Assembly: GCA_030390025.1 (NCBI GenBank)
Contig: CM059446.1
Coordinates: 54,560,001-54,624,000 of the forward strand
Direction: 5' to 3'
DNA length: 64,000 bases
From: Squalus acanthias
Lineage: Eukaryota
Shown here: piece after piece, positions 1 to 64,000 of the stretch
How positions within the stretch are numbered: the stretch's first letter is position 1
Layout: each line of letters opens with the position of its first letter
Made by a program: the position numbers and the translations under genes
Notes under the pieces: generated by a model
Told to the model about the DNA's origin: nothing
The model's database searches: none
What the model saw: the letters and a program-made list of their open reading frames with translations, nothing else

Positions 1-1097
1 CTTGGACTAGGGAGTGGAAAATTGGGCATGAGTCAACGCCTTAAGTGAGTGGAGACCCAATAAAAATTATTTGATAACTGTTCAGCGACCCCTGCTGGGT
101 GTGGTTCTGCCTTCCCCCCAATTGTCTCTGCTCTCCTCTCCTCCTCAAGGCGCTAACTCACGCTGGAGTGCAGTTCCCCCATGTGCTGGGTGCTCCCCTG
201 TACCTTGCCCAAGTGGCCATTCATTCCTTGTCTGTCATGGACAGTGAGTGCTGGTGGGCTATTTGACTACAGAGAGAGCGGGAATATGGTATTGAGACAG
301 AGGATCAGCCATGATATTGAATGGCGGAGTAGGCTCGAAGGGCCGAATGGCCTACTCCTGCTCCTTATTTTTCTATGTTTTCTATGTTTCTAAAAGGCCC
401 ATGCCCACTCCATGCCCAATGTGATTGGGTACACCGTGCATTCCAACAGGGGTCACTGGATAGCAAATCAGGAGCAGGCCTCCTGGCTAGCTTCTCCTCA
501 CACTCTTAAATCCAGGTTCAATTATAGCATCCCCACAACAACCCCAGTTGATTGTGCTGCCTCTTCCTGGTACAGTTCCACGGGTACCAAGAGCCTTTGA
601 GTGGCTGAGTGGCCATTCTCCATGGATGAGCCTTGTTGGTGGGTTGGCGGACCATTTGACCATAAAGGGCATCACAACTGAGCCTGAACCTGTACTCCAA
701 CAAACTGCAACCTTATTGGCCAACACACCTCAGTTGCACGCTACCTCAATGAAGCCATTTGGAGGGAGGGAGGGAGGAGCTTTGGGAGTGCAGGCTACAA
801 CAGCAGGGCTATTTGACAATAGAAATTGACCCTCCAGAATGTAATGATTCTCACTTTGAGGATTTTCATGGTAACAGGCAATCACAAAACTAGAGACTGA
901 AAGTGATTTAAAAATGTCCACTTCATGCTTTCAGGAATGAGTGATAACCTGGAGACTGCATGACCTATGTTGTAAGTATGATGTCGAGGCTTTTTTTTTA
1001 TTGATTATGCAGAATTAGCCTGTTACGGAAAATGGCTGATCAAGTTGGACCCAAGTGTGGGCTTGGCTATCTGGCAGGCCTCAATCTTGAACCCATG

Positions 1098-1470
1098 GTG
1101 TCAGCCATGGCTCAACGGGTAGCACTCTCGCCTCTGAGTCTTTCGGATGAGACGTTAAAAACCGAGGCCCCGTCTGCTCTCTCAGGTGGACGTAAAAGAT
1201 CCCATGGCCACAATTTTGAAGAAGAGCAGGGGTGGGTGGGGGTTATCCCCGGTGTCCTGGGCCAATATTTATCTCTCAATCAACATAACAAAAAAACGGA
1301 TTAGCTGGTCATTATCACATTGTTGTTTGTGGGAGCTTGCTGTGCGCAAATTAGCTGCCATGTTTCCTACAACAGTGACTACACTTCAAAAATACTTCAT
1401 TGGCTGTAAAGCGCTTTGGGACGGCTGGTGTTCGTGAAAGGCGCTATAGAAATGCAAGTTCTTTCTTTTC
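1098..1470 (+). mobile_element. SacSINE1-like SINE with internal deletion
   Basis: Colinear with 10240-10726 except for about 95 bp missing after ctctgagtc. Confidence 0.85.
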
Positions 1471-2699
1471 ATGGCCCCTGGGAATGTGAAGAAAGTATGT
1501 TGACCGCAATCCTGCTGGGTGGGCTCCTAATGTTTGCTTTTGACGGCAGTGGGAGAAAGGGTTAATTAATAACCTTGTAGTAAAGGGGCCTTTAGGGAAG
1601 AGTGACCATAATATGTTAATTTTATATTGAGTTTGAAAGTGATTTAGTTAAATCCGAAACTAGGGTCTTCAATCTAAACAAAGCAAACTACGTAGGTATG
1701 AGGGGCGAGTTGGCTAAGGTAGATTGCGAAACTACATTAAAAGGTATGACGGTAGACAAGCAATGGCTAGCATTTAAAGAATTAATACGTACATTACAAC
1801 AAATACACATTCCTTTAAGGTACAAAAACCCCGCAGGAAAAGTAGTCCAACCGTGGCTAACAAGAGAAGTTAAAGATAGTATTAGATCAAAGGAAGAGGT
1901 TTATAATGTTGCCAAAAAGAGTAGTAAGCCTGAGGATTGGGAGGATTTTAGAATTCAGCAAAGGAGGACCAAGAAATTCATAAGGAAAGAAAAAAAAGAA
2001 TATGAGAGTAAATTAGCAAGAGACATAAAAACAGATTGTAAACGTTTCTATAGGTATCTGAATAGAAAGTGATTAGTGAAAGTAAACGTGGGCCCATTAG
2101 AGGCAGAGACAGGAGAAATTATAATGGGCAATAAGGAAATGGCAGAGACATTAAACAAGTACTTTGTGTATCTCTTTACGGTAGAAGACACAAAAAATAT
2201 TCCGGAAATAATGGGGAACCAGGGGTCTAGAGAGAATGAGGAACTTAAAGAAATCGGTATAAGTAAAGACAAAGTACTGGAGAAATTAATGGGACTAAGT
2301 GGCGACAAATCCTCTGGACTGGACTTGACCTGCATCCGAGGGTTTTAAAAGAGGTAGCTGCAGAGATAGTGGATGCACTGGTATTAATCTTCCAGAATTC
2401 CTTAGATTCGAGAACAGTCCCCAAGGATTGGAAGGTAGCAAACATGACCTCGCTATTTAAGAAAGGAGGAAGAGAAAAAACGGGGAACTATAGGCCAGTT
2501 AGCCTGACATCAGTAGTAGGCAAAATGCTAGAATCTATTATTAGGGATGTGGTAACAGGGCACTTAGAACATCATAAAACCATGTTTACTCTGCCGGATC
2601 ATATTATGAAAGGGAAATCGTGTTTGACAAATCTGTTGTGGAGTTTTTTGAAGATGTAACTAGTAGGATGGATAAGGGGGAACCAGTGGATGTAGTGTA

Positions 2700-3052
2700 C
2701 AGGAAACTCTTTGGTATCCGGCACCGACGGGACCGGGATGGTGCAGGTTGATTAAAAATTCCGGATAACGGAGAGGTATATCTACCGAGGCTATTTTTAA
2801 CAAACAAAAATAAAAAAATCAAGAAATGTGCAGTATAATTGGGTCCTCCCCTACAGAATGTTGTGTTAAATGGATGGTGGAAGATGCTTGATTAAGTACA
2901 GTACTGCCAGTTGAGGGTAATCCATAACTCTAATTACTTAACAGTAAAACAAAACTTATAAACGACTGTATTCTGTAGTTTTCGGAGTATGAATTCTGCC
3001 GGTTATTAGAGAATTCCGGATATTTAGGTGCTGTTTAAAAGAGAGTTTCCTG
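2700..3052. mobile_element. Tc1/mariner (pogo/Tigger-like) MITE
   Basis: TIR CAGGAAACTCT…AGAGTTTCCTG, TA duplication on both sides, interrupts the CR1 VDVVY/LDF codons. Confidence 0.85.
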
Positions 3053-3083
3053 TATTTGGATTTTCAGTGCCACAAAATTAGGA

Positions 3084-3470
3084 GCAGAGAAGGCTGAGGT
3101 GGGAACCTGATTGAGGTGTACAAAATTATGAGGGGCATAATTAGGGTAGATAGAAAGGAACTTTCCCCCTTTGTAGAGGGGTCAATAACCAGGGGGCATA
3201 GTTTCAAGGTAAGGGGCAGGAGGTTTAGAGGGGATTTGAGGAAAAACTTTTACTCCCAGAGGGTGGTTGGAATCTGGAAGTCACTGCCTGAAAGGGTGGT
3301 AGAGGCAGGATCCCTCACAACATTCAAGAAGCATTTAGATGAGCACTTGAAACGCCATAGCATACAAGGCAACGGACCAAGTGCTGGAAAATGGGATTAG
3401 AATAGACAGGACTTGATGGCCGGCGTGGACACGATGGGCCGAAGGGCCTCTTTCTGTGCTGTATAACTCT
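3084..3470 (+). mobile_element. CR1 3' fragment nested inside another CR1
   Basis: TRGHSFK…RVVGIW.SLP C-terminal motif and CR1 tail. Confidence 0.85.
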
Positions 3471-3478
3471 GACTCATG

Positions 3479-4215
3479 GGGGGGAAAAATTGAGTCAGCG
3501 CCCCTTTTTGGGCGCTAACTTCTCCGTCGCGCTACTTGTAGTGCCCCGAAAAAAATTAGTTCCCCCGCAGCCGAAATTCATCGGTAGCGCCCCAAGAGGG
3601 AAGCGGGGCGCTATTGGAAGCACCCCGCTTCCCTCTTGGGGCGCTGCGAGGGAATATCGTGGCGCTATGTGGCGTCGCGCCGCGGTACTGCAGGCCTTCC
3701 TCCCCTTCTTAAAGGGGAGGGGCCTTGTGCAGTGCGACCTGGGGCCCAGCTGGGCAACCAGGGATCGGGAGTGCCGGCAAAAGAGCCCGGCACTCGAGAA
3801 GTGCCGGGCTCATGGAGCGCAGCTGGCACTCCGCAGGGGGGGGTGGCGGGGGCAGGTCAGGAGGCTGAAGACGGCAACGGAGGCAGGTGCTGGCAGGTGG
3901 CCAGCAACAAAAATGGCTGCCTGGCACCTCGCCTTTAATTAGCGTCGCTCCGGCCGCAGGTAGGCCCCCCTGACCCCGTCGGACATAGCATCCGGCGGTA
4001 AGCACGGGTTGCTACTGAAAATCGCGAGCGGGGTGCTGCGCACAGCGATGACGTCATCGGCAGGCGCAGCACCACGGGGCGCTAATGGTTACCGCCGCCG
4101 CTAACCTCCCGCTGAATTTCGTGGGAGGCGTTGGCAGCGTCACGCCCGGGCACTAGTTGCTTTGCGCCCTCTTAGGGCGCTAACAGGAGGCACAAAGGAA
4201 CCGAATTTTTCCCCC
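3479..4215. mobile_element. GC/CpG-rich MITE, PIF/Harbinger-like
   Basis: TIR GGGGGAAAAATT…AATTTTTCCCCC, 3-bp TSD atg, homologous to 9694-10186 and 51648-52302. Confidence 0.78.
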
Positions 4216-6517
4216 ATGGTATTGGGGGTAATATAATAGCATGGATTGAGGATTGGTTAATGGACAGAAAACAGAGAGTAGGAATAAACGGGACTTTTTC
4301 GGGTTGGCAGGCTGTACCTAGCAGGGTACCGCAAGGATCAGTGCCTGGGCCTCAGCTATTTACAATCTATATTAATGACTTGGATGAACGGACTGAGTGT
4401 AATGTATCCAAGTTTGCTGATGATACAAAGTTAGGTGGGAAAGTAAGCTGTGAGGAGGACGCAAAGAGGCTGCAGAGAGATATAGACAGGTTGACTGAGT
4501 GGGCAAGAACATGTCAAATGGAATACAATGTGGGGAAGTGTGAAGTTATCCACTTTGGTAGAAAAAACAAAAAAGCAGAATATTTTTTGAATGTTGAGAG
4601 ACTGGGAAATGTTTGCACTCCGAGGGACCTGGGTGTCCTTGTACATGAATCACAGAAAGTTGACATGCAGGTACAGCAAGCAATTTGGAAAGCAAATGGC
4701 ATGTTAGCTTTTGTTCCAAAGGGATTAGAGTATAAGTGTAAAGAAGTCTTACGGGAAGGTGGAGTTGAGGTAGAAGATCAGCCATGATCTTATTGAATGG
4801 CGGAGCAGGCTCGAGGGGCCGAATGACCAACTTCTGCTCCCATTTCTTATGTTCATTCGAACCACTTGTTGTCTTGCTGGTCCTGTTTCTCCAGTGCCAC
4901 AAGTGGGCAGTCTTTGGCTCAGCACATTTTTTTACCAAAACTGTCAGCAGGGAGATGTTCTCAATGTTTGAGCCAGGTTGCAATTGATCAATCTGTTGAG
5001 AAGAATGGTACCTTCTAAAGCAATGACTGAATCAGTGCACAGAACCCAGTCTGTGCACAGACACAAATGGGACAGAAAGTCTTGGGTTTCTCAAATTTTG
5101 TAGGGTTTTTTGGTTCCAATTTTCTCCCCCGAAGTTCCTCTCCTGAAGACGCTGAACCTTGTTGGGATGCCACTCCAGCAGCCTCTGCTACTTCAAGCAA
5201 GTGGCCATTCTTCACCTGCAAGCCTATTTGGGACCCTGTGTGACCTCGGAGAGAATGCCAGCACAGTCCGATCCTGTTGTCACCTGTTGTCCATTGCCTT
5301 CTGTACCTCTCCAAATTGATGAGCCTCTACTCTCCATTGGTCCTTTAGAACGTACAAGTGGAGGGAGAGAAACTTGACTAAACCAGCAGTAGTTACTCAG
5401 CTCAGAGAGGTGGAGTGGGCAGAAACCTGCAAACAGGTTGCCATAACAAAGACTCCATTCAGAGCATGGTGTGTGCAATGGGGAAAATAGAAATGTCTTG
5501 GGTGGGAAAGATGTCTCTTATCCACAGCTCACTTGGTGGTACTGATCAACCACCATCTATTGGTCAGTCACCACCTCTAATGGTTGTCGAAGGCCCAACC
5601 AACGTTTAGCTGGAGCAGGCTTGTTCGTTCCTATTTTAGCGCTCACTCCTCAGCTCTGGTCAATGTGCGGCTTCACCATTCCCCCATAACGCCCATGCTG
5701 TGCAAAGTAAACAACAACAGCCACTTCTATTTATATAGCGCCTTTAACGTAATAAAGTGGACATCTGTTGCCGAGGGGGGGGGGGAAAGGAGACGTGAGG
5801 CCCGAGAGAAACACAAGTAAAATAGTTGGACAATAATGAGGAGAGGGAGGGGAGAGGAGAGGAGGAGAGGAGACGCACAACCAATCTCCTTGGCGAAAGG
5901 GATGGGAGAGGCCGAGTATCTTTTGGTAGGGTCCAGCCTGAAGAAGTTTTAAGAAACACCAAATCAGATTGTTCTGTTGAAATTTATTGTCAAGGATGAT
6001 AATTGACTGACTTGAGGGGCGTCTTGAGGGGCAGTGTGCGGGGCATGGTGCGGGCATGGTGCAGGCAGACCTCTGGCGCTCCCACCAGCATCTTGCATGT
6101 GTCGAGGCTGTGCTGAGTAGGCACTTACTTTACTAATTGGTGATGCTCTTGCTGCACTTTACTGGTTAAAACAGTTCTTGAGAACTGGTTCTATCTAGTC
6201 ACATAATTAATAAAGCAAGTGGCTGATCTCCTACAGCAGCTACTTAACTCCAGGTGCCTGCCTGTCTGCTGCGATTGTGCTCCTGTATTTAGAGGGGTGG
6301 AGAACGCAGTAGGAAGGTGACGCAGCCCAGAACTGCCCTGTTCATTACGTGTTGTGAAGTTATTACCTGTTTGTTCTTTGTACGGCTGTTTAGACTTTGC
6401 TACAGATGGTGACTGGGGTTTGTGCCCCCAGTTCTGTAATTCCATCAGTTACGTACTGTACACCACTCGGGGCAGTGCCTGACTCGGTCATGTCTGTGAC
6501 AGACAGTATGTGGAGCT

Positions 6518-6735
6518 GTGAAATAACAACAGGAAATGCTGGAAGCACTCAGCAGGCCAGGCAGCATCCGTGGAGAGAGAAACAGAGTTAACGTTTCAGG
6601 TTTCATCTGATGAAGGGTCACAGACCTGAAACGTTAACTTTGTTTCTCTTTCCATGGATGCTGCCTGGTCTTCTGAGTGCTTCCAGCATTTTCTGTTATT
6701 TCAGATTTCCAGCATCTGCAGCATTTTACTGTTGT
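6518..6735 (+). mobile_element. Short fold-back Penelope-like element, family B
   Basis: About 80-bp inverted arms, hammerhead core CTGATGA-agggtcacagacct-GAAA-CGTT, about 30-nt tail, TSD agtatgtgga(g/a)ct at 6505-6517 and 6736-6748. Confidence 0.78.
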
Positions 6736-7990
6736 AGTATGTGGAACTCGTTTTTGAAAAAAAATTCACAGAATTTTTCTGGGCTTATTTTGGACCTTTG
6801 AAAAGTGGATGAAAATAGGGAACGTCAAAAGTTTATTTCTGTGTGTTTGCCTAACCAGTGTTCACTGTGGTGTTTGTTACCACTATTCATTCTGCGTCTA
6901 TGTACAATCAGTAGTTGCTGTATGTGAGACATATCTTCATCATGTTCGTGTAACCAGTGGTCAGTTAGTGTTACCGGTGTTCATTCTTTGTGCATATATA
7001 ACCAGTAACATGGCCAGGATTCACTCTTGTCATGTGTGTGATGACATTAGGACTCCTTAACAATCGGAGTGCTGAGCAGGAAGAGGATGTGCGGACCTGC
7101 TGAGCATTTCCCCCTTTTAATTTGTGACTTTCAAAGGCTTCAGTGGAAGCGTGAAAGATTTTGGGGAGCCAGAGCAGATTTGCCGTTCCAAACTGGGAAA
7201 ATAAATGGGAAACCGAGTTTTAAATTCGAGGATAATGGAGCATCTCCAAAAGAAATGTGGTGAATTTGGCGGGAGGGCTGGGGGCCGGGGGGTGGCCGAG
7301 GAACAGGTGGAAATTTTGGAAACACGAAGCCTGAACAACACACAGTAGCCAAGACCGTTGGTTCATGGTTTTAATGGAAAAATGAAAGGGAATCGTGGAT
7401 TAGCGTTGAGCTAATTCAGCAGCGAGTCGCTGAAACAATGCCCCGCATTAACTGACATGAATAATGGAGCAAGCACTTGAGCCTGGAGCGCCTTTCATTG
7501 GGTCAACATGGAAAGGGAAGTTTATTTAAAGCATCCTGAATGCAGAATCAATAAATATGCGCTGGACGTGTGCATTTCCTTAACTTTGTATCACTGGAGC
7601 CTTTGAAAGTCACAAATACAAACTGGAAATGCTGGGAATACAGAGCAGCTCCTCATGCATCTGACGGAGAACAGACAGGCTAATGTTCAAGCAGGCACCC
7701 ATTTATTCCTCAGTGACTTCCGTCTGGTCTGACCCTCCGAGGCCATTTATAGAAAGAAGCTGGGCCCGGCTTCTCCAGTTAAAATTAGTATTTTGTTGTG
7801 TCGTTGAGCCTATAAAAGACTGACGGTACAAAAGAATCATTTCAAATCCGGAGTGCTGAATTTCTTTGGCACGATAACAGAGCACCTCCAGAAAAGAGAG
7901 CAAGTCTCAGAGAGCAACTTGGTTTCCTTTAGATTTTGTTTTTCTGCTGCTTCTCATGGGAATGTTTTTATTATCTTGCGATGCTGAATT

Positions 7991-8009
7991 CTTTCTCTCT
8001 CTCTCTCGT

Positions 8010-8049
<40 letters not shown>

Positions 8050-9025
8050 TTCTNNNNNNNNNNNNNNNNNNNNNNNNNNNNNNNNNNNNNNNNNNNNNNN
8101 NNNNNNNNNNNNNNNNNNNNNNNNNNNNNNNNNNNNNNNNNNNNNNNNNNNNNNNNNNNNNNNNNNNNNNNNNNNNNNNNNNNNNNNNNNNNNNNNNNNN
8201 NNNNNNNNNNNNNNNNNNNNNNNNNNNNNNNNNNNNNNNNNNNNNNNNNNNNNNNNNNNNNNNNNNNNNNNNNNNNNNNNNNNNNNNNNNNNNNNNNNNN
8301 NNNNNNNNNNNNNNNNNNNNNNNNNNNNNNNNNNNNNNNNNNNNNNNNNNNNNNNNNNNNNNNNNNNNNNNNNNNNNNNNNNNNNNNNNNNNNNNNNNNN
8401 NNNNNNNNNNNNNNNNNNNNNNNNNNNNNNNNNNNNNNNNNNNNNNNNNNNNNNNNNNNNNNNNNNNNNNNNNNNNNNNNNNNNNNNNNNNNNNNNNNNN
8501 NNNNNNNNNNNNNNNNNNNNNNNNNNNNNNNNNNNNNNNNNNNNNNNNNNNNNTCCCTTTCTCTCTCTCTCGTTCCCTTTCTCTCTCTCTCGTTCCCTTT
8601 CTCTCTCTCTCGTTCCCTTTCTCTCTCTCTCGTTCCCTTTCTCTCTCTCTCGCTCCCTTTCTCTCTCTCTCGCTCCCTTTCTCTCTCTCTCGCTCCCTTT
8701 CTCTCTCTCTCGCTCCCTTTCTCTCTCTCTCGCTCCCTTTCTCTCTCTCTCGCTCCCTTTCTCTCNNNNNNNNNNNNNNNNNNNNNNNNNNNNNNNNNNN
8801 NNNNNNNNNNNNNNNNNNNNNNNNNNNNNNNNNNNNNNNNNNNNNNNNNNNNNNNNNNNNNNNNNNNNNNNNNNNNNNNNNNNNNNNNNNNNNNNNNNNN
8901 NTCTCGATCCCCTCTCTCTCTCTCTCTCTCTCGATCCCCTCCTCTCTCTCGCTCTCTCTCGATCCCCTCCTCTCTCTCTCGCTCTCTCTCGATCCCCTCC
9001 TCTCTCCCTCTCTCTCCCGCTCTCG

Positions 9026-9065
<40 letters not shown>

Positions 9066-9360
9066 CCCCTCCTCTCTCCCTCTCTCTCCCTCTCTCTCCC
9101 GCTCTCGCTCTCGCTCNNNNNNNNNNNNNNNNNNNNNNNNNNNNNNNNNNNNNNNNNNNNNNNNNNNNNNNNNNNNNNNNNNNNNNNNNNNNNNNNNNNN
9201 NNNNNNNNNNNNNNNNNNNNNNNNNNNNNNNNNNNNNNNNNNNNNNNNNNNNNNNNNNNNNNNNNNNNNNNNNNNNGTCCTCCTTCCCCCCCCACTCTTG
9301 CCCTCCTTCCCCCCCCTCTCTCTCTCGCCCTCCTTCCCCTAGTCTCGCTCTCTCGCTCCT
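7991..9360. repeat. Complex polypyrimidine micro/minisatellite with three assembly gaps (8054-8553, 8766-8901, 9117-9276)
   Basis: (CT)n, 20-bp unit ctctctctctcg(t/c)tcccttt and tcgatcccctcc variants. Confidence 0.95.
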
Positions 9361-9432
9361 TCCCTCTGACCCTTGCCCCTCCAGTTGCTGAATAACTTGC
9401 TCCCAGCTGCTAATGTGGATTAGCTTTACTAC

Positions 9433-9465
9433 AAAGCCACCTGGTGGTCATGACGAGTTCTGCAG
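9433..9465 (-). promoter_or_regulatory. CTCF binding motif with upstream module
   Basis: Minus strand reads CTGCAG-AACTCGTCATGA-CCACCAGGTGGC: a 12-bp core match plus a TGCAG upstream motif at typical spacing. Confidence 0.55.
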
Positions 9466-9693
9466 TCTCTGAATTCCTATACAATGCACCATGAAATAGC
9501 AGCACCAAGTGTTCATATCTCCGTGTGCTGTATTGGAGAAGGTTATGAGATTGAACACTTGGTAACATTTATCCACCACATCCCTATGATAAGATTTTAA
9601 ATGTCAGCTGTGAGATGGGGGGACACTGTGTTGCAGTTTTGGACAGACAGGTAGTTTAGTTGGCATTAAGCTAATATTCCAAAAAAAACATTG

Positions 9694-10186
9694 GGGGAAA
9701 AATTGGGTTGCTTTGCACCTGGGCGCGGCACAGCTAACGCCTCGCGCGGAATTCAGCGGGAGGTTAGCGGCGGCGGTAGCCGGTAGTGCCCCGCGGTGCT
9801 GCGGCTCCGGCGATGACGCCATCGCAGTGCGCAGCTCCCCGCCCGCAAACTTCAGTGGCGACCCCTGACCTACCGCCGGACGATATGTCCGACAGGATCA
9901 GGGGGTGTTTCTGCGGCCGGGGACGGTGCAAGTTAAAGGGGAGGTGCCGGGCGGCCATTTTTTGGGGGGCCGCCTGCCAGCACCTCACCTCCTCCTGCAG
10001 GGAGCTGGCCGCGATCGGTCAGCCCGGCGCTCCTCTTGAGTGCCGGGCTCTCTTCCATGCACCCCGGTGGTCCAGCAGGGCCCCGGTGCGCTCTGCGCTA
10101 GGCCCCACCCCTTTTAATCAGGGGAGGGAGGCCTGTAATACCCCCCCCCCCCCCCCCCCCCATTGTATTTGCATGCTAAACTGCTG
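9694..10186. mobile_element. Partial copy of the same GC-rich MITE, opposite orientation to 3479-4215
   Basis: Begins ggggaaaaattgg and shares gggaggttagcggcggcggt and gggcggccattttt blocks; second TIR not seen. Confidence 0.7.
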
Positions 10187-10239
10187 AATCTGATCTCCTT
10201 TTAGATAATATGTCCTTTTTAGAAATTAAACCTTTTTCA

Positions 10240-10726
10240 GTGTCAGTCGTGGCTCAGTGGGTAGCACCCTCACCTCTGAGTCAGAAGGTTGTGGGCTCAT
10301 AGTCCCACTCCAGAGACTTGAGCACATAAATCTAGGCTGACACTCCCACTCCAGTGCTGAGGGAGTGCTGCACTGTCGAAGGTGCCGTCTTTCGGATGAG
10401 ACGTTAAACAGAGGCCCCGTCTACTCTCTCAAGTGGATGTAAAAGATCCCGTGGCACTATTTCGAAGAAGAGCAGGGGGAGTTATCCCCGGTGTCCTGGG
10501 GCCAATATTTATCCCTCAACCAACATCACTAAAAAACAGATTATCTGGTCATTATCACAATGCTGTTTGTGGGAGCTTGCTGTGCGCAAATTGGCTGCCG
10601 CGTTTCCGACATTACCACAGTGACTACACTTTAAAAAAAAAAGTACTTAATGGGCCGTAAAACACTTTGGGACGGCCTGAGGTTGTGAAAGGCGCTATAT
10701 AAATGCAAGTCTTTTCTTTTCTTTTT
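10240..10726 (+). mobile_element. tRNA-derived DeuSINE (SacSINE1-like), full length
   Basis: A-box tggctcagtggg, central Deu domain, L2-like tail ggcgctatataaatgcaagtc, flanking ctttttc duplication. Confidence 0.88.
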
Positions 10727-11809
10727 CGCCAGTAATCTTCCTGTAGGAATCCCAGTCTTGAACTGAATGCTAGGAAGTGTCCGACACTGTTTAGCCGGCG
10801 CACTCGTGCCCTTCTGCATAGGTGCGTTGTTGCCTGTGCTCTTTTCTATCTCGTCTTTTCTCCCCTCCACTTGTCAAAAAAGAACTGTTCAGTCGTATCG
10901 GAATCTCAGTGTGTGAGGGAAACTGAGACAAAACTTGACAGCGCGTTGCCTCTGTGCTGTGTCATCAAAGTGCAAATGCTGGGCCCTGACAATTGTGCAA
11001 TAAATTGTCTGAATTCTTTTGTCTCGCCTCTTTTGATCCCACACCCTGTTCTATCTTTGTAAACACAGAGGCCGGGGCATTTACAGAGCACGATGGAAGC
11101 TTGTTTTGAGGATTTGATGAATTTTTGCCCAAACATTGAGCTAATGGAAATTTCTTACAATGATGCAAGCACGGAAGAAAAAAAAACCCCACCGTATAAC
11201 TTCGCATTTAATGCTGACCCCCCCCCCCTGAAGTGAACAGGTTTCTGCGTACGGGCTATAATCTGGTTTTAAATTGTAGCGGGCCAGTTGGCAACACAGT
11301 TGACTGGTAATAAACTGCTCGGTGGGTTGGTAAACATGGATGTTGGAAGGAGTTTGCCTGCAAAACAACTGTGACTACACTTCAAAAATAATTCATTGGC
11401 GGTGAAGCACTTTGGGACCTCATGAGAACATGAAAAGAACGTCTGAAATAGGAGCAGGAGTAGACCATGCGGCCCCTCGAGCCTGCTCCGCCATTCAATA
11501 AGATCAGGCTTTCTAAGATAAGGCTTTATACAAATGCAGGTTTGTTCTCTTGTCTTCAGTAACAGAGTGGTCACTGGTGTCTGGTGAGCAATGAAAGTAT
11601 ATGTTGGCAGGTGGAAGTGGACGAAGTAGTTGTGCCTTACTATTTCTTGCCCAGTCTGCACTATTTATTAACCTGTTTACATTTCCCCTCCGGAGATCAA
11701 ATGGATGTGATAGCGTTCATGTTGGGGTAGATTGTACATGATCCTCGAAAGGAGTGGGTCTTCAGATCACCAATACTGCCTTATGTTCATTTAACATGAA
11801 TATGCTCTT

Positions 11810-12426
11810 TTCTTTTTTTTTATTCGTTCCTGGGATGTGGGCGTCGCTAGCAAGGCCAGCATTTATTGCCCATCCCTAGTTGCCCTCGAGAAGGTGGTGG
11901 TGAGCTACCGCTGCAGTCCGTGTGGTGATGGTGCTCCCACAGTGCTGTTAGGGAGGGATTTCCAGGATTTTGACCCAGCGTCGATGAAGGATCGGTGATA
12001 TATTTACAAGTCAGGATGGTGTGTGACTTGGAGGGGAACTTGGAGGTGGTGGTGTTCCCATGCGCCTGCTGCCCTTGTCCTTCTAGGTGGAAGAAGTCGC
12101 GGGTTTGGGAGGTGCTGCCGAAGAAGCCTTGGAGAGTTGCTGCAGTGCATCTTATAGATGGTGCACACTGCAGCCACGGTACGCCGGTGGTGGAGGGAGT
12201 GAATGTTTAAGGTGGTGGATGAGGTGCCAACCAAGCGGGCTGCTTTGTCCTGGATGGTGTCGAGCTTCTTGTGTGTTGTTGGAGCTGCACTCATCCAGGC
12301 AAGTGGAGAGTATTCCGTCACACTCCTGACTTGTGCCTTGTAGATGGTGGAAAGGCTTTGGGGAGTCAGGAGGTGAAACACTTGCCGAATACCCAGTCTC
12401 TGACCTGCTCTTGTTGCCACAGTATG
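11810..12426 (-). mobile_element. CR1-group (Zenon-like) LINE 3' fragment
   Basis: IYKAQVRSV.EYSPLAW…LDTIQDKAARL…SLHHRRTVAA. Confidence 0.85.
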
Positions 12427-12999
12427 TAGTATTTCCTCCTTTATTATCCTGCATCCTCTGCTGAACTGATCACAGAAGAGTGGGTCACTGACCTATTCAA
12501 AGGCCTCTACCAATGGCTTGCTTTAATGACTGGCATGGACAGACCTTCCGCTCTATTGGGAGTGGACAACCTCCGGTGGGCTGACTCAAAGAACTTGCAA
12601 TGTGGAATCACTGAGTCAGCTTGGGGAGATGGGGGTGGGAGAGGAGGAATGCGACAGGATGAACCTTATTTATTGGCGTGGTAGGGTTGGGACTTCAGTT
12701 GCCTGTACTGCATTGTACAGTTACGCTCGTGATGCAGACCGTACTTGAGCCTGGATTGAGCTAGCTTGATGAAACACTAAAACAAAGTTCCTACTGCACA
12801 ATAAAGGCCAACTGAATCGCGAAGGGCTGGCACTTCAGTTGGCTGTACGGCATTGTGTAGTTACTTTTGTGATGCAGACCTTGTCTCTCACTTGCTGGAT
12901 TACGTGTATGTTCCGACTCTTGTGTGGCTGTATTTAACACATCCATTCTGTTGTCTAGAAGGTGAGTGATGGATCTCTCTCTTTTTTTCCTAATTACAG

Positions 13000-13073
13000 A
13001 AGGACTACCAGAGGATGAAGTTGACGGTGTCTCGGAACATCCCGAAGACCTTGCTGACTTGGTCTCCGAGCTG
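13000..13073 (+). CDS. AKAP13: Internal coding exon of AKAP13 (A-kinase anchor protein 13), encoding (E)GLPEDEVDGVSEHPEDLADLVSEL
   Basis: Polypyrimidine tract plus ttacag acceptor (NAGNAG cag/aag) and CTG|gtaagt donor. Open frame with phase 1 start and phase 0 end. EDEVD matches the human AKAP13 segment (…AEDEVDF…) that, from memory, precedes the exon onto which the Brx first exon splices. Confidence 0.68.
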
Positions 13074-15189
13074 GTAAGTGGTTGTCGCATGGTCGCTCTT
13101 CTGTAACTCGTGGCGTGCACAGGGATGGCTGTTCCCCCGTTGTGTGTGGATTGGTCGCTGCGCTTGACGTGTGCCTTCACTTCGACTGACACCTGAAATG
13201 ACTCCATTCCTGGGTGACGACCGAAGCCTGCTGCACTCGCACTGAAATAAATTGCACACCTTGGATCCAGCCGTGCTGGCTGGCTGTACAAAGCAAAGTC
13301 CTGTTGGACAGTGTTGGATGACTCCTGGATAGCTGAAGACACGTTGAAGGTGACTTCACTGCTCCAGGCTTCTACACACATTAATCCCAAATACATTCGA
13401 CAATACCAATTGCAGCGTTGAAACTGACGTGCTGTACAATGAGGCTTTTCTGGTGCTGTTCTTTACCAAAACTGCTGTTTAACCCATTACATAAATAGGA
13501 CAGTGATCCTACACATATTTACTTGGAAGCAAAGCTGCTTTACCGTGGCATCAATACAAAGAGTGTGGCATAACTTGGGTGTGAAATCTATACCCAGAGA
13601 GTGTTTAGAATGTGGAACTTGCTACCACAAGGAGTAGTTGAAGCGAATCACATGGATGCATTTAAGGGGAAGCTACATAAGCACATGAGGGAGAAAGGGA
13701 TAGCGGTTATGCTGATGTGATTAGATGAACTAAGGTGGGAGGAGGCTTGTGCGGAGCATAAACACTGGCAGGGACCAGTTGGGCCAAATGGCCTGTTTCT
13801 AATTTGGAGATACTGTGTCGTCATCTCAAGTTGTATTTGGACAACAACTTAGTTATATTGCCTCTTTAACACCGCCAAATGTCCCAAGGTGCTTCACAAA
13901 GATGGGGCGTGATGAAAAGGTCTTTGAGCTAAGATTAGAGGAGGCGTTGAGGGAGTTGACCAACGGTGTGATTGAAGAAGAGGGTTTTTAAGGATGCATT
14001 GAGATGAAGCAAGTGTTCAGGAAGATAATTTCAGACCAGAGGGTGATGGCTGCAGTCGGTCACTGACGGTGGAGAGAATAGGGTCGGGGACATGTCGTCA
14101 GTCAGCATCAGAGGCCCTGAGGGTGCAAGTTGGGTTGTTGGAGGAGTTGATGTAGTCTCACACCACTACTACATGGCACGGGCTATCCTGTATCTGTAAC
14201 CACCAACCAGCCAAGTTTAGAAAGCTCCCAGTCTGTTAATTCAACGTCAGTTTTTGACATTAAAACCCAACTGCCCCGTCATATTAACACTGAACCAACA
14301 GTTAAATATGCAGTGCTCCATTTTCATTGGCTAGACAGCCATGTGGAAACAAGAATTTGATGCCAATTTTCCTGGTCCCAAGTCATTTTAGGCACTTTTC
14401 GATTGCCTATTTTATTTTTTCAGAATCCTCCATTCCCAGCCTGGTGGCGTGCCAATCTTTGTCGGCCAAGACTGAAGCCCCCCCCCCCCCCCCCCATTTA
14501 CTTTGCTGCAATGATACCGTAATAACTTAATCTGACATGTTTAACTCCGTGTCAAGCCTCCATTTTATACAGGCAGCGACACTGTTTGTGCTGAGAGAGA
14601 AAGCAGATGATCAGCTGACGGGGAAGAGTGAGGAAAAGGAACAGACCAAGAAAAATGAAAATCGAGCCCCGACCGAGCGTGAGGGGGGAGGTGGCGGAAA
14701 GAAATCTTGCCAGTTGTATCGTAGAAAAAAAGTGAAAGTAGCGAAGTGGAGAAAGTCGAAGCTGCTCAGCTAAGTCCTAGTTAGGGGAGCTGCAGTCCGT
14801 CTGGGTTGATGGTGATCCAGGGAGTGGTGAAAATCAATCTGTGCCTGAGCTGTGGGAGGCTCCTGCCAGGAGAGTGTAACCTGTCCCAGCAGAGAAGTTA
14901 TATAAAGAAACCATCTCCACCCCAGCCGCTCGTGTAACACCAACTCTTTTATTTTTTAAAAATCAAAGGAGAAAATGATGGAAACGGCAGCTCCTGGAAG
15001 AGAAGAGAGGCTAATGTTTTGACTTGGCACGTGATGTTTTACGCTATTTAATAAGTAGATGATTTAGTGGCGATCCTACCTATGTTCGAGTATGCAGTGT
15101 GTACTGGTATGCACTCTTAAGCATGTTGACTCAATGCACTCGTTTATGAGGAACGGCCACCTTGGAAAAGGCGCCAGGAGACTGCCAGC

Positions 15190-15680
15190 ACCTGGAGGGA
15201 GTGCAGCGAAGATTCACCAGACTGATACCTGGGATGGCAGGAATGACGTATGAAGAGAGATTGGGTTGATTAGGCTTATATTCGCTAGAGTTTAGAAGAA
15301 TGAGAGGGGATCTCATTGAAACTTATAAAATTCTAACAGGACTAGACAGACTAGATGCAGGAAGGATGTTCCCGATGGCGGGGGAGTCCAGAACCAGGGG
15401 TCACAGTCTAAGGATAAAGGGGTAAGCCATTTAGGACTGAGATGAGGAGGAATTTCTTCACCCAGAGAGTGGTGAACCTGTGGAATTCTCTACCACAGAA
15501 GGCAGTTGAGGCCAATTCATTAAATATATTTATTTCTTAAGGCTAACGGGATCAAGGGATATGGGGAGAAAGCAGGGACAGGGTACTGAATTTGGATGAT
15601 CAGCCACGATCTCATTAAATGGTGGAACAGGCTCGAGGGGCCGAATGGCCTACTCCTGCTCCTATCTTCTATGCTTCTAT
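15190..15680 (+). mobile_element. CR1 LINE 3' fragment
   Basis: Near-identical to 41042-41440; RRNFFTQRVVNLWNSLP region and tail. Confidence 0.9.
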
Positions 15681-16589
15681 GCAGCCGTCCGCTGGATTGA
15701 GTCAGCTGAGGAAATCGAAGGGGTGGAGAAAGATCCTATTTGGTTTTTTTTTTAAGGGTACCTTGACCTTGTTCTCTTTCTCCCTGCCCAGCCTTGCTGG
15801 GCCACACACCTTGTGTTGCTTAGACAGGATGAGCTACTCGCAGACCGCGGCCTATATTGGTCTAGAGCCAATTAGTAGGATGCACGGTTGGGAGGGAGGG
15901 CCACAGCCTGCCAATAGCGTGGTAAAAGCCACCTTTAAATCAGTTTCTTTTTCCTACTGCAGGAACACAAAGCACGAAGTACGTGTGTTAAGGAACGGCA
16001 TTTACAGCTGTGGACACAATCCCGCGACGGTTTTGGGAGTGGCGTTCATCAAACCCCAAACTCTCACGAGATTCCCCCTTCCCCTCCCCCATGCACATCT
16101 GTAACGCATCCCCAACCACCTGTTGTTTTTGTGCTGTTACATAAAACAATTCATGGAAAAAAAACATAAGGATCTTTAGCAACAAGAAAAGCCTCTGAAG
16201 CCCATTGGGACCATCGCTCTTTCATTGACTAACCCCACATACCCTCAGTTGCTTTTCATTCCAGAAACTCATCTCATTGCCACTTGAACCAATTTATACT
16301 GTCTGCTTTTGTGACTTTCCATAATACCACGTTCCACAAATCTGACAGCTCTTGGATTTAAAGGTTGTGTCTGACTTTTCTATTCACTTCTAAATTCCTC
16401 ATTTTTAACTGTGCCTGGGCAGGTTGGTGAGTGCGCAGGTACAGGAGCAATCATTCACCATGAGTGATGGTAGTGTGTTGTCTATTGCACGGATATAGAT
16501 AGACTAAGTGAGTGGGCAGTAAGGTGGCAGATGGAGTATAATCTGTACTTGAATGACACATGTTGATATTTTGCTAAGGAAAAGAGTGG

Positions 16590-16730
16590 GGCTGCTGGAA
16601 TTCTGAACTAACGGCAGAAAATGTTATCAAAGCACAGCAAGTTGATCAGCATCTGAAAGAGAAAAGGCATGTTATCGTTTTGGGTGTGATCCTCCATCAG
16701 CACTGGTCACGTTTCTGATGAACATGAACT
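16590..16730 (-). mobile_element. Degenerate family B Penelope-like fragment (others near 7615-7695, 30010-30135, 60006-60190)
   Basis: Recognisable aaatgctgga…cagca…cagcatctg arm motifs shared with 6518 and 35150. Confidence 0.5.
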
Positions 16731-16739
16731 TATCCGGTT

Positions 16740-18060
16740 ACATGAAATCTACAGCACCGAAACAGGCCATTGGGCCCAACTGGTCTGAGCCAGCATTAAT
16801 GCTCCACATGAGGCTCTGATTACCTCGTCCCACCCTGTCCATCCCTTCTACCCCATGTCTGCATCAAGCCTCCCCTTCAATAAGCAATGCTATCTGCCTC
16901 AACCACTCCATGTAGCATTGAGTTTCACGTTCTTACCACTCTGGTAAAGAATGTCCTCCTAAATTGATTGGTGAGTGGCTATCTTACATTTATACCCCCT
17001 TGTTCTGGACTCTCAAACATGCGGAAACAGTTTCTCCACATCCACCCGATCAAACCCTTTCATAATTTTAATGACCTTCTCTTAGTCTTCTCTTTTCCAG
17101 AGAAAAGAGCCCCCACCTGCTCAAGTGTCGGCTGTGGCTCAGTGGGTAGCACTCTCGCCTCTGAGTCAGAAGGTTGTGGGTTCGAGTCTCACTCCAGAGA
17201 CTTGAGCGCAAAAATCTCGGCTGACACTCCAGTGCAGTGCTGAGGGAGTGTTGCACTGTTGGAGGTGCCGTCTTTCAGAGGAGATGTTAAACCGAGGCCC
17301 CGTCTGCTCTCTCAGGTGGACGTAAAAAACCCATGACACTATTTTGAAGGAGAGCAAGGTGGGTTCTCCCTGGTGCCCTGACCAATATAAATCCCTCAAT
17401 CAACATCACTTGGAAAAAAAAATAGATTATCACATTGCTTTTTGTGGGAGCTTGCTGTGCGCAAATTGGCTGCCATGTTTCCGACATTACAACAGTGACT
17501 ACACTTCAAAAAGCACTTCGTTGGCTGTAAAGCGCTTTGGGACGTCCTGAGGTTGTGAAAGGCGCTGTAGAAATGCAAGTTGTCGTCGTCTTCAATCTTT
17601 CCTGATAGTTGCATCCTCTCCATTCTGCTAACATCCTTGTAAATCTTTTCTGCATGTTCTCCAGTACTTCAATATCCTTTATGTTGTATGGAGATTGGAA
17701 GAGCGCGCAATACTCCCAAGTGTGGTCGAACCAAGGTTCTAGATAAACTTAACATTATCTCCCTGCTTTTATATTCTATTCCTCTAGAAATGAACCCCAG
17801 CATTTTGCTCTCTTTATGGCCTTATTAACTTGTGATTTTCAATGATTCATGTATCTGTATTCCCAGATCTTTTTGTTCCTCTACCCCATTCAGATGCTTA
17901 TTTTCCCAGGAGTAGGTGGCCTCCTTATTCCTCCTGCCAAAATGAACCATCTCACACTTGGCTGCATTGAAATGAATTTGCCGTTTATACCGTCCACTTT
18001 GCAAGCCTGTTCATGTCATCCTGTATTTTACCAGATGGTAACTGACCTGTTTATTTTCTG
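16740..18060 (-). mobile_element. Old CR1 fragment split by a SINE
   Basis: Degenerate similarity to 52690-54380 on both sides of the 17125-17590 SINE. Confidence 0.72.
17125..17590 (+). mobile_element. SacSINE1-like SINE, full length
   Basis: A and B boxes (ggttcgagtc), Deu domain, tail. Confidence 0.88.
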
Positions 18061-19409
18061 GTACCATTTTATCTTGAATTTCCCTTGTCCCTGCGTCACC
18101 ACCACCCTCCCGCCCCCCCCCCCCCCCCCCCCCCCCCACCCCCAACCAGAGCCTGGTGTTCGTGCAGCCTTAGGATGAATACGTTGCTCTAGAAATATGA
18201 ATTCAGGACCTTTTTTTCCTGGGAGGCGGGGGAAAGTTTTACAATTTTCTCCCGTTCGCTCTTGAAGGCACTGACTTATAGTGGGCACCAGGTGCCCTCC
18301 AGTAACTCCTTAACGTGTTCCTTCTTCATGTGAAAATAGACAATGTTGCAGGCTATTCAACTGTAGGGGGAGCATCACATTACAACCTGATTGTGTTCTC
18401 AGCCAAACGTGCATGGTTTCCAGTAGAGGGGGGTGTGTGGCGGGGTGGTGGTGGAGGGGGTCTAATTGATTTTCCCCTCTCTCTAACCTGGTGTACGGAG
18501 CCCAATTGTATCACCCACCCCTGCCATCACTCCAGCCAAGATCGGCAAATTCAGTACAAACTGGGGATTCAACCTGGGACGTTTCTGGTTAGTTTGGTGC
18601 AGTTTAGGCATCGCCTTTAATCCATTTAGACATTTCATGCAGTAGCTCCAATGTTATGCTTTATTTTGCTGTTCTGGTTTATTTTGAGTTCCTCCCCCCT
18701 CCCAATCCTTTGATCAAAAGAGACTGGTATCCAAATTAACTTTCCAGCTCAGTGGGTATCAATGCAGTTCTCTTCAATACTTTTTTGCAGCAGGATGGGA
18801 TTCATGGAACCAATGAATGATGGACTGGGCATGCCGCATAATGATTATGTCCATCTTCGTTTCCTTGAGTAATCCTTTTCCCCATCTGTATTCCCAGTCA
18901 TTAATAAGGTGGAGTCGTTTCAAATGACTGGTTTACTGTAAGTTGCTCTTAATACTCAGAAGTCCATATGGACTTGACTCACAGCCTATTCATGCAGAGA
19001 GTCTGAAAATGAAATACTTAACTCTTTTTTCCCTTCTCTATTTCCTTCGCTGCCTTTCACAATATGGATATTCTCTGTGCTATGACATTTTGCAAAAATG
19101 AAGAGGCGTTCTTCCTCGGGTTATGTGATGGAATCAAGATTGGAAGAGGAGGCTGGGAGGGAGATTGCTGAGTGAGAGTAGATAGAAAGGGAGCCAGTGG
19201 GGACTGCTTATGAGGAGAACGCACAACACTGGGGACATGAAGGGAAACCTTGAGGGAAAAACTCCAGGGAATCAAGTACTGTTGATAATATCTCGCCCTT
19301 TGCCTGAATCTATTCTGATAGATCCTAATACAACAGAGGCCATTTGGGGAGGTGGGTTTGGGGGGGTGGGGGGTGGGGGAGAGAGAGAGACACACAGTCT
19401 ACTTCAGAT

Positions 19410-19682
19410 CTGCCCCCCACCCACACCCGAGATATCTGCGCTCCTCTAATTCTGCCCTCTTGAGCATCCCTGATTATAATTGCCCCACCATTGGTGGCCA
19501 TGCCTTCTGTTGCCTAGGCCCTAAGCTCTGGAATTCCCTGCATAAACCTTTCTACCTCTCTTTCCTCCTTTTAAGACTTCTCCTTTATGGCTCGGTTTCA
19601 AATTTTTTGTCTTTTAATACTATGTGGTGTCTTGGGATGTTTTACTACGTTAAAGGTGCTATATAAATGCAAGTTGTTGTTA
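19410..19682 (+). mobile_element. L2 LINE 3' fragment
   Basis: Colinear with 47350-47680. Confidence 0.8.
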
Positions 19683-19744
19683 TTTCTGGTGAAAATTCTT
19701 TACAAACTTAATAACGAGTATATCCGTGCCACGGGAAAAGTGAT

Positions 19745-21670
19745 CCAACGTGGCTAACTAAAGAAGTTAAGGATAGCATTAGATTGAAAGAAGAAGCTTA
19801 TAATGTTGCAAAGAATAATAGTAAGCCTGAGGATTGGGAGAGTTTCAGAAACCAGCAAAGGTTGACCAAAAAATTGATAAAAAGGGAAAAAATAGAATAT
19901 CAGAGAAAACTAGCAAGAAATATAAAAGCAGATTGTAAAAGCTTCTAGAAGTATGTAAAAAGGAAGAGAGTAGCAAAAGTAAACATTGGTCCCTTAGAGG
20001 CTGAGACAGGAGAAATTATTGTGGGGAATAAGGAAATGGCAGAAACATTAAAATATTTTGTATCTGTCTTCACAGTAGAAGACACAAAAAGCGTACCAAA
20101 AATGGTGGGGAACCAAGGGTCTAATGAGGGTGAGGAACTTAACGTAATGAACATAAGTAGAGAAAAAGTACTAGAGAAACTAATGGGACTACAAGCCGAC
20201 AAATCCCCTGGACCTGACGGCCTACATCCTAGGGTTCTGAAAGAGGTGGCTGAAGAGATAGTGATTGCATTGGTTTTGATCTTCCAAAATTTCCTAGATT
20301 CTAGAACGGTCCCAGTGGATTGGAAGGTCGCAAATGTAACACCGCTATTCAAGAAAGGAGGGAGAGAAAAAACAGGGAACTACAGGCCAGTTAGCCTGAC
20401 ATTAGTTATCGGGAAAATGCTGGAATCCATTGTTAAGGAAGTGGTATCAGGGCACTTAGAAAATCATAACATGATTAAGCAGAGTCAACGTGGTTTTATG
20501 AAAGGGAAATCGTGTTTGACAAATTTCTTGAGTTTTTTGAGGATGTACCTAGCAGGGTAGATAAAGGGGAACTAGTGGATGTAGTATATTTGGATTTCCA
20601 AAAGGCATTCAATAAGGTGCCACATAAAAGGTTATTACACAAGATTAGGACTCATGGGGTTGGGGGTAATATAGTAGCATGGATAGAGGATTGGTTAACG
20701 GAAAGAAAACAGAGTAGGGATAAACTGATCTTTTTCAGGTTGGCAGGCTGTAACTAGTGGGGTGCCGCAAGGATCAATGTTGGGGCCTCAGCTATTTGCA
20801 ATCTATATTAATGACCTAGATGAAGGGACCGCGTGTAATGTATCCAAGTTTGCTGATGATACAAAGCTAGGTGGGACAGTAAGCTGTGAGGAGAACACAG
20901 AGTCTGCAAAGGGATATAAATAGACTAAGTGAGTGGGCAGTAAGGTGGCAGATGGAATATAATCCTCGTGCAAGAAACACAGAAAGCTCGCATGCAGGTA
21001 CAGCAAGCAATAAGGAAGGCAAATGGCATGTTGGCCTTTATTGCAAGGGGGTTGGAGTATAAGAGTGAGGAAGTCTTGTTGCAATTGTACAGGGCCTTGG
21101 TGAGACCACACCTGGAGTACTGTGCACAGTTTTGGTCTCCTTACCTAAAGAAGGATATACCTGCCTTGGAGGCGGTGCAACAAAGGTTCACTAGATTGAT
21201 TCCTGGGATGAGAGGGCTGTCCGATGATGAGAGATTGTGTAGAATGGGCCTATACTATCTGGAGTTTAGAAGAATGAGAGGTGATCTCATTGAAACATAC
21301 AAGATTCTGAAGGGGATTGACAGGGTAGATGCTGAGAGGTTGTTTCCCCTGGCTGGAGTGTCTAGAACTAGGGGGCATAGTCTCAGGATAAGGGGTTGGC
21401 CATTTAAGACTGAGATGAGGAGGAATTTCTTCACTCAGAGGGTTGTGAATCTTTGGAATTCTCTGCCCCAGAGGGCTGTGAATGCTGAGACTTTGAGTAT
21501 ATTCAAGGCTGAGATAGATAGACTTTTGGACTCTAGGGGAATCGAGGGATATGGAAATCGGGCGGGAAAGTGGAGTTGAGGTCGATGATCAGCTATGATC
21601 TTATTGAATGGCGGAGCAGGCTCGAGGGGCTGTATGGCCTACTCCTGCTCTTATTTCTTATGTTCTTATG
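19745..21670 (+). mobile_element. CR1 LINE 3' portion (RT, C-terminus, 3' UTR)
   Basis: KSPGPDGLHPRVLKE, YLDFQKAF, LVRPHLEYCAQFWSP, RVVNLWNSLP; internal deletion near 20960. Confidence 0.95.
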
Positions 21671-22227
21671 GCACAGCAGTAGGTGGAGAGAAAAAAAATG
21701 GGCAATTAGTGCCCAGTTTGCATTTTCTGAGATTTCCGGGCAGTCCATGCAATAAACAAAAGTTGTCTGGCCCAAAACCAGACAAGTGGTGACCTTGAAT
21801 GTGCGAACCTTGCCTTGTCTGCCAGGTTTCAACATTTTCATTACTCGTCAGTCTTTCAAACGCTGTGTCCAGTAAATAATTGATTTGAATTGTCGTGAAA
21901 CCTGGACTTATCTCTGTAAAAAATAAGAAAACATTTGCACAGAGCGCAAGGACTCCAGATCTCTTATCGGCAAATGTTACATTTAGGCTGCATTTTCAGT
22001 GCAACTGTAGTTGTATTGTTGCTGTGTAAATCCAGCATTCGTGCCCAACCTGATTCTGAAATAACTCTCCCATGGACAGCAGAATACTTGACTGGAAACT
22101 AAACCCAGTAGGTGCAGTGTTTATGGACACTGTGTCCCATAAACTATTTAATCATCCATATCAAAGTTTATCCTTATTTTAGCGTATGTTGTTAGGATCA
22201 ATCAGTAACAAACATGAAAAGATTTTG

Positions 22228-22932
22228 TCAGAACATCGGAATTGCTAGACAAAAAAAGGCCAAGGTCCATCTGGTTCGCCATCTACTATCCTGGTCGTCA
22301 CATGATACAACGATAATGGAGTTGTTGACTAATCATAGCAATCAATCTCTATCAATTAGTCGACAACAGACCCAGTCCTGACGCGAGGAAAAACCCAGTG
22401 ATGGAGAGCTTTTGGAGCCATAGGTCCAAAGTCACCTGTTCCTCCCAAGCATGTTGCACTTGCACATGTTATGTCTCAAATTACTCGTGCTGTATCCCAA
22501 AATGTTATTTTCTAAAATAAGGATAAACCCTAGATATGGATGAAATCTTATCTAATTTTCATTGAAATGAATCAACAGCTTCCACTCTCTCCCTAGGGAG
22601 CCTGTTCCATAGATTGACCACTCGCTCACTAGAATGTTGTTTCCGCAGATTAGTTTTGAATTTACCCCCCCCTTCAAGCTCAGGCCGTGTCCTCTGGTTC
22701 TACCGTTCTGTACAAGGTATAATAGCTAGCCATGGTCTGCATTATCTGGTCCCTTTAGAATCCTAAAACAATCCTGTCACCTCTCAACCGTCTCTTCTCC
22801 AGTGCGAACATGCCCACTTTACATAATCGCTGCTCATAATCCAATCCCACCATCGCCTCAATCATTCTGATCGCTCTCTTCTGCATCCTTTCAATAGCTG
22901 CAATATCCGTTTTGTACTGTGGCGACCAGAGC
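22228..22932 (-). mobile_element. Divergent CR1-type 3' fragment with long 3' UTR
   Basis: Minus strand encodes WSPQYKTDIAAIERMQKRAIRMI…RTRGH.LSL; tail gatggaccttggcc. Confidence 0.72.
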
Positions 22933-23210
22933 TTAAAAATTTGGTATTTAATGTGCAGCTATTTTCAACTAACTGCATACAGCTGTCACTCATACAAACA
23001 CTTCTCAGTCAGAGGGAACCGTCGAGCAGTTTCACATACTTGACTGTGGTTACAGCGTTGCACCAATCGCAGTACATCTGCCTCCTCAAATGAAGACAGA
23101 CCTTTCATTAAGAGAACTTTGTCAACAACAAGTATAAAATTTGTATGCGTTTTGAAGTTCAGCAGTTGCAGTATCCCATTTTGTGTATTGTGCCTGTCAA
23201 GTAGAGCAAG

Positions 23211-23933
23211 AATGAGAAGTCGCACAACACCAGGTTATAGTCCAACAGTTTTATTTAAAATTACGAGCTTTCGGAGCGCTGCTCCTTCTTCAGGTACAAG
23301 TACAGTGAGGGAATACAAATCAGCAGTATATATACACAGAGAGCAATTTGTCTGCAGAGATACAATCTGTTAGGAAGGCATTACATCAGAGTACAGCTAA
23401 GACAATGAGGTGGGTCACAGGGGGTCCAACGTGTCAAATGTTGCTGTCTGCAGTTGAGCTTTTAACTTTTTTTTGGTTGTTTTTTTTTTGTGTTTTTTTT
23501 AAAACTGGAAAGACAGACAACGATGTCGAGTCACATTCTGTAGCGTGACATGTCACGCTACAGAACGTGACTCGACATCGTTGTCTGTCTTTCCAGTTTA
23601 AAAAAAACACAAAAAAAAACAACCAAAAAAAAAGTTAAAAGCTCAACTGCAGACGGCAACATTTGACACGTTGGACCCCCTGTGACCCACCTCATTGTCT
23701 TAGCTGTACTCTGATGTGTCTTTGATGTAATGCCTCCCTAACAGATTGTATCTCTGCAGACAAATTGCTCTCTGTGTATATATACTGCCGATTTGTATTC
23801 CCTCACTGTACTTGTACCTGACGAAGGAGCAGCGCTCCGAAAGCTCGTAATTTTAAATAAAACTGTTGGACTATAACCTGGTGTTGTGCGACTTCTCATT
23901 TTTGTCCACCCCAGTCCAACACCGGCATCTCCG
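23211..23933. mobile_element. Fold-back (palindromic) non-autonomous Penelope-like element, family A copy 1
   Basis: Arms 23211-23550 and 23551-23900 are near-perfect inverted repeats with no loop (gtgaca|tgtcac). One-sided tail 23901-23933. TSD caagtagagcaag at 23198-23210 and 23934-23946. Hammerhead core and AATAAA in each arm. Confidence 0.85.
23814..23850 (+). ncRNA. Minimal type I hammerhead ribozyme motif (mirror copy on - strand at about 23261-23297)
   Basis: tac-CTGACGA-a-GGAGC agc GCTCC-GAAA-GCTC-gta: conserved CUGANGA and GAAA core, 5-bp stem II, palindromic AGCT in place of stem III, short stem I. Confidence 0.72.
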
Positions 23934-24039
23934 CAAGTAGAGCAAGGAAAGAGGTGCCTGGACTTGTGTGCTTTGTTTAATTAAAGGAGTGCCTTGACAA
24001 TTTTAAGAGTTTTCTACCTCAACAGTTGACTAAATACCT

Positions 24040-25330
24040 TGGTGCGCTGGCGACGCGACTGAGCTTATTGCACAAAGTTTTGGAACTCCCTTGAGTTAAC
24101 TGGCAGTCCAGTTGGCTATAATCACACTTGGAACAGTGCGATGTGTCGAATGAGTTTTCATCCCTCTTTTATCGGACGATCTATCTATTTCAAAGAAATC
24201 ACTGGCCTTTTTGGTATTTGGACAATAAGCAATTCCTTTCTCTGTTTCGCTTGAAACTTCTTGCACAACATATCGTACCAAGTCTCCATCTCCTTGCTCA
24301 CCAGAGGCCAGGAAATCACTTCCTCATCGTCAACCCTTCTGGTCACGTGAGGTAGCTCAGCTTGTCGGCAAGGACCATTTCCTTGCTGCTCTTGGAGACC
24401 GCGTCAAATTTGTAATTTTGAAGATGCGGTATAATTCTCCGGAGCCTTTTGGATGCGCTAGTTAGACTCTTTCGAAATGGTTTCAAGCTGTTCAATCACA
24501 TTTCATGGTGATTTTCTTTCCATAGATGCGCTATTTGAATTTCTGCAAACCTAAAACGACTTAGCACAATTTATCTCTCGTTTTTGTGAGAGATCGCGAA
24601 GCGTAAGCCGCCTGCTGACCTTGCTGCATAAAATAGGCTATCGCCCTCTTTCACATTGTATAAATCTCATTGTAGAACTGCATCCCTACTGACGCCAAGG
24701 TATTTTCATCCTAGTGCTTCCGCGGTGATCTTCTAGATCTCATCCAGGCACCTCTCCTACTGTCGGTCCCATGTAGAGTCAGCGTTTTTCAGTAAGTCAT
24801 GAAGCGGACCAGTTACCTCTGAGAACTTGGTAGCAAACTGATGCAGATAGTTATCCCAGGCATTCTGTGGATACCTTTATTATAATAGGTGAGAGAAGGC
24901 ATCGTCAGCACTGCTTAAACTTCAGCGGGACCTGGTCTTAGTCCTTCAGAGAGATGATGATCCACCAATTTCACTTGTTTTATTCTCGATCAGCGTGTGA
25001 CACCTTTTTCGTTGGCAGCACTTCAACAGGACTTCCAGTTTCCAATTTTGTGATCCTGGCTCTCTTCAACAGATTAGAATGTCTTCTCTCACGCCAGCCA
25101 GTCCCTCCCTGACTCTCCAATACCTCATGAATTCTTCTGTGAAATTCTTCAGGAGCTGGGAACGTTCCAAAAGATATGCAGCATCATCTGTGCCTCCTAA
25201 CTGGTGATGAAAAGGTAGCTGGCATTGGGTAATTGGAGTAGCACTTCTGATCTCTCTTAGCTGCTTAATGAGATGTGATGAATCTCGTGATTGTCCCATA
25301 TTCTCCTGAAGCTTTTCCAGTGGTTTGCTT
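24040..25330 (-). mobile_element. Decayed Gypsy/Ty3 LTR-retrotransposon pol fragment (RT, RNase H, integrase)
   Basis: Minus-strand translations across frameshifts give APEEFHRRIHEVLE and EDILI (RT), AYASRSLT and LQNYKF…KEMVLADKLS (RNase H), DFFEIDR and SREFQNF (integrase), in Gypsy order. Confidence 0.75.
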
Positions 25331-25847
25331 GTTCACCTGCCAACTCTAGTTTTGCTGAGAACGGCTGCATTCCTGATCCTTAACATCTTGATTATTACTT
25401 CTGCTGAAACAGTCACTCAGAGCATGATTCAGTCAAACAAATCAGCACACGACCTGTAAGTGATCAGTCCAGAGTGGTGAGCTATAAAGCACATGGAACT
25501 CCAGGTTTTCTGGTTTTAAATATATTCCTTTTTCCCCCCCTCTTTCTGTATCGCCTTTTAGAACGTTCTGATAGAAGTGGAAGTAGTTTGTTGAATCTGA
25601 CGCAACGTAGTATTTGTTATTAACGTCAGCCGATAACAAATGAGAAAAAACTTTATAACCTAAAAATGTGCTGTTTGGTGATCGGCCATTTTCAGCTAAC
25701 TGCATGCAGCTGTTACTCATGCTTCCGCAGCGCAGGGAACAGTGAGGGAACTTTTTATGCTTGACTGGATACAAGGCTACACCAAATACTGATCCAGCCT
25801 TCGAACCATTCACCCTTCTGAAGCAGTTAATCGACTTAATACTCACT

Positions 25848-26095
25848 TACCAACTCAGAGGGTTATGAATCTTTGGAGCTCTCTACCCCAGAGGGCTGTG
25901 GAGGCTCAGTCATTGAGTATATTCAAGACAGAGATTGATTGATTTTTGAATATTAAGGGAATGAAGGGATATGGGGATAGTGCAGGAAAGTGGAGTTGAG
26001 GTAGAAAATCAGCCATGATCTTATTGAATGGCGGAGCAGGCTCGAAGGGCCAAATGGCCGACTCCTGCTCCTATTTTTTATGTTCTTATGTTATG
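25848..26095 (+). mobile_element. CR1 3' end (similar short ends at 280-391, 11430-11505, 13590-13810, 33230-33505)
   Basis: gatcagccatgatcttattgaatggcggagcaggctcga tail motif. Confidence 0.85.
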
Positions 26096-26498
26096 TTAAC
26101 TAACTTGGTTTGTGATTGGTATACATAGTTATTTTGATGGATGAAGGTGAAAAACACCGTAATGTTCAGGACACTTTGTAACAGTCAGCAAGTTCTGCAC
26201 AACTACAGAAATTCAAATTTAATTTTCTTTATTTCCAATAAACAAATAGATGTTTTGGTTTTCTAAGTGGACTGATCTGTCGCTGACCTCCGTTACTTTA
26301 GGGAAGGGGGCATTGAGGCAAAAATGTCAGCCCAAGCCAGTGCCTCCCTCCTGCCCTACAACTGAAGCTGTTGTACATTGCAACCAGGAGAGTGTCACAG
26401 ACTTAAAAACAGCATCAATTGAAATCCATTTTGGGGTGTAATTATTTTTTTGGGAATGTCCAAGATGAGGGTTCCATCTGCAGTGCTTAATTTTAAAT

Positions 26499-27345
26499 GT
26501 GAGAAGTCGCACAACACCAGGTTATAGTCCAACAGTTTTATTTGAAATCACAAGCTTTCGGAGCGCTGCTCTTCGTCAGGTGAAGTGAAGAAATACAAAT
26601 CGACAAAGCATATATAGACAGAGAACAATGCCTGTGCAGCGTACAATGTCAGACGACTACAGTTAATCTTTCTGACTGCCTTTTATCACACCTCGGTAGA
26701 GAGACAATCAGGTCAGTCAGGAAGACATTATATCAAAGACATAGCAAATACAACTAAGCCAATGAGGTGGGGTCACAGGGGGTCTAATGTGTCAGATGCT
26801 GCAGTCTGTATGGAGAACCATAAACTTTAAACTTTTTACTTTTTTTTTACTGGAAATCACATCTGTGAACAAGCCAACGACGACTCGAGTCTGGATGACT
26901 CTACGTCATCCAGACTCGAGTCGTCGTTGGCTTGTTCACAGATGTGATTTCCAGTAAAAAAAATAAAAAGTTTAAAGTTTATGGTTTTCCATACAGACTG
27001 CAGCATCTGACACATTAGACCCCCTGTGACCCCACCTCATTGGCTTAGTTGTATTTTGCTATGTCTTTGATATAATGTCTTCCTGACTGACCTGATTGTC
27101 TCTCTGCCGAGGTGTGATAAAAGGCAGTCAGAAAGATTAACTGTAGTCGTCTGACATTGTACTCTGCACAGGCATTGTTCTCTGTCTATATATGCTTTGT
27201 CGATTTGTATCTCTTCACTTCACCTGACGAAGGAGCAGCAGCCCCGAAAGCTTGTAATTTCAAATAAAACTGTTGGACTATAACCTGGTGTTGTGCGACT
27301 TCTCACTTTTGTCTACCCCAGTCCAACACTGGCATCTCCGCATCA
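26499..27345. mobile_element. Fold-back (palindromic) non-autonomous Penelope-like element, family A copy 2
   Basis: Arms 26499-26899 and 26905-27306 with 5-nt loop tctac. Tail 27307-27345. TSD taattttaaatg at 26488-26499 and 27346-27357. Same termini as copy 1. Confidence 0.85.
27220..27256 (+). ncRNA. Minimal hammerhead ribozyme motif (mirror copy on - strand at about 26548-26583)
   Basis: cac-CTGACGA-aggagcagcagcccc-GAAA-GCTT-gta; stem II carries a mismatch in this arm. Confidence 0.6.
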
Positions 27346-27355
27346 TAATTTTAAA

Positions 27356-27786
27356 TGAGTCAGAAGGTTGTGGGTTCAAGTCCCACTCCAGGGACTTGAG
27401 CACATAAATCTAGGCTGACACTCCAGTGCAGTGCTGAGGGAGTGCTGCACTGTTGGAGGTGCCGTCTTTCGGATAAGACATTAAACCGAGGCCCCGTCTG
27501 CTCTCTCAGGTGGCCGTAAAAGATCCCGCGGCACTATTTCGAAGAAGAGCAGGGGAGTTATCCCCGGTGTCCTGGCCAATATTTGTCCCTCAATCAACAT
27601 AACAAAAACAGATTAACTGCTCATTATCACATTGCTGTTTGTGGGAGCTTGCTGTGCGCAAATTGGCTGCCGCATTGCCTACATTACAACAGTGACTACA
27701 CTTCAAAAGTACTTAATAGGCTGTAAAGCGCTTTGAGATGTCCGGTGGACGTGAAAGACGCTGTAGAAATGCAAGTCTTTTCTTTC
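27356..27786 (+). mobile_element. SacSINE1-like SINE, 5' truncated
   Basis: Starts tgagtcagaagg at the right TSD of palindrome 2. Confidence 0.88.
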
Positions 27787-29326
27787 TAAAATTTGTCTTC
27801 TGTGTTTTGATTTTAAAAAAACTATCTTTGGAGGAGTTGGATACATCCTGATCAAGATGCTGAGCAGTGGGAGGAGATACATCAATGCTTGAATTGATCG
27901 ATTCTAGATGAACCTAAAAACTCTTCTGAAAGTGAACGAGTCCCTGATGGCTCAATGAGTGAATGCTTGAGATAGTTTCATGTCCCTACTGATGTTCTGG
28001 CTGAGATCTGCAGACCACTGCTGGATCCTGGGACCTTCCTGGTCTGTGTGTGGCTCAGTCGCACCCTGGGCAATGCGTTCACCTATCGACCGGTATATTA
28101 ACAGTAGAAACTACAATTGTGATTGGCTCTTTGGGTAGTTGTTTTGTGATCCTGAATAGGTCACTTTCACCCTGCCTCTTCCCTGCACCCCCCATCCTGT
28201 TCCTCTTTTCCTCTAGTTCGGATGACCATTTTTGTCCTCTGACCAGAAAAACAGTCCAAGATGTCTTTCCATACAGGGTAGGTACAGCAGAGATGTAGGT
28301 TGTGGAAGTTATGAATGCAACTGAACCTGATGTTTGAGTTCCTCTTCCACCTTGCTCATCATGCCCCCCTCCCCAGCCAAAGCAATTCTCTTTTCAAGCC
28401 ATTCTCCACAAAACTTGATATCTTTAAGTTTCATTTTGGTTTGAAAAAAGTCTACTTTATGTTTTATCAAATTTGAAACGTCCTCGGCTTCACTGACTGT
28501 CGGTGCCACTTTCCCCGCTTCAGCACTCCCTACATCCGCGTGTCGAGCTACAGGTTTTGTGCGGAGTCCCCCCGAAAGCTGTGAGGAGTTGAGGAGGGGG
28601 TGGCGAGGGCGAGAGTTGTTGAGAGCGGACATGCATATCGCACTCCTGTGAGATGCTCTCTGAAATTTACAGTGTTTGAAAAGGCCCCATCTTCCACACA
28701 AACGTTCAGGCACCTAAAACGTTAAACAGTTATTGTATTTGGAAACAGCATTAAATAGAAGAAAGGACAGCGCTTGCATTTTTTTTGGCTAGAATTAGAA
28801 TTTTTTTGTGTCCTTGGGGGGTAGTATTTTGTACGGTTGGGAGGCGAGGGAGGTGGGGTGGCGGGGGGGTGTTGGAGCATTTTGCTAAGAAGACAAATTT
28901 TTCCATGTTTAAGGCTGGGCAGTTTATACGTAAATAGTGTTTAATACTCTCAAAGTATCATATTTCGGTCTTTCTGAATTGAATCATTGTTGAGTCTATA
29001 GTGTTACGGTTACCTCCCAAACTCGGTGCTCTTGCCAAGCAGCAGGACGTTGTTTGAGCAGCAGCGGTGTTATTAAGCCAGTAACTGAGGCACGTTGGCA
29101 GCCTGTAAACTAGTCACAAGCTGCCACGTAAACTCCTTCCCTCACTCATGGCGCGTTTTCTTTTCTGATAATTAAAATGTTGGAGTTCGTTCAGTAGCTG
29201 CGATTAAAAGCGATCCATTCTCTCCATAAATTTTCAAACGGCTTGTGTAAAAGGTGCGTTTTGCCATTTGTAATCTTTATCCACTGTATATTGTATCTCC
29301 GTGGTTCTCAACGTGTTGGTCAGAAC

Positions 29327-29777
29327 CCCTAGAGGAGGGGAGGGAGGATGCCCATTAGAGGAGGGGAGGGGGGATGCCCATTAGGGGAGGGGGGATGCCC
29401 ATTAGAGGAGGGGAGGGGGGATGCCCAGTAGAGGAGGGGAGGGGGGATGCCCATTAGAGGAGGGGAGGGGGGATGCCCAGTAGAGGAGGGGAGGGGATGC
29501 CCATTAGAGGAGGGGAGGGGGGATGCCCATTGAGGAGGGAGGGAGGATGCCCATTAGAGGAGGGAGGGGGATGCCCATTAGAGGAGGGGAGGGGGATGCC
29601 CATTGGAGGAGGGGAGGGGGGATGCCCATTGGAGGAGGGGAGGGGGGATGCCCATTGGAGGAGGGGAGGGGGATGCCCATTGGAGGAGGGGAGGGGATGC
29701 CCATTGGAGGAGGGGAGGGGATGCCCATTGGAGGAGGGGAGGGGGATGCCCATTGGAGGAGGGGAGGGGATGCCCAT
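29327..29777. repeat. G-rich minisatellite, about 22-24 bp unit ccatt(a/g)gaggaggggagggggatgc
   Basis: About 19 directly visible tandem copies. Confidence 0.95.
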
Positions 29778-30619
29778 TCTAGCTCCTTGCTGCACCTCTC
29801 GTTGTCAGTTCATAGCATCTTACAGCACAGAAGGAGGCCATTTGGCCCATCGTGCCTGTGCTGGCTCCAATTAGTCCCACTCCCCTGTTCTTTCCCCATA
29901 GACCTACAATTTTTCCCTCTTCAATTATTTATCAGTTCTGGCTCCCAGCATAAAAATTGGAGAGTCACTGCCCTATCTGACGAGAAGCAATTCTTTCTAC
30001 AGAAGATCTTTCAAGAAAAAGTGAAATCACGAACATTGGAAAAGATAAACCCTTCAGTTGGGAAGTGAAGACTCTAGTTGTTCTTTCGGATGCTGACTGA
30101 CCCATTGTGTGTTGCCAGCATTTTATGTTCTTCTTCATAATTCATTCATTCTGGTTTTTGTAGTAACTCTCTGGTTTTTATATAAGAATGACAACTCGCA
30201 TTCGAATCCAGCCGGGGGTTGCCTCCTTTTTATTACAGCTTTAAAAATTACAAACAAGTATCGGTGGCCTCAGCCCAATTTAATCCGCAGTCCACAGTGG
30301 GATAAACCACCTCCGATTGGGACAAGCGGCATCATTTTAGTGGCGGATAATGCCATTTGCCAGTGTACTTCCACAAACCAAACTTGTTCGCATGTAGTAA
30401 TTCTGGTTGATGTACAAAAGGACATAATTGGCAAGCCTAACCAATGACTAAAGGGTGTTATTAAAAAGCTTCGTACTACAAAGTTCAGAAATGGCAGTGC
30501 AAAAAAGCCATAGCCAATTAGGCCGGGTTAAGAGGACTTGTGGTAGAATTGTAAGCGCCATAGTTGAGTACCCCAATTGTATTGAATGTGTGCTCCATCA
30601 CTAACTGGCTAATGATAAC

Positions 30620-31340
30620 TTAAGGTTTATATAGCGTTCCTTGTGTAATGGAGGGGTTTCCGAGCACTTTATAATGAGGAGAAAAGGGATAGAGTGGGCG
30701 CTGAGCCTGGGGAAAGAAGGACGGAGGTGGAGAGGCTGAGATGGGAAAACACGCCACAATCAAAGAGGAGGGTTTTGGGAGTAGGGAGGGGAAGCGGCTT
30801 GGTGATGGAAACTGAGCAGAATTCTAGACGTCAGGAGTGGAGTGGCTGAACAAGTGTTTGAGCAGTGGCAAGTGCATCCAGGACTATAAGGCAGGGGTTT
30901 AGGGAGGGAATTCCAGAGCATGGGGCCTAGATGGCTGAAAGCACAGCTGCCAATGGTGGGCGAGGGGACGGGGCACTGCACAAAAGGTCAGAGTCAGTGA
31001 AATAGAGTTTGGGGGTATTGTAGGGCTGGAGGAGGTTACGGAGATAAACAAATTTAAACACGAGGGGAATTTTAAATTGGAGGTGTTGGGGTGGACCTGG
31101 TGCAATGTAGGTCTGCAAAGACAGGGGTGATGGCCGAGAGGGAACTGGTGCAGGAAAGGATATGGACAGCAGAGTTTTGAACGAGTGGAACTGAATGGGG
31201 CGGTGGTGGGTGCGGGAGGCCAGCCAGGAGAGCAATGGAATAGTCCTGTCTGGAGGTGGCAAAGGCATGGAGGAGGGCTTCAGTGGCAGATGGGCTGCAG
31301 GCAAGGGCTGATGTGGGTGATGTTGTGGAGGTGGAAGTAA
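30620..31340 (-). mobile_element. Degenerate L2 fragments
   Basis: PTIGS.AFS.LGP.LWNSLP motif. Confidence 0.7.
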
Positions 31341-31377
31341 ACCATGGGATCTCAGTTTAATATCTCATCTGAGGATC

Positions 31378-33210
31378 GAACATAAGAAATAGAAGCTGGA
31401 GTAGGCCATTTGACCCTTTGAGCCTGCTCCACCATTCAACAAGATCATGACTGATCTTTGACCTCAAATCCACCTTCCCGCACTATCCCCATATCCCTTA
31501 ATTCCCTTAGTTCCCAAAATTTTATTGACCTCTGTCTTGAATATACTCAACGACTGAGCAGCCACAGCTTTCTGGGGTAGAGAATTCCAAAGATTCACAA
31601 CCCTTTGAGTGAAGAAATTTCTCCTCATCTCAGTCCTAAATGGCTGATCCCTTATTCTGAGACTGTGACCCCGTGTTCTAGATTCCCCAGGCAGGGGAAA
31701 CATTTTCTCAACCTTAACCCTGTCAAGCCCCTTAAGAATTTTATGTGTTTCAATTAGATCACCTCTCATTCTTCTAAACTCTAGGGAATATAGGCCTAGT
31801 CTACTCAATCTCTCCTCATAGGGCAATTACCTCATCCCAGGAACCAGTCTAGTGAATCTTCGCTGCACTCCCTCTAAGGCAAGTTTGTCTTTCCTTAGGT
31901 AAGGAGACCAGAACTGTACACAGTTCTCCAAGTGTGGCCTCACCAATGCCCTGTATAATTGTAGTAAGACTTCTTTACTCTTATATTCTAATTCCTTTGT
32001 AAAAAAAAAAGCTAACATACCATTTGCTTTCCTAATTGCTTGCTGTACCTGCATGTTAACTTTCTGTGATTCATGTACAAGGACACCCAGGTCCCTCTGA
32101 ATGCAAACATTTCCCAGTCTCTCTACATTCAAAAAATATTCTGCTTTTTTGTTTTTCCTACCAAAGTGGATAACTTCACACTTCCCCACATTGTATTACA
32201 TTTGCCATGTTCTTGCCCACTCAGTCAACCTGTCTATATCTCTCTGCAGCCTCTTTGCGTCCTTCTCACAGCTTACTTTCCCACCTAACTTTGTATCATC
32301 GGCAAACTTGGATATGTTACACTCAGTCCCTTCATCTAAGTCATTAATATAGATTGTAACTAGCTGAGGCCCAAGCACTGATCCTTGCGGTACCCCGCTA
32401 GTTAGAGCCTGCCAACCCAAAAAAGTCCCATTTATTCCTCCTCTGTTTTCTGTCCATTAACCAATCCTCAATCCATGCTTATATATATTACCCCCAATCC
32501 CATGAGTCCTAATTTTGTGTAATAACCTCTTGTGTGGCACTTTATCGAATGCTTTTTGAAAATCCAAATACATTACATCCACTGGTTCCCCCTTATCCAT
32601 CCTACTAGTTACATCTTCAAAAAACTCCATAACAGATTTGTCAAACACGATTTCCCTTTCATAAAACCATGTTGACTCTGTCTAATCATATTATGATTTT
32701 CTAAGTGTCCTGTTACCACGTCCCTAATAATAGATTCTAGCATTTTGCCTACTACTGATGTCAGGCTACCTGGCCTATAGTTCCCCGTTTTTTTCCTCTT
32801 ACTCCTTTCTTAAATAGCGGCATTATGTTTGCTACCTTCCAATCCTTGGGCACTGTTCTAGAATCTAAGGAACTCTGGAAGATTAATACCAGTGCATTCA
32901 CTATCTCTGCAGCTACCTCTTTTAAAAACCTAGGATTTAGGTAGTCAGGTCCAGGGGATTTGTCGCCACTTAGTACCATTAATTTCTCCAGTACTATGTC
33001 TTTACTTATACTGATTTCTTTAAGTTCCTCATTCTCTCTAGACCCTTGGTTCTCCATTATTTCCGGAATATTTTTTTGTGTCTTCTACCGTGACATTTGT
33101 TTAATGTCTCTGCCATTTCCTTATTGCCCATTATAATTTCTCCTGTCTCTGCCTCTAATGGGCCCACGTTTACTTTCACTAATCTTTTTCTATTTACATA
33201 CCTATAGATC
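31378..33210 (-). mobile_element. CR1 LINE 3' portion, same subfamily as 1558-4853
   Basis: ORF track 31464-33057 gives CR1 RT motifs almost identical to the 1558-4853 copy. Confidence 0.95.
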
Positions 33211-34194
33211 TTCTGACAATGCAGCACTGCCACAGTAGATGGGGAAAAACTGTTTCCACTGGCAGGAGGGTCGATAACCAGAGGAGACAGATTTAAGATA
33301 ATTGGCAAAAGAACCAGGGGGGAGATGTGGAAAAATTATGCAGTGAGGAGTTGTTATCTGGAATGATTGGGAAAGGAAAAACAATGCAGGGCTATGGGGA
33401 AAGAGCAGGGGAGTGGGACTAATTGGATAGCTCTTTCAGAGAGCCAGCATAGGCATGATGGGTCAAATGGCCTCCTTCTGTGCTGTAAAATTTTATGATT
33501 CTACTTTAACAAGGTATTAGCCCAGGATTATGTACCAAAGTCCTGGAGTCTGGCTCGACAACTGAGCCGCACGGACACCAGTAACTAATAGCAAGAGGAC
33601 CATGTATTCACCTTGGCTGCCAAGTTGTAATGTAAAAGTGTCTTTTCTTTACAGAATTGGTTCAAGTAGAAGGGGTTCTAGATTACCCCTTAGAGGGATA
33701 GTCTCACAGAACTTGAAATACGGATACTAAACTGTGCCAAAGCCATTTTATGCATTTGCAGCTGTTTAAATATTATAGTTCGAGACTTCAATTCTGGCTG
33801 CCAGACTTTCTCCAAAGGTTGGCTATCAGAATCTATCATTGGCCACAACAGACATGGTGAGCGCTAAGGCCTGCCGGAGACCTCTGCCTCCATCATTTAC
33901 CTTCTAGTGCTGTAAATGGCATTATTGCTTTCTGGACACTGCACTTGTGACAGAGCCTCCCAGATCAATCCTGTAGATTTCTTCCTGGACTGTCGAAGAC
34001 ACCAGCTGCAGTGAAAGCACTTGCGAGGTCCCACTGCACAGATTTACATCCCTTGCACTCTGGAAGCCAACTGTGACCTGGATTGAACAAATGGAAAAAC
34101 ATCTCCTGCTGTTGAACAGTTCTTAACTTGACAGTAAATTAAACAATTCAAGGCTGCAGTTTATACAAGCTTTATTTTTAAAAAAAACAAGCCT

Positions 34195-34492
34195 TGCTGT
34201 TTTGGAGTGTCGCAATGTACTACGGTCATTATGGTGTTCCTGGATCTTCTGAACTGGTTTCAATCGCCTGAGCGCGTTGGAGAGGAAGTTTCCTGGGTGG
34301 TTTTTTTTTCTCCCCTTATTGGCCCTGGGTGTGTTTTCTCTCTTCTTTGCCTCTCCCAGGAGATTACGTATCTGCGGTGGGGGGAAGGAGGGATGAAGTG
34401 TTTGGTCGCGATACCCGGCCGTCATGGTGTGTGGGGCAGGCTTGATGGACCAGCTGGTCTCTTCCTGCCCGCCTATTTTGTACATTCCCGTA
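34195..34492 (+). mobile_element. 3' UTR of an old CR1-like element
   Basis: Ends ggcaggcttgatggaccagctggtctcttcctgcc, the CR1-type terminal stem-loop pattern. Confidence 0.45.
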
Positions 34493-35149
34493 ACAATTGC
34501 ATGTCACCGCCTTCGCCCTTGGGAGTGGCCTCAGTGACTTCACGGATTGTGAGAGGGCCGTGCATTCTGAGAGCTGCCACGCGAACCAACCTGCGATTGT
34601 GTTTACTCCTAACTCACCAATTGATTTGGGAGGAAGGGGAGGGAGCGGGAAATGTCTGTAAAGGCTGAGTGACCAGGGATGCGTTTCAAACCTTACTGAC
34701 CTGCTCGTGTGTCAACCAAACCGGTCGCTTTGCTCCGTGTATCTTTGTCACCAGTTTCACTTGGAGTAGCTCCAAAGTTTTTTGATGCCTTTTGGCTGTT
34801 TAGTTGTTGTTACTAAAAAAAAAAGGCTTGTCCTCCAGCTGTTGGAGTGGAACCAGCTGCAAAAAACAATATTAAAGATATAAAATGCTTCTTAGTAACT
34901 GTAGCATTATGATTGCATTTTATTTTTTTTGCATTGCAGGAGCTTGTGCGTCTGCCTGGTAAATCCGCGCTAGATTTTTTACCACTTTTTGCCCATCGCA
35001 AACTCCCACCAAGTGAGGTGGGACTGTGGCTTGGTTTCTGAGATTTGATTTTACAAAGATAAAATCATCAGAAAGCTTAAGCAGTGTCTGTACATCATGA
35101 GAAATAGAAGGTTTTTTGTTAGAGTTTTTTTTTAAAAAGACATTTTAGT

Positions 35150-35388
35150 AAAGAAAGAGCAAATGCTGAAAATACTCAGCAGGTCAGGCAGCATCTGTGG
35201 AGAGAGAAACAGAGTTAACGTTTCGGGTCCATGACCTTTTGTCAGAAGGGTTCTGGCGATAGGTCATCGACCTGGAACGTTGACTCTGTTTCTCTCTCCA
35301 CAGATGCTGCCTGACCTGCTGAGTATCTCCAGCATTTTCTGGTTTTATTTCAGATTTCCAGCATCCGCATTATTTTGCTTTTGTGTAT
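35150..35388 (+). mobile_element. Short fold-back Penelope-like element, family B
   Basis: About 95-bp inverted arms around a short loop, mutated hammerhead cores, same tail as 6518-6735, TSD agac(a/g)ttttagt at 35138-35149 and 35389-35400. Confidence 0.78.
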
Positions 35389-36504
35389 AGACGTTTTAGT
35401 GTTTGCTTTCCATCCTTAAAATTTCTCGAACTCCCACTCGAAATCTGGACGGGTTGAGCCCCTAGTCTTTAATGGGTCCACCTCAGTGCATTTGGAGAAG
35501 GACTAATCCTTAGATTTGTAGTAAACCCACCCAGGTGATATTTTCCTTTGGTTAGCTCTCTGTCTTTTGGGGGTGGTGGGGTCCCCGGGAGTGTGGATAT
35601 TTGCACAAGGCCTCCCCGCCTCAAACCAAAAGCTTGAAACGACTGCAGTAAGTCCTCCATCTGTCCTAAGGAAAGCTGTTTGCCCCACGAACTTGTTCAA
35701 AGTTGCCTACAGTTTAGGGTGAGCCTTGTAATGTGTTGCAAATCAATGAAGCACAAGCTTCACTCGGAAGAAAAAAGAAAGAGCTTACATTTCTACAGCA
35801 CCTTTCATGACCTCAGGATGTCCCAAAGCGCTTTCCAGCCAATGAAGTATTTTTTGAAGTGTGGTCACTGTTGTAATGTAGGAAACACGGCAGCCAATTT
35901 GCGCACAGCAAGGTCCCACACACAGCAATGTGATAATGACCAGATAATCTGTCGTGAGGTGTTGGTTGAGGGATAAGTATTGTCCAGGACAATTCAATAG
36001 TATAATTAAAAAGGAACAAGGTTGTTGCACAAACTCTTAAAGGTGTTGTTTGAGAATACTTGGGAGGCAAGTTAGTTGACTTGAAATGCAATGTTGTATT
36101 GCAAGGTTGCTGGAACTGGGACTTGTTGATTGTATCATTGTAAACATTAGAAAATAATTGAGTTCATTATAAAATCTTGTTGAAAAAGAACCCTCGATTG
36201 TGCCACAGCAAGATACTGAGTCATACACTTGATGGCCTGGTGGCACTTCAGCAAAGAACATTTTCTGACGCTGCTCCAGGTATGGGTTGGTTACAGATGG
36301 ACTCTTGAACCCGCCTGTCATGAGTCTGGTTTGATCTATTTTGGGTCATTCTGCATAAAGATGGAAGGAAGCACTACTTTTTGTCTCGCGTTACCCAAAC
36401 CACAGAGATTTCCTTTTGTTGTGTAAACAAAAGCTGCTGCGCGACACCCAAGGCCCGTATTGGCGGAAGCCCACCAAGGTTGAAAAATCTTAAGGGAGAA
36501 GTTG

Positions 36505-36975
36505 AGAGAAAGAAAGACTTGCATTTATAACGCGCCTTTCACGACCACCGGACGTCTCAAAGCGCTTTACAGCCAATCAAGTACTTTTTGAAGTGGAGTC
36601 ACTGTTGTAATGTTGGAAACGCGGCAGCCAATTTGCGCACAGCAAGCTCCCACAAACAGCAGAGTGATAATGACCAGATAATCTGTTTTAGTTGTGTAGG
36701 TTGAGGGATAAATATTGGCCAGGACACCGGGGATAACTCCCCTACTCTTCTTCGAAATAGTGCCATGGGATCTTTTACGTCCACCTGAGAGAGCAGATGG
36801 GGCCTCGGTTTAACGTCTCATCCAAAAGACGGCACCTCCGACAGTGCAGCACTCCCTCAGTACTGCACTGGAGTGTCAGCCTAGAGTAATGTGCTCAAGT
36901 TCCTGGAGTGGGACTTGAACCCACAATCTTCTGACTCAGAGGTGAGGGTGCTACCCACTGAGCCACAGCAGGCAC
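36505..36975 (-). mobile_element. SacSINE1-like SINE, full length
   Basis: Reverse complement of the consensus seen at 10240. Confidence 0.88.
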
Positions 36976-38676
36976 TAGGAGAGAAAGTGAGAAGTAGTGA
37001 CTGGGTGATGCCAAAACTTGGGTTTTAGAAAACTGCAGATTGTAGGAGGAAGGGAAGGCCGAGTGAAGTAAGGAGATTGAATTTTTGAGATCCTGGAAAA
37101 GAACGACTTGGAGCAGGAGATGTTGCAGTGAGTTTCAATTCCAACACACTGGCAATGCATGGAGGAAGATGAGGGCATATTGGAGCTCAGAAGGAATAAA
37201 AGGACGAAGTTCGGAGGAGTAATGATCGTGTGTTTTTAAAACAAAAAGAAAGGTTATGATCGGGAAAAACAAAAGAAGGATCACATCTCAAACACCTCTA
37301 AGCGCTTTGCATATAATTCATTTCGTTGAAGTGCCGTCACTGTTATGTAGGTCGATGTGGCAGTCACTTTATGCACAGCAAGATTGCACAAATGACCAAC
37401 TGGCCTGTTTTTGTTGTGTTAGTTGAGCGGATTATTGGCCACGGTAAGAACGTTGGCCAAGAAGACATAATTGGAAGCTAGTAACCAGAGAAGGATCAAC
37501 TCTTGTGCAACACTTTTGATTTGACACTAGCTTCAATTTGATTTGCACCATCCTTATTTGTATTCAGCATATAGTGCATGATTCATTGCGTGTACTGCCT
37601 GATACGAAAGGGAGTAGAGTTAGATACAAGGGTGCTTAGTAATGTAATTTGAAATGAAAAAGGCAAGGCCTGGGATGTCTGTGGAGAGTGTCTTTTAAAC
37701 TGGTCATTCTGTATCCTACTTGACTCCCGGACAGACCCACCTCTTGTGTGTCAGAGCATGTTCTTCAAGTAACTGTTGCTCAAGTAAGAACAAAATGATT
37801 GGTTGCTGGGTTCAACCTGGTCAGCCCATGAGCGGAGAGTTGATTGTTTTTTGACGAACAATAGAAGCATCAGTCATCAGCCCAATATTTCTTCACAAAG
37901 TACATTATTTCTGAGTAATTTCTGGGCGTTTTCAAGTAAAAGGCAATGTTTGCTGTTATTTGCACCAGTTTTGTCCCTGTCAAGCAGAGATTGAGTTTTA
38001 TTTTAGGCAGAGTGTGTCACGCTGCTTGAACCTTAAATAATCGGGCCTTTGTTGTTGAAAGAAATTTCTGGTCCAGTTTGATGTTCTAACCTGAGGCAGA
38101 GCTGCTTCCCCAGAAGACTTTGGGTGAGTTTTCTGTTGCTTTTTCTGGGCAAATCATTGAAGTGTTGTTAAAACCCTGCCAGATGGGGAATTGCACCAGA
38201 GTGGAAAATTCACTGCATACAGGGCTGCTGCGATTAAAATCTCCTGCCGATTTATTTTCCGTTTACGAATGCAACTGCTCGCTGCTTCTACATCCAAGAT
38301 CTTTTTGAAAAATAATTCCATTTTTGTTTGGTTCGCTAGAAGCTGACCTGCCGTGTGCTCCAGTATTTATTTCATTCCTCACAATTTTTTTTTCCTTCTT
38401 TGATTACAAAGAACCCTAAAAGTTGAAAAGAATATTTCTGTGTACGCTGAGGCAGAAGATATTCAGTTAGAGTGTACGCTACAAATTTGATTTGCATATG
38501 AAAATTTAGTTCAGCGATTCTCAAAGGCAGATACCTTTTGTTGCTACATTTTGCCGTGCAGTGACCCCTCACTTGCAAGCCCTGGACAACTGGAGGAGAG
38601 AATTGCACCTACACACAGCAGATATAGAACCAGCTGTCTGCTGAACAAAGCCAGGGTACAACAAATTAGTTCATAC

Positions 38677-39128
38677 AAGAAAGAAAGAAAGGCTTGCATT
38701 TCTGTAACGTCATTCACGAGCTGAGGACATCTCAAAGTGCTTTACAGCCAACTTCTGAAGTGTAGTCTCTGTTGTAATGTAGGAAACACAGCAATTTGTG
38801 CACAGCAAACTCCCACAAACAGCGATGTGATAATGGCCTGGTAATCTATTGGTTGAGGAATAAATATTGACCAGGACACCAGGGATAACACACCAGCTCC
38901 TCTTCAAAATAGTGCCATGGGACCTTTTACGTCCGCCCGAGAGGGCAGACGGGGCCTCGGTTTAACGTCTCATCCGAATGACGGCACCTCCGACAGTGCA
39001 GCACTCCCTCAGCACTGCACTGGGAGTGTCAGCTGGATTTTGTGCTCAAGTCAAGTCGAGTGGGACTTGAACCCACGACCTTTTTGACTCGGAGGCGAGA
39101 TTGCTTCCAACTGAGCCATGGCTGACAC
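38677..39128 (-). mobile_element. SacSINE1-like SINE
   Basis: Reverse-complement match including head and tail. Confidence 0.85.
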
Positions 39129-41041
39129 CATTACTGGATGCATTGAGCAGTTTAGAAGGGTAAGACTGCAGGTCCACCGAGGCAAAGGCTTTGCTCCACA
39201 AAGTAGAACCTGGTGCAGAAACCTCTTTACCCCATCCCCTCCCCAAAAACTCTCAGCATTTCATTTTGCGAGCTTGTGCTATTGGAACTCGTACTTTTTT
39301 GAGGAAAAAAAGACTCCAGAGAGTAGAACAATGGATGTCCTTGGTCAGTCAAATGTTACTGCCGAAAACTCATATGCAAGGAGGAAAATGGAAACAGTTG
39401 AACATACTGTGGTTGCTCCAACAACTTCTTTGTCACAAAGGCACCCAAAAGCTATGTTTAAAAGCCTCGGCCCTAAGCTCTGGAATTCCCTCCCTAAACC
39501 TCTCTATGTTAAAGGCGCTGTATAAATGCAAGTCGTTGTTGTTAACCACAGTCTTCACTTATTCACTGAAGAAAACTTCAAACTGACCGAGTACGATCAC
39601 TGAATGATGGGGATTTATCCTTTTTGTTGCTGGTCTGAGACCCAGGTCCCTTCTGCCTGTGCGGGTGGACACGAAAAAGTCCACAACACTTGACAAAGAA
39701 GAGCAGGGGGATTCTCCTGGTGTCCTGCCAAACTCTCCCTTTAAAAACGGATTAACTGGTCATCCGTTGCTCTTGGCCAAACGGTGCAGAATGGCTGTCG
39801 CATTTAACTGCGTAACACACACTGCATTTCAAAAGTAATTCATTAAGGGAAGCTTTGAGATGTTTCTGAGCGAGGCACTATATAAAAGCAAGTCTTTCAT
39901 TCAGGCAGGAGCAGGATTAACAAGTGATTCAGCCATCTTGCAGTCAAAATTCGTTCTGAGGGAATTAACCCACTGGCTTTGCTGTGCAATTCTACAAACT
40001 AAGGCAGGTTGAAAAACAGTGTTTAAAAAAAAAAAAAAAAAACCCTGCATGCTTCAGCACGCTTGTCTGCATGTGTAGTGGTTTCAGTGCTCCTTGCGCT
40101 GGGTAAGGGAAAGATCAGTCCGGCTTCCTATTCCTTGTCCCTAACATTACAACACATTACAATAGTGACTACACTCCAAAAAGTACTTAATTGGCTGTAA
40201 AGCGCTTTGAGACGTCCGGTGGTCGTGTGAAAGGCGCTATATAAATGCAAGTCTGTCTTTTTTCTTTTAACCAGTGGCCCCTGATGAGAAATGTACCGTC
40301 GGGGTCAGGCCTAGCTGTAATACTTCTCAAGGTCGAAGAGAGCCCTCTTAGATACAGGAGAGACTCCAGGAAGCCATATCTAACCAGCAGCAGTCAGCTC
40401 CTTCAGAAGAGAGGGGGAGAAAATCTGGGTGGGAAGGAAATGAGCAAGCTCGAAAGAACTGGCACTTTTTAATGATTAAAACAAATGGAGAAATGAGAAC
40501 ATGAAAGCATTGAACAACAAAAAGGCCCTTCGGCCCAAGCTGATTCCTTCCACGGACAATGGATATCCACATTATCAGAACCCACCCCAACTAATTTGAT
40601 GATCTCCTGTGGACTTAAAGGCTCGTTCGGCAAATCTTCAGAATATCTGTAACCTGGCACTCGAAATAATACATCCTTGGCTGGTTATCTTCATTGGTGT
40701 GACCAGTCCCATCAAAGCTACAGTTAGAGGCAGTAGTGAACTCGGCAGCTCAGCAACAGTTGGGTTCCAACTTGTGCATAATTATATAATACACACACTT
40801 CAATTAACCATGAAAATTGCTTGACTTTGAACCTGATTTCAAACTACCACTAATCAGCCTCCTTAATGTTTAAGCTGCAAATTGTTTTGATTTAAGCTAC
40901 TGTTGAGCTTTGTTTCCCAGGCAGCTAACTTTACAATCCAGCCTCATGATTGGAGGTTTAAGATGTTGTTGCTTGAGTGTTTAGAGACATGAAATTAAAA
41001 TCTCTAATGAGTTCACGATTGCCTCCTTCAACTATAGCTTT

Positions 41042-41440
41042 AATGAGAGGGGATCTCATTGAAACTTATAAAATTCTGACAGGTTTGGACAAACTAGATG
41101 CAGGAAGGATATTCCCGATGGTTGGGGAGTCCAGAACCAGGGGTCACAGTCTGAGGATAAGGGGTAAGCCATTTAGGACAGAAATGAGGAGGAATTTCTT
41201 CACCCAGAGAGTGGTGAACCTGTGGAATTCTCTGCCACAGAAGGCAGTAGAGGCCAATTCATTAAATATATTCAAGAAGGAGTTGGATATATTTCTTAAG
41301 GCTAAAGGGATCAAGGGATATGGGGAGAAAGCAGGGACAGGGTACTGAATTTGGTTGATTAGCCATGATCGCATTGAATGGCGGAGCAGGCTAGAGGGGC
41401 CGAATGGCCTCCTCCTGCTCCTATCTTCTATGATTCTATA
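41042..41440 (+). mobile_element. CR1 LINE 3' fragment
   Basis: MRGDLIETYKIL…RVVNLWNSLPQKAVEA. Confidence 0.9.
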
Positions 41441-41488
41441 ATGGAGACGCTTGCTCTTTCTCGCTATCTCACACCTTCTCTCTTTTTC

Positions 41489-41492
<4 letters not shown>

Positions 41493-41531
<39 letters not shown>
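41493..41531. repeat. (CT)n microsatellite
   Basis: Directly visible. Confidence 0.95.
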
Positions 41532-41533
<2 letters not shown>

Positions 41534-41539
41534 AGATGT

Positions 41540-41880
41540 TATTCCCTCCCAATTTTCTGCTCTACCTGAGTCACTGACTCTTGCCGAGGTTTGGTCTCTC
41601 GGGCATCGGCAGCTCTCTGATACCTTGCCCAAGTGGCCATTCTTTGTGCGTGAGCCTAGACCGGGCGTGTTGGGCTGTTTGACTGTGGCGGGGAGGGCCT
41701 CATAGTCAAGGTAGACACTTGACACTCTCCCAACACACACCCAGCAGGGCTCAATGTGCATCGATCTGGAGCAGGAACTCTGGCCCATTTTTTTTCATTT
41801 TTCCCCCCCCCCCACTCTGCCCAGCACAAAAAGCACTGAGGCCAACAGTAGCAACGAGCAGTGTCCGAGCCTGCAATGCA
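41540..41880 (-). mobile_element. LF-SINE-like element (other - copies near 120-510, 540-830, 5100-5290, 18330-18630, 42650-42930, 62940-63185)
   Basis: taccttgcccaagtggccattc motif, the reverse complement of the LF-SINE gaatggccacttggg.gaggtac block. Confidence 0.7.
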
Positions 41881-43342
41881 CGGCTCATTATTGCACCGTG
41901 TGTCTTTATGTACAAGGTCTTCGTGGGAACTGGCAATCCTTTAAGGAACCGTTATGGGTTGCAATCCAGCTGGCGTGGGCCTGTTTGCAAATTAACTGTT
42001 CTTTTCCCAGCGGACTCCATTACTCGCTGTTCAACTCATTTCTAATTGAGAAGCATCTGGGAGCAATAAGCTTCTGACGTAAGCACTGCTTCAGCTGGTC
42101 TGATATTGAATCAGGGCAGTTATTAAGGGACCGACGTGGTTGGAATATGGAGCAAGACTTTCGCCAAGTCCTTTCAGCTGTACTGGCCCGTGAATAATTG
42201 CTGTGGTACCACTCCGACAGGAAGCTGGAGATGCAGTTGTGTTTTCTTTCTTCTCCCTTTTTTAAATTAGTAATGACCAACGATGCTTTGCGTAAGCCGA
42301 GTGGGATCTGTAGTTTCTAATGGCCTTTCGTTGAAGCACCATAAGTTGCATTTTGACTGCTTCAGGTGGTTTTAAGAGTTGCATGTATTTTTCTTTCCTT
42401 CGCATTTTATCGCTGTAAGCCAGGAAAAAAAAGCCATGTGTGTTAGATGGAGGGAGGGACAGAGGTAGAAAGCGCTGGTTCTAAGAACGTTATTGGGCAT
42501 CATATGCCACAGCAAGGCACTCATTTCCTGGCCTCGCACACTTCCTGAAGGAAAAGCTGTTCTCCAGAGACTTTCTTGGTGCGTATGATTGCTGTTAATT
42601 GGTTCTGTTTGTGTGTAACACCTGTTGGGTAATGTGGCTGATCTTCTTTCTCCGCCCCCGCCCCCCTCCTGAAGGCTGTAACTGGGGTCAAGTTTCACCG
42701 GCTCCCCCAACCCTGTAATACCTCACCCATGTCATCCATCATGTGTAGGCCTGGACAGTAAGTCTTGGGTAATTCTAGTGGAGGGTGTCAAGCCACGCCT
42801 GATCCTGTTCTCGCCCAGTGTCCATACATGCGCACTTTCCATAAGGGGTGTTGTGGCGAGAAGCGGGAACCCTGGCTGTTGTTTTTTCTCTTGCCCCACC
42901 CCATCCCTCTAGCCCAAGGGTACAGAAACCAATTTTTAACATGCCCAAAAATGCTGCTGTTTCACAAGTTAAATGAGATACAACAAACTTGTTTCAAAGG
43001 TGTCTTCGACTATCTGTCTCTACAAATTTCAACCAACTTTCTTTAGTGTCCTCCACTTATCAAGCACTTAGTTTTCTTTCAGTGTCGTGTTGGCTTTGGC
43101 CAGTATAACAGCGATGCTGGACAGGAACTGTGTATTTGCAACGTCATTTAAATATGGCATACAGAGCTGGAAAGAAGGTACAAAGAAGGCAATGTGAATG
43201 CCGTTTTATTCTCTTCATTTGGATTATTACCAAGCTTCACAAATTATATCACTGCCACCTCCTCAAGTTTCCTTTCCAAACATGGATGTTATGAAGAACG
43301 TGCCTGTAAATTTTCTACTCTTGACTATTGAACAATTAACAC

Positions 43343-43910
43343 CATGGTTAGACCACACTTGGAGTACTGCGTACAATTCTGGTCGCCATATTATAAAAAG
43401 GATATAGAGGCACTGGAGAGGGTGCAAAACAGATTTACAAGGATGATACCAGAAATGCGAGGGTATACCTCTCAGGAAAGGATGAACAGGCTGGGTCTCT
43501 TTTCTCTTGAAAAGAGAATGCTGAGGGGTGACCTAATATAGGTCTTTAAAATCATGAAAGGTTTTGATCGAGTGGGTGCAGAGAGAGTGTTTCCACTTGT
43601 GAGGAAGAGCAAAACTCGAGGCCATCAATATAAAATAGTCACCAAGAAATCCAATAGGGAATTCAGAAGAAACTTCTTACCCAGAGAGTGGTGAGAATGT
43701 GGAACTCGCTACCACAGGGAGTGGTTAAAGCGAATAGTATAGATGCATTTAAGGGGAGGCTAGACAAGCATATGAGTGAGAAGGGAATAGAGGGTTATGC
43801 TGATAGATTTAGATGAGGAAAGACGGGAGGAGGCTCGAGAGGAGCATAAACACCGATATGGACTGGTTGGGCCGAATGGCCTGTTTCTGTGCCGTATATC
43901 CTATGTAACT
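43343..43910 (+). mobile_element. CR1 LINE 3' fragment
   Basis: VRPHLEYCVQFWSPYYKKD; same subfamily as 55890-57030. Confidence 0.9.
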
Positions 43911-43954
43911 TAAATTATGGATTCCCTGCCGATTTGAGGAGACTGCCTGCTCTA

Positions 43955-44165
43955 CTCCTAAGCCGCGCAGACCAGAAGGCCCTAGGTTCGATTCCCAGTC
44001 TGTGCTGAGTTAGCTGATTTTAGCTAGGCAGCAATCGGGACGCGACAATTGGTCTCCGCATCCAGGGCAGCGAAAAGGGGAAAACCGGCTACGGTTCTCG
44101 CTCCTGATCACCATCGAGAAACCCCTGCTGCAAAATGTGCTTGTGTGGACTTGACATGAAGATAG
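43955..44165 (+). mobile_element. LF-SINE-like element (other + copies near 40070-40340, 48230-48340, 61230-61570)
   Basis: ggttcgattcccagtctgtgctgagttagctgat…ctcctgatcac…acccctgctg matches the remembered LF-SINE consensus. Confidence 0.7.
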
Positions 44166-45489
44166 TAATGCTTCCCAACACCTAAAAGCCTGCTGTTTGA
44201 AGCTTCACTCTTAGTGAATGGATACCTGGCCAAGACTCGGGAAGGTTGCCAGAACCCATGGGACCAAGCCTGGGCAACAGTTGGGAGAAAGGAAGAGGAA
44301 ATTTAGGAAAATGGGATGGAAAAATCAGATTATTGTAGTCATAAATTAGAAGATGGAGTGGCAATAGCACCCAGCATTTACCATATGTTTCCTGCTGTCT
44401 TGGATATGTCCTTGTACAGGTCCAGCTTGTCAATTTGTCATATTCTCAAGCGTCTTGCAGCTTAAGCTACTCTAGGTCATGTTGTAGAAGTGCTTTACTT
44501 CAAAGACATTTCTCCCTGTTGGCAACAAATCTTTTTGAGAAGAGAAGAAAGTGTGTGACCTTGGGTTAGCTGGAAACTGATAAATTAGCCTTTAATCACA
44601 TGTAGATTCCTCTGTCGGCTGGTGGTATTGTGATGTTGACCAGTAATTGGTCTCGAACTTGTCTTGAACCTGTATTGTGTTTCAACAACTGGAATTTTAC
44701 CTCGTCAACAAAGAGACTAGAATTTAAGAGAAGGGTTTATGGTGCAGTGTTTGGGTGTATAATCGACGCAAAAGTGGCAGTATAACTTGGGTGACTAAAT
44801 CCAAGTCACCTGGTCTCGTACACTCGGCACTAACTCAAACTGGTAACATAACTCCAGCCAAACATTGGTTGAGCGTGTAGTGCGGGATGTATAATAAACA
44901 TAAGTGAAGGATCAGATAATAAAGTCCTCCTGTCTCCCTGTTCCAGTAGTTTTGGTTTAATGAAAAATCCCATGGCTCTATTTGAACAACAGCCACTTCT
45001 CCTGGTATCCTGACCGACATTTGCCCCTTGTCCAGTGCCTCCAAAATCGGTTGACTTATCATTCATCCGATTGAGGCTTATGGGATGTTGCTCTGTGCAA
45101 GAAGGCCGCCCCATTTGCCTACTTAACAGCTACTATGCTTCAAAGTAATTAATTATGCAAAGTGCTTTGAGATGTTTTGAAAGGTATAACAAGGGAGGCA
45201 ATGTTGTACCATGTGAGATTATAAAAGGAAAATGTACAGTTGAAGTTATTAAAGTCACTTGCTCACTGTCCGTGGTGTAACTGCCATGAGGTCACTTTCT
45301 GCTGGACTACAGCGACCATAATTTGAACAAGTGTCACACCATCACAAACCTTGGTTCATCCAGTTTTTAGTTAATTTGAACACATTTTCTGTTTCTAGTT
45401 TTGAATATTATTCTTCCTATATTATATTCAAATACTTTGTTCAGTCTCACGGAGTTGAAATCTTCAACAACACAACAGACATAACTCTT

Positions 45490-46380
45490 GGGCCTCAGCT
45501 GGAATATTGTGTCCAATTCTGGGCACCACACTTTAGGAAGGATGTCAAGCCTTCGAGAGGACGGCCGAGGCGATTTACTGGAATGGTAGCAGGGATGAGG
45601 GACTTCAGTTATGTGGAGAGACTAGAGAAGCTGGGTTTGCTCTCCTTAGAGCAGAGAAGGTTAAGGGGAGACTTAATAAAGGTGCTCAAAATTATGAAGG
45701 TAATTTGATCGAGTAAATGGGGAGAAATTGTTTCCACTGGCAGAAGGGTCGGTAACCAGAGGGCACAGATTTAAGATAATTGGCAAAAGAACCAGAGGGG
45801 AGATGAGGGAAAAAAATCATTACAACATTACCACATTACTACACTTCCAAAAAGTACTTAATTGGCTGTAAAGCGCTTTGAGACGTCCGGTGGTCGTGAA
45901 AGGCGCTGTATAAATGCAAGTCTTTCTATCTGAAAGGGCGGTGGAAGCAGATTCAATAGTAACTTTCAAAAGGGGAATTGGATAAATACTTGAAAAGGAA
46001 ACATTTACAGGGCTACGGGGAAAGAGAGGGGACTTTCAAAGAGCTGGCACAGGCACGATGGGCCGAATGGCCTCCCTTTGTGCTGTATGGAAACATAGAC
46101 ATAGAAACATAGAAAAATAGGAGCAGGAGTAGGCCATTCGGCCCTTCGAGCCTGCTCCGCCATTCAGTATGATCATGGCTGATCCTCTATCTCAATACCA
46201 TATTCCCACTCTCTCCCCCTACCCCTTGATGCCTTTTGTGTCCTAGAAATCTATCTATCTATCTATCTCCTTCTTAAATATATTCAGTGACTTGGCCTCC
46301 ACAGCCTTCTGTGGTAGGGAATTCCACAGGTTCACCACCCTCTGCGTGAAGAAATTTCTGCTCATCTCAGTCCTAAATCC
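45490..46380. mobile_element. Two CR1 3' fragments tail to tail (+ 45490-46090, - 46090-46380) with a SINE tail inserted at about 45818-45928
   Basis: PQLEYCVQFWAPHFRKD motif and CR1 tails in both orientations. Confidence 0.82.
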
Positions 46381-46667
46381 GATGAGCTAGCAACAAAAAA
46401 GAAAGGCTGCTTCGGTGAGACTGAAATTCCCTGGAGCTGTTGGCATTGTAAGGGTTAAGATATAATGTTTGTAGCTCATTTCAGCACAAACCAAATACTG
46501 CAACTAATTATACAAACAACTAAACAGATGTTTAGATTCTAGTACCGAGAGCCCTCATAAATTAACCTATAAAACACAGACTGTGCCTTCTGCTGAATAA
46601 CTACCTGCAGATTTTCTACCCTTTTAAAAGTATGCCTGCCTTATCTGCTAGCACTGCCAGTTGTAGG

Positions 46668-46830
46668 ACCATGCTGTACCTGACCTAGGAGTGATTGATG
46701 GGGGCAGTGTGGAAGGAGCGTTAGCTTTCCCTTTAACCCGTGCCGGACCTGGATGCTTGTTGAGGCTGTGCAGCAGGAGCTTTACTCTCCATTTAAACTG
46801 AACTATACCTAACCTGGGGAGTGTTTGCTG
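46668..46830. repeat. Degenerate tandem repeat of about 65 bp, 2-3 units
   Basis: Recurrent tgctgtacctgacctaggagtg…ggagctttactc pattern, resembling a satellite unit remembered from shark genomes. Confidence 0.45.
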
Positions 46831-47132
46831 CTAGGAGCCCGAAATAGAAAATGTTCTATTCCCTGGCACTCACCCCTCGCCCTGCCGAACACACAATTCA
46901 CAGCAAAAAAAACAGGTTTTTAAAAAAAAAAACCCAGATCTGTCCAATTTCCCATGTATGCTACCAGGGGAGGGAGCACATTAACCTTATACTGTAATCG
47001 TGTATAGTGGCCACTGGGTAAAGCATCTTGGAATATGCAATCTGCCACTTCAGCTTAGGAGGTGTTCACGGTGTAGTGTAGTGACAAGTGAATTATAAAA
47101 GTCATTGTCAGGAATAGAAACGAGTTGCTTTC

Positions 47133-47682
47133 CCAGTCTCTCCACATTCCACCCTCCGTAAACTTGAGGTTATCCAAAACTCGGCTGCCTGTGTCCTAAC
47201 TCGCACCAAGTCCCGTTCGCCCATCTCCCCTGTGCTCGCTGATCTACATTGGTTCCCGGTTAAGCAACGCCTCGATTTCAAAATTCTCATCCTTGTTTTC
47301 AAATCCCTCCATGGCCTCGCCCCCTCCCTATCTCTGTAATCTCCTCCAGCCCCACAACTCCCTGAGATATCTGCGCTCCTCGAATTCTGCCCTCTTGAGG
47401 ATCCCTGATTATAATCGCTCCACCATTGGTGGCCGTGCCTTCTGTTGCCTGAGCCCTAAGCTCTGGAATTCCCTGCCTAAACCTCTCCACCTCTCTACAC
47501 CTCTCTCCTCCTTTAAGATGCTCCTTAAAACCGACCTCTTTGACCAAGCTTTTGGTCACCTGCCCTAATTTATCCTTATGTGGCTCGGTGTCAAATTTTT
47601 TGTCTTAAAATACTCCTGTGCAGCATCTTGGGACATTTTACTACATTAAAGGCGCTATATAAAGACTTGTTGTTGTTGTTGT
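47133..47682 (+). mobile_element. L2 LINE 3' fragment
   Basis: LHW.PVKQRLDFKIL…GGRAF…PKLWNSLP…LKT.LF and (TTG)n tail. Confidence 0.85.
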
Positions 47683-48009
47683 AGTTGTCTCTGTTCACTA
47701 ACAAAGCTTGAAGTGAGAGATTTTAGATACTGGTTTTACCAACATGAAAAAACAAAGGACAGAAAAGGAGCAGATGGTTCATCATACCTGTTCTATAAAG
47801 TGACTTCTAGGCCAATGTAGGAAAAGATTCTCGGAAATTCCTCTCGGAGCCTTGAAGGCGATTAAACGATATCCAGGAGACCTCAGTGCCTGGGAGACAC
47901 ATTCCCCAATACCCACCTACCCTCTGTGTGCAATTATGTTGGCCACGAACACCACTGTCCCTTTCATAAGATTTTCTTTTTTGTCAGAATGTACCAGCAG
48001 GTTTTTCTT

Positions 48010-48232
48010 TCTGTCGCTCTCTCTCTCTCTGTCGCTCGCTCGCGCTCTCTCTCTCTGTCGCTCGCTCTCTCTCGCTCTCTCTGTCGCTCGCTCTCTCTCT
48101 CTCTCTGTCGCTCGCTCTCGCTCGCTCTCTCTCTGTCGCTCGCTCGCTCTCTCTCTGTCGCTCGCTCGCTCTCTCTCTCTCTGTCACTCGCTCGCTCTCT
48201 GTCGCTCGCTCTCCTGTGTGTGTGTGTGTGTC
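48010..48232. repeat. Compound (CT)n/(CTCG)n and (TG)n microsatellite
   Basis: Directly visible. Confidence 0.95.
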
Positions 48233-48679
48233 TGGTTAAGCTAGTGAGTAGTGGAGCCACACTGATCAGGTAGTTTCAGTCCTCTGCCTGTGCTGAGTTG
48301 GCTGATTTCAGCTGGGCTGGCAGTAGGGGCGCTACGACAGGAGTTCGGAATACTCAGCTCGGGAGTTGAAAAAACAACCATCATTTCTGCTGCTGATTCT
48401 ATTTGGACTGCTGCTCGAAAGAGAGTGCAAGAGCAGAATTGGACTCGGCTGTCGTGGAATCGACTGCTCATGTTCCCTGTAAAAAGTGACTAAGTACCAA
48501 ATAAATCGGTGCATTTAGGAGACAAGGGAGGGGCAAATTGGCAGCAAACAAAAAGTAATAACTTGGCTTGGGTTTTATTGTTTTGGAAAAAGTAGTGCGG
48601 CTCCTCTGGAAATGAGATGTGCCTTCGATGGAACTGGGGGCAGCAAGTTTGGAAGAAAAGAGGCTCATTTGGCTGAGGC

Positions 48680-48800
48680 TGAGGTTGAGTCAGAGAGCCC
48701 TGGTACTGCAGCCAATGAAATTTAAGGCCTGTTTAATCATGTGGGGAGGGGCGGCTCTATATATGAAAAGAAGCCCGCGACCATTTTAAAGGCCCGCGGC
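48680..48800 (+). promoter_or_regulatory. Candidate Pol II promoter or enhancer cassette
   Basis: Ordered motifs in unique sequence: AP-1 TGAGTCA (48686), CCAAT (48712), GC box GGGGAGGGGCGG (about 48743-48754), TATATATGAAAAG (48758), then YY1-like GACCATTTT. Confidence 0.45.
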
Positions 48801-49255
48801 TTATGTGAAGTTAATGGAGCAACCGCAGGTCGTCCGGTGTGATTAGGGGAGCCATTACATAAATTAAATACAGGTGTAGCAGACAGGAGTGATGACCTAA
48901 GTCTTAACATGTGTCGGAAAAGAGTATGGAGTTATTGGAAAAAGATCTTCCTTGTTTATCTACAAAATGTTACAGTTCAGCAAGATACTGAACTTCTGCC
49001 ATTTTAGCATTCTTAAATTAGTGACATTTTCTTTTAAAAAAAATAAAGAAATTCTTCATCCACTTTTGCACTGGCCGTGTGTCTGTGGATTTTACATGGA
49101 CTAATGCAGTAGTTGCGAGTGACTTGGGTTAATGTTGTCAGGTCTCAGTGTTTCATGTACAATGAATTACCTTAAAGTATAAAAGGCGATATTCCGCCTC
49201 AGTACTCCCTGTGGGTTCTCTGAGCTCACGTTGGGTATTTGTTACTATTGCCGCT

Positions 49256-49406
49256 CAATGTTCGCTCTGTTCTGCGCGGCCTGTTTCTTTTAATGCGCGG
49301 TCCCTTTAAATTTCTGCGCACGCGCGCTATTTACCGTGTAATAGTCGGTGAGCGGCCTGCGCGGGACCTTGCCGATTACTGCGCGGCCTCCTTCGCAGGA
49401 ACATTG
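49256..49406. mobile_element. Small CpG-rich MITE, possibly hAT-type
   Basis: CAATGTTC…GAACATTG termini and internal tgcgcgg repeats; no clean 8-bp TSD. Confidence 0.5.
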
Positions 49407-49662
49407 CCGCCACTGCACTCCTGTCCTCTGCAGATTGCCCATTTCCTTCCGCCTTACCAACTCCCTCCCTATCTGAAAAGCCCTCCTCTTCGATCGTTTC
49501 AGTTTCCCTCCTAGCCTCTCCATTCCCCTCCCTTTTTTCCCCACGCTTGTTGTCCGCCACATCCATTTCCTCATTATAAAAAAAAATCTCTGAGCTGTCT
49601 TCCTGCATGAGGCGCTCTATGTAAATGCAAGTGGTTGTTGTAGCAATCTAAATATATTCAGT

Positions 49663-50913
49663 GGGCCAAATCTTGCTGGTGCAGGGCATCTTGCGGTGCA
49701 TGCCGTTCGACTTTTTCCTACGCCCTTCAGCGCGAAAATTTTTTGCTACGTAACTTGCTGGAAGTGCGAGCTGATAACGGCACTGTGAGGGCAACGGGGA
49801 CATCTGGGACCTTAGTGATTGACAGGACCAACAGTCTATCTCCTTAACTCATGAGATTTAAGGATCGAGTGTCTCACCTCCTGACTCCCCAAAGCCTTTC
49901 CACCATCTACAAGGCACAAGTCAGGAGTGTGATGGAATACTCTCCACTTGCCTGGATGAGTGCAGCTCCAACAACACTCAAGAAGCTCGACACCATCCAA
50001 GACAAAGCAGCCCGCTTGATGGGCACCCCGTCCACCACCTTAAACATTCACTCCCTCCACCACCGGCGCACCGTGGCTGCAGTGTGTACCATCTACAAGA
50101 TGCACTGCAGCAACTCGCCAAGGCTTCTTCAGCAGCACCTCCCAAACCGGTGACCTCTACCACTTAGAAGGACAAGGGCAGCAGGCGCATGGGAACACCA
50201 CCACCTCCAAGTTCCCCTCCAAGTCACACACCATCCTGACTTAGAAGTATATCGCTGATCCTTCATCGTCGCTGGGTCAAAATCCTGGAACTCCCTCCCT
50301 AACAGCACTGTGGGAGTACCTTCACCACACGGACTGCAGCGGTTCAAGAAGGCGGCTCACTACCAACTTCTCAAGGGCAACTAGGGATGGGCAATAAATG
50401 CTGGCCTTGCCAGCGACGCCCACATCCCATAAACAAATTTTTTTTTTAAAAAGCAGCGTAATGGAGAGAAGGAAGGTGAATTAGAGTTAAATCAGATACA
50501 GAAATAAAGAGAGGGAAAGAAAGATTGGATTAAGACAGAGAAAAAAGAGACAATGGAAAAGTAATAAAAAGAAAATTAAATTTGACATTTTCATAATCTC
50601 TCTCAACAATTTACTACATACAGGAATAAGACTCAACAGGTTAAATTGTTTCCTTTCTGGACCGGAGAGATTGATCCCTAAATTTGTGTGGTGAGTTTAA
50701 TGAGCAATCAGTGTGCCAATCCAGCAAGTTCTTAAAAATAACGAGGAGGCTGAGTCGAGATGCTGTTTGTGCGAAGCAAACGGTGGAGCTACGTAAATCG
50801 ACTGGCGACTCACGGCGTATCTCTTCATCCCCTGAACTCACTGGCCGTTTTGCGCATTATTAACGGCGTGCGACGTTAACTTGCCGTTTATTTTCCCAGG
50901 AAGATTTGGCCCC
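49663..50913. mobile_element. Harbinger-like MITE of a second family, split by a LINE insertion
   Basis: GGGCCAAATCTT…AAGATTTGGCCC TIRs flanked by gtg. Confidence 0.68.
49863..50450 (+). mobile_element. CR1-group (Zenon-like) LINE 3' fragment
   Basis: Same peptide as 11810-12426; inserted in a MITE. Confidence 0.85.
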
Positions 50914-51647
50914 GTGTGTTCAGTATGTGTGTTATCACAGGCCTGGGTCTTCCCTTGGATGTGCCCGTAGAAACCCACCACCGTGTTTCACAATCTTCTA
51001 AGTAAACTATTGAGAAGCCCACTTCAATAGAATCTCAGTTTACCTGGTTTGGCATGTACGCGCTCTCCCTGTAAGGACATGTCTGACTGGCCTAAGCTCA
51101 GAGAACTCCAGGTCAGGTTAGCAAAGAGTTAAAGCTTGGAGACTCTGAAGTGTGTGCAGGAATACTGCTGGAGTTAAAACGGCTAAAATTGCATGGCTTG
51201 CCAAGGCAGTGCACTGGTAAGCTTCCCCCTGCTTGTCCGATTGGGACCACACTACCTGTTCCCACGTTGGTTTCTGAGCTTTTGCAATTCCATATGCCAG
51301 CTGTAGCCCATACTGGCTAGTCTATCATCAGTTGTACCTGGGACTGCAGTGCTTCATATAACCAACACTGCAGAACTGCAAAAACCTGAAAACATTAGAA
51401 GATTGGGGAGAATTGCAATCTGTTTTTTAAAAAAAGGCACAGTAAAGTTTGTAAATACAGTCCATTCCAACAGATGATATCTCGATTATATGACCTCAAT
51501 AACTAGACTGCTTTGTTTGTGCACTAGCTCTTGGGAATGGGGGGTACGGGAGAGGTGATGTTGCAGCTGGGATTTGCAGGAACGGTGCAATGATCCTTTG
51601 TTGGCTGATGGGTTTATTTGAATAATGTTGGTATTTTTTAGCCTTTC

Positions 51648-52302
51648 GGGGGCAAAATTCGGTTGCTTTGCGCCTCCCGGAGGGCGCTAATGGGCGCAAA
51701 GCAACTATTGCCAGGGCTTGGCACCACTAATGCCTCCCGCGAAATTCAACGGGAGGTTAGCGGCGGCGGTTACTGATAGCGCCTCGCGGCGTTGTGCCTC
51801 TGGCGATGGCGTCATCGCCGTGCGCACCCCCCCCAGCCGCGATCTTCGGTCACGCCCCCAGACTTACTGCCGGATGCCATGTCCGACAGGGTCAGGGGCG
51901 TACGTGCGGCTGGGGCGGCGATAATTAAAGGGGAGGTGCCGGGCGGCCATTTTTGTTGCTGGCCGCCTGCCAGCACCTGCCCCCTCTGCCGTCCCCGGCC
52001 TCCGATGCAACCCCCCCCCCCTGCGGGGTGCTAGCCGGCACCCCGATCCCAGCTGGGCCCCGGGTCACGCCGAGCAAGCCGCCCCCCCCTTTTAATAAGG
52101 GGAGGAAGGCCTGCAGTACCGCGGCGCGATGTACCGCTGCGATCTTCCCTCGTAGCGCCCCAAGAGGGAGTGGGAGAGCTTCCAGTAGCGCCCCACCTCC
52201 CTCTTGGGGCACTACTAGTGAATTTAAGGCGCGGGGGCGCTAACTTTTTCGGGGTGCTAAAAGTAGCGCCTCAGCGAAATTAGCGCCCCGAATATTTCCC
52301 CC
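51648..52302. mobile_element. GC/CpG-rich MITE, PIF/Harbinger-like
   Basis: GGGGGCAAAATTCGG…CCGAATATTTCCCCC TIRs, TSD ttc at 51645-51647 and 52303-52305. Confidence 0.8.
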
Positions 52303-53182
52303 CTTCCTCTCTAGTTCGTGGAACTGAAATGTGGGCGTTACCCTGAGTTGAAGACTAGAGTCCTTTCGGAGTGATTTGATCATATTGGCACAAGATAACT
52401 ATAAAGGGATATGTTGCACTTTGCGCTGGAGATGAAGGTCTAGCGCAATCTAGTATTTTGACATGGATAACGTGTCGCTGGCCGTGGCTGCGTGCTAATT
52501 CGCAGCTGACTGTATTATCCTGGGAAAGGAGGCAGACCCACAGGGCTTGACTTTTCCTGAGTGCTGAGAACTGCAGTCCAGGCCAGTGCCAAACACGGGA
52601 CTCTTGTTCTCTTATCCCTCCCTCCAGACCCAATCGGCAGCACACCAGTAAAGAAAGGAGACGGCCACGATTCTTACCTGGACTTGCATCGTATTTACAG
52701 CACAGAATCAGGCCATTCGGTCCAACTGGTCTATGTCGGTGTTTATGCTCCACACGAGCCTCCCCAACCTCCTTCATCTGCCCCATCGACATATCCTCCT
52801 ATTCCTTTCTCCCTCATATCTTTATTGAGCTTCCCCTTAAATGCATCTATGCTATTTGCCTCAACTACTCCTTGTGGTAGCAAGTTCCACATTCTAACCA
52901 CTCTCTGTGTGAAGCAGTGTCTCCTGAATTCCCTATTGGATTTATTAGTGACTATCTTATATTTATGTGCCCTAGTTCTGGTCTCCCCTGCACGTGGAAA
53001 CATCTCTGTTTACCCTCTCAAACACTTTCATAATCTTAACGACCTCTATCAGGTCACCCCTCAGCCTTTTTTCTGGAGAAAAGAGCCCCAGCCTGTTCAA
53101 ACTTCCCTGATGGGTATAGCCTCTTAGTTCTGGTATCATTCTAGTAAATCTTTGTTGCACCTTCTCCAGTGCCTCTATATCC

Positions 53183-53962
53183 TATTTTTATTTGTTTATG
53201 GGATTAGGGCGTCGCTGGCAATGCCAGCATTTATTGCCCATCCCTAGTTGCCCTTGAGAAGGTGGTGGTGAGCCGCCTTCTTGAACCGCTGCAGTCCGTG
53301 TGGTGAAGGTACTCCCACAGTGCTGTTAGGGAGGGAGTTCCAGGATTTTGGCCCAGCGACCATGAAGGATCGACGATATACTTCCTAGTCAGGATGGTGT
53401 GTGACTTGGAGGGGAACTTGGAGGTGGTGGTGTTCCCATGCGCCTGCTGCCCTTGTCCTTCTAGGTGGAAGAGGTCGCGGGTTTGGGAGGTGCTGCCGAA
53501 GAAGCCTTGGCGAGTTGCTGCAGTGCATCTTGTAGATGGTACACACTGCAGCCACGGTACGCCGGTGGTGGAGGGAGTGAATGTTTAAGGTGGTGGATGG
53601 GGTGCCAATCAAGCGGGCTACTTTGTCCTGGATGGTGTCGAGCTTCTTGAGTGTTGTTGGAGCTGCACTCATCCAGGCAAGTGGAGAGTATTCCATCACA
53701 CTCCTTACTTGTGCCTTGTAGATAGTGCAAAGGCTTTGGGGAGTCAGGCGGTGAGACACTCGCCACAGAATACCTAGCTTCTGACCTGCTCTTGTTGCCA
53801 CAGTATTTATGTGGCTGGTGCAGTTAAGTTTCTGGTTAATGGTGATTCCCAGGATGTTGATAGTGGGGGATTCGGCGATGGTGATGCCATTGAATGTCAA
53901 GGGGAGGTGGTTAGACTCTCGCTTGTTGGAGATAGTCATTGCCTGGCACTTCGTGGCACGAA
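53183..53962 (-). mobile_element. CR1-group (Zenon-like) LINE 3' fragment
   Basis: 196-aa ORF 53385-53975 with the same motifs. Confidence 0.85.
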
Positions 53963-54170
53963 TGATACCTGCCATACCAAGTGAGGTCTAACCAAGGTTC
54001 TGTACGAGTTTAACATAACTTCCCTGCTCTTCAATTCTATCTCTCTAGAAATGAACCCCAGTGCTTGGTTTGCTTTCTTTAATGGCCTTATTAACCTGCG
54101 TCGCGACTTTTAGTGATCTGTGTATCTGTAACCCCAGATCCCTCTGTTCCTCTACACCATTTAGACACTC

Positions 54171-54297
54171 GGGGCTAGATATTCGTCTCGGGCAGTATCG
54201 GATCGGCTGCCCGTTACTACGCAGCGCCGGGTATTCCCTTCCATTGCGTATAGTGAGCCGACTGATCCGATACCGCCCGTGACGCATTTCTCGGCCT
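54171..54297. mobile_element. Small MITE of about 127 bp inserted in a CR1
   Basis: About 35-bp imperfect TIRs (cgggcagtatcggatc / gatccgataccgcccg), CpG-rich, CR1 sequence resumes on both sides. Confidence 0.7.
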
Positions 54298-54899
54298 TAT
54301 TTTCCAAGGAGTATGCGGCCTCCTTATTCTTCCGACCAAGATGTACCACCTCACACTTAGCTACATTGCAGTTCATTTGCTGGGGCACTGCCCTGGTGCT
54401 ATTTTAAACACCACTTTGCTTGACCCAAACCATTAGTTTAATATTGGCGAACTGTTGAAGCGTTGTGGCAGACTTGATATTCCACCTTGTAATACAATGA
54501 GAGTCCTTCATAAGAACTTGCATAATTTACACTTCTGTTGCATCGAGTTTGATTAGGATAGATTTAAAGCTTTAATTTCTGTGAGAAGAGGTTTGTCTCT
54601 TTGCTGTAATTAGCCCTTCAGCACAAAGCCTTGTACCTCTGCTCCTTGTGTAATTAAAGTCCTGGGGGCAAACGAGCGGCCTCGAGCGTTTACAACATTG
54701 TGCCTTGTTGCTGCTGAATAAAGTGGCTGTTACAACTGGATGCGTTAATGGGAGGGAAGAGGAAGTGGAGAGAAAGAGAGTGTTCTATCCCGGGGAGACT
54801 GTGAGGCACAGACGCAGGAAGCAGCTATGTGGCAGTGTGCGTAAAGCCCAGCTGATCTGAATAAGACCATTGACAGGGGTGTGCAATCCATCTGCTTGC

Positions 54900-55292
54900 A
54901 CAGAGTGACTCTGTGCTGTTACTTTTAAGGAAAAAGAAGTGGGGGGGGGGAGGCGGAAACTGCAGCCTGCTATTTTCACTTCACAAACTACTTGGAAACC
55001 ATTTCGTCAGTTTTTTTTTTTCCCTCTGACAATTGCTGCCTTTTTTTTTGTGTGCGTGTGTGTGGCTTTCCTTGTGTTTGATTTTGAAAAGAGGGCGTTT
55101 GTCCGACGGTCTCAGCTGCGAGGATTTCTTCCTGCAGTTCAGGAGCAATTCAAAGGAAATCGGCAACACACACACACACACACACACACACGTGTGCGAG
55201 AGAGTTTTGGTGCCTCGGGTTTCTATGTCCCGTAAACTGCAGTCTGGAGTCCATGCTGTGGAATTTGCCTTGTTTTGTGTTACTCCGACAAA
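54900..55292 (+). promoter_or_regulatory. Putative internal promoter and 5' UTR of the Brx-type isoform
   Basis: Repeat-free sequence directly upstream of the ATG exon with a G-rich GC-box-like gggaggcggaa, several CpGs and a (CA)n tract. The start site cannot be placed from sequence. Confidence 0.5.
55166..55190. repeat. (CA)n microsatellite about 100 bp upstream of the Brx ATG
   Basis: Directly visible. Confidence 0.95.
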
Positions 55293-55373
55293 ATGTACGA
55301 ACGGCACAAAAGGAGGTATAGCTTATCTGGCATCTCAAAACATGGCAGAAGCGTTGATGTTGTGCTGCTCAAG
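55293..55373 (+). CDS. AKAP13: Alternative first coding exon of AKAP13, Brx-type isoform: MYERHKRRYSLSGISKHGRSVDVVLLK
   Basis: aaaATG start, in-frame stop upstream at 55233-55235, 27 codons, AAG|gtatgt phase-0 donor. Same length as, and largely identical to, the remembered human Brx N-terminus MYERHKRRYSLCDISKVDRTVDVVLLK. Confidence 0.88.
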
Positions 55374-55889
55374 GTATGTTGATTTCTGCAGACTACGTAT
55401 TTAAATATAAAAATGTCGAAAGATTTTTAATTTGTTAACAGGTCTTTATCGACCATTATTTGTGTTTGCGCGAGGGGGGCAAATCTTGGAGCTCAGTGTG
55501 GGAGTTTGGTCCTGCTGGACTGTTTTACTGTTTCGGACTCCGCTCGATTCCTGGCAAATTTGATGGAAAGTGGAGTAAAGCCTCATTTCTCTGCAAATAA
55601 CTTCTTACAAAAAGGGGACAGATACCTTGGTGGGGGTGCAGGGGGGGGGGGGGGAGTCTCTGGTCTTTCTCATTAGTGCACTTTGCCTCACAATGACACT
55701 CTGAATATTAAATAGACTAAGTTACGTCACAACCTGGTGAGCGCAGTGAATGGGATTTTGTCTGTTGTACCTGTTTCATCAGTTGCCTGCACTTCCATAA
55801 TCTTAAGTCCAGCTTGGCGGGCGAATAAAGTATTCGCGTGGAAGATGATGATCATGCCCACATTTGATTGTGTAAATTCTCGATTTTTT

Positions 55890-57030
55890 TTTTTACATAT
55901 GATATACGGCACAGAAACAGGCCATTTGGCCCGACCAGTCCATGCCACCACTCAAGCCTCCATTCCCTTCTCCCTCATATGCTTGTCTAGCCTCCCCTTC
56001 AATGCATCTATGCTATTCGCTTCCACCACTCCCTGTGGTAGCGAGTTCCACATTCTCACCACTCTCTGGGAAAAGAAGTTTGTTCTGAATTCCCTATTGG
56101 ATTTCTTGCTGACTATCTTATATTGATGGCCTCTAGTTATGCTCTTCCCCCACAAGTGGAAACATTCTCTCTGTATCCACTCTATCAAAACCTTTAAAAT
56201 TATGAAAGACCTCTATCAGGTCACCCCTCAGCCTTTTTTCAAGTGAAAAGAGACCCAGCCTGTTCATCCTTTCCTGATTGGTATACCCTCGCATTTCTGG
56301 TATCATCCTTGTAAATCTTTTTTGCACCCTCTCCAGTGCCTCTATATCCTTTTTATAATATGGCGACCAGAACTGTACTCTAACCAAGGTTCGATACAGG
56401 TTTAGCATAACTTCCCTACTTTTCAATTCTATTCCTCTAGAAATATACCCTAGTGCTTGGTTTGCTTTTTTTGTGGCCTTGTTAACCTGTGTCGCTACTT
56501 TTAGTGATTTGTGTATTTGTACTCCGAGATCCCTTTGCTCCTCTACCCCACCTAGACTCGCACCCTCCAAGTGATAAGTGACCTCCCTATTCTTCCTACA
56601 AAATGTAATACCTCACATTTATCTGTGTTGAACTTCATTTGCCAATTATGTGCCCATTCTGCAAGTTTATTAATGTCCTCCTGTAATTTGTTGCAGTCCT
56701 CCTCAGTATTGACTCTTCCCCCCCCCCTCCCCCAATTTGGTGTCATCCGCAAATTTAGAATTGTGTTTTTGATTCCACAGTCTAAATCGTTAATGTAAAT
56801 TGTGAACAACAGTAGTCCCAGCACTGATCCTTGTGGAACACCACTACCCACCTTCTGCCACTGTGAATAGCTACCCTTCACCCCTACTCTCTAATTTCTG
56901 TCCTGAAGCCAGCTAGCCAATCTGCTACTTGCCCCCTGACTCCGCATTCTCTGACCTTATTCATCAGTCTACTATGTGGTACTTTATTGAAGGCCTTTTG
57001 GAAAATCTTGATAAATTACATCAACTGCAT
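55890..57030 (-). mobile_element. CR1 LINE fragment
   Basis: SGVPQGSVLG, VQFWSPYYKKDIEALERVQKRFTRMIP. Confidence 0.92.
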
Positions 57031-57231
57031 TTTTTTTGTAACTTCTTGCAAGGTTGCAGGCTCCTTGTCAGGAAGTTTATTGTGCTTTGTGCAAAACCGT
57101 CCTTGTTCATAAAGTGGTGTGTATGATTGGAAGTCACTTGAAGAGAAAGTTGCCTGTGTTTGCTCCAGTTACTAATGTTAGCAAAATAGTTGGAGTGAAT
57201 ATGTAGCAGGTTTGCCCACTTTTATCACTCC

Positions 57232-57688
57232 GTGTCCGCTGTGGCTCAGTGGGTAGCACACTGGCCTCTGAGTCAGAAGGTTGTGGGTTCAAGTCCCACT
57301 CCAGAGACTTGAGTACATTAATCTAGGCTGACACTCCAGTGCCAGTACTGAGGGAGTGCTGCACTGTCGGAGGTGCCGTCTTTCAGATGTGACGTTAAAC
57401 CGAGGCCCCATCTGCTCTCAGGTGGACGTAAAAGATCCCGTGGCACTATTTCGACGAAGAGCAGCGGCGTTCTCCCCGGTGTCCTGGCCAATATTTATCC
57501 CTCAATCACAAAAACAGATTATCTGGTCATTATCACATCGCTGTTTGTGGGAGCTTGTGAGCGCAAATTGGCTGCCGCGTTTCCCATATTACAACACTTC
57601 AAAAGTACTTCATTGGCTGTAAAGCGCTTTGAGACGTCCGGTGGTCGTGAAAGGCGCTATATAAATGCAAGTCAGTCTTTTCTTTTTC
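57232..57688 (+). mobile_element. SacSINE1-like SINE, full length
   Basis: Head, Deu domain, tail. Confidence 0.88.
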
Positions 57689-59247
57689 ATGCCAACCTAA
57701 TCACTAGCAAGGGACAGTCTTGCATTTATATTGCGTATTGTTGCATCTCTCGAACAGCTCAAAGCACTTCACATACAACGAATTACTCTGAAATGACTTG
57801 TTATTTCGGCAGATGACGCAGCCATTTTGCTAACAGCAAGATCGCACAAAAGAGCAATAAAATGAATTACCGTTTAATCTTTTTCTTTCTGGTGGTTTTT
57901 GGTTGAGGGAGGAATGTTGGACAGGACCCCAAGTGAACTCCCTGCTTTTCAAATGTACCGTGAAATCTTTCACTGTCTATCAAAACAGATGGTCTTTCAG
58001 TTAAACATCTAACCAAAGGGTGAGAATGTAAAGCACATGATTTCAATTTTTATTTCTAAAAGTTAGGGGGGAAAAAAAGTGAATGTTATCCCATTTATAA
58101 CAGAAAGGTATAATTATCTTTGAAACTATATATTTTAGCTGGAAAACACGATTTAATAGAAAGAAGGGAACTGGGCAGTAGCCAAAGTATATTGTAAAAT
58201 TATAACTCTGTTCACAAAAAAAAATTGAATTTAGTATTTGGAACAGTGTTTATTTTAATGTTTCCCTGTAGGGTCCCCCTTCCAAAAGGGCACTCCTGGG
58301 GAACACCTGCAGACATAAACGCACTCTGGCAGACCCTCCCCACATGGCAGTATGCCAAGATGGTCCCCATTCTAGAAGGTGACATGCTTCTGGGGACTCC
58401 CCTAAACAGTGACACATTGCTGCAAATTCCTGTCTGCCCCTTCACCCCTCCCCCAGAGTTCCAACTTCGAATAGTGACAGCTACCCAAGCAAAGCAATGC
58501 TATTGTTGCAGAAAATATATGTTTTGAATCTGACCAGCAGCAGAAGTAAGATGCTAGTAGTTCAAGAATTACAGAATTCTTGAGACAACCTGCTTGCAGC
58601 ATGCGATATCCAAACCTCGGGCAGAAAGAAAGAAAGGCTTGCATTTATATAGCGCCTTTCACGACCACCGGACGTCTCAAAGCGCTTTACAGCCAATGAA
58701 ATACTTTTTGAAGTGGAGTCACTGACAGAAATCTGATGACCTGAGGACTCCCTTGCTTGCCTCTCATAGACCCTTTAGAAGTCCTTTTTGTTTGAACTGC
58801 GTTGACTGGTTGGTAGGCCAACACAGCAGCTAATATGTGCACAGCCAGATCCCACAGACAGCAACAAGATTAATGGCCAGTCAGTATATTCTTGGTATTG
58901 GTTGAGGGAAGAATGTCAGCCAAGACATCAAGGGAAGGATCCCACAAACTGCTCACCCAGAAGCTTACCAGTTAAGCTGGGAAGGGAGGGGGGTTGCATC
59001 TGCCCAAAGTCTCATTTGGTGGGAAACCCTCCCCCCACCCCCAGCTTGCTGCAGTTACTGTTGATTTGCCCACAGAGGGATGCCCACTGTCGACCTCGGT
59101 TGACACTCAGTCACACCGTGAACAAGCAAGTGGCCTTTCTCTTGTTTATTTTTGTTTATAAATAATTAATAAGAGGCTCTGGATTCACCTCCTGTGACCA
59201 GAAATATTGTAAAGTAACCATGATATTCACTATTTCACGATGTGCAC

Positions 59248-59505
59248 GATTTCGAAGAAGAGCAGGGATTAGTTCTAACCGGTGTCCTGGCCAATATTTC
59301 TCCCTCAATCAACATCATTAAAAACAGATTATCTGGTCATTATCACATTGCTGTGTGTGGGAGCTTGCTGTGTGCAAATTGGCTGCTGCGTTTCCTACAT
59401 TACAACAGTGACTACACTGCAAAAAAGTACTTCATTGGCTGTAAAGCGCTTTGAGACGTCCTGAGGTCGTGGAAGGCGCTATAGAAATGCAGGTCTTTCT
59501 TTCTT
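59248..59505 (+). mobile_element. SacSINE1-like SINE 3' half (other partial copies at 35770-35985, 39630-39900, 40143-40265, 44910-45190, 57715-58010, 58624-58725)
   Basis: gggagcttgctgtgtgcaaattggctgc…aagcgctttgagacgtcc blocks. Confidence 0.8.
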
Positions 59506-60792
59506 GCTTTTATGATGAGCCCGTAGCAGCACAAAAAGTGTAGGGAAAAAGTCAGGCTGGTCAAGGATGCCCATCTATTGACCTTACAGGGCATGGCGCC
59601 TCAAGGACTCTAGAGAAAAAGAGCACTGAGAAGTTGCATGTGCTGATTTCTCCAGAGGCTTCAGTGAAGGTGGGAACAGTCCAGTGATGGTGATTTTCCC
59701 TCCACCCCAACTCAGTGTTTGGGGAATTGTTGGCTCTGTCCTCTGCCCTACCACTCTGTGCCATATAGCATATCCGTCCCGCGAAACAAATTAAATCGAA
59801 AATCATAAAGGCCGCAGTGTGTATTTTTCTCTAAATATTTCAGTATTTGCTAAGGGGCGCAGTGAAAGGGGCGATGCAGTTTTTTTTAAATTAAAACCTT
59901 GTACACCAGCATTGAACAATTCTGCACGAAATGATTTAACCTGAATAGTCCTGGCTTTCAATTCACCGATTCAAGATGAGCAAAGGTCAGATTCTACTCT
60001 GCGAACCAAAAGCAAAATATTAGAAATCTGAAACCAAAACAGAGAATGCTGGAAGCACGCAGTGGGTCAGTCAGCGTCTGCGCGGAGAGCGGGTACTCGA
60101 TATTTTGGGCTTAATAGCGTATTTTAGGACCCTTCTAAAGATGGGTGTAATTGCAAAGCTCCCCTGCTGAGTGCTGAAGACGTCTGCAGCCTCCTGTGGA
60201 ACGTCCTGCAAAAAAAACTCTTCTCCGAAGAGCGTTCGCTTGTTTGCCACAAGCCTTCAGTACATCTATTGTCAGTGATACAGATGCTTCAGGTTACATC
60301 TGTGCAAACACTGGTCAGGTACAGTACACACTGAATGAAGGCCACCCTGTCACTGGCAGCATTTGTTTAAAAGAAAATTCTCCAGCACTGATTCATTGGC
60401 TGAACATTCCAACGGAAACATTCCTGGTTTTTATAGGAACCATTTAGACACTGGTTTTGAGTTTAGAACAAAGATTTTTTCAGACTGGGCTCCTCAGACT
60501 CGAGGGGTTCCCAGCGGGCCTGTGAGGTCATCAGGTTTCTATATTTGTGGAGTTGCGGGCGTGTTGGTGCTGTCGCTGTGTACCAATAAAGAACGGTTTC
60601 AGCGATTGAGGGCACTGTTTTCCTTTGGAGTAGCTGACACTGTCTTTCAAAGGTTAGGGTAACGAGTTCCACGCAATGCTGGGGGCCACCACACTGTGAC
60701 ATTTGAAATCCACTGGCCTGGAGCTGTAGCTGAATAACGCTTATTGAGAAATTAGAGCAAAGTGATGATTGATTTCATCGGCATCTAGTTAC

Positions 60793-61215
60793 AGCAACAA
60801 CTTACATTTATATAGCACCTTTAATGTAGTAAAAGGTCACGAGGCGCTTCACAGGACAAAATTTGACACCGAGCCACATGAGATATTAGGACAGGTGACC
60901 AAAAGCTTGGTCAAAGAGGTAGGTTTTGAGGAGGGAAAGGCGGCGAGGTTTAGTGGGGGGAAATTCCAGAGCTTTGGGCCCAGGCAGCTGAAGGCACGGC
61001 CGCCAAAGGTAGGAGCAAAGGGAATTGGGGGATGCGCAAGAGGCCAGAATTAGAGGAGCGCAGAGATCTCGGAGACTAGTAGGCTTGGAGGAGGTTACAG
61101 AGATGGGGAGGGGGCGAGGCCATGGAGGGATTTGAACACTGGGTTGAGAATTTTTAAATGGAGACGTTGCTGGACCGGGAGCCAATGTAGGTCAGTGAGC
61201 ACGTGTGATGGGTGA
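60793..61215 (-). mobile_element. L2 LINE 3' fragment (older copy at about 13840-14150)
   Basis: LHWLPVQQRL.LKIL..VFKSLHGLAP, LKTYLFDQAF. Confidence 0.82.
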
Positions 61216-62227
61216 GCATCGTGGCTAGCTGCATATTGATGGCTCGCTCGGTAATCACAAGGTGCACCTGAACCATGCACAGCAGATGGCCCTAAGTTTA
61301 AGCCCCATTCTGTGCTGAGTTAGCTTATTTCTGTTGGTGGAGTGGCCCTGGGTTAGAGTTGGGAAAAGAAATGAATCATGATTTATGATGTCTGCTAAGT
61401 GACCCCCCGGCCGATAGAAAGTGCCAGGGTGTGGCCACTTGGTTGAGTAGCCTGTCCACGCTCACTAGGCCTGTACATGAAGAATGGCCACTTAGGCAAA
61501 GTAATGGAGGATAATTTCTGCCCTTTGAAGTGTACCAGAGCAGGAGATGATGTCTTCAGGGGGTGGCGGGTTAGAGTTTGCCATATAAACCCTGACAGCA
61601 CTAATGCTGTTTATCATGAATAAGAGCCTAATGAGGAATTATTGGAGACAGCAAAAGTCCATTATGCCCAACAAGACCTTCGCCTTTGATCAAGTCCACC
61701 TGCTCACCTTCTCACTAGATCCCTTCTGGACCTTCCAGAAATATACCTCATTGTCTCTTGATCCCATATACGCTGTGGAAACATTGTCTGTCTGCACTCT
61801 GTTGGGTTGGAGCATTGTAGGCTTGCAATGTTAGTTGGGTATCCTGTAGTTTCACTTAGTTACCTTCTAAGGTTGAAGTTTTTTCTGCAATTGGTTGGCT
61901 TGCGCAGGAGCCCATGGGGTATATCTTCTCTCTGGTCATTAACTTTTTCTGCCCACATTCGTGAAGAAAAATGTACCTGAAATAAACACGTAGATAGTCT
62001 GTGGAAGGAGCAGGTTTGACGAAGCGAAGGCTTCCTTCCACAGTTCGTGCTTCAGTTTGCACTCTTTCCTAAACGTAGACTTGTCACTTAAAAATGTTTA
62101 AATAATGTTTCTAACATTTTCACAAACCTGAACTGACTTCTTACCGAGTCTGAATTTGTTTTAAATGTTGGCCCATTAGGAGCTGCCTCCTGTGTATCCA
62201 TGAGCATTAATCGTTCTGACATTCTAA

Positions 62228-62918
62228 TCGTTAACCTGCAGAAAGTTAACATTCAGGTGCAGCAAGCAATTAGGAAGGCAAATTGTATGTTGGCCTTTAT
62301 TGCAGCGGGGTTTGGAGTATAAGAGTAAGGAAGTCTTGGTGCAATTATATAGGGCCCTGGTGAGCCCACACCTGGAGTACTGTACAGTTTTGGTCTCCTT
62401 ACCTAAGGAAGGATATACTTGACTTAGAGGGAGTGCAACAAAGGGTCACTAGACTGAATCCTGGGATGAGAGGGTTGTCCTATGAGGAGAGATTGAGTAG
62501 AGTGTGCCTATGTTCTCTGGAGTTTAGAAGAAATGAGAGGTGATCTCAGCGAAACGTCTCAAATTCTTCGAGGGCTTGACAGGGTAGATGCTGAGAGGCT
62601 GTATGCCCCTTGCTGGAGAGTCCAGAACTAGGGGGCCGTAGTCTCAGGATAAGGGGTCGGCCATTTAAGACCAAGATGAGGAGAAACTTGTTCGCTCAGA
62701 GGGTTGTGAATCCTGGAATTCTCTACCCCAGAGGGCTGTGGATGCTGAGTCGTTGAGTATATTCAAGACTGATTGATAGATTTTTGGACACTAAGGGAAT
62801 CAAGGGATAGTGCAGGAAAGTGGAGTTGAAGTAGAAGATCAGCCATGATCTTACTGAATGGCGGAACAGACTCGAGGGGCCGTATGGCCTACTCCTGCTC
62901 CTAATTCTTATGTTCTAA
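62228..62918 (+). mobile_element. CR1 LINE 3' fragment
   Basis: Colinear with 20980-21670. Confidence 0.9.
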
Positions 62919-63665
62919 AGTTTACAGAAACCTACAACTTAAACTGGTTTCTCCAAAGTTCTTCCCTCCGTGGGGTACAGTTTCACATGTGCCAACAGTC
63001 CCCTTGTACCTTGGCAAAGTTCCATTCTTTATTATTGAGGATTACTGCTGAGTGTCGCAAGCTATTCGTTCACTGAGGGCACCACAGCCGGTGATGTCCA
63101 GCGAAGGTTGCTGGGTAACATGCAGAAGTGAGAACCCCCTTCAGCCCAGTGGCACTGAGGCTAAAAGTCGTGCCCCGACTCAGAATTGTTTTGGAAACTA
63201 TTGCAAGAAAGCTTGTTGAAGGGAAGGTTTTATTGACAGATTCTTGATTCAGTCAGTGTAAACAATGCATGTTCTGTCAAGTGAGAAGGTCGTAATGGAG
63301 CATGCTTTGCTGAGGGTCTGACAGTATCCTGTAGCAACCAATAAAGGAAGGAACATTGCGAATGACATCTATTGACTGTGAGGAAAATCTTTTTCGTTTC
63401 ATGAAAGAGACCAACAGGAACCTTTTTTCCAATTTACTCCAGAATTGATGACCTTATTTGGGAAGCTAGTTTAGGTATTTTTTTCCATTACGTCTTTAAT
63501 CACTTGAGTGTAATTTTTACAAATTTAAATGCATGAGAGTTTCCTCTGCTCCCACCCCCACACCCACTCCTTAGATTAAATATAAGCTTGGTTCAGTTGG
63601 TTGCGATCTCGCCTCTTGACTCTCAAACTTATGGGTTCAAATCTCACCCCGGGACTTGAACACAA

Positions 63666-64000
63666 TGGCCCTGAATTTCTGACCCCCACGGGTGCGTACG
63701 CGTCCATAGGGGCCGCGCAAGTTGCGGGTTTGGGCGTGCGAAGCGCTGAAACCCGGAACTTGCGATCTGTCAAGAATTCTCTTGACAGATCCAACGCATG
63801 CCCAAGAAAGGTGCCTTTGCGGGTGGAGAGTTGCGCGATTTGCTCAACTTCTGCCCGCTGAAAGGCCGTGGAATTCTTACGCCTCGTAAAAGGCATATAA
63901 GAGTTTAAAAAAAGTAGAAAAATAAGATTTCATCACTCACTTATAAATTAAAAACCCTGTCCAATAAGCCCCGTTAAAAACATATTAAAAAAAAAAAATT
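63666..64000. mobile_element. Start of a CpG-rich Harbinger-like element inserted after a SINE head (63585-63665), truncated by the window end
   Basis: ggccctgaatttc terminus, internal palindrome gatctgtcaagaattctcttgacagatc. Confidence 0.5.

Follow-up and report, generated by a model that had tools for sequence, protein, structure and literature searches.

A minimal hammerhead motif in the terminal repeats of an abundant Penelope-like element in the genome of the shark Squalus acanthias

Minimal hammerhead ribozymes (min-HHRs) in Penelope-like elements (PLEs) are already known, as are the inverted layout, the one-sided tail and the target-site duplication (TSD) of these elements. As described in the parts of the papers drawn on here, the min-HHRs of Schistosoma occur as opposite-strand pairs 100–700 bp apart, and single min-HHR motifs did not cleave whilst dimers cleaved weakly (Cervera and de la Pena, 2014, PMC4209133). 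PLE palindromes have been attributed to self-priming (Arkhipova et al., 2013, PMC3846280), and a CX2-5CxxC linker 5' of the GIY-YIG domain is common to the Neptune and Nematis types (Craig et al., 2021, PMC8557442). In PAc, a Poseidon element of Anolis carolinensis, unprocessed RNA is reported as the main template, and the hammerhead as needing protein and as not required for in vitro insertion (Frangieh et al., 2024, PMC11167929). How inverted ends are formed, and what the hammerhead does in vivo, are questions addressed in several of these studies (PMC4209133, PMC11167929, PMC3846280).

Here we analyzed a 64-kb stretch of S. acanthias DNA (the window) together with the genomic relatives of one insertion within it, copy 1. 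Read directly from the plus strand, positions 23814-23850 form a minimal type I hammerhead (GTAC, CTGACGA, A, GGAGC-AGC-GCTCC, GAA, AGCT, C, GTAA; Table 1). A minus-strand copy begins at 23293 with CTGAAGA, N7 being the sole difference within the motif. An earlier reading made from the letters alone (the sequence-only reading) had described a minimal hammerhead in both arms of copy 1, with CTGACGA on the right and CTGAAGA on the left, an AGCT palindrome replacing stem III and a predicted CUC cleavage triplet, all of which we found in place. Finding the motif undamaged in both arms, as it remarked, carries little weight: the arms are young, with 94% identity from end to end (palindrome 23207-23904, center near 23550). 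The cut that it predicted at 23846 agrees with ours, and the one that it placed at 27252 in the neighboring insertion, copy 2, falls instead after 27253, at a CUU triplet. Stem I of copy 1 has just 3 bp (UAC/GUA), and stem II in the right arm of copy 2 contains an A-C mismatch (GGAGC/GCCCC).

A loose pattern (CUGANGA..GAAA) had 21 matches in the window, four of which are these motifs. The 56-nt motif alone folded no better than shuffled sequences (z 0.27). A search with hammerhead models, proposed with the sequence-only reading, did not recover the motif: Rfam covariance models returned no hammerhead match, either at the gathering score or at E ≤ 10. Rfam matches to miRNAs were dismissed as reflecting the long hairpin only.

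Table 1. Coordinates of the two head-to-head insertions and of the hammerhead parts in the window.
Feature	Position	Strand	Basis or remark
Copy 1: head-to-head insertion, two 5'-truncated PLE ends	23211..23933	.	
Copy 1 TSD, 13 bp	left 23198..23210, right 23934-23946	+	
Left (tail-less) arm hammerhead motif	23261..23297	-	N7 = A
PLE ORF, last six codons (MSRYRT) + stop	23550..23570	+	palindrome center; same C-terminus in long copies
TATA-like box (23777-84) + Inr-like TCACT, 5' of ribozyme	23777..23809	+	predicted promoter/start site
Right (tailed) arm hammerhead motif	23814..23850	+	N7 = C; family covariation
Stem I, 5' strand, GTAC	23814-17	+	sequence read
Core CTGACGA	23818-24	+	sequence read
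Extra A	23825	+	sequence read
Stem II GGAGC / loop AGC / GCTCC	23826-30 / 23834-38	+	5 bp
GAA	23839-41	+	sequence read
AGCT	23842-45	+	self-complementary, replaces stem III
H17 = C	23846	+	predicted cut 23846/23847, triplet CUC
Stem I, 3' strand, GTAA	23847-50	+	sequence read
AATAAA, putative polyadenylation signal	23856..23861	+	sequence read
One-sided PLE tail, ~30 nt	23905..23933	+	
Copy 2: independent head-to-head insertion, other subfamily	26500..27345	.	layout as copy 1
Copy 2 TSD, 12 bp	26488-99 / 27346-57		
Copy 2 left-arm motif	26546..26583	-	one G absent at base of stem II
Copy 2 right-arm motif	27220..27257	+	weak stem I; predicted cut after 27253

Other repeats are also present in the window. 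Copy 2 sits at the edge of a SINE-like repeat copy, and two diverged copies of one repeat (22950-23030 and 25690-25770, by eye) flank the region. SINE-like repeat copies (27356-27750, 17124-17580, 10336-10690) and LINE 3' ends (15149-15680, 21037-21670, 31378-33076), which we take to be HE1 and HER1/CR1-like, are numerous. Two 573-nt inverted arms (49866-50438 and 53190-53762; 96% alike, with 2.75 kb between them) are related to 11907-12382, and the only open frame inside has 188 aa.

Genome-wide, one 29-nt form of the ribozyme had 21,135 exact matches against 0 for a reversed control, and the motif therefore represents a family far beyond chance. A ribozyme-independent anchor had 5,069, 4,592 and 6,808 matches with three of the 16 flank dinucleotides, which extrapolates to roughly 85,000 arms. 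Palindromic insertions at L142 and L048/L049 were duplicated together with their flanks (tandem or segmental duplication), so that these counts are slightly inflated. Arm lengths and junctions vary from locus to locus, and we therefore rejected a non-autonomous palindrome family of fixed form, whether MITE-like or retrozyme. Many insertions lie inside other repeats at recurring AT-rich sites, with the same flank after several unrelated copies, which suggests a target preference.

Longer genomic copies extend upstream of the copy 1 sequence into a reverse transcriptase (RT), a CX4CxxC linker and a GIY-YIG endonuclease, and the hammerhead of both copy 1 and these long copies lies in the pLTR. 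An 895-aa frame at L311 matched RVT_1 (E 1.6e-8). GIY-YIG was recognized by motif (YLIRC..WYIGET); the query frame itself had no Pfam GIY-YIG match, and PF01541 was found on several of its homologs. The best homologs are shark proteins with 80–92% identity, followed by turtle and marine invertebrate proteins. A shark gene model named as an epn2 isoform (P0026) contains part of the element ORF, by exonization or as an annotation artefact. The single ORF with RT and C-terminal GIY-YIG (CCHH), the 5' truncation, the inverted pLTR, the one-sided tail and the TSD are the features of an EN+ PLE, and the linker PCHGKLCKTC, which fits CX2-5CxxC, assigns the element by sequence to the Neptune/Nematis type. 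It is young or recently active and very abundant in the shark genome. No full pLTR-ORF-pLTR source element was found among nine long loci. Judged from the ends of copies, the likely start codon is ~90 nt 3' of the cut, at the tail end.

Conservation of the ribozyme was assessed in 141 arms gathered through the ribozyme-independent anchor, of which 118 had a recognizable motif and nearly all the others were truncated, and in 28 haplotypes (27 seen at least twice, plus the window's own). All the positions that define a minimal hammerhead are present (C3-U4-G5-A6-N7-G8-A9, G12-A13-A14-A15.1 and U16.1-H17), with an extra nucleotide between 9 and 10.1 (A23825). Across the 28 haplotypes no change was seen in GAAAGCT, in stem II pairs 1 and 2 or, save for U4C in three, in the core; G10.1-C11.1 was GC in 28/28, and AGCT, which forms palindromic 15.1-16.1 without a helix III loop, was likewise unchanged in 28/28. 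N7, in contrast, took all four bases, H17 was C or T, and loop II ranged from 3 to 9 nt. Stem cells were paired in 96.4%, a level that 0/500 shuffles reached, with stem I pair 2 as CG in 13, UA in 14 and UG in one haplotype, and stem II pair 5 as CG in 25, UA in two and UG in one. The pLTR location, core and covariation thus support the proposed PLE minimal hammerhead with a palindromic AGCU for stem III, and the core was kept across subfamilies, where a lack of preferential core conservation had been named in advance as telling against a ribozyme. Conservation and covariation remain short of proof, because the haplotypes are related by descent, with few independent covariation events, and the pattern used to collect them demanded a near-match to the core and allowed just one mismatch in the AGCT stretch. 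A U4C subfamily (CCGACGA; 7/118 arms; L062, L068/L137, L082, L125), which also has a compensatory U-A pair in stem II, has spread, which shows that copies can multiply with a non-canonical core.

The ends of truncated arms were compared with the predicted start and cut sites. Of 136 arms, 34 end 3–10 nt before C3, and three (two independent) at the predicted cut. The end pile-up falls at an Inr-like TCACTTC, ~30 nt downstream of a TATA-like box, an arrangement like that of rotifer pLTRs (PMC3846280). The start A was preceded by a non-family G 3,857 times genome-wide, against 577 times by A, and one base further upstream the G:A ratio was 56:44 (first 100 of 1,102, counted by eye). All 30 of the G loci inspected depart from the family sequence at the start A, and many of the extra-G junctions could also owe their G to the partner arm (microhomology) or to the target. 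This comparison was run on TCAC subfamilies; in the subfamily of copy 1 this stretch carries a short duplication, and the start site of copy 1 is taken from its sister subfamilies. LINE RTs copy the cap, and by analogy the simplest reading of the extra G would be that the RNA template was uncut and that RT continued to its cap, which would agree with unprocessed RNA being the main template in PAc.

A weaker signal was present at the cut itself. Arms ending there numbered 220, against 79, 137 and 113 at three neighboring positions; after normalization for pattern stringency these became 782 against 281, 325 and 268, a roughly 2.7-fold excess. Among 30 cut-site loci, seven were explained by stem I GT/GTGA microhomology and two were small indels, whilst three have both arms ending no more than one base from the cut. 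The excess is suggestive of a trace of cleavage. Inspection by eye of the first 50 of 659 short-centered insertions revealed no dominant class of palindromes with the cut site at their center. The idea that the minor N7 allele marks arms ended at the start site was unsupported, 23/50 C arms and 13/31 A arms being short.

Folding predictions bear on what the motif could do within copy 1. Masking of each motif by its own antisense arm, which the sequence-only reading had proposed, was reproduced in these predictions: for copy 1 the motif pairs with that arm at P 0.97 on either strand, and for copy 2 at P 0.89, and the duplex is predicted at -73 kcal/mol against -2.5 to -4.3 for AGCU:AGCU. Whichever strand is transcribed, the antisense arm precedes the sense motif, and the hammerhead in copy 1 is predicted to be silenced in this way. 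The same figures weigh on the suggestion that 23818 and 27224 form a cis pair of motifs within a host pre-mRNA and cut its intron. Both motifs are on the plus strand, 3.4 kb apart, both carry AGCU, and tandem min-HHRs can cleave weakly as dimers (PMC4209133). Against these points stand the stability of own-arm pairing, a further predicted pairing of the copy 1 motif with the left arm of copy 2 (-60), cofolding of the two motifs that gave no AGCU dimer, and the mismatched stem II of copy 2. The two insertions also come from different subfamilies, and neighbors of this kind are common in so dense a family. Nor could the intron and gene strand assumed for them be confirmed, as no host exon, intron or spliced joint was found around them in the frames and contigs examined: the 125 longest non-repeat frames (of 358 listed from positions 5 to 50 kb of the window) had no Pfam match, and contigs of four sequencing runs over 23648-29250 reflected repeat coverage, with no supported spliced joint among the 15 listed. 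We therefore regard a cis dimer that cuts a host intron as highly improbable. A catalytically dead relic, kept through overlap with promoter-downstream or protein-binding signals, would fit the observations that most arms reaching the motif include it uncut, that a U4C subfamily exists, and that the hammerhead is dispensable in vitro in PAc (PMC11167929). It sits poorly with a pattern in which variation falls at N7, H17 and loop II and the invariant positions are those of the catalytic core, with the covariation of stems I and II, and with the modestly raised number of ends exactly at the cut; we consider it quite unlikely.

The origin of the mirror arms was examined through differences between them. 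Paired insertions nearly always combine one tailed and one short arm, and their junctions were mostly microhomology joins (first 50 of 659, by eye). If a single cDNA folded back and primed itself, the arms would differ through later mutation or through short gene conversion from abundant older copies. Such an origin would suit the finding that the arms of a pair share a subfamily (mean distance 1.2, against 6.3 between loci; 21/51 pairs identical), as well as the tendency of N7 and loop II changes to go toward abundant older alleles. Even so, 17/50 pairs differ at non-CpG variants known from other loci, eight of them at two or more (of the three flags that the copy 1 locus contributed to this count, one was false; an 11-bp deletion flagged as shared at that locus proved private). 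In the window's own subfamily N7 is C in 53 arms and A in 395. We recovered 52 of the C arms, and the 26 with a ribozyme-bearing inverted partner represent 25 insertions, 20 of which are N7-discordant, the partner having A, just as at copy 1. What the partner carries is consistent with random pairing (5/25 against 0.12, p 0.21), which argues against simple fold-back or copying of one arm from the other. A partner was present for 10 of the 25 distinct A arms in the sample, and each of these partners was also A. In the N7-discordant pairs the upstream background was mostly concordant (read by eye), and discordance was denser in the hammerhead (15/1,546 sites) than upstream of it (14/5,603); both would favor fold-back followed by conversion. 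GGA loops were concordant in three pairs, which likewise counts against a pure two-RNA reading. An adjacent marker, GTGA, was however co-converted in 0/8 C arms, discordant pairs were no more diverged than concordant ones (1.6% and 1.6%, n 6 and 16), and at L214 N7 differs despite no upstream difference over a 353-nt overlap. Either arm of a pair can moreover be the longer, which also speaks against fold-back. On these grounds we hold the fold-back origin to be unlikely, though deserving of some weight. A nearest-neighbor test of arm origin, which flagged 10/31 pairs, was set aside as noisy, private mutations being enough to trigger its flags.

Another source of discordance would be a single RNA behind both cDNAs, with RT erring repeatedly where the ribozyme is structured, at N7 and loop II. 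Loop II is prone to slippage (AGC/AGCA/AGCC), all four combinations of two loop sites were found, N7 = C occurs on two upstream backgrounds, and PLE hammerheads are unusually variable (PMC4209133). Errors of this kind would, however, have to take N7 only to C (8/100) and never to G or T, to reproduce three linked differences ([C, AGC] against [A, GGA]) in five insertions, and to leave room for L210 and L216, which differ at 5–8 upstream sites as well; this gives them little probability. Taken together, the arm differences point, with some reserve, to separate templates at insertion, either two RNAs or the two pLTRs of one RNA. A literature search that covered chiefly freely accessible articles turned up no two-template model for Penelope inverted ends and, on this subject, only the self-priming account (PMC3846280). 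If confirmed, two templates would replace that account and would give a dimer-only ribozyme a role.

The motif is very probably a minimal hammerhead belonging to the terminal repeat of a Neptune-like Penelope element that is abundant and has been active recently, and it likely serves the element rather than the host; we propose an insertion scheme as part of this explanation. The anatomy of the insertions, the size of the family, its link to an ORF with RT and GIY-YIG, and the conservation of the motif with covariation are its observed part. In the scheme, the element RNA would start at the Inr-like A ~7 nt before the core and would be capped. RT would start internally at two sites, giving the short end and the tail end, and two cDNAs would be made independently, one on each nicked target strand. 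Usually RT would copy uncut RNA up to the cap and leave an extra G; alternatively, it may stop at random upstream when copying a downstream pLTR. The two cDNA ends would then be joined head to head, mostly by microhomology. The ribozyme itself probably cleaves slowly, only as an AGCU-paired dimer or with the help of protein, which would explain why a minority of arms end at the cut site.

A bolder extension, which we put forward as speculative and rather doubtful, is that Penelope integrates as a complex of two RNAs joined through the AGCU palindrome, which could instead join both terminal repeats of a single RNA. Each partner would prime cDNA on one target strand, and the ribozyme would be mainly a site of pairing and strand transfer and would cut a minority of capped RNAs. 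This would resemble retroviral dimer linkage, and the cap-G ends, cut-site ends and allele-discordant arms of the shark genome would then be its fossils, open to counting. The ribozyme of copy 1 is of a known kind, unremarkable and probably masked, and the family matters more: being young and having tens of thousands of arms, it provides countable evidence on the start site, on uncut templates, on a trace of cleavage and on arms that are not copies of each other.

Set beside the described systems, as far as the parts of those papers drawn on here extend, the shark element resembles the min-HHRs of PMC4209133 in its pLTR location, CUGANGA core, extra base between 9 and 10.1, G10.1-C11.1, palindromic 15.2-16.2, lack of loop 3, short helix I and many variable families per genome. 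It differs from them in having a helix II of 5 bp. Those sections report neither a shark family nor cleavage evidence from mapped genomic ends, and a literature search for shark examples returned a single review. Animal non-LTR retrozymes (bioRxiv 10.64898/2026.07.22.740005) likewise have a type I hammerhead and are related to PLE pLTRs, but they are direct tandem repeats, whereas the shark copies are dispersed stumps, solo or inverted and of variable length, that run into a coding element. A retrozyme identity was accordingly rejected, as direct tandem repeats of a hammerhead monomer are absent and the copies are solo or head-to-head. With PAc (PMC11167929) the element would share two internal RT start sites that give rise to the tail, cutting and extension of both target strands, a predicted protein dimer and uncut RNA as main template. 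PAc, however, belongs to the Poseidon clade and its ORF begins in stem II, whereas the shark element has the Cys linker of the Neptune/Nematis type; the PAc work, in those parts, does not compare the two arms of inverted insertions. The layout is that of the EN+ PLEs with inverted pLTRs (PMC3846280, PMC8557442), with head-to-head 5'-truncated copies, a one-sided 30–40-bp tail, a TSD and a TATA box plus Inr-like TCACT in the pLTR. In contrast to what self-priming (PMC3846280) would lead one to expect, the shark arms often carry different alleles and either may be the longer. To these systems the genomic fossils analyzed here appear to add a pile-up of ends at the start site with an extra G, a weak excess of ends at the cut site, and arms discordant at N7.
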